Virus record (IMG/VR): IMGVR_UViG_3300045988_094983
Span: 1 to 37,876 of that record
Origin: a virus
DNA: 37,876 bases
Reading direction: 5' to 3' (one strand)
Below are positions 1 to 37,876 of the stretch, piece after piece. A model generated the notes under the pieces. That model was not told the origin of the DNA. It made no database searches and worked only from the letters and a program-made list of their open reading frames with translations. The position numbers and the translations under genes are program-made. Position 1 is the first letter of the stretch, and each line of letters starts with the position of its first letter.

Positions 1-55
1 GGTTCTGTGCACTTCGATTGGTAGCAATCTCCAACCTACTCTACTCGGTTCGTTA
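1..55. repeat. Terminal direct repeat, left copy (identical to 37822..37876); assembly overlap of a circular or circularly permuted genome
   Basis: Bases 1-55 (ggttctgtgcacttcgattgg...ctcggttcgtta) recur exactly as the last 55 bases. The repeat lies inside the 3' non-coding part of the capsid-gene intron, not at a gene boundary. Confidence 0.9.
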
Positions 56-725
56 CCCTTTCGATAGTCTCTAGACCTTTCCAATAATAACCATAAACTT
101 GTTTATCTCTGTCTTTATATCTACAAATTTGAGCATTATTTGCTTTGTATCCTTTTTTTATTAAAAATTGAACAGCTTCTCCATAAGATTTAAAATATAT
201 TTTTTCTTTATCATTAATTGCCATTACTGGTATTATACGACTTTCACTTATTTTTTTACATATTGTTTTTCTTATTTCTTTATTTTGCCACATTTTTTTT
301 GCTCTTTCACTCGCTCTCTCGTGTGCTTTTTTTAATGCTTTTTCTATATTTGGTTTCCTATGATTATATGCACCATTTCCCCAAGCTCTTTTTACTTTAT
401 TAGATATTTTTTCTCGCACTTTTGGATTATTAACCGTTACGTTTTCTCCTCCATAAGTCATATTATATCCTTTATTATATGTGTCAAATTTTGCTATGTA
501 AAAAATTTCTTTTTCATTTAAATCCTTTTGTTCGATATCATTTTCAATAATCTCAAATTGAAAATTTTCTATACCATATTTTCTCATAGCATTATATAAA
601 TGTGTTTGTATCTTATTGTCTCTTGCATTACATATATGGTCTTTTTTTCTTTTTTTAAAATTTGTTGTTTGTCCTATATAAACTTTTTTATTTATTTTAT
701 TAGTTATTGAATATACACATCCCAT
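36..725 (-). CDS. GIY-YIG homing endonuclease (intron-encoded)
   Basis: 229-aa ORF. The N-terminus VYSITNKINKKVYIGQTTNFKKRKKDH matches the GIY-(10)-YIG motif. The Lys/Arg-rich C-terminal half resembles a NUMOD-type DNA-binding region. GAGGTG RBS upstream of the ATG at 725. Confidence 0.85.
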   Translation of the reverse strand: MGCVYSITNKINKKVYIGQTTNFKKRKKDHICNARDNKIQTHLYNAMRKYGIENFQFEIIENDIEQKDLNEKEIFYIAKFDTYNKGYNMTYGGENVTVNNPKVREKISNKVKRAWGNGAYNHRKPNIEKALKKAHERASERAKKMWQNKEIRKTICKKISESRIIPVMAINDKEKIYFKSYGEAVQFLIKKGYKANNAQICRYKDRDKQVYGYYWKGLETIERVTNRVE

Positions 726-959
726 AATTACACCTCAATGTAATTATACCATTTTTAAAAATATATTGCAACAAACTAATAATAGATTATTATTTTATTT
801 GGCACAGGATTGCCCTTTGTAGTTTGTTTTAGAGGGTTTCCCTGTTAGCAAGATTATTTCAATAGTCATTTCCTACTATATTTTAATCTCACACCCTATT
901 GCAATCTAGGTTCACACAGTTTGCTATATTTATTTCTAAATATAGGAACTATATTGCTA

Positions 960-1233
960 ATTCATTACATGCTTTATGTTTATCAACTAATATTGGTAGA
1001 TAATCTGTTGCTGATTGTGTTAGTTCAACACCATTTTTTACATCATAATCTGATAATGTTATATCACCATTTCTTGTTGGTACTTCAACTGCTCCTGCTG
1101 TTGGATTTCCTTCATAATCTCTACTAAATTCAGCTCTAATGTTGAATTGTTGTCTCATTAATTTTACAATTGCATCTGCATATCTTTCTTGTCTTTTATG
1201 TGTTCCATTTTTTTGTATAACTGTGTTTGCCAT
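960..1233 (-). CDS. Major capsid protein, exon 1
   Basis: ORF 949..1233 (MANTVIQKNGTHKRQERYADAIVKLMRQQFN...) sits directly after the scaffold gene. Its frame runs into a stop a few codons after ...LPILVDKHKA. The donor is placed after the U at 960 by an in-frame splice model. Confidence 0.7.
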
Positions 1234-1253
1234 TTAAAATCATTCCTTTCTTT

Positions 1254-1790
1254 TTAAAAATCAATGTTAGGGTGTTTAGATTTTAATATTGCCATAACCC
1301 CATCATCTTCATTTGATTGTGAAGTAGTTCTTGTCTCTACTCCTGTGGCTTTACTAGGAACAGTTTTATTTAAAAATTTAGGATTATCTTTTAAAAACTT
1401 ATTTAGGTTTTCTTCAAAATCTCCTTCCATTTTTGATACTTTAAATAATACATAATCTGTATCTTCTGCATTAACTCCAGATTTAAGTATTTTATTTTCA
1501 TTTATTATTTGTTCTTTTTCTGCTAATGCTTTTTGATATTCTGTTTCCTTTTCAGCCATTTTTTCTTGTTCTGTTTTTTGAGCTTCTTTCCATTCATTAT
1601 ACTTTTTCAATTCTTCTTTGCTAGGCATATCTTTTTTTGCTTTTGCAAGTCTTGTTTCTACTATTGTATTTAACTCTTCTTGAGTGAATGTTTTTTGCTC
1701 TTGTCCTCCATTTTCTTGAGTGTTAGTAGTTGGAGTTGCTACGTTGTTTTCTTTGTTTTCTTCCATTTTAAATCCTTTCTTTAAAGTCAT
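1254..1790 (-). CDS. Head scaffolding protein
   Basis: 178-aa acidic coiled-coil protein (EQEKMAEKETEYQKALAEKEQ) immediately upstream of the capsid gene. The better RBS (AAAGGA) serves the internal ATG at 1766 (MEENKENN). Confidence 0.7.
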   Translation of the reverse strand: MTLKKGFKMEENKENNVATPTTNTQENGGQEQKTFTQEELNTIVETRLAKAKKDMPSKEELKKYNEWKEAQKTEQEKMAEKETEYQKALAEKEQIINENKILKSGVNAEDTDYVLFKVSKMEGDFEENLNKFLKDNPKFLNKTVPSKATGVETRTTSQSNEDDGVMAILKSKHPNIDF

Positions 1791-1876
1791 AAAGTTAGAC
1801 TTCTTCCTTGCATTTCAAGTCTACAAGTTCGACAATTTATCTATAAAAATTTAATAACAAAATAAAAGTGCCAAAG

Positions 1877-2011
1877 CTATTTGCTCTGACACTCTTGGTG
1901 TTCTTCTATTTTATTTATTTTTTTACATCTATTGCATATTATTTCTATTATTCCAAAGTAATTTCCTTTGAATAATAATTTATTGCAATGTTTACAACGG
2001 TATTCTTTCAT
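1877..2011 (-). CDS. Com-like zinc-ribbon protein (Mu Com family), 44 aa, below the ORF-track size cutoff
   Basis: Hand translation gives MKEYRCKHCNKLLFKGNYFGIIEIICNRCKKINKIEEHQECQSK. It has the C-x2-C...C-x2-C spacing and the RCK.CNKLLFK...EI.C.RC pattern recalled from phage Mu Com. Confidence 0.6.
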   Translation of the reverse strand: MKEYRCKHCNKLLFKGNYFGIIEIICNRCKKINKIEEHQECQSK

Positions 2012-2043
2012 TCGTTACCTCACTTATAATTATAGCATAATGT

Positions 2044-3274
2044 TTACATCTTTGCAACATTTATACGTTTATATCCAACTACACTAGCTCTAGTCTTTAA
2101 TTGATTAGGTAGTCCACTTACAGTACATAATTGCTTATACTTTGTTGTTAATTGTGTTATTTTTGTTTGTGCTTGTAATGTTAGTTCTTTATCTCCACTT
2201 GATTTTGCTAGTATTTGTACATCTTTTTGTTCTCTTATTCTTCTTTCAATCAATCTTTGAAGTTGTGTGCCTTGATACATACTGAAGTGTTTTCCATCAA
2301 AATCGAATCCATCATTATTTTTTTCTTTTATTTCTTCTAACTGTTCTTTTGTATAAAGTGGTTTGCTTATTCCTAACACTATTCTAAATGGTCTATGATA
2401 ACAATTATATTCTGAAATAGGTCTGTAATTACCTTTGTAATGTATATCTATTATCTCGCCATTATAATCTTTTGCTATTCCTGTTTCTTGTAATTTTTCA
2501 AATTCTTTGTTACTAAATTGATGTCCGCTGAACATTTTCATGGTCAACTGCAGGATATTGATGTACTGATATTTCGACTCCATCTGAGTCAAACTCTTCA
2601 CCAAATTGTTCTTGTACTTGATTATTTAGCTTTCTTAATCCTCCTAATGTATTCATTCTTATTGCACTGTCTAATCTCATATTTCTGCCACTTTCATAGT
2701 CTAATGTTTTTAGTCCACTTTGTCCAATTTGTTTTATTGCCTTTCTCATTTCTTGTTGATAAGTAGTTTTCCCTTGTCCAACATTCAATATTGCTTTATC
2801 TATTATGTCTTTATATGTACTTGATATATCTTTAAATACTAAATTTCCTTTTAAGTCTTTAACAGTATATCCTATTGCACTTGTCCTTGATATATTAGCA
2901 TATTCTTTTGCTGTTATCTTTGCTATTGCTTTTATTTGCTCTTTTAAGGCTTTATTTTCTGCATAAGGTATATAACTTATCCCTTTTGCTTTATAAAACT
3001 GTTTAGCAAAATCTTGGTTCGTTTTAGCACTATATTCAAACATATTGTATATATCATTTACATTCATATTTGTTACTTCTGCTAATTTCTGCACAATTGT
3101 ATTTATATCTGTATTATACATTAACATTTGTTTTATTTGATGTACTTGCGTTGGTGTTAATTCTTCTATTTCTTTTATTCTCTTACCTATTATTGTTAGT
3201 ATATCCTCATTTAATGTGTTTATTCTATCTATTAATATTTGTACTAGCTTTTCTTCTTGCTCATTATTTAACAT
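2044..3274 (-). CDS. Head morphogenesis / minor capsid protein (SPP1 gp7 / Mu F-like), 409 aa only if a +1 shift occurs at the CGG codon 2525-2527
   Basis: ORFs 2513..3274 and 2044..2604 overlap. Skipping the C at 2527 joins ...ISVHQYPAVDHENVQ to GHQFSNKEFEKLQ..., restoring the H..P.H...QG..F motif of this family. The gene follows the portal gene. Confidence 0.75.
2525..2527 (-). other. Recoding site 1: in-frame CGG (context CAG-CGG-A); zero frame stops 4 codons later
   Basis: Codon-by-codon reading of both overlapping ORFs. Confidence 0.6.
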
Positions 3275-3284
3275 AGTTTACCTC

Positions 3285-4841
3285 CTATGTTTCAGTTGTT
3301 TCTTCTTCCTTTTTGTTATCCTTGTCTTTATCTTTGCTTTTTTCTTTTCCTTCTTTTTGTTCTTCGTCTTTTTCTTCCTCTGTATCATCATCATTCAATA
3401 GTTTATTAATACTAGGTGTTGAGTCCTCTATTTCTTGTATTTTCTTTCTTGCGACTTCTTCTGTTTCATTATATACTTTCATTCTATATTCAACCTTACT
3501 TGTTATGCCATTGCTTACTTCTTGTATTAATCTTTTTTGTTCTGCTGTATCATCTTTAAATTTACTATAATCAAATTGTATGTCTATTTCATCGTCCTTT
3601 ACTTCAATACCTTCTAAGAAACATATTGATTTTATTAAATCTATTAGTACATCTCTTATTATTATTGAATTACTATTCTTTGTATTATATGCGTCACTAT
3701 TTTCTGATTTTACTTCCGTTGCTGTCTTAGTAGATACTCCATCAAATTTGTAATAGTTTTCTCCAAATCCAACCTCACTTGATAGCCAATTAAGTTCTGC
3801 ATTTATTCCATCAATGTGTTCGTTATATCTTATATTAAAATCTATTTCTTTTACTGGTTGTCCTTCCATTCCATTTAGTGCAACATAAGTTGTATCGTTC
3901 TTGTCAAAGTATGATACCATTCTTACTTCTCCATCTTCGCCAACCTGCGGTGCACCTTTTAATGCTGTTTTATCAACTAATATTCTTTTCTTTCCTGATG
4001 TATATTCATTTGTAAAACTATCATATTTTATATCTATTGCTTTGAACCTGTCAATGCAATTAGCAAATATAGATAATCCCATCGGTGTTTGTATATCAAT
4101 ATTATTTACTATGTTTGGTCTTACTATTTGAAAGTGTGGTGTCTCTGTTTCATATTCAACTGGATTCTCAACATTTGGAAACTTCTCTTCAAAATCTATT
4201 TCCTTACCCAAACTGTTTTTGTCTTTTGACTTGTATAATTCATTATACTTAACATACTTAGGTACAAGTTCTCCTGTTTCATTTTCTTTTACTACCATTT
4301 CGTGATATGTTAGTTTTGTATAATATATAGCCTTTCTTCCTTCTTGTTCTTGCCATTGGTTCATTGCTATAAATCCTGTTATATTATAATTATCAAACTT
4401 ATATGGTATTATCATCATTGCGTCTGTTATATATTCAATTCTTGTTCTTCCTAATTCGTCTTTATATTCTGTCATTGCTGTTGTTCCTAATGCACTTTTA
4501 AGTTCTAGTATTTTAGGAAACATTATACTAAAATTATTTTGTTTACTGTCTAATATATCCCATATTCGCTTTGTCTTTTCTTTACTTCCTAGCTCTATTC
4601 TTACATTGTCTGACCATTCTAACTTTTCCATATCTTCTGCTAGTTTTTTTGGCATATTCATTGTTTTTCTTTCACATTGGCAAGTTGTACCATCTGCCAT
4701 TAAAACATTATAATAGTGGAAATCTTCAACATTACCACTATACCAACTTTTCCACACTTGAATTAAATCATAATAGTCAACATCTATTATATCAATTCCT
4801 TTTTTATTCAATTGTGCTTTTAGGTTTTTGTATATTTCCAT
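3285..4841 (-). CDS. Portal protein (SPP1 Gp6-like)
   Basis: 518 aa with an acidic Lys/Glu-rich C-terminal tail. It sits directly downstream of the large terminase, the usual portal position and size. Confidence 0.8.
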   Translation of the reverse strand: MEIYKNLKAQLNKKGIDIIDVDYYDLIQVWKSWYSGNVEDFHYYNVLMADGTTCQCERKTMNMPKKLAEDMEKLEWSDNVRIELGSKEKTKRIWDILDSKQNNFSIMFPKILELKSALGTTAMTEYKDELGRTRIEYITDAMMIIPYKFDNYNITGFIAMNQWQEQEGRKAIYYTKLTYHEMVVKENETGELVPKYVKYNELYKSKDKNSLGKEIDFEEKFPNVENPVEYETETPHFQIVRPNIVNNIDIQTPMGLSIFANCIDRFKAIDIKYDSFTNEYTSGKKRILVDKTALKGAPQVGEDGEVRMVSYFDKNDTTYVALNGMEGQPVKEIDFNIRYNEHIDGINAELNWLSSEVGFGENYYKFDGVSTKTATEVKSENSDAYNTKNSNSIIIRDVLIDLIKSICFLEGIEVKDDEIDIQFDYSKFKDDTAEQKRLIQEVSNGITSKVEYRMKVYNETEEVARKKIQEIEDSTPSINKLLNDDDTEEEKDEEQKEGKEKSKDKDKDNKKEEETTET

Positions 4842-4852
4842 ATATTCCTCCT

Positions 4853-6220
4853 TTAAAATTTAATATTAAGCTTTTGTTTATTATCCAATACATAATATAT
4901 AAATGCATCACAAGTATGGTCGCAATAACTATACGCTTGGCTGTTACTATTTGTATTAAAATAAGTGTCCATACCCTTTAACTCTTTTTCTGTTTTATCA
5001 GGTTCTGCTTTTCCTTTTTCTATGCTGTCCTCTTTCCATTTGTACTCTTTCATTTCTCTTAAGAATATTTTATTATTATTGTTATCTATTACATTGAACT
5101 TTCCTTTGTCTAAAAAGTCTTGTGCAAAATCTATTTGTTCTTCTTTATTTGTTCCTTTATTTACTTTATGTATTTTTATTCCATATTTGTTATATATTTC
5201 ATTTACTAATGCTGTTTCTGCACTATCTATTGTTTCCATATCAACTGGTGCTTTATATTCTTTTGATACTTTTATTCTGAATTTGAATATATCTTCTGCA
5301 AATTGTGATGGACTTTTCTTTTGCATTTTACCTACTGGACTGTAATAATAATTATCTAACAAATACCATTCTCCATCACTCATATATCCTATTGCTAAAC
5401 AAGTGGTTGCTGATGTGCTATATCCAACGTCTAACGCTAAATCAATATATAGACACTTTAAGTTGTTATCTCTTATATAATCTTTATCTTTTATTTTAAT
5501 CTGGTCATAATTGAATATAAGTCCATCTAAGCCTATTACTTCACCCAAGTATATCCATCTGTATCTTTTTTCATCATACTTCTTTAATCTTTCTGCTTCA
5601 TCTATAAACATTTTACCCAGCCATTCTGCTGGTACTGTTCTGTAATCACTTTCGTGAAATAAGTATCCGTCTTGTCCTTTTTTACTTAATGCCCATTCAT
5701 TTATTATATCGTATTTGTTTTTAGGAGGGTTGTATGAATAAAATACATTAAAATAACTATTATTTCCTCTTGTAAATGTTGCTATTATTTGGTCTATCTG
5801 GTCTATATCTTCCCAACCTGTTACTTCCTCAAACCATACTATTTTAATTGGCTTCTTTTCATCTGTCATACCTTTTATTGTTTCGTAATCATCTCCACCT
5901 GCAAAATATACTGTATTATCATTATAAAACTTTATCTGCATTGGCGAAGTATAGGCTCTGTAATCTATTCCTTCTTGCAATCCTAATCTGCTACAAGCCT
6001 TTTTTATTTCTTTATATACACTATTCCTTAATTGGTTTTGATGTCGTCTTAATATAACTACTGAACAATTATTATCACTTATACATTTATATGTTATATA
6101 TAATGCTATCATAGAAGTTTTTGTGCTTCCTCTTCCACCATATATTATATTATGCATTTTGAAATGATTAAATACACTCCAGAAATGTGGTGCTACTACA
6201 TCTCTTAATCTAATTTGCAT
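4853..6220 (-). CDS. terL: Terminase large subunit (PBSX-like family)
   Basis: 455 aa. Walker A-like GGRGSTKTS near the N-terminus and a C-terminal nuclease-like half. The start overlaps the terS stop. Confidence 0.85.
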   Translation of the reverse strand: MQIRLRDVVAPHFWSVFNHFKMHNIIYGGRGSTKTSMIALYITYKCISDNNCSVVILRRHQNQLRNSVYKEIKKACSRLGLQEGIDYRAYTSPMQIKFYNDNTVYFAGGDDYETIKGMTDEKKPIKIVWFEEVTGWEDIDQIDQIIATFTRGNNSYFNVFYSYNPPKNKYDIINEWALSKKGQDGYLFHESDYRTVPAEWLGKMFIDEAERLKKYDEKRYRWIYLGEVIGLDGLIFNYDQIKIKDKDYIRDNNLKCLYIDLALDVGYSTSATTCLAIGYMSDGEWYLLDNYYYSPVGKMQKKSPSQFAEDIFKFRIKVSKEYKAPVDMETIDSAETALVNEIYNKYGIKIHKVNKGTNKEEQIDFAQDFLDKGKFNVIDNNNNKIFLREMKEYKWKEDSIEKGKAEPDKTEKELKGMDTYFNTNSNSQAYSYCDHTCDAFIYYVLDNKQKLNIKF

Positions 6221-6654
6221 TATTCTTTCTCCAAATCATTTACTATTGTTATTCTACCATCAATTTTTTTGTTGCTATTTAGTTCCTGCTTTTTTATTTC
6301 TAATTCTTTGAATTTTAATTCTTTATCTATTAATATTCCATAAACCGTTATAATATCTTTTACATTTGTAAATATGTCTGTTTTCTCTAACTTATCATTT
6401 AATGCTTTAAAACATAAATCTATAATTTTTTTCTTTTCTTCATTCTTTGTCTCAATATACTTAAACATATCTTGGGTATTCTCTTCTTTTTTTTGTTCGA
6501 CTTTTTCCGTTATGCCATCATTTCCCTTTACTATTCTTCTGACAGATGTTTCTGATATATTATTTATCCTTGCTGTTTCAGAGTAATTATTATTATCTAC
6601 ATAATCTGCAATTATTTTCTTTTTTTGTTTGTCTGTTAATTTAACCCTACTCAA
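6220..6654 (-). CDS. terS: Terminase small subunit (HTH)
   Basis: 144 aa with an N-terminal helix-turn-helix (YSETARINNISETSVRRIV). Immediately upstream of and overlapping terL. Confidence 0.6.
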   Translation of the reverse strand: MSRVKLTDKQKKKIIADYVDNNNYSETARINNISETSVRRIVKGNDGITEKVEQKKEENTQDMFKYIETKNEEKKKIIDLCFKALNDKLEKTDIFTNVKDIITVYGILIDKELKFKELEIKKQELNSNKKIDGRITIVNDLEKE

Positions 6655-6661
6655 TTACCCA

Positions 6662-6850
6662 TCACTTCCAATCTTTTAAATATAATAGTACCTCAGTCTT
6701 GTTTTTAAATTCTTTTGCTTTTTTATCCTTTATTAATTTATAATTCTTAAATACTTTTTCTCCTTTATAAGTAGTCATTTCTATAAATGTTACTTTCTTT
6801 TTTTGTGCTATATTTCTCAATAACATATCTATCATTTTCGATATTTGCAT
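6662..6850 (-). CDS. Hypothetical protein
   Basis: 62-aa ORF in the co-directional gene array. Confidence 0.4.
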   Translation of the reverse strand: MQISKMIDMLLRNIAQKKKVTFIEMTTYKGEKVFKNYKLIKDKKAKEFKNKTEVLLYLKDWK

Positions 6851-6857
6851 ATTATTT

Positions 6858-6980
6858 TTATTTCCTTTTTGCTTGATTTGCTTTTATAGCCTTACCTTGC
6901 TTTACTGCTTTACTTCTTTGTTTATATATCTTTCCTTTTGAACCATATTTATAACCGCCTTTAACTTTCTTTACTGGCAT
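6858..6980 (-). CDS. Small Lys-rich basic protein (40 aa), below the ORF-track cutoff
   Basis: Hand translation gives MPVKKVKGGYKYGSKGKIYKQRSKAVKQGKAIKANQAKRK. It fills the gap between two ORFs. Confidence 0.35.
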   Translation of the reverse strand: MPVKKVKGGYKYGSKGKIYKQRSKAVKQGKAIKANQAKRK

Positions 6981-6981
6981 A

Positions 6982-7323
6982 CTATTTCTCCTCGTCTAAC
7001 ATTTTCTTGAATTTTCCTATGATATCATTTATAAAATCATTAATACTTGACACTAAGTCGCATACCATTTCTTCATTAAAGTTTGGCACATTATATAATC
7101 CATAATTCCAAATATAACAATGTGTTAATTCGTGTTTTAATGTTTTTATTTTTTGTTCTTTACACATTTCTTTATTTATATATATCTTATGTTCACTTTT
7201 AATTGTTAATCCGAATACATAATATGCTTCTTCGTCTATTTCATCTTTATATATTTTTAATAATAAATCTTTTGTTTTTTCTTCTATTATCCATTTATCA
7301 TTATTTATATAAAATTCTACCAT
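6982..7323 (-). CDS. Small putative zinc metallopeptidase (HExxH)
   Basis: 113 aa containing LKHELTHCYIW (HExxH motif). Confidence 0.45.
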   Translation of the reverse strand: MVEFYINNDKWIIEEKTKDLLLKIYKDEIDEEAYYVFGLTIKSEHKIYINKEMCKEQKIKTLKHELTHCYIWNYGLYNVPNFNEEMVCDLVSSINDFINDIIGKFKKMLDEEK

Positions 7324-7592
7324 TATTTATCTTCTTTCTTTTTATTATTTTTATTCTTTCCTTTTATTGTAACCTCTTTTACTTCTTTTATTTCTGGTAT
7401 TACTTGTATTACCTCTACTGCTACTATTTTCTTTTGATTGTTTCCTGATAAATATTCAGCCTCTTTCTTTTCTACTTCAAATATATCTCCTGCGAATATT
7501 TTACCTTTTTCTATTTTGTCTATACTGTTTAAGTTCTTTATTTTATTATAATTTCTATAAAGAAAATCTATTTTTGCTTTTACTTTTACCAT
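7323..7592 (-). CDS. Hypothetical protein (first gene after the tRNA region)
   Basis: 89-aa ORF with AAAGGAGAG RBS. Confidence 0.45.
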   Translation of the reverse strand: MVKVKAKIDFLYRNYNKIKNLNSIDKIEKGKIFAGDIFEVEKKEAEYLSGNNQKKIVAVEVIQVIPEIKEVKEVTIKGKNKNNKKKEDK

Positions 7593-7743
7593 TTTATCTC
7601 TCCTTTTTATTTTTTTAAATTACTCTATGCAATGATATAATTATAGTAACATCATGCGTTTATTTTCTTATTCTAGATACATGTTATAGTCGGCTCGGTT
7701 TAGCCCTTTATAACTACTTTCTTGCACCTCTGCAATACTTGTT

Positions 7744-7752
7744 ATTATATCA
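7744..7752 (-). promoter_or_regulatory. Candidate extended -10 promoter (TGaTATAAT) for the packaging/late operon
   Basis: The minus strand reads cagTGaTATAATaac inside the 272-nt non-coding region 7593-7864. No good -35 element. Confidence 0.25.
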
Positions 7753-7864
7753 CTGCATACAATAATTTTATACATAAAACAATAATATCCCGATACATCT
7801 TTTCGGTATGTGCCATTCCTTACTTATTTGGCTCTTGATGTTGTACATATATATTATCATTTTT

Positions 7865-7938
7865 TGGCTGGAGAACCTAGATTCGAACTAAGAACCTTGG
7901 AATCAAAATCCAATGTGATACCATTTCACTATTCTCCA
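7865..7938 (-). tRNA. tRNA-Gln (anticodon UUG)
   Basis: 74 nt. Acceptor stem TGGAGAA/TTCTCCA (U1-A72 as in bacterial tRNA-Gln). D arm GTGA/TCAC. Anticodon stem TTGGA/TCCAA with loop TTTTGAT. T arm CTTAG-TTCGAAT-CTAGG. Discriminator G and encoded CCA. Confidence 0.85.
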
Positions 7939-8055
7939 ATGTCCTTACCACAAGTTTTTAACTAGTATGCTTGTGGCTTGCAGTAAACTTAACCGTAAAA
8001 GAAACCCTGCAATTTAAAATTCTTCTTTTTTTGTTAACTTTTGTTGACACGGTAG

Positions 8056-8143
8056 TGGCGGAAAACTGAGGACACGAACCCCATACCTTTTCAGGTACGC
8101 ATTGTTTAGCAAACAAGCTTCAAACCTTTTGAATTAATTTTCC
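8056..8143 (-). tRNA. tRNA-Ser (anticodon GCU), class II
   Basis: 88 nt. Acceptor stem GGAAAAT/GTTTTCC. Anticodon loop TTGCTAA. Long variable arm GTACC-TGAAAA-GGTAT. T arm TGGGG-TTCGTGT-CCTCA. Discriminator G and encoded CCA. Confidence 0.8.
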
Positions 8144-8178
8144 ATTTGATATAATTATACCATAAAAGGCAGAAATAT

Positions 8179-8541
8179 TCAACTTTCTGCCTCTATTATC
8201 TCCAGTTCCAAATAATCTTTATCATCTTTTATTGCTTGATATTCTATACCTGTTATATGCTTCATATTGTCGTTTTCAAGTATTCCCATTTTTTGCATTA
8301 TATCCAAAACTGATTTAAGACTTTTGTTATCCAAATCAGAGCATACATTTTTTATATGCCATTTGCATATCAATTTTACAGGATAATTTTGAATTTTTGG
8401 TACATCTTTTAAAAAATACGATATTTCTTGCATTTCTTTTTTCTTAATATTGTTTGCACCATATTTGTTATATCTACATTGTTTTATTGTATCATTCCAA
8501 TTATTTAATTTCATGTCAATTATTACTTTCATATTACCCAC
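8179..8541 (-). CDS. RusA-like Holliday junction resolvase (tentative)
   Basis: 120 aa, last gene of the early operon. The pattern LNNWNDTIKQCRYNKYGANNIKKKE...DLDNKSLKSVLDIMQKMGILENDN resembles the RusA family layout. Confidence 0.45.
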   Translation of the reverse strand: MGNMKVIIDMKLNNWNDTIKQCRYNKYGANNIKKKEMQEISYFLKDVPKIQNYPVKLICKWHIKNVCSDLDNKSLKSVLDIMQKMGILENDNMKHITGIEYQAIKDDKDYLELEIIEAES

Positions 8542-8747
8542 CCTTTTCTTTTGTTTCTTTGTGTAATATCTGCAATCGAATTATCAATCCATTTTCCATT
8601 ATACCCTTTTATTTTATTAGCATTCTTTACATAATTATTACATTTGTATATAATTATATCGTTTTGTGTTTTTTCTTCATAACTCATACAATCTTTACAT
8701 TTGTTCATACAGAAGTTGCATAATTTTTTTATTATTATATCTTCCAT
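8529..8747 (-). CDS. Hypothetical Cys-rich protein
   Basis: 72-aa ORF with CNFCMNKCKDC; GGAG RBS. Confidence 0.4.
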   Translation of the reverse strand: MEDIIIKKLCNFCMNKCKDCMSYEEKTQNDIIIYKCNNYVKNANKIKGYNGKWIDNSIADITQRNKRKGWVI

Positions 8748-8777
8748 AGATTTTTTCTCCGTTTTTCTTTTATTTTA

Positions 8778-8981
8778 TCATTTTTGCTTTTGTTTTGCAA
8801 GTTTGTTCTTTATTCTTTCATTTATTATCTCTTCTCTCATCTTGTCTAACAATTTGTATGCTTTATTTATTTTCTTTTGATTTTCTAAAAAAATACTTTT
8901 ATTTTTTACTGTCAAACAATCAATGTTTTCTAAATCACACATAGCTTCTTCAATCTTTTTTTGTAAGTATATCAATTTCAT
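8778..8981 (-). CDS. Hypothetical protein
   Basis: 67-aa ORF in the array. Confidence 0.4.
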   Translation of the reverse strand: MKLIYLQKKIEEAMCDLENIDCLTVKNKSIFLENQKKINKAYKLLDKMREEIINERIKNKLAKQKQK

Positions 8982-9001
8982 ATTGCACCTACTTTCTTTT
9001 T

Positions 9002-9319
9002 TTATCTTTCTTCATTGTATCCCATTTCTTCTTTTTCTATTCTTTTCATCTCTTTTGCTTTATTTTCAAAATATTGTTTCCAACATTCTTTGTCTGTTCT
9101 TACATCGCACATTCTTTCACAATCTAAATATTTTCCTTCATTCTCGAAAGGACAATCGGTTATATTTGAAATGTATTCTAGCATTAAATCTATTATTTTA
9201 TCTTTCTCATCTGCAATTGACATTATTGCTTCAAATAATCTTTTTGCTTCATCGTTTAACACCTCTGGTCTTACTTCGTTTAATTCATCTAATACTTTTT
9301 GTGCTTGTTCTTGTGTCAT
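9002..9319 (-). CDS. Hypothetical protein
   Basis: 105-aa ORF in the array. Confidence 0.4.
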   Translation of the reverse strand: MTQEQAQKVLDELNEVRPEVLNDEAKRLFEAIMSIADEKDKIIDLMLEYISNITDCPFENEGKYLDCERMCDVRTDKECWKQYFENKAKEMKRIEKEEMGYNEER

Positions 9320-9320
9320 T

Positions 9321-9560
9321 TTAAATCACTTCCTCAATTTTATCTAATAATTTTAACCAAGTTTTTTCGTCACATTCCATTCCTAAATTTCTAGCATTTC
9401 TTATATCTTCTGCAATTATATCTAAGCATTTTTCTGATAACTTGTTATCTTCTATGTCTTTAAGTATATAATTAACTGTTATCTCTACTATATATGTCAT
9501 TCTTCCCAAAGCGTATCTTTCTGCTGATATTACTATTTGTTCATAATCCGTCATATTCAA
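9321..9560 (-). CDS. Hypothetical protein
   Basis: 79-aa ORF in the array. Confidence 0.4.
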   Translation of the reverse strand: MNMTDYEQIVISAERYALGRMTYIVEITVNYILKDIEDNKLSEKCLDIIAEDIRNARNLGMECDEKTWLKLLDKIEEVI

Positions 9561-9845
9561 TTATCTCCTTTGTTTCTGTAATTCTTTTATTACTTTATCA
9601 TACCTTTTAAGTTCTTTCCTAAATTGTATTTTACAATGCCACCATCTAGCAATTGGATTCATATTGTCTAATTCTTTTTTTCTTTTTCTTAACTTATTTA
9701 ACTGTTTTTCATAAAGATTTGCAACATCTTTATTTCCTTTTATTTCATTTGTTTTTATACAACTTTCATATTCTCTAATGTCATGTTCAATGCAAGAATC
9801 TAATCCTGTTGTTAATGGTATTAGTTCACAAATTTCTGACCACAT
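9561..9845 (-). CDS. Hypothetical protein
   Basis: 94-aa ORF in the array. Confidence 0.4.
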   Translation of the reverse strand: MWSEICELIPLTTGLDSCIEHDIREYESCIKTNEIKGNKDVANLYEKQLNKLRKRKKELDNMNPIARWWHCKIQFRKELKRYDKVIKELQKQRR

Positions 9846-9847
9846 AA

Positions 9848-10102
9848 TTAGTCCTCCTTCTTATCAAATAGCTTGTCTAAATCTTCTTTAGAAGCTACCG
9901 TTAGCCAATACATTACTACTAATAATACTACTCTTAAAATTGGTATAAAACAAAATGTATACCACATTCCTTTATTATCTTTTTTAGTATATTTTTTATA
10001 ATCTATTTCATTTCTATTATGTAATAATATTCTTATTGCCCTGCTTGAAGCAAAGTATATTATAAAAAATATTATTGTACTTTTTATGTAATATCCTAAC
10101 AT
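9848..10102 (-). CDS. Hypothetical membrane protein
   Basis: 84 aa with two hydrophobic segments (IIFFIIYFASS, FIPILRVVLLVVMYWL). Confidence 0.4.
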   Translation of the reverse strand: MLGYYIKSTIIFFIIYFASSRAIRILLHNRNEIDYKKYTKKDNKGMWYTFCFIPILRVVLLVVMYWLTVASKEDLDKLFDKKED

Positions 10103-10103
10103 T

Positions 10104-10286
10104 TTAATCCTCCTTTAATTTTCTTCCACACATTGGGCAATAATTTGCTTTTATTCTTAAATGATTTATTCCTGTTTTATTTATCAATTCTTGTCGTATT
10201 TCTTCTGTATGAGTTAATGGTGCTAACATAGGTGCCATTAACTGTTTGACTTCAACATAATATATAGCATTACAATATTCACACAC
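10104..10286 (-). CDS. Hypothetical zinc-ribbon protein
   Basis: 60 aa with CEYC...CPMC. Confidence 0.4.
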   Translation of the reverse strand: MCEYCNAIYYVEVKQLMAPMLAPLTHTEEIRQELINKTGINHLRIKANYCPMCGRKLKED

Positions 10287-10287
10287 T

Positions 10288-10698
10288 TTATTTTCTCCCT
10301 TCTAGTAGTTCTTGTAACATCTTTTTTAAAACTACTATTGCATATTTATTAAATTCAATTTCTGCTTCTTCTTTGGCTGTTTTGCCCTTTAACATAGTTG
10401 TATTTTCTATGTCTAATATGTTCCTTTCATGATATTTTATTTCTTCTTCTATCTTGTTTTTTACTTTTTGAACAGTAACAACTTCTTCATCATACATATT
10501 TGCAATATCATTCTTTAATTCTTCATTCTCTTTTTGTAGTTTTTCTACCAGATTTAATGCTTTGCATACTGTTTCCAATATTCTATATTCTTCACCAACT
10601 GATACACCTTTTATTTCTACACTTTCATCAGACTTATTACATTTTTCTATAAACTTTTCAATTGTTTTCTTTTCTTCCTCGTTCATTTTATTTTTCAC
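10288..10698 (-). CDS. Coiled-coil early protein, paralog family member
   Basis: 136 aa. Shares NL(V/I)EKLQKENEELK and a ..QKVK.KIEE motif with ORF 17503..17952. Confidence 0.45.
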   Translation of the reverse strand: MKNKMNEEEKKTIEKFIEKCNKSDESVEIKGVSVGEEYRILETVCKALNLVEKLQKENEELKNDIANMYDEEVVTVQKVKNKIEEEIKYHERNILDIENTTMLKGKTAKEEAEIEFNKYAIVVLKKMLQELLEGRK

Positions 10699-11329
10699 CT
10701 CCTAACAATTCTTTCTCTAATTGATCAGTTCTTCTATAAACAAGCTCATCATAATTATCTTTAAAATAATTTTCATAGCTTTTAACGTTACTAATACACA
10801 TTTTTTTATATTTTTCTATTTTCTCTTTTATTTTTTTCTTTGGAATACAATCTTCATTTGCTGTATAATATTGTTCAATAATTTCTCCCATACTGGCTTT
10901 TGTATATTCTTCTTTTCCTATTATTTCTAAATCTTTGTCCATAATTTCATCTTTTAATTCTTTATTTTCTTTTTTCAACTCTTTCAGTTCTTCTCTAACA
11001 TCTTTATATGTTTCTTGATATTCTTTTCGATTATTTTCTAATTGATTTTTTAACCTAAAATTTTCTTTTATTTCTACTTTTAATTGTTCTGCCGTACTTA
11101 AATTTTCTTTTGACATAATTTCAGAATTTCTCTTATGCATTTCATTCTCTTTTAATACTCTTTTATAATCTGATAAAATATGCTCTATTGCATATTGATA
11201 TTCGTTTCTTTCTTCATCATTAATCAAACAAGTACTATATACATCATCAAGTAAATAATCTAATTTTTCTAATAATTTTATATTTACTTCTATAGAATTA
11301 CATTCAGTTTTATTATTATTTTCTTTCAC
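10688..11329 (-). CDS. Coiled-coil early protein, related to the same paralog family
   Basis: 213 aa. LKELKKENKELKDEI and the C-terminal CIPKKKIKEKIEKYK resemble the other two members. Confidence 0.45.
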   Translation of the reverse strand: MKENNNKTECNSIEVNIKLLEKLDYLLDDVYSTCLINDEERNEYQYAIEHILSDYKRVLKENEMHKRNSEIMSKENLSTAEQLKVEIKENFRLKNQLENNRKEYQETYKDVREELKELKKENKELKDEIMDKDLEIIGKEEYTKASMGEIIEQYYTANEDCIPKKKIKEKIEKYKKMCISNVKSYENYFKDNYDELVYRRTDQLEKELLGGEK

Positions 11330-11498
11330 TTAAAACACCTCCTAATATCTTTTGTTTGTTATTTCTATCTATTCCTACATAACAACCTGTATTTTCTTCA
11401 TTTACATCTTTCCCAGGATATAAAATACATTTACTGTTTATGTTATTCATACAATCTTTACATTTTACTAAATTTTCAAATAATTGCATTATAACCAT
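11316..11498 (-). CDS. Hypothetical protein
   Basis: 60-aa ORF in the array. Confidence 0.35.
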   Translation of the reverse strand: MVIMQLFENLVKCKDCMNNINSKCILYPGKDVNEENTGCYVGIDRNNKQKILGGVLSERK

Positions 11499-11511
11499 TC
11501 CTCTCTAAATT

Positions 11512-11814
11512 TTATAATTCATATTCATACATTGTTGGTATTTCATATTGCAAGCAAATATCATGTTCTATTCTACATCCTCTAGCTTTTTCCCATCCAT
11601 TCATAAACATTACAGCGTCTACTTTTGATATTTCTTTTATTGATTTTGATAAATAGTATATTGCTGGATTACAACTTTTAGGTGCTTCATCTGTAAATAT
11701 TGTATCTGTAACTTGCCATCCTAAATCTTCTAATTTTTTTATTACTTTTTGTCTTTCTAATCTTATTTGCCTTTCTTTTTTACCATTCATTGGTTGACTT
11801 ATCATTACTTTCAT
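11512..11814 (-). CDS. DUF4406 / nucleoside 2-deoxyribosyltransferase-like protein (tentative)
   Basis: 100 aa: MISQPMNGK...AIYYLSKSIKEISKVDAVMFMNGWEKARGCRIEHDIC, a pattern typical of this small phage family. Confidence 0.45.
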   Translation of the reverse strand: MKVMISQPMNGKKERQIRLERQKVIKKLEDLGWQVTDTIFTDEAPKSCNPAIYYLSKSIKEISKVDAVMFMNGWEKARGCRIEHDICLQYEIPTMYEYEL

Positions 11815-11817
11815 ATC

Positions 11818-12006
11818 TTATTTACTCCTCTCTTCTTCAAGCATATTCATATATACTTGCTTTTCTTGAATCTGCTCATTTAAGCTTTGTTCTAAAAACT
11901 TTATTTTTTCATCATCTCTACTTGTAACTGTTATTGTTATTGACAATGCAACCCAAATTATTGTAACGCATATTAATATCGCTATATTTTCTATTGTTTT
12001 ATTCAT
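11818..12006 (-). CDS. Hypothetical single-pass membrane protein
   Basis: 62 aa with N-terminal TM segment IAILICVTIIWVALSITITV. Confidence 0.4.
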   Translation of the reverse strand: MNKTIENIAILICVTIIWVALSITITVTSRDDEKIKFLEQSLNEQIQEKQVYMNMLEEERSK

Positions 12007-12020
12007 ATATTTTTACTCCT

Positions 12021-12233
12021 TTACTTTAAATTATTATTAGTTACTTTGTATAGTGGTTTTACACTTAAATCATTTATCGATAAATTGTTATATGCTAAGC
12101 ATCCATACACATGTACCCACACCCACATTTTTCCCACATCTATCACTTCACATTTGAGTGATATTTTTGAATCGTTTGCTCCAGTTGTATTCCAATACAA
12201 TGTACTACCAAGTTGTATGTCTTTTTTTAACAT
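12021..12233 (-). CDS. Hypothetical protein
   Basis: 70-aa ORF in the array. Confidence 0.4.
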   Translation of the reverse strand: MLKKDIQLGSTLYWNTTGANDSKISLKCEVIDVGKMWVWVHVYGCLAYNNLSINDLSVKPLYKVTNNNLK

Positions 12234-12235
12234 GT

Positions 12236-12628
12236 CTATTTTCCTCCTAATAACTCTGGATTATCGTATATGTTGCCTATTACTTCTGTAAATTTTTCTA
12301 AAAGATGAACTCTACCATAAAATCTATCCATATTCATAACATCAACAGTAAATCCATTGTATTCATAAATAACTTTTCCAATATCTATTTCTTTGCTTCC
12401 TGTTATTTTTACTATATCTCCCTCATATATTTCTTTTCCGTTTTTATCGTGTAATCCCGTGTATTGTCCTAACGTGTTCTTATCAATATAATGCCATTCT
12501 TCTGATGTATTTTCATCACAATACATCAATTCAACATCTTCTCCATATTTTATTCCCGAAGAATATAACCATTCTCCATAAGAATTATCCATTATGCTTT
12601 TTCCTCTAAACTTTATTTCTCTGTTCAT
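12236..12628 (-). CDS. YopX family protein
   Basis: 130 aa: MNREIKFRGK...LGQYTGLHDKNGKEIYEGDIVK...GNIYDNPELL, the characteristic YopX pattern. Confidence 0.75.
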   Translation of the reverse strand: MNREIKFRGKSIMDNSYGEWLYSSGIKYGEDVELMYCDENTSEEWHYIDKNTLGQYTGLHDKNGKEIYEGDIVKITGSKEIDIGKVIYEYNGFTVDVMNMDRFYGRVHLLEKFTEVIGNIYDNPELLGGK

Positions 12629-12634
12629 CTTCTC

Positions 12635-12805
12635 TTACTCCTTCATCTCTTGATAAGATATTCTCTCAATTCTTTCAATTGCTGTGCAGTATATATATCC
12701 GATTTCGTGATATATATCATTTGTTGTAATTACTTCTTCAATTATTTCGTAATCATTGTAAAATAAATTATATTTTTTAATCAATAATTTATATTTTTTC
12801 ATCAT
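12635..12805 (-). CDS. Hypothetical protein (56 aa, below the ORF-track cutoff)
   Basis: Hand translation gives MMKKYKLLIKKYNLFYNDYEIIEEV...; ATGA overlap with the upstream stop. Confidence 0.3.
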   Translation of the reverse strand: MMKKYKLLIKKYNLFYNDYEIIEEVITTNDIYHEIGYIYCTAIERIERISYQEMKE

Positions 12806-13155
12806 CTTCTCCTTTTATAGCAATTAGCTTCAAACTGTTCTTTTGTTAGTATTGTTTTTATGTCATTTTCATGTAATTCTATCTCATATTCATGTACAAA
12901 AATTGAACTATCAAAACAAGATATTCTTACTTCTTCTACTAAATGTCCGTTTACATAGTCTCCAACTTCTATTAAATCTATTAGTTGTTTGCTATGTTTT
13001 ACTATGTAATCTAAAATTGTCCATAATCCATTATCGAGTATATAAATATCTTGATATGCTTGTAAATCTTTATTAAATCCTAATCTTATTTCAACTACTT
13101 TCCCTATCTTTCCTTTATCAGTTCTTACATATTCTCCAATTTCAATTTCTTTCAT
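12802..13155 (-). CDS. Hypothetical protein
   Basis: 117-aa ORF in the array. Confidence 0.4.
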   Translation of the reverse strand: MKEIEIGEYVRTDKGKIGKVVEIRLGFNKDLQAYQDIYILDNGLWTILDYIVKHSKQLIDLIEVGDYVNGHLVEEVRISCFDSSIFVHEYEIELHENDIKTILTKEQFEANCYKRRR

Positions 13156-13164
13156 ATAGACCTC

Positions 13165-13473
13165 CTACTTTTCTGGCATTTCGTATGTATCAAATATTAT
13201 ATTCTGCTTTATAAAATCATCTGCAATTGAATTTTGCATATCTCTCGGTGCATTTTTAAAATATTCAAATATCGATTTCTGTCTTATTATCTTTTGTAGT
13301 ACTTCTTTTGCTCTTTCTTCTGTGCCATATTTTCCAATACCAAAATGCTCATCTCCCACGCAGTCTACATAAATTATATTTTTCTTATTTGTTTCAAAAT
13401 CAGTACTCAATCTGATTACTAATATATTATCAAAATTTATAATTCCATCTTTTTCTTGACTTACTATTATCAC
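13165..13473 (-). CDS. Hypothetical protein
   Basis: 102-aa ORF in the array. Confidence 0.4.
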   Translation of the reverse strand: MIIVSQEKDGIINFDNILVIRLSTDFETNKKNIIYVDCVGDEHFGIGKYGTEERAKEVLQKIIRQKSIFEYFKNAPRDMQNSIADDFIKQNIIFDTYEMPEK

Positions 13474-13487
13474 CTTTTTATCCTCCT

Positions 13488-13646
13488 TTATTTTAATTGT
13501 TCTCTTATATATTCTCTATTTTTATTAATGCATTCTTTCATTGCTTTCTCAGATATATCATACTTTCCCATTAGTACTTCTTCTATTGTCAATATATGTG
13601 TCATTATCTCTATAAACATTTCTTCTGCTTCAATTTTATCTTCCAT
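13488..13646 (-). CDS. Hypothetical protein (52 aa, below the ORF-track cutoff)
   Basis: Hand translation gives MEDKIEAEEMFIEIMTHILTIEEVLMGKYD...; AGGAGG RBS. Confidence 0.35.
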   Translation of the reverse strand: MEDKIEAEEMFIEIMTHILTIEEVLMGKYDISEKAMKECINKNREYIREQLK

Positions 13647-13769
13647 AAATCCTCCTATTTCATAAAAATTTCAATTAATATTAAGCATATCGACATTAGT
13701 TCTATGGCAATACATATAAAATCTTCACTGCCCTTTGTAATATCTTTTTTGTTGTCTTCTAGCCTTGCA

Positions 13770-13928
13770 CTAGCTACAAGAAATGCTATTATTGATATAA
13801 TAACCATTATTATTCTTTTCAACATAATTTTTTCCTAACTTTCTTTTTATAAATTTATCGCATTCTACTTTGTTTTCTTCCGCTTCTTTACAACTTAAAA
13901 AATAACTACAATTTATACATTTTTTCAT
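13770..13928 (-). CDS. Small Cys-rich protein (52 aa) with its own start
   Basis: MKKCINCSYFLSCKEAEENKVECDKF...; GGAG lies 9 nt upstream of the ATG at 13928. In the ORF track it appears fused to the upstream gene through the in-frame CGG. Confidence 0.45.
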   Translation of the reverse strand: MKKCINCSYFLSCKEAEENKVECDKFIKRKLGKNYVEKNNNGYYINNSISCS

Positions 13929-14462
13929 TTTCCGTTCTCCTAAACTTATTTTGTTTGATACATTTTGTATCATATTTTGCATATTTTGTGGTAATATTTG
14001 CATTTCTTCTTTTCTTTTTATTAATATATCATATTGTTTTAAAAAATTGCTTCTTACAACATCCATATTAAAATCGGTGTTTGTTGAATATGCTTTTAAT
14101 TGTGTTGTACTTCCAAAAAATTTTTTTACTTCATCAGAATGTGTATCAAATTCCTCTTGTGTCATATATGTACCGTTACATATCATTTTATACGCTTCTT
14201 CCCACGCTTCAATTCCTGTTTTATTTTTATTTGGATTCATCAATTCTATTGCATTTTTTCTTATTTCTGAAATTGTCGGAAGATATTTACTACTTAAAAT
14301 TGTTTTTTTTACTGCTTGTAACACAATATTATAATTTAAGTCTCCCAAGCATTCTTGCCATGTATTTAACATTATTTGTTTTTGTTCAATTGTCTTTTCT
14401 GAAATACTTGAATAATTACCCGCCAAAAATGTTATTATCTGTGTTGTTTCCTTTTTGTTCAT
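13925..14462 (-). CDS. G39P-like helicase loader/inhibitor; 178 aa if a +1 shift occurs at CGG 13932-13934
   Basis: The N-terminus MNKKETTQIITFLAGNYSSISEKTIEQKQIMLNTWQECLGDL... follows the pattern of the 'loader and inhibitor of phage G40P' family and sits after the replisome organizer. After the +1 shift the frame reads GGA-AAA-TGA, and the TGA overlaps the next ATG. Confidence 0.55.
13932..13934 (-). other. Recoding site 2: in-frame CGG (context GAA-CGG-A) at a gene junction
   Basis: The codon is in frame with the start at 14462 (528 nt upstream, a multiple of 3). The +1 frame gives GK-stop with an ATGA stop/start overlap. Confidence 0.45.
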
Positions 14463-15288
14463 CTTCTATTCTTGCCTCCTCCCACAATTGCTTAAAATCA
14501 TCAAAGCTTCCCTTTTTGTTACTTTGTTTAATTTCTTTTTTTAACGGAAATATGCCTTGCCAATTGTTCATTATCGAATTATTTAATATCTCAATTTGTT
14601 CTGTTATATTTGTTGATAAATTATACAACTTTTTAATCATCAATTCTAAACCTCGTGTTGTTAAAGGCTTTTTTATTGCCTTTCTCATTTTTATAAATTC
14701 ATATACTGTTTGTTTTAATTCTTCATCTGTAAAATTTTCATTTATTACAGAATCAAATTCTGTTTCTTTTTTCTTTTTTTCTTTTTTTATATTTTTTTCT
14801 GTCTCTATATCTTTCTCTTTATCTATATCTATATCTATCTCTTTCTCTATCTCTGTGTTACATTTTGTTACATCACCGTTACATTGTAACAGTTTTTGTT
14901 CTTGTCTTTCTCTAAAACGTCTTACTCTTTCAGCACTTTCCCCTTCTTTTCCAATTAAGTCTTGCATTGCAATCATATAAAAAGAACCATCGTCTAATAT
15001 TTCAACAGCATTCACTTTTTGTAAAGCCCCAATCATTAATTTTATAATGTTTGTATTTTCATCTAAGACCATTGCTAATTCATCAATATTGCTTGGCAAA
15101 ATACTATCATATTTTATAAATCCTTCTGTTTTAAGACTTTTTAGTTGCATTTTTAAGTATGCAATTACAATCTTATCTCCATCTGGCAAACTTCGTAAAT
15201 ATTTGATTTGCTTTTCCTCAAAAAAATTTTCTTTTAGTTTTAACCAATAATATTTTTTGTTTTGTCCCATTTTTAACCACCTTGACAC
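14416..15288 (-). CDS. Phage replisome organizer (DnaD-like)
   Basis: 290 aa. YYWLKLKENFFEEKQIKYLRSLPDGDKIVIAYLKMQLKSL is the typical replisome-organizer N-terminal domain. An acidic low-complexity linker is encoded by the tatc-rich tract near 14820. Confidence 0.7.
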   Translation of the reverse strand: MSRWLKMGQNKKYYWLKLKENFFEEKQIKYLRSLPDGDKIVIAYLKMQLKSLKTEGFIKYDSILPSNIDELAMVLDENTNIIKLMIGALQKVNAVEILDDGSFYMIAMQDLIGKEGESAERVRRFRERQEQKLLQCNGDVTKCNTEIEKEIDIDIDKEKDIETEKNIKKEKKKKETEFDSVINENFTDEELKQTVYEFIKMRKAIKKPLTTRGLELMIKKLYNLSTNITEQIEILNNSIMNNWQGIFPLKKEIKQSNKKGSFDDFKQLWEEARIEDEQKGNNTDNNIFGG

Positions 15289-15310
15289 CTTTCTTATTTT
15301 TTGTTATAAT

Positions 15311-15329
15311 TAAGTAAATGTCTTACTTA
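15311..15329. promoter_or_regulatory. Candidate operator: inverted repeat TAAGTAA-n5-TTACTTA upstream of the replisome organizer gene
   Basis: Perfect 7-bp inverted repeat, flanked by three acattta direct repeats and a TATAAC -10-like box. It lies just downstream of a small RHH gene. Confidence 0.3.
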
Positions 15330-15390
15330 AATGTTTTAAATGTTTTTGTAAGATTCTCTTGATATAGTAAATAGGTTGTGTCAATAATCT

Positions 15391-15528
15391 CTATTTACTA
15401 TTTTTTTTTGCATATTCTTCTAATGCTGTTCTTATTACTTCTGATAAAGTTTTCCCTTTTGTTTTTACAAGTATCATTAATTCTTTTTTTGTTTCTTTAT
15501 CTATTCTTGCTTTTACTATATCTTCCAT
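15391..15528 (-). CDS. Ribbon-helix-helix (CopG/Arc-like) protein, 45 aa, below the ORF-track cutoff
   Basis: Hand translation gives MEDIVKARIDKETKKELMILVKTKGKTLSEVIRTALEEYAKKNSK (beta-strand then two helices). AAAGGAGG RBS. Confidence 0.5.
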   Translation of the reverse strand: MEDIVKARIDKETKKELMILVKTKGKTLSEVIRTALEEYAKKNSK

Positions 15529-15593
15529 TTTTATCCTCCTTTCATTGTGTACACATTATATAATAAATATTTTATAAAATCAATACTTTTTTA

Positions 15594-16052
15594 TTATTTT
15601 ATATAACTTTTTCCAATTAATTTTATAAAATCATCTCTGGTATGATTTACTTCATACATTTTTTGCATTGCTATTTTTAATTTGCTTAGTATTTCCTCGT
15701 TTTGATGGTGTTTTCTACATAAAGGTACCACAAATCCATTTAATATACTTCTTTTTCTGTTAGCACCTCCATATACTTCGTGTAAATCATCTCTTAATAT
15801 TTTTTTTCCTTGCAATCTGCATATATAACAATGCTCTAAATCATCTGTTAAGATACTATATCTTGACTTTTCTAATTTTATTTGTTTACTTGTCTTCTTA
15901 TTTATGCCTTTATTCTTACGAGGTTCGTTTTTAGCACATTTTATGCATTCAGTAGTATAATTTATTATCTTTTTATTTAATCTGCAATAAAAGTATTTCT
16001 CGTAGTTTTTAGTGCGTATTGTTATATATTTGCATTTGTTATTTACTCTCAT
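15594..16052 (-). CDS. Cys-rich nuclease-like protein (NinG/DUF968- or HNH-like, tentative)
   Basis: 152 aa with CYICRL...LHEVYGGANRKRS...VVPLCRKHH, a zinc-finger plus H-N-H-like arrangement. Confidence 0.4.
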   Translation of the reverse strand: MRVNNKCKYITIRTKNYEKYFYCRLNKKIINYTTECIKCAKNEPRKNKGINKKTSKQIKLEKSRYSILTDDLEHCYICRLQGKKILRDDLHEVYGGANRKRSILNGFVVPLCRKHHQNEEILSKLKIAMQKMYEVNHTRDDFIKLIGKSYIK

Positions 16053-16272
16053 GTCTTAATACCTCAACTTCGTTTAGACAGTTTGGACATATTATATATT
16101 CTAAATAAGTTTCAAAATTTGCTTTGGTTGATACCTCATCACTCGGAAATTCTAATATTGCATGACAATTTTCACATTCTCGAATCATATATACATTTGA
16201 TGTTCTGCCGATGTTACTTCTTCTAAAGCCTATTGTTCTACAATCTTTTAATTCTCTTTTCATTATATCCAC
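16039..16272 (-). CDS. Hypothetical zinc-ribbon protein
   Basis: 77 aa with CENC...CPNC. Confidence 0.4.
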   Translation of the reverse strand: MDIMKRELKDCRTIGFRRSNIGRTSNVYMIRECENCHAILEFPSDEVSTKANFETYLEYIICPNCLNEVEVLRHESK

Positions 16273-16562
16273 CCTAATTCTTGTGCTTTCTTATTTATTG
16301 CTTGTAATCTTTTTAATGTTAATAAGTTAATACTGTTAATTTCTACTTCTTTTTTATCTATTAAAAATATAACTTCTTTAAAAGGATTTCTTTTGTGTCT
16401 ATATACAATATTTCCTTTGTATTTTAGTGTTATTTCTTTTTCATCTTCTTTTTTATATCCTAACTCTTCAAATAATTCATCTGCTGTTTTTTCTTTTTTA
16501 CTAACCGCTATTTCTTCATCATTTATTGTTATTGTACAATTTTTATTATTTTTTATATTCAT
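16263..16562 (-). CDS. Hypothetical protein
   Basis: 99-aa ORF in the array. Confidence 0.4.
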   Translation of the reverse strand: MNIKNNKNCTITINDEEIAVSKKEKTADELFEELGYKKEDEKEITLKYKGNIVYRHKRNPFKEVIFLIDKKEVEINSINLLTLKRLQAINKKAQELGWI

Positions 16563-16574
16563 ATTTATTCTCCT

Positions 16575-16748
16575 TTAATCTAAATAATTTCTTTCTTTAC
16601 ATTCATGACATATTACTAAAGTTCGTATGTCTTCATCTATATACTGTAATCTCACAAGGTCGTTTGGTTCATATCTAAATACACAATCACAATTTCTACA
16701 TATGCATGTATCATCTTTGAAATATTTTCCGTGTTCTAATATTTCCAT
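16575..16748 (-). CDS. Hypothetical zinc-ribbon protein (57 aa, below the ORF-track cutoff)
   Basis: Hand translation gives MEILEHGKYFKDDTCICRNCDCVFRYEPND...VICHECKERNYLD; AAAGGAG RBS. Confidence 0.35.
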   Translation of the reverse strand: MEILEHGKYFKDDTCICRNCDCVFRYEPNDLVRLQYIDEDIRTLVICHECKERNYLD

Positions 16749-16763
16749 TCTAATTCTCCTTTC

Positions 16764-17168
16764 TTAATATTCCTCCCAATAATCTTCATCTTCTTTTATG
16801 TCAATATCATATATATTTGCTATATATTTTTTTACTTTTTCCCATCTCTTTTCTTTGTCTTGTAGCTTATTATCTAATTCTTTTATTTCTTTTTCCTTGA
16901 TTTTAATTTCTTCATTTAATTTTTCTATTTCTACTTCTTTATTGTATTTTGCAATTCTTTTCATCGTTGTTGGGTCTAACTCAATATAATCTTTTTGTTC
17001 AGGATAACTAACTAACAAACTATAATTTATGTTTGATATTATAGTTCTATTCTTTCCATCTATATATCTTTCTGTTTCAACATTAGAATTAGTTTCCCTG
17101 TTAAGTAAAAATCCTTCAATATATTCTATATTATTATCATTATATATTAATACTTTTGTTCTATTCAT
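16764..17168 (-). CDS. Hypothetical coiled-coil protein
   Basis: ORF 16764..17195 trimmed to the ATG at 17168 (MNRTKV...), which has a GGAGG RBS and follows the upstream stop. Confidence 0.4.
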   Translation of the reverse strand: MNRTKVLIYNDNNIEYIEGFLLNRETNSNVETERYIDGKNRTIISNINYSLLVSYPEQKDYIELDPTTMKRIAKYNKEVEIEKLNEEIKIKEKEIKELDNKLQDKEKRWEKVKKYIANIYDIDIKEDEDYWEEY

Positions 17169-17169
17169 T

Positions 17170-17502
17170 CTAATTTCCTCCATTTCCAAAATCATTATTA
17201 ATTTGTGCTTGTAATATTTTTATTTGTAATTTATATGTTAATATTGCCTCTTTACAACTATTGTATAAGCTCTCTGCTATTATTTCCTGTTCTTTAGCAT
17301 TTGCTACTTCTACTTTTCCTCTTGCTAAATCGTGACATATTGTTACAGGTATACCTAAATCTCTTAATCTTAACAATTCTTGTGCTACTAATATACGATA
17401 ATTTTTATATGCTTTTGCATAATCTTGTCCTCGTTTTTTATATTCACTTAATGCACTTGTTAAGAGATTATTTAATTCTTCTAATTTGTGTAACTCTTCC
17501 AT
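17170..17502 (-). CDS. Hypothetical protein
   Basis: 110-aa ORF in the array. Confidence 0.4.
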   Translation of the reverse strand: MEELHKLEELNNLLTSALSEYKKRGQDYAKAYKNYRILVAQELLRLRDLGIPVTICHDLARGKVEVANAKEQEIIAESLYNSCKEAILTYKLQIKILQAQINNDFGNGGN

Positions 17503-17952
17503 TTATTTATCTCCTATTATTTCTTTTAAAATATCTATTTTTCCAGTCGCGACAATATCTCTTATTGTATTACATACTAAAACATTTTGGCTTTTAAATT
17601 CTTTTTGTTTTTTAGCATAATCTTCTTTTAATAAGCTAAATTTATATTGTTTTAATTCTTCTATTTTATCTTTTACTTTTTGAATTGGAATATAATTTTC
17701 ATAAATTATTTGCTCTGACTTTTGTTGTTCTTCCATCCTTCCTCTTATATATGCTTCTTCTTGAATATTTCTATACTTTATCGCTGTCATTTCATCTAAA
17801 TTTGGTGCTAACATTATATATTCTTTTAATTCTTCATTCTCCTTCTGTAGTTTTTCTATTAGATTTAATATTGTCTTTATTTGTTCATTATAACAACCAT
17901 CAAATCTCCACAATTCATCAATAGCTTTCTTTTTTTCCTCACTTATTTTCAT
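17503..17952 (-). CDS. Coiled-coil early protein, paralog of 10288..10698
   Basis: 149 aa. Shares NLIEKLQKENEELK and IQKVKDKIEELK with the paralog, and a DNA segment of about 50 bp (17821-17871 vs 10511-10560). Confidence 0.45.
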   Translation of the reverse strand: MKISEEKKKAIDELWRFDGCYNEQIKTILNLIEKLQKENEELKEYIMLAPNLDEMTAIKYRNIQEEAYIRGRMEEQQKSEQIIYENYIPIQKVKDKIEELKQYKFSLLKEDYAKKQKEFKSQNVLVCNTIRDIVATGKIDILKEIIGDK

Positions 17953-18029
17953 ACATAGCCTCCTAAATTAAATTTTAAGCGACTTTATATTTTAACTATA
18001 TAGTTTGTTGTCTTTTATATAAAATCGCC

Positions 18030-18608
18030 TTATTTTGTTGTTTTTGATTGTTTTAGTAATATTTTATATTCTATATTTGTCTTACTTGAAACTGCATTTT
18101 TATTATACTTAACACAACTATATATATATCCTTTACTTCTACCTAAAAATAAAGAAGCTTTTGTTTGACTATTAAATTCTATTCTTTCTTTATTATTATA
18201 TAATACTATACTCTTTTGTGGATATTGATTATTTTCAAAACCATATCTTATATTGTCTGCTCTAGACATCCACTCTAAATTGTTAACACAATTATTTAAT
18301 CTGTTGCCATCTTTATGATTTATAGTCATATTAGTATCTATCAAATTTTCTAAGAATGTAGTTGCTACGAGTCTAGCAACTAATAACGTTTTTGGCTTTC
18401 CATCCTTCCATAAATCAACTCTATACCCCATTCCTTGCTTAGATTTTTGATTAGAGGTTGTAAATGGTTTAAATGATAATATTCTATCTTTCCAATGTCT
18501 CAAACCATGTTTTTTAGTAAAAGTTATTTTGTTATGTGTCCTAACTCTTCCTAAATTGCTAACTTGATAACCATTATAATTTGGTATGTCTTTCCATATT
18601 TCTTCCAT
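18030..18608 (-). CDS. HNH homing endonuclease (NUMOD4 + HNH_3 type), free-standing
   Basis: 192 aa: WKDIPNYNGYQVSNLGRVRT (NUMOD4-like) and INHKDGNRLNNCVNNLEWMSRADNIRYG (HNH). Located between ssb and the next early gene. Confidence 0.8.
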   Translation of the reverse strand: MEEIWKDIPNYNGYQVSNLGRVRTHNKITFTKKHGLRHWKDRILSFKPFTTSNQKSKQGMGYRVDLWKDGKPKTLLVARLVATTFLENLIDTNMTINHKDGNRLNNCVNNLEWMSRADNIRYGFENNQYPQKSIVLYNNKERIEFNSQTKASLFLGRSKGYIYSCVKYNKNAVSSKTNIEYKILLKQSKTTK

Positions 18609-18641
18609 TTATATTTCTCCTTTATATCAGATTTGAAATAA

Positions 18642-18741
18642 ATAAAAGGACTTATATAAATATGTTCAATGCAGTTTTTATTGTCGAGATAAGCCCTGCA
18701 AAGAGCATACTTATATAAATCCTTTTTACTTATCTCGACAA
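18642..18741 (-). other. Structured intergenic element with interleaved complementary segments A-B-A'-B'
   Basis: A 18644-18664 pairs with A' 18706-18726 (19 of 21 bp). B 18681-18693 pairs with B' 18729-18741 (13 of 13 bp). The arrangement implies a pseudoknot or two alternative hairpins. Confidence 0.5.
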
Positions 18742-18775
18742 ATATATTATATCACTTATTTATAATTTTGTAAAG

Positions 18776-19102
18776 CTAGAAAGGAAGTGAATTGGAAGAT
18801 TCTTCTTCATAATCTTGTTCATTCATTATTCCTTCCCTTTCAATCTGTTCATCTTCTGTTGTATATTCTTGTACTACCAATTTAATATGTGTTAATCCGT
18901 TTTTATCTTTATAAAAACTCATAAATCCTTTTGTTATTTCTATTTTTGTTTTGTCTTGTACTCCCTCGTTTTTTACGAATTGTACTGAAATAAACATACT
19001 TTCCCATTCACCATTTATATTTTTTTGACTTATTTTTGTTGAATAAGCCACCTTACCATTAAATTCTTTTGCATATATTGTGCATTTCCCTGATATATTC
19101 AT
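18776..19102 (-). CDS. ssb: Single-stranded DNA-binding protein
   Basis: 108 aa of OB-fold size with an acidic C-terminal tail ending EEESSNSLPF, like the bacterial SSB ...D(I/L)PF tip. Adjacent to Erf. Confidence 0.65.
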   Translation of the reverse strand: MNISGKCTIYAKEFNGKVAYSTKISQKNINGEWESMFISVQFVKNEGVQDKTKIEITKGFMSFYKDKNGLTHIKLVVQEYTTEDEQIEREGIMNEQDYEEESSNSLPF

Positions 19103-19633
19103 TTATTTTCCCTCCAACATTAAATTTAAACATTTTTTTACTGTATCATCTCCATTTTGATATAGCCAATTTGCATAGTTTTTTTCATTTTCAACAATTT
19201 CTTTTATTGTTTTTCCTTTGTATTTTCCAAAATTTATTTTATATTGTTCTGCTTGTTCCTTAGTTGTTATTTCTTCTTTTTCAAGTCTTGTTAAACTTGC
19301 ACCATCGTCATCTTCTGTTGCTAGTCCAAAAGCCATTAATAAACTGTATCTTCTAGCATACGTTAATGCACTACCTTGCTCTTGTGCTGGATTTTTTATT
19401 CCGCTTAATGTTGCGTCTACTACTTTACATCCTCTTTTAGGCTTTTCTTCCCATTTCCCATCTATATATCTATATGTTAATATATAATCTTGCCCATTTA
19501 TTGAGTTAGTTTCTATTTCTTGATAATATTTCATACCATTTTTTTCTAAGTAATTATGTATTTCTGATAATTCAGTATATTTATATCCATAACCTTCTTT
19601 ATTCTTTTTTAATACTGTTTCTTTCTCTTCCAT
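19103..19633 (-). CDS. Erf-family single-strand annealing recombinase
   Basis: 176 aa. YKYTELSEIHNYL... and QEQGSALTYARRYSLLMAFGL are characteristic ERF motifs. Confidence 0.75.
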   Translation of the reverse strand: MEEKETVLKKNKEGYGYKYTELSEIHNYLEKNGMKYYQEIETNSINGQDYILTYRYIDGKWEEKPKRGCKVVDATLSGIKNPAQEQGSALTYARRYSLLMAFGLATEDDDGASLTRLEKEEITTKEQAEQYKINFGKYKGKTIKEIVENEKNYANWLYQNGDDTVKKCLNLMLEGK

Positions 19634-19782
19634 TATTTTTCTAACCTCCTTTTAAATTCTTCATCTAATAAAGCCAATTGTTTTTTTATTGTGTTAAATT
19701 GTTTTAATAATATCACACGTTCATATACAAGTTGCTTTTCGTCATATTCGTGTATAATATTTTCATATTTATTTTCATCCAT
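19633..19782 (-). CDS. Hypothetical protein (49 aa, below the ORF-track cutoff)
   Basis: Hand translation gives MDENKYENIIHEYDEKQLVYERVILLKQFN...; AGGAG RBS; TAATG overlap with the erf start. Confidence 0.3.
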   Translation of the reverse strand: MDENKYENIIHEYDEKQLVYERVILLKQFNTIKKQLALLDEEFKRRLEK

Positions 19783-19836
19783 AATAGCCACTCCTAAATA
19801 CTATATTATTTATATCAATTAAATCTAAATAATCCA

Positions 19837-20169
19837 TTAATCAACATCCTCCCAACATCTTCCCCAATTTTTGAAATACCAATCTACAAATTTTTGTGCA
19901 AATTCTTCATCCTTTACTTTGTCTTGTATATCTTTTAATGCAAATGGTAAAGCTTCATCTTCATACACTCTTTTCACTCTGTTTTCTTCAATTCTTTGAT
20001 AAAATTTTATTTTACCCATTCTCTTTTCCTCTTTTCTTTTTAATTTTTTTATTTGCTCTAATAATTCATCTTCATATCTATATTCATCACGTGTCCAAGT
20101 ATCTTGCATTTGTAACATAAATAATTTATTTTCTAGTTCTTCTAATTTAGACATTTTCATCATCTCCAT
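19837..20169 (-). CDS. Hypothetical protein (start more likely the ATG at 20154)
   Basis: 110-aa ORF. The internal MSKLEEL start has a GGAG RBS and overlaps the upstream stop. Confidence 0.4.
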   Translation of the reverse strand: MEMMKMSKLEELENKLFMLQMQDTWTRDEYRYEDELLEQIKKLKRKEEKRMGKIKFYQRIEENRVKRVYEDEALPFALKDIQDKVKDEEFAQKFVDWYFKNWGRCWEDVD

Positions 20170-20395
20170 TATTTCTTAAATAGTCTATAAAATCTTCTTT
20201 TATTTCTGCAAGTTTCTTTTCCCACCATTTTCTAGTTCTTTTCATTTCAGTTTCTTCTTCAATAAAATTCAATTTAAAATAATATATTTCTAAATCTTCA
20301 AGTGTTTCAATTGTTTTTTCTATTAATTCAACAGCTTCCATATATTCTTCTTTGTTTGTCAATTTATAAATATCAATTAATTTTAATTTACTCAT
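20147..20395 (-). CDS. Hypothetical protein
   Basis: 82-aa ORF in the array. Confidence 0.4.
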   Translation of the reverse strand: MSKLKLIDIYKLTNKEEYMEAVELIEKTIETLEDLEIYYFKLNFIEEETEMKRTRKWWEKKLAEIKEDFIDYLRNNGDDENV

Positions 20396-20414
20396 AAATA
20401 AACCCCTTTCTTAC

Positions 20415-20642
20415 TTAATTTAATAAAATTTTACATTCATTTGATAAATTGTTTGTTAAAAATTCAACATTGTTTTCTAAAACTTTTATTTGTTCTCTAT
20501 TTTCTTCTGCATTTTTTAAAAGTATCAATATGTCGTGTAAATACAATCTATTTTTTTCTTTATCTTCTTCTAAAGCTTTTTCTGTAGTTTCTAAACTTTC
20601 TTTTAATATAGCATTAATTCTTTTTTGTTCATTCAAAAACAT
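20415..20642 (-). CDS. Hypothetical protein
   Basis: 75-aa ORF with AAAGGGGGA RBS. Confidence 0.4.
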   Translation of the reverse strand: MFLNEQKRINAILKESLETTEKALEEDKEKNRLYLHDILILLKNAEENREQIKVLENNVEFLTNNLSNECKILLN

Positions 20643-20659
20643 AATAAATTCCCCCTTTC

Positions 20660-20782
20660 TTATCTATATACTGTTATATGATTTAACATAAATATCATTG
20701 TTTTATATGTTGCAAATATACTTAAACCATAAATTGTTGCAAATACAACACTTTTTCTTATAAAATTATATATTTTATTCAT
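20660..20782 (-). CDS. Small hydrophobic peptide (40 aa), tentative
   Basis: Hand translation gives MNKIYNFIRKSVVFATIYGLSIFATYKTMIFMLNHITVYR. GGAGGA RBS. Contains two copies of tatttgcaaca. Confidence 0.25.
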   Translation of the reverse strand: MNKIYNFIRKSVVFATIYGLSIFATYKTMIFMLNHITVYR

Positions 20783-20794
20783 TTGTTTTTCCTC

Positions 20795-20920
20795 CTATTT
20801 AAAAATTTTCTTTCTTATGTATTCACTTAATGTCATATTTTCTTTTTGTGCTTTTTCTTTTACTTTTTCTTTTTCTTCTGGTCTGCATTTTATTATTATA
20901 TTTGATGTTTTATATGCCAT
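20795..20920 (-). CDS. Ribbon-helix-helix (CopG/Arc-like) protein, 41 aa; first gene of the early operon
   Basis: ORF 20795..21010 trimmed to MAYKTSNIIIKCRPEEKEKVKEKAQKENMTLSEYIRKKIFK. This start has a GAGGAGGG RBS, and the longer N-terminal extension contains the promoter. Confidence 0.5.
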   Translation of the reverse strand: MAYKTSNIIIKCRPEEKEKVKEKAQKENMTLSEYIRKKIFK

Positions 20921-20945
20921 TTGTTTTTCCCTCCTCTCGAATATT

Positions 20946-20974
20946 ATATTAACAAATATATTAACCTTTGTCAA
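20946..20974 (-). promoter_or_regulatory. Sigma-A-type promoter (TTGACA-17 nt-TAATAT), candidate early promoter
   Basis: The minus strand reads TTGACAaaggttaatatatttgtTAATAT, about 25 nt upstream of the RHH gene RBS and just downstream of the late terminator. Confidence 0.45.
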
Positions 20975-21010
20975 TATTTTTCTTAAAATTTTTTTTGATT
21001 TTTTTAACAT

Positions 21011-21041
21011 AAATAAAAAAGCCTATAAACTATAGGCTTTT
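21011..21041 (-). terminator. Rho-independent terminator after the endolysin gene (end of the late operon)
   Basis: GCCTATA-aac-TATAGGC hairpin followed on the minus strand by TTTTTTATTT. Confidence 0.7.
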
Positions 21042-21064
21042 CGGTATGATATTTTTTTATTTAA

Positions 21065-21796
21065 TTATTTGGCTCCACCTTTCCATCTAACATAACCACA
21101 TTTATATCTATTTGTTCCATCTATTTTATATCTTACAAGTGGTCTATCATTATCTATGCTTAAATATTCTGCTACTTCTCTTGGATTTAATGAACCTATT
21201 TTTTTTGTCAAACTTGTATCTGCATATACTGGCTCTGGTGTACTTCCATTAATATATTGTCTTGCCATTTCTAAATTTCCTCCTTTATTTTCTATTTGTT
21301 CTACTGGTTTTGTTTGTATTTCTAAATGTTCTCTTATTTTATTTAAAAATCTTTCCCAGCCCATATCTAATGTCCTATGTGGACAATATTTATTTGCAAA
21401 ATCTTGATGTTTATATACTCTATCTATTCCCCAATTATATTGTTTCAATAACATTGCTACATAACTTGCACATAAATCTTCTGCTTCCTCAAATTGTTCT
21501 CCACCAGATTTTGAATAACAAATTTCTATATTTATTTTATGAGCATTTCCTTTTCCATATCTTCCATCTCCAGCAGCATAGCAACTTCTTTCAAATGGCA
21601 AACCTGTTACAACTCTATAATTATCTACTGCAACATGAAATGATACTTTTTCTGGTCTACCAAGCATATATGATATTTCTGACATAGCTGAAGCATCGTT
21701 TGCTGTATTATGAATACATATTCCATCTTTTTCTGTTATGTCTGGACATTTTATAGCATATTTGCTTTCTGGACATATTACATTAGTTATTTGCAT
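21065..21796 (-). CDS. Endolysin: N-acetylmuramoyl-L-alanine amidase (Amidase_2/PGRP) with a C-terminal SH3-like binding domain
   Basis: The ORF track starts at 21826, but MQITNVICPESKYAIKCP... (ATG at 21796) has the RBS. HNTANDASA...HVAVD...KYCPHR are amidase_2 zinc-site motifs. The C-terminal 60 aa are SH3b-like. Confidence 0.8.
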   Translation of the reverse strand: MQITNVICPESKYAIKCPDITEKDGICIHNTANDASAMSEISYMLGRPEKVSFHVAVDNYRVVTGLPFERSCYAAGDGRYGKGNAHKINIEICYSKSGGEQFEEAEDLCASYVAMLLKQYNWGIDRVYKHQDFANKYCPHRTLDMGWERFLNKIREHLEIQTKPVEQIENKGGNLEMARQYINGSTPEPVYADTSLTKKIGSLNPREVAEYLSIDNDRPLVRYKIDGTNRYKCGYVRWKGGAK

Positions 21797-21905
21797 TATC
21801 TTCACCTGCCTCGTATTCAGTTTCAAATGTATTTTCTTTTATGTTTTTCTCATATAATTCTTGAGAAAATTCTACTGTTTCTACTTGTATATTATCTTCT
21901 CCCAT
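21783..21905 (-). CDS. Small acidic protein (40 aa), tentative
   Basis: Hand translation gives MGEDNIQVETVEFSQELYEKNIKENTFETEYEAGEDNANN. AAGGGGGA RBS. Lies between holin and endolysin. Confidence 0.3.
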   Translation of the reverse strand: MGEDNIQVETVEFSQELYEKNIKENTFETEYEAGEDNANN

Positions 21906-21906
21906 T

Positions 21907-22110
21907 TTAGTTATCCCCCTTTTTATAGTTTATATTAGATATACCTAAAATTGCCCCCATAAATGTTGTTATTGCTGTCATTATTGTTAATACTATATCA
22001 GTACAACTTACATTAAAGCAATTCAATATTACACCAACTAACGTTGTTAAGGCTGGTAATAATACAAGTGTAATCCACTTTAATACGTCATATACTTTAT
22101 TATTAAGCAT
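21907..22110 (-). CDS. Holin
   Basis: 67 aa with two hydrophobic helices (WITLVLLPALTTLVGVIL, IVLTIMTAITTFMGAILGI) and a charged C-terminus, immediately upstream of the endolysin. Confidence 0.7.
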   Translation of the reverse strand: MLNNKVYDVLKWITLVLLPALTTLVGVILNCFNVSCTDIVLTIMTAITTFMGAILGISNINYKKGDN

Positions 22111-22139
22111 ATTGTATCACTCTCCTTTCAATTACCTGT

Positions 22140-22148
22140 ATTATATCA
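22140..22148 (-). promoter_or_regulatory. Candidate extended -10 promoter (TGaTATAAT) directly upstream of the holin RBS
   Basis: The minus strand reads ttaTGaTATAATacagg, about 30 nt before the ATG at 22110. Confidence 0.3.
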
Positions 22149-22154
22149 TAAAAT

Positions 22155-22205
22155 GCAAAAAAATAACAGTAGTATTTTATATCTTCTATAAAACTCACTG
22201 TTATT
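22155..22205 (-). terminator. Rho-independent terminator-like hairpin upstream of the holin gene
   Basis: AATAACAGT...ACTGTTATT (9 bp, extended by an inner TTTTAT/ATAAAA pairing), followed on the minus strand by a run of 7 T. Confidence 0.5.
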
Positions 22206-22262
22206 CTAAATTTGAATTATTTAAAAGGGGTCTTTGTATGAATTTATTATGCTTTCTCATTT

Positions 22263-22291
22263 ATTATAATATAATTATATTAAATTGTCAA
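22263..22291 (-). promoter_or_regulatory. Perfect consensus sigma-A promoter (TTGACA-17 nt-TATAAT)
   Basis: The minus strand reads TTGACAatttaatataattatatTATAAT, starting 2 nt after the tRNA-like CCA end. About 100 nt downstream it meets the terminator at 22155-22205. Confidence 0.5.
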
Positions 22292-22293
22292 AT

Positions 22294-22367
22294 TGGAGGC
22301 AAGTAGCTGTACCGCCCAGCTCTCTTCTTGATTTGCAGTCAAGACGACTTCTTTTGTCCAACTTGCC
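22294..22367 (-). tRNA. tRNA-Cys-like element (anticodon GCA) with non-canonical D and T loops
   Basis: 74 nt. Perfect acceptor stem GGCAAGT/ACTTGCC, discriminator U and encoded CCA (as in tRNA-Cys). Anticodon stem TCTTGA/TCAAGA with loop CTGCAAA. The D loop AAAAGAA lacks GG, and the T loop is GGCGGTA rather than TTCRANY. Confidence 0.5.
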
Positions 22368-22406
22368 ATATACCATCTTGCCAATGTCGACAAAATGGTA
22401 ATTAAT

Positions 22407-22850
22407 TTATTTAGGAGTAGTTGTATAATATAAAAACACTTTATCTTCCTTTCCGTCTTTATCTAAGATAAAATTCTTAGTATATTTTACATACATATCA
22501 ATATTATCTTCAAATAAATCCTGAAAATCATTATAAGCAGAGTTCATGACTACCCAAAAATCTATATCTCGAATATTATTCAACCCATTTTGTACTTGAA
22601 CTTGTCTTGTTTGTTCTAAAGTCCAATGCATATGATATGGCTCCATTTTTGATATTATATTTTTTGCCATTTCTTCATTTAATACTTTCCCATAAGCCAT
22701 CGTATACAATTTCATGCACTTTTTATCATACCATTCGGGGTCACAATCTTTAACTTTATAAATAGCTTTGTCAAGCATATCTGATAATTCTTCCATATCT
22801 TTTCTGTCGCCTTTTTCAATTATTCTTTCCAAATATTCTTTAATTTTCAT
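22407..22850 (-). CDS. Hypothetical protein (moron cluster)
   Basis: 147-aa ORF, last gene of the cluster. Confidence 0.45.
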   Translation of the reverse strand: MKIKEYLERIIEKGDRKDMEELSDMLDKAIYKVKDCDPEWYDKKCMKLYTMAYGKVLNEEMAKNIISKMEPYHMHWTLEQTRQVQVQNGLNNIRDIDFWVVMNSAYNDFQDLFEDNIDMYVKYTKNFILDKDGKEDKVFLYYTTTPK

Positions 22851-23064
22851 TGTTATTTCTCCTTTCTAGCAATTTGTCTTGCTTTTTTAAATGTTCACTT
22901 AAATCGTTCAATAATTCATCTTGTTTATGTAAATGATTTTGTACTTCTATAAGTATTTCTTCAATTCCATTTGTTTGAGTTCTATTTTCATCAAGGTTTA
23001 TTACTGCAATTCCAAAAGCTAATATTGTTAAAAAGTCTAATATATCAAATTGTTCATTGTTCAT
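22840..23064 (-). CDS. Hypothetical small membrane/coiled-coil protein (moron cluster)
   Basis: ORF track 22840..23127 trimmed to MNNEQFDILDFLTILAFGIAVINL... (ATG at 23064, TAATG overlap with the upstream stop). Confidence 0.4.
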   Translation of the reverse strand: MNNEQFDILDFLTILAFGIAVINLDENRTQTNGIEEILIEVQNHLHKQDELLNDLSEHLKKQDKLLERRNNNEN

Positions 23065-23468
23065 TATTTTATTTCCTTTATTTTTGCATTTGTTTCGGTT
23101 ACTACTGTTGTTGTTGGGCAAGCACAATCTAAAGAATTAAATACAACGAATTGTCCGAGCGTATAGGTACTGTTTTCATTTCCATAGCCTAAACAATATC
23201 TGTATCTTTTTCTTAATTGGTTTGAATATACTTGATTTCCATATTTGCATAAAACTGGTATGTTTCCGCTTGACGTTTGAATATATACCGGTAAACTTGC
23301 TGTAGCTTTTACTCCGCAAGCAATTATTAAATTATATTTTCCTAAATTCTCTAAATTGGCAAATGTTATTGGTCTGTTTGGTATCAATACAACTCCTGTT
23401 GATGTAGTTGTTGCACTTGATACTGTTATTGTGTTACAATTACAATTATTACAGTTATTACAACTCAT
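23064..23468 (-). CDS. Cys-rich protein (MSCNNCNNCNCN N-terminus), function unknown
   Basis: 134-aa ORF with AAAGGAGAA RBS. Repeated CNN motif at the N-terminus and further Cys residues at the C-terminus. Confidence 0.45.
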   Translation of the reverse strand: MSCNNCNNCNCNTITVSSATTTSTGVVLIPNRPITFANLENLGKYNLIIACGVKATASLPVYIQTSSGNIPVLCKYGNQVYSNQLRKRYRYCLGYGNENSTYTLGQFVVFNSLDCACPTTTVVTETNAKIKEIK

Positions 23469-23487
23469 ATTTATTCTCCTTTCATTT

Positions 23488-23519
23488 ATAAAATAAAGCG
23501 TAAGATAATTCCTACGCTT
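23488..23519 (-). terminator. Terminator-like hairpin inside the moron cluster
   Basis: AAGCGTA-n10-TACGCTT followed on the minus strand by TATTTTAT. Confidence 0.4.
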
Positions 23520-23566
23520 TTAGTCAACTTATAATTTATATAAGGAAATAGGAATACCTATTATTT

Positions 23567-24214
23567 TTAATATAATGTGTTTCCACAACCGCAACCATTA
23601 TTATATGCAAAATATGGTGAGCAAGTTAAATAAGATGGCACGGGTGTAGGTCTTACTGCTGTAATTATTTGGTTAGCAAGATTTGCACTATTAAGAGCTA
23701 AATTACTTGTATTTACTTGTTCTCTTAATTGTTCTATTTTATCTTGTAGTAATTGATTTCTTGTTGCTTCTCCCTCTGCATGTATAGCAGTTTCTAGGTT
23801 ACAGCAACAACTTGCAAGTTGGCTAGATAATGTTTGTGTTTGAAGTGCATTATCATATCTGCTTTGTAAGATTTCTTTCTGTGTTTCACAGCAACAAGCT
23901 TGTGCTTGTGCACTAGCATTGGCAAAACCTAATTGTGTAGTATATCTGCTTTCCAAGACATCACGTTGAGTTTGGCAAGCACTGTTTGATACATTCTGGT
24001 TAGTATTGAATATATCACGTTTAATAAATTCTTCGCCAAGTAATGTATCGTTAGCTACTGCTCCTCTATTGCCCCAACCGAAGCCTCCTCCGAATCCTCC
24101 AAATAATCCACCGATTACTAGAAGACCAATAATCCAGCTCCAGTCGAAAGCATTGCCATCTCTGTCCTTAGTTAGTGCCATAATATCCCCAGCACTTAAT
24201 CCATTTCCATTCAT
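23567..24214 (-). CDS. Gly-rich membrane protein with CCC triplet repeats, function unknown
   Basis: 215 aa. WIIGLLVIGGLFGGFGGGFGWGN hydrophobic/Gly segment. Three related repeats (ACQTQRDVLESRY, CCCETQKEILQSRY, CCCNLETAIHAEG). C-terminal NNGCGCGN. Confidence 0.45.
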   Translation of the reverse strand: MNGNGLSAGDIMALTKDRDGNAFDWSWIIGLLVIGGLFGGFGGGFGWGNRGAVANDTLLGEEFIKRDIFNTNQNVSNSACQTQRDVLESRYTTQLGFANASAQAQACCCETQKEILQSRYDNALQTQTLSSQLASCCCNLETAIHAEGEATRNQLLQDKIEQLREQVNTSNLALNSANLANQIITAVRPTPVPSYLTCSPYFAYNNGCGCGNTLY

Positions 24215-24271
24215 ACTATTTCCCTCCTTTTTTATAAAATATTTATATTAACACTTTTTAAGTGATAATAA

Positions 24272-24484
24272 CTAAAATACTTTTAATATTGTTTCTAATT
24301 GTTCTTTATTTATATTATTAGCATTGCAATAATCAGCTATTTTTTGTGCTTGTTCTTCTTTCGATGTTCCTTTCATACTATTTATTAGTTGTTTTTGCTG
24401 TGGATTTGCCATCGACATTATGAAGCTTTCCTTGTTCGGTGCTTGCTTGAATTGTTGTAGCAGACTCATTAGATTTTGGTTCAT
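24272..24484 (-). CDS. Hypothetical protein (moron cluster)
   Basis: ORF track 24272..24490 begins at a TTG. The ATG at 24484 (MNQNLMSLLQQFKQ...) has an AAGGAG RBS. Overlaps the 3' end of the upstream ORF by about 105 nt. Confidence 0.4.
   Translation of the reverse strand: MNQNLMSLLQQFKQAPNKESFIMSMANPQQKQLINSMKGTSKEEQAQKIADYCNANNINKEQLETILKVF

Positions 24485-37876: not shown

Follow-up and report, generated by a model that had tools for sequence, protein, structure and literature searches.

The question raised by this locus is why an uncultured siphovirus-like gut phage should have its major capsid gene in two pieces, one towards each end of the window (the whole stretch of 37,876 nucleotides analysed here), and how one protein might be made from them. 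We consider it very probable that codon Leu92 of the gene houses a mobile group I self-splicing intron of subgroup IA. The insertion is exact with respect to intron-less alleles, its core is foldable and conserved, it is homologous to certified introns and it carries an intact endonuclease ORF; splicing, endonuclease activity and homing are what such sequence features would predict. The original prediction, of a group I intron with a GIY-YIG endonuclease in a loop, is supported by core, boundaries and homology alike.

Bases 1–55 of the window are identical to bases 37822–37876, as previously noticed, marking a circular contig with a unit of 37,821 bp. On the minus strand, 1,028 nt (959..1 followed by 37821..37753) lie between capsid exon 1 (1233..960) and exon 2 (37752..37172), where an insert of about 1 kb had been proposed. 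The parts of the locus are these:

37822..37876, no strand: assembly overlap, an exact copy of window positions 1–55, the mark of a circular contig
960..1233, minus strand: major capsid gene exon 1, 274 nt, from Met1 to the first base of codon Leu92; matches intron-less alleles L014–L016 to gene position 276
37172..37752, minus strand: major capsid gene exon 2, 581 nt with the stop codon counted; agreement with the intron-less alleles reaches back to gene position 275
1..959, minus strand: predicted intron nt 1–959 of 1,028 (5′ core, endonuclease ORF, P7, P7.1, P7.2, P3′ and the start of P8), absent from the intron-less alleles
37753..37821, minus strand: predicted intron nt 960–1028 (rest of P8, J8/7, P7 3′ strand, P9 and the terminal G at 37753), with a partial match to the Rfam group I model RF00028 that takes in GAUAUAGUCC

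A feature that straddles the window ends, next to a 55-bp overlap typical of assembler residue, might be suspected of being unrelated sequence joined during assembly or circularisation. Such an artefact is refuted by four independent assemblies (L017–L020), which hold the entire exon 1–intron–exon 2 arrangement contiguously, away from contig ends, with an intron 100% identical to that of the window. Moreover, eight further contigs hold a 7%-diverged version (type B) at the same site, leaving the artefact with a vanishingly small probability. The exact endonuclease protein occurs in 13 contigs of the cluster table, and 18 contigs with the endonuclease were inspected.

The minus-strand ORF at 949..1233, already described as an N-terminal part ending at a stop codon, does translate into 94 aa, with a C-terminal end ...LPILVDKHKACNELAI-stop, and exon 1 matches a PHROG major head protein family (phrog_267, E=6e-19). 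U960 is the last base of exon 1, that is, the predicted 5′ splice site, and exon 2 opens with UA, completing codon Leu92. The frame of exon 2 is open from 37762 and reads SNVIDGYEAEAVPDNLKAQRMESAGY; its first ATG lies at 37699 and no Shine-Dalgarno sequence was seen at its 5′ end, in keeping with the earlier description of a frame lacking both RBS and start there. This bears on a different account of the locus, in which the capsid gene is truly split by a free-standing endonuclease cassette and its halves are translated separately and assembled non-covalently, without splicing. Each public assembly has the gene called as two ‘hypothetical proteins’, of 94 aa and 175 aa, and essential genes split with intervening endonuclease genes occur in T4-related phages, both of which count in favour of separate halves. 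A second half begun at the first ATG would, however, drop 18 residues, the invariant block D94–A98 among them.

Uninterrupted capsid genes from other metagenomes (P0001 and P0002), whose junction region reads KACNELIDGYEAEA, encode a protein of 284 aa that is 99% identical to the predicted spliced product, and is exactly the protein, ...KACNE-L-IDGYEAEAV, that had been foreseen. The predicted spliced RNA reads ...AAU GAA U/UA AUA GAC... across the junction (slash), i.e. ...AAUGAAU/UAAUAGACGG, and the predicted protein carries the junction segment ACNELIDGYEAEAVPDNLK. E91, L92 and D94–A98 are invariant in the capsid protein alignment, so that the insertion falls within a stretch among the most conserved in the protein; homing targets usually lie in such stretches (PMC2504315). 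With the capsid protein as tblastn query, the GenBank phage collection gave no close cultured relative (best 36% identity; Clostridium perfringens phages about 29%), and the genome collection search gave one match, a ‘Tenericutes’ metagenome-assembled genome. The correct capsid annotation for this phage group would be the 284-aa protein; because gene callers split the gene, capsid-based classification or clustering of the group will miss or mis-size its marker.

The boundaries of the insert were mapped by DNA alignment to the three intron-less alleles (L014–L016; 96–97% DNA identity, 99% protein identity), which read ...GAATTA/ATAGAC..., the window having exactly 1,028 nt more at that point. 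Aligning the exons to uninterrupted genes, as the original prediction had recommended, leaves a 2-nt ‘TA’ ambiguity, within which a donor after U960 and an acceptor after G37753 is the only choice in which the 5′ splice site is preceded by U and the intron ends in G, with the frame restored; the sites first proposed are therefore supported to the nucleotide. The 7-mer ATGTAAT does occur at both junctions (970..964 and 37755..37749), but the splice-site ambiguity once attributed to this repeat disappears, since only one boundary choice obeys the U/G rule. The U at the 5′ exon end would form the U-G wobble with the internal guide sequence expected of group I introns (U960-G949), and the last intron nucleotide, G37753, would be the omega-G. 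The insert is not a multiple of 3 in length, translation running on from exon 1 meets a stop after 3 codons, and the endonuclease is provided with a start codon and RBS of its own; an intein, which requires an in-frame insertion, was rejected on these grounds. A group II intron was likewise discarded, no group II Rfam family matching the window or L017–L020 at gathering and the ORF encoding a GIY-YIG nuclease, not a reverse transcriptase.

Non-coding flanks of 234 nt on the 5′ side of the endonuclease ORF and 104 nt on its 3′ side, the latter ending in G37753 (about 235 and 105 nt, with a final G, in the original prediction), could together fold as a group I ribozyme of subgroup IA that has P7.1 and P7.2 in addition to P1 to P9. 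Every core helix can be formed, including P3, P7 and P8. The predicted elements are as follows, in order from the 5′ end of the intron:

946..963, minus strand: P1, exon GAAU (963..960) and intron UA paired with UA and the internal guide sequence GUUC (949..946)
924..945, minus strand: P2, a 9-bp hairpin with a GAAA tetraloop, from pairing and the minimum-free-energy fold
913..919, minus strand: P3 5′ strand CUGUGUG, 7/7 pairs with 11..5
848..910, minus strand: two hairpins between P3 and P4 (910..895 and 892..848), from sequence comparison and the minimum-free-energy fold
804..845, minus strand: P4 (845..840 / 809..804) and P5 (836..833 / 816..813) with A-rich J4/5 and J5/4, at RF00028 positions 60–138
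787..803, minus strand: P6 and P6a 5′ strands (GCC 803..801; AAUAAUAA 794..787), pairing across the ORF with 77..75 and 90..83
75..90, minus strand: P6a and P6 3′ strands (UUAUUAUU 90..83; GGU 77..75), from the pair table and helix map
45..71, minus strand: P7 5′ strand G(A)GACU (71..66, with a bulged A) followed by P7.1 (64..45), from identity to RF00028-positive introns
16..36, minus strand: P7.2 hairpin GGUUGG / CCAAUC, third pair U-A here, A-U in 0305phi8-36 and C-G in PMBT8
5..11, minus strand: P3 3′ strand UGCACAG, pairing with the P3 5′ strand
37799..37821, minus strand: P8 hairpin, continuing from window 4..1 over the circular junction, from the RF00028 match, minimum-free-energy fold and helix map
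37787..37798, minus strand: J8/7 and P7 3′ strand (AUGAUAUAGUCC), the conserved ‘S’ element, aligned to RF00028 consensus AAGAUAUAGUC
37762..37784, minus strand: P9 hairpin, 7 bp, from the RF00028 match, minimum-free-energy fold and helix map

The internal guide sequence GUUC corresponds to intron nt 11–14, the U960-G949 wobble is part of P1, and an in-frame stop UAG (951..949) lies inside the same helix. Minimum-free-energy folds contain P1, P2, both extra hairpins, P8 and P9; for P1 and P2, the pairings appear in the fold of a 49-nt segment with z=-4.2, and 0/200 shuffles fold as well. The P4–P5–P6 domain with its P/Q elements is represented by ACAGGGAAACCC...GGGCAAUCCUGUGCC, aligned to RF00028 consensus UGCGGGAAACCC...GGGGUAAUCCGCAGCC, and the pseudoknotted P3–P7–P8 core by P7 G(A)GACU / AGUCC, the J8/7 element and the seven pairs of P3. 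P7 is proposed as the guanosine-binding helix. Assignment to subgroup IA follows from P7.1 (nt 896–915) and P7.2 (924–929 / 939–944) between P7 and P3′, where they appear as an insert in the alignment with the MIF8 intron, although the pairing of P7.1 is loosely defined. A placement of the P7 5′ strand beyond the ORF, in AACGAAC, was rejected, the MIF8 alignment putting P7 inside the 3′ end of the ORF.

Comparison with relatives argues that these helices are maintained. In the covariation table, for which strands were chosen by eye in five relatives, both strands of P3 are changed with respect to the introns of 0305phi8-36, Satyr, MIF8 and PSTCR6 and the pairs are kept; these hand-picked strands replaced a MAFFT alignment of the 3′ halves in which hairpins were out of register. 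The positions of the two P3–P4 hairpins are common to introns of Bacillus, Staphylococcus, Lactobacillus and Streptococcus phages, and the two-hairpin region has about 80% identity (blastn) to Javan271 and Satyr. The P6a helix is uncertain, because RF00028 folds the P6/P6a 5′ strand into a local hairpin instead, which would place the ORF in J6/7; PMBT8 and Satyr have the same P6a arrangement as proposed here, with ORFs enclosed by P6a stems of 13 bp and 16 bp. All base substitutions of the type B intron in the modelled helices preserve pairs, the sole change in P2 (A30>G) leaving a G-U pair. Type B differs from the window by about 9% in the ORF and by 2/161 nt (1.2%) in the 3′ core, which is thus far more conserved between the lineages than either the ORF or the exons.

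This conservation tells against separately translated capsid halves: the non-coding flanks of the cassette are conserved ribozyme core rather than spacer, and the boundaries fit the U/G rule with the frame restored exactly. We therefore regard a gene without splicing as highly improbable, even though a sub-threshold RF00028 score speaks for it. The intron could instead have decayed, no longer splicing, in defective genomes (dead phages or prophage remnants), and the same genomes do show a 1-nt insertion that splits a minor capsid gene relative to the relative L015. The genomes that contain the element, however, are complete circles of about 37.8 kb recovered from many independent samples, and two lineages diverged by 7% both retain every core helix and an intact 229-aa ORF, which would hardly be expected unless selection maintained them. 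We regard decay as highly improbable.

For a functional intron, the late transcript would comprise exon 1, the 1,028-nt intron and exon 2, and the intron RNA would fold into P1–P9. The guide sequence GUUC would pair with the exon end GAAU so that a U-G wobble marks the 5′ splice site; attack after U960 by exogenous guanosine, bound in P7, would free exon 1, which would then attack after the terminal G37753, joining the exons to encode the 284-aa capsid protein. On unspliced RNA, translation would halt within P1, at the UAG reached three codons after the intron begins. Presumably, the I-TevI-like enzyme encoded in the P6a loop cuts intron-less capsid alleles of co-infecting relatives, and repair off the intron-bearing copy would then copy the intron in (homing).

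The enzyme in question is encoded within the insert, together with a candidate promoter:

36..725, minus strand: GIY-YIG homing endonuclease gene, 229 aa, from Pfam GIY-YIG, PHROG and I-TevI alignment
743..771, minus strand: promoter-like site of the endonuclease gene, TTGCAA, 17-nt spacer and TATAAT with an upstream TG (extended -10)

The ORF matches Pfam PF01541 (E=2.5e-10, 41 bits against a cutoff of 22.6) and has an RBS, GAGGTG, at 736..731, 5 nt upstream of its ATG, as the GIY-YIG gene with its own RBS had been described. PHROG homing endonuclease families match over residues 1–223 (E=1e-30), the I-TevI catalytic domain (1MK0/1LN0) aligns with E=7e-6, and JGI labels the protein ‘group I intron endonuclease’. 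Its N-terminal GIY-YIG domain contains the motifs VYSI, VYIG and GYN and the conserved Tyr, Arg, Glu and Asn, with Arg and Glu where 1LN0 (R27A) and 1MK0 (E75A) are mutated, i.e. at I-TevI R27 and E75. In residues 93–229, the C-terminal part, Pfam gave no match, whether to a DNA-binding domain or otherwise. The last ~55 nt of the ORF overlap P6a′, P6′, P7, P7.1 and the first base of P7.2, and the ORF, whose placement in the P6a loop is uncertain, is full-length in both intron lineages. The promoter-like site has 10/12 consensus matches with the TG present (L017 2955–2983), a consensus match only.

Intron-plus and intron-minus alleles at 96–97% DNA identity, with two lineages at one site, would provide natural material for homing or competition experiments. 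It may be speculated that the endonuclease, besides being a selfish passenger, acts as a weapon, cutting the highly conserved capsid target of intron-less co-infecting relatives, blocking their virions and so favouring the intron-bearing phage. Interference competition of this kind is reported for the PhiPA3 intron endonuclease (PMC11620839), and the mixture of alleles and lineages in gut metagenomes is compatible with such a contest, although we think this role unlikely.

The search with RF00028 suggested by the original prediction did not reach the gathering score (50 bits), whether on the whole window or on contiguous L017–L020, and in E-value mode no group I match was found on 1..1300. On the window this can be attributed to the window ends, which cut the intron, and to the ORF, which separates its halves; a partial match of 9.3 bits was obtained on 37650..37876. 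On contiguous L017, P4–P6 gave a partial match (model positions 60–138, 22.3 bits, E=0.0038) and P8/J8-7/P7′/P9 another (12.4 bits, E=3.4, not significant alone), the two flanking the ORF in the order expected. Among controls, 4/4 ORF-less relatives pass (72–97 bits), whereas no gene-interrupting element with or adjoining an ORF does so, including the td homologue of phage phiP4-3. Failure at threshold, at first a candidate argument against an intron, was dropped after these controls, which show it to reflect the 690-nt ORF and extra helices and not a missing core. Because RF00028 misses ORF-bearing introns, the T4 td homologue included, intron surveys using it at the curated threshold will undercount such phage introns.

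Homology was found to introns that do pass. P7–P7.1 shares 35–38 identical nt with introns of Erwinia MIF8, Acinetobacter YMC13 and Providencia PSTCR6 phages, which score 72–94 bits, and global alignment of the ORF-deleted intron to three RF00028-positive phage introns gave 72–79% identity, with z about 9–11 against shuffles. The P3–P4 interval, in contrast, holds two hairpins in the capsid intron and a 3-nt junction in the RF00028-positive introns. The 5′ core, sought as an exact pattern in IMG/VR and JGI metagenomes, was not found, and a P7.2 pattern scan matched only 0305phi8-36 and one nrdD intron, so that the scans yielded no ORF-less copy of the capsid intron to score with Rfam.

Of known introns, the td intron of Proteus phage phiP4-3 (T4 td-type) resembles that of the capsid gene in its subgroup IA layout with P7.1 and P7.2, in an internal endonuclease ORF ahead of P7 whose 3′ end runs into the P7/P7.1 core, in 45 nt at 91% identity across P7–P7.1, and in a score below RF00028 gathering. 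The T4 td ORF sits in the P6a loop, and the catalytic domain of the td-type I-TevI aligns to the capsid-intron endonuclease. Unlike td-type introns, the present one interrupts a capsid rather than a nucleotide-metabolism gene, carries a pair of additional hairpins in the P3–P4 interval, has 9 nt after P9 in place of a P9.1/P9.2 extension, and encodes an endonuclease whose putative C-terminal DNA-binding part lacks a Pfam match.

Introns of Firmicutes phages (in recA of Bacillus phage 0305phi8-36, annotated as a mobile intron; in nrdE of Staphylococcus phage PMBT8; in the DNA polymerase III alpha gene of Lactobacillus phage Satyr; and in an nrdD from IMG/VR, L039) share the order of elements, both P3–P4 hairpins, the GCUAAC lead-in to P4, the GAGUAGAGUA segment, the P7.2 hairpin with its conserved AGAUU loop and CGAAG ahead of P3′, with 74–78% identity to the capsid intron over about 80 nt. 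Those of PMBT8, Satyr and L039 also hold an ORF, with a GIY-YIG signature seen in that of L039 and ‘hypothetical protein’ annotations in the other two. They differ in host gene, their P1, P2, P8 and P9 are unrelated in sequence, and the ORF of 0305phi8-36 precedes P3 instead of occupying P6a. The related B. cereus recA intron is described as mixed IA1/IA3 by Tourasse and Kolsto (PMC2504315), for which reason the present intron is assigned to subgroup IA only.

The remark that introns are less often reported in capsid genes was fair, yet group I introns have already been published in the major head protein gene of lactococcal phage Tuc2009 and in the major capsid gene of mycobacteriophage LittleE, where splicing was shown by RT-PCR (PMC3706429, PMC2504315). 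In both, as here, a group I-type intron occupies the late structural gene that a siphovirus expresses most strongly, a likeness drawn from published descriptions of the introns, and the capsid proteins are unrelated in sequence to the present one (no GenBank phage exceeding 36%). LittleE also has U at the end of exon 1, G at the end of the intron and an endonuclease gene within it, although that enzyme is HNH/LAGLIDADG-like and encoded on the opposite strand, whereas the present one is GIY-YIG and on the same strand. The capsid intron leaves the known workings of such elements unchanged: it represents a familiar kind of element, of which it is a new example, rather than a new kind, and it brings to three, with a well-resolved case, the group I introns described in major capsid genes.

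The record is circular, its first 55 bases being repeated exactly at its end (a 37,821-bp unit), and the capsid locus crossing the join reads as follows.

1233..949, minus strand: 94-aa ORF, ending ...LPILVDKHKACNELAI-stop
between the 94-aa and 229-aa ORFs, minus strand: ORF-free stretch of 234 nt
725..36, minus strand: 229-aa ORF, with GAGGTG upstream
between the 229-aa ORF and the exon 2 frame, minus strand: ORF-free stretch of 104 nt
ending at 37172, minus strand: open frame (exon 2) starting SNVIDGYEAEAVPDN..., first ATG at 37699

No Shine-Dalgarno sequence was seen in front of the exon 2 frame, and the heptamer ATGTAAT lies at 970..964 and 37755..37749. On re-reading, the ORFs, circularity, non-coding flanks and heptamer coordinates described in the original prediction were all correct, confirming its observation. 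The exact 229-aa protein (JGI label ‘group I intron endonuclease’) was read by look-up in 18 carrier contigs, and in the protein collection the 94-aa fragment, the 175-aa fragment and the 229-aa protein are each found on 13 contigs. The element is recurrent, and 4/18 contigs (L017–L020) carry exon 1, insert and exon 2 as one internal stretch, clear of the contig ends, with an insert 100% identical to that of the window, which excludes an assembly artefact.

The predicted spliced capsid protein, used as a query, retrieved 1,905 relatives, the best of which are uninterrupted, read ...VDKHKACNELIDGYEAEAV... across the predicted junction and match the proposed 284-aa product in length and at 99% identity. 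Three intron-less capsid genes from other metagenomes (L014–L016) read ...CATAAAGCATGTAATGAATTA|ATAGACGG... in DNA; window exon 1 agrees with them up to gene position 276 and exon 2 from position 275 onwards, so that the insert is 1,028 nt long and its placement uncertain by 2 nt (‘TA’). Only one of the three possible placements combines U as last exon base with G as last inserted base, namely the proposed one, in which the donor follows U960 and the acceptor follows G37753. An intein, or any other translated insertion, is excluded because 1,028 is not divisible by three and the exon 1 frame runs into a UAG after three codons of the insert. The insertion falls within one of the protein's most conserved stretches (E91, L92 and D94–A98 invariant in 17/17 sequences), and such sites are what homing elements usually target (PMC2504315).

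Residues 1–88 of the endonuclease form a GIY-YIG domain. Among solved structures, the I-TevI catalytic domain is the nearest to the protein; an Arg and a Glu align with the positions mutated in 1LN0 (R27A) and 1MK0 (E75A). PHROG homing-endonuclease families matched residues 1–223 (E=1e-30), and a Pfam search of the C-terminal half gave no match. A promoter-like TTGCAA-17-TATAAT with upstream TG, a consensus match only, lies at 771..743, just before the ribosome-binding site.

A search with the Rfam group I intron model (RF00028), which had been proposed as a check, yielded no match at gathering score, whether the window or the contiguous loci were searched, but in E-value mode L017, a contiguous copy, gave two co-linear partial matches flanking the ORF: P4-P5-P6 (model positions 60–138; 22.3 bits, E=0.0038; ACAGGGAAACCC...GGGCAAUCCUGUGCC aligned to consensus), and P8, J8/7, the P7 3′ strand and P9 (12.4 bits, E=3.4; AUGAUAUAGUCC versus consensus AAGAUAUAGUC). 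Among GenBank phages, blastn matches to the non-coding flanks were confined to sites of interrupted genes.

Sites of blastn matches to the flanks
Bacillus phage 0305phi8-36: recA, annotated ‘interrupted by a mobile intron’
Staphylococcus phage PMBT8: nrdE
JSE, PSTCR6 and Satyr: DNA polymerases
Javan271: tail gene
Proteus phage phiP4-3: td, carrying an I-TevI gene
Acinetobacter phage YMC13: terminase region

These relatives served as controls. At gathering score RF00028 detected the ORF-less introns in 4/4 cases (MIF8, 94.4 bits; PSTCR6, 71.8; YMC13, 78.8 and 96.6), whereas it detected none of the interrupted-gene loci with an ORF in or beside the element (L030, phiP4-3 td, a homologue of the T4 td intron; L039, an IMG/VR nrdD; L021, L022, L023, L025 and L026). 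Falling short of the threshold therefore reflects how the model behaves and does not argue against a core. After deletion of the P6a loop (nt 176–867), the intron could be aligned over its full length to each of the three introns compared, all of them RF00028-positive (PSTCR6, YMC13a and MIF8), at 72–79% identity and with scores 9–11 standard deviations above those of shuffled sequences. Thirty-eight nt are identical to the MIF8 intron (CUAUCGAAAGGGUAACGAACCGAGUAGAGUAGG) and lie, in the MIF8 alignment, between P7 and P3′; from this position the P7 5′ strand, G(A)GACU, was assigned within the last endonuclease codons. This interval is the P7.1/P7.2 region, the defining mark of subgroup IA.

Secondary-structure model. 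Intron nt p corresponds to window position 960 - p for p ≤959 and 37821 - (p - 960) beyond
P1: exon GAAU + UA (1–2) / UA (9–10) + GUUC (11–14)
P2: 15–23 / 28–36, GAAA loop
P3: 41–47 / 949–955
extra hairpin A: 50–53 / 62–65
extra hairpin B: 68–75 / 105–112
P4: 115–120 / 151–156
P5: 124–127 / 144–147
P6: 157–159 / 883–885
P6a: 166–173 / 870–877, enclosing the ORF (235–924)
P7: 889 and 891–894 / 990–994, A890 bulged
P7.1: about 896–915, pairing loosely defined
P7.2: 924–929 / 939–944
P8: 956–961 / 977–982
P9: 997–1003 / 1013–1019
intron terminal G: 1028

Every listed helix is fully paired. Folding the 49-nt segment that contains P1 and P2 gave both helices in the minimum-free-energy structure (z=-4.2), and such folds also recovered extra hairpins A and B, P8 and P9; P4/P5 was not recovered on folding its segment in isolation. 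The P6/P6a region could alternatively form a local hairpin, as in the RF00028 alignment. With helix strands in relatives chosen by eye, P3 covaries (CUGUGUG/UGCACAG here, CCUUGUG/CGCAAGG in 0305phi8-36, CCUAGUG/CGCUAGG in Satyr, CCUGGUG/CGCCAGG in MIF8), as does the third pair of P7.2 (U-A here, A-U in 0305phi8-36, C-G in PMBT8).

A variant endonuclease in the same 90% cluster led to eight further contigs (L031–L038, for example L032 1022–2048) in which a second lineage of the intron, diverged by about 7% overall, occupies exactly this position in the capsid gene; in these alleles the exon 2 product, at 174 aa, is one residue shorter.

Divergence between the two lineages
endonuclease ORF: about 9%
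exons: about 6–7%
5′ core (nt 1–160): about 3%
3′ core (nt 868–1028): 2/161 nt (1.2%)

All inter-lineage base substitutions in model helices keep the pair (A-U to G-U twice, in P2 and P6a; G-U to A-U once, in P7.2), and a single-base deletion leaves P9 one pair fewer. The endonuclease remains full-length, with 26/229 residues differing, mostly conservatively. This uneven divergence fits selection on RNA core and protein alike.

Several observations concern the related phage loci in their own right. In Acinetobacter phage YMC13/03/R2096 (KM672662; L029 1037–1306 and 1422–1644), the stretch immediately preceding the annotated CDS of the terminase large subunit has no feature in the record but contains two tandem RF00028 introns (78.8 and 96.6 bits), so the gene is probably longer than annotated and split into three exons. 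Erwinia phage MIF8 (PP700702; L024 1376–1623) has an unannotated RF00028 intron (94.4 bits) between RNAP2-like gp24 and hypothetical gp23, which may be exons of a single gene. The interrupted minor tail gene of Streptococcus phage Javan271 (MK448723; L025 1480–2640) apparently holds two sets of group I core motifs (two P4′-P6-like segments; two J8/7-P7′ motifs, near 2262 and 2575), a doubling suggestive of introns that flank the HNH gene in tandem or are nested around it.

Elsewhere in the window, the minor capsid gene (Pfam Phage_min_cap2; 2044..3274, minus strand) consists of two overlapping ORFs of 253 and about 165 aa, a split shared with L014, L016, L017 and L018, whereas relative L015 has one uninterrupted ORF of 409 aa. 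L017 452–1682 and L015 961–2190 differ in length only by an additional C in the window-type sequence (...GTTCAGCGGACA versus ...GTGCAA-GGACA), which may be a genuine frameshift mutation, a programmed frameshift or an error common to these sequences. A 44-aa ORF (1877..2011, minus strand) between the minor capsid and scaffold genes has a CxxC...CxxC pattern; its equivalent in L016 matches Pfam Zn_ribbon_Com weakly, and none was called there in L014 or L015. A tRNA-Gln gene (anticodon UUG; 7865..7938, minus strand) is the sole Rfam match at gathering score in the window.

No close capsid relative was found among cultured phages (identity 36% or less). Of 185,579 species genomes, only one contains a relative of the capsid gene: a copy without the intron, of 80% identity, on a 10-kb contig of an ‘uncultured Tenericutes bacterium’ MAG (CAMJMP010000019.1), possibly a host hint, possibly a binning artefact.

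The group I interpretation, including the splice sites, is supported by these data, and the standard mobile group I intron mechanism is most likely. The intron would be transcribed as part of the late capsid mRNA; guanosine would attack after U960, and exon ligation after G37753 would restore codon Leu92 (U|UA). The endonuclease, expressed separately, would cut alleles lacking the intron, whose repair would copy it in. What the sequences establish is the anatomy of the element, its homology to other introns and its presence in some alleles but not others, and from these splicing, cleavage and homing are inferred. In practice the analysis corrects the capsid annotation and shows that phage introns with an ORF go undetected at the Rfam threshold.

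The pairing of a phage group I intron with a GIY-YIG endonuclease is classical, with I-TevI in T4 td as the standard example. Capsid-gene introns are uncommon, as originally suggested, but have been published for lactococcal phage Tuc2009 (major head protein) and, confirmed by RT-PCR, for mycobacteriophage LittleE (major capsid gene) (PMC3706429, PMC2504315), and many group I introns have been reported in essential genes of gut jumbo phages (PMC12880540). The capsid-gene intron described here is a further instance of an already known type of element.
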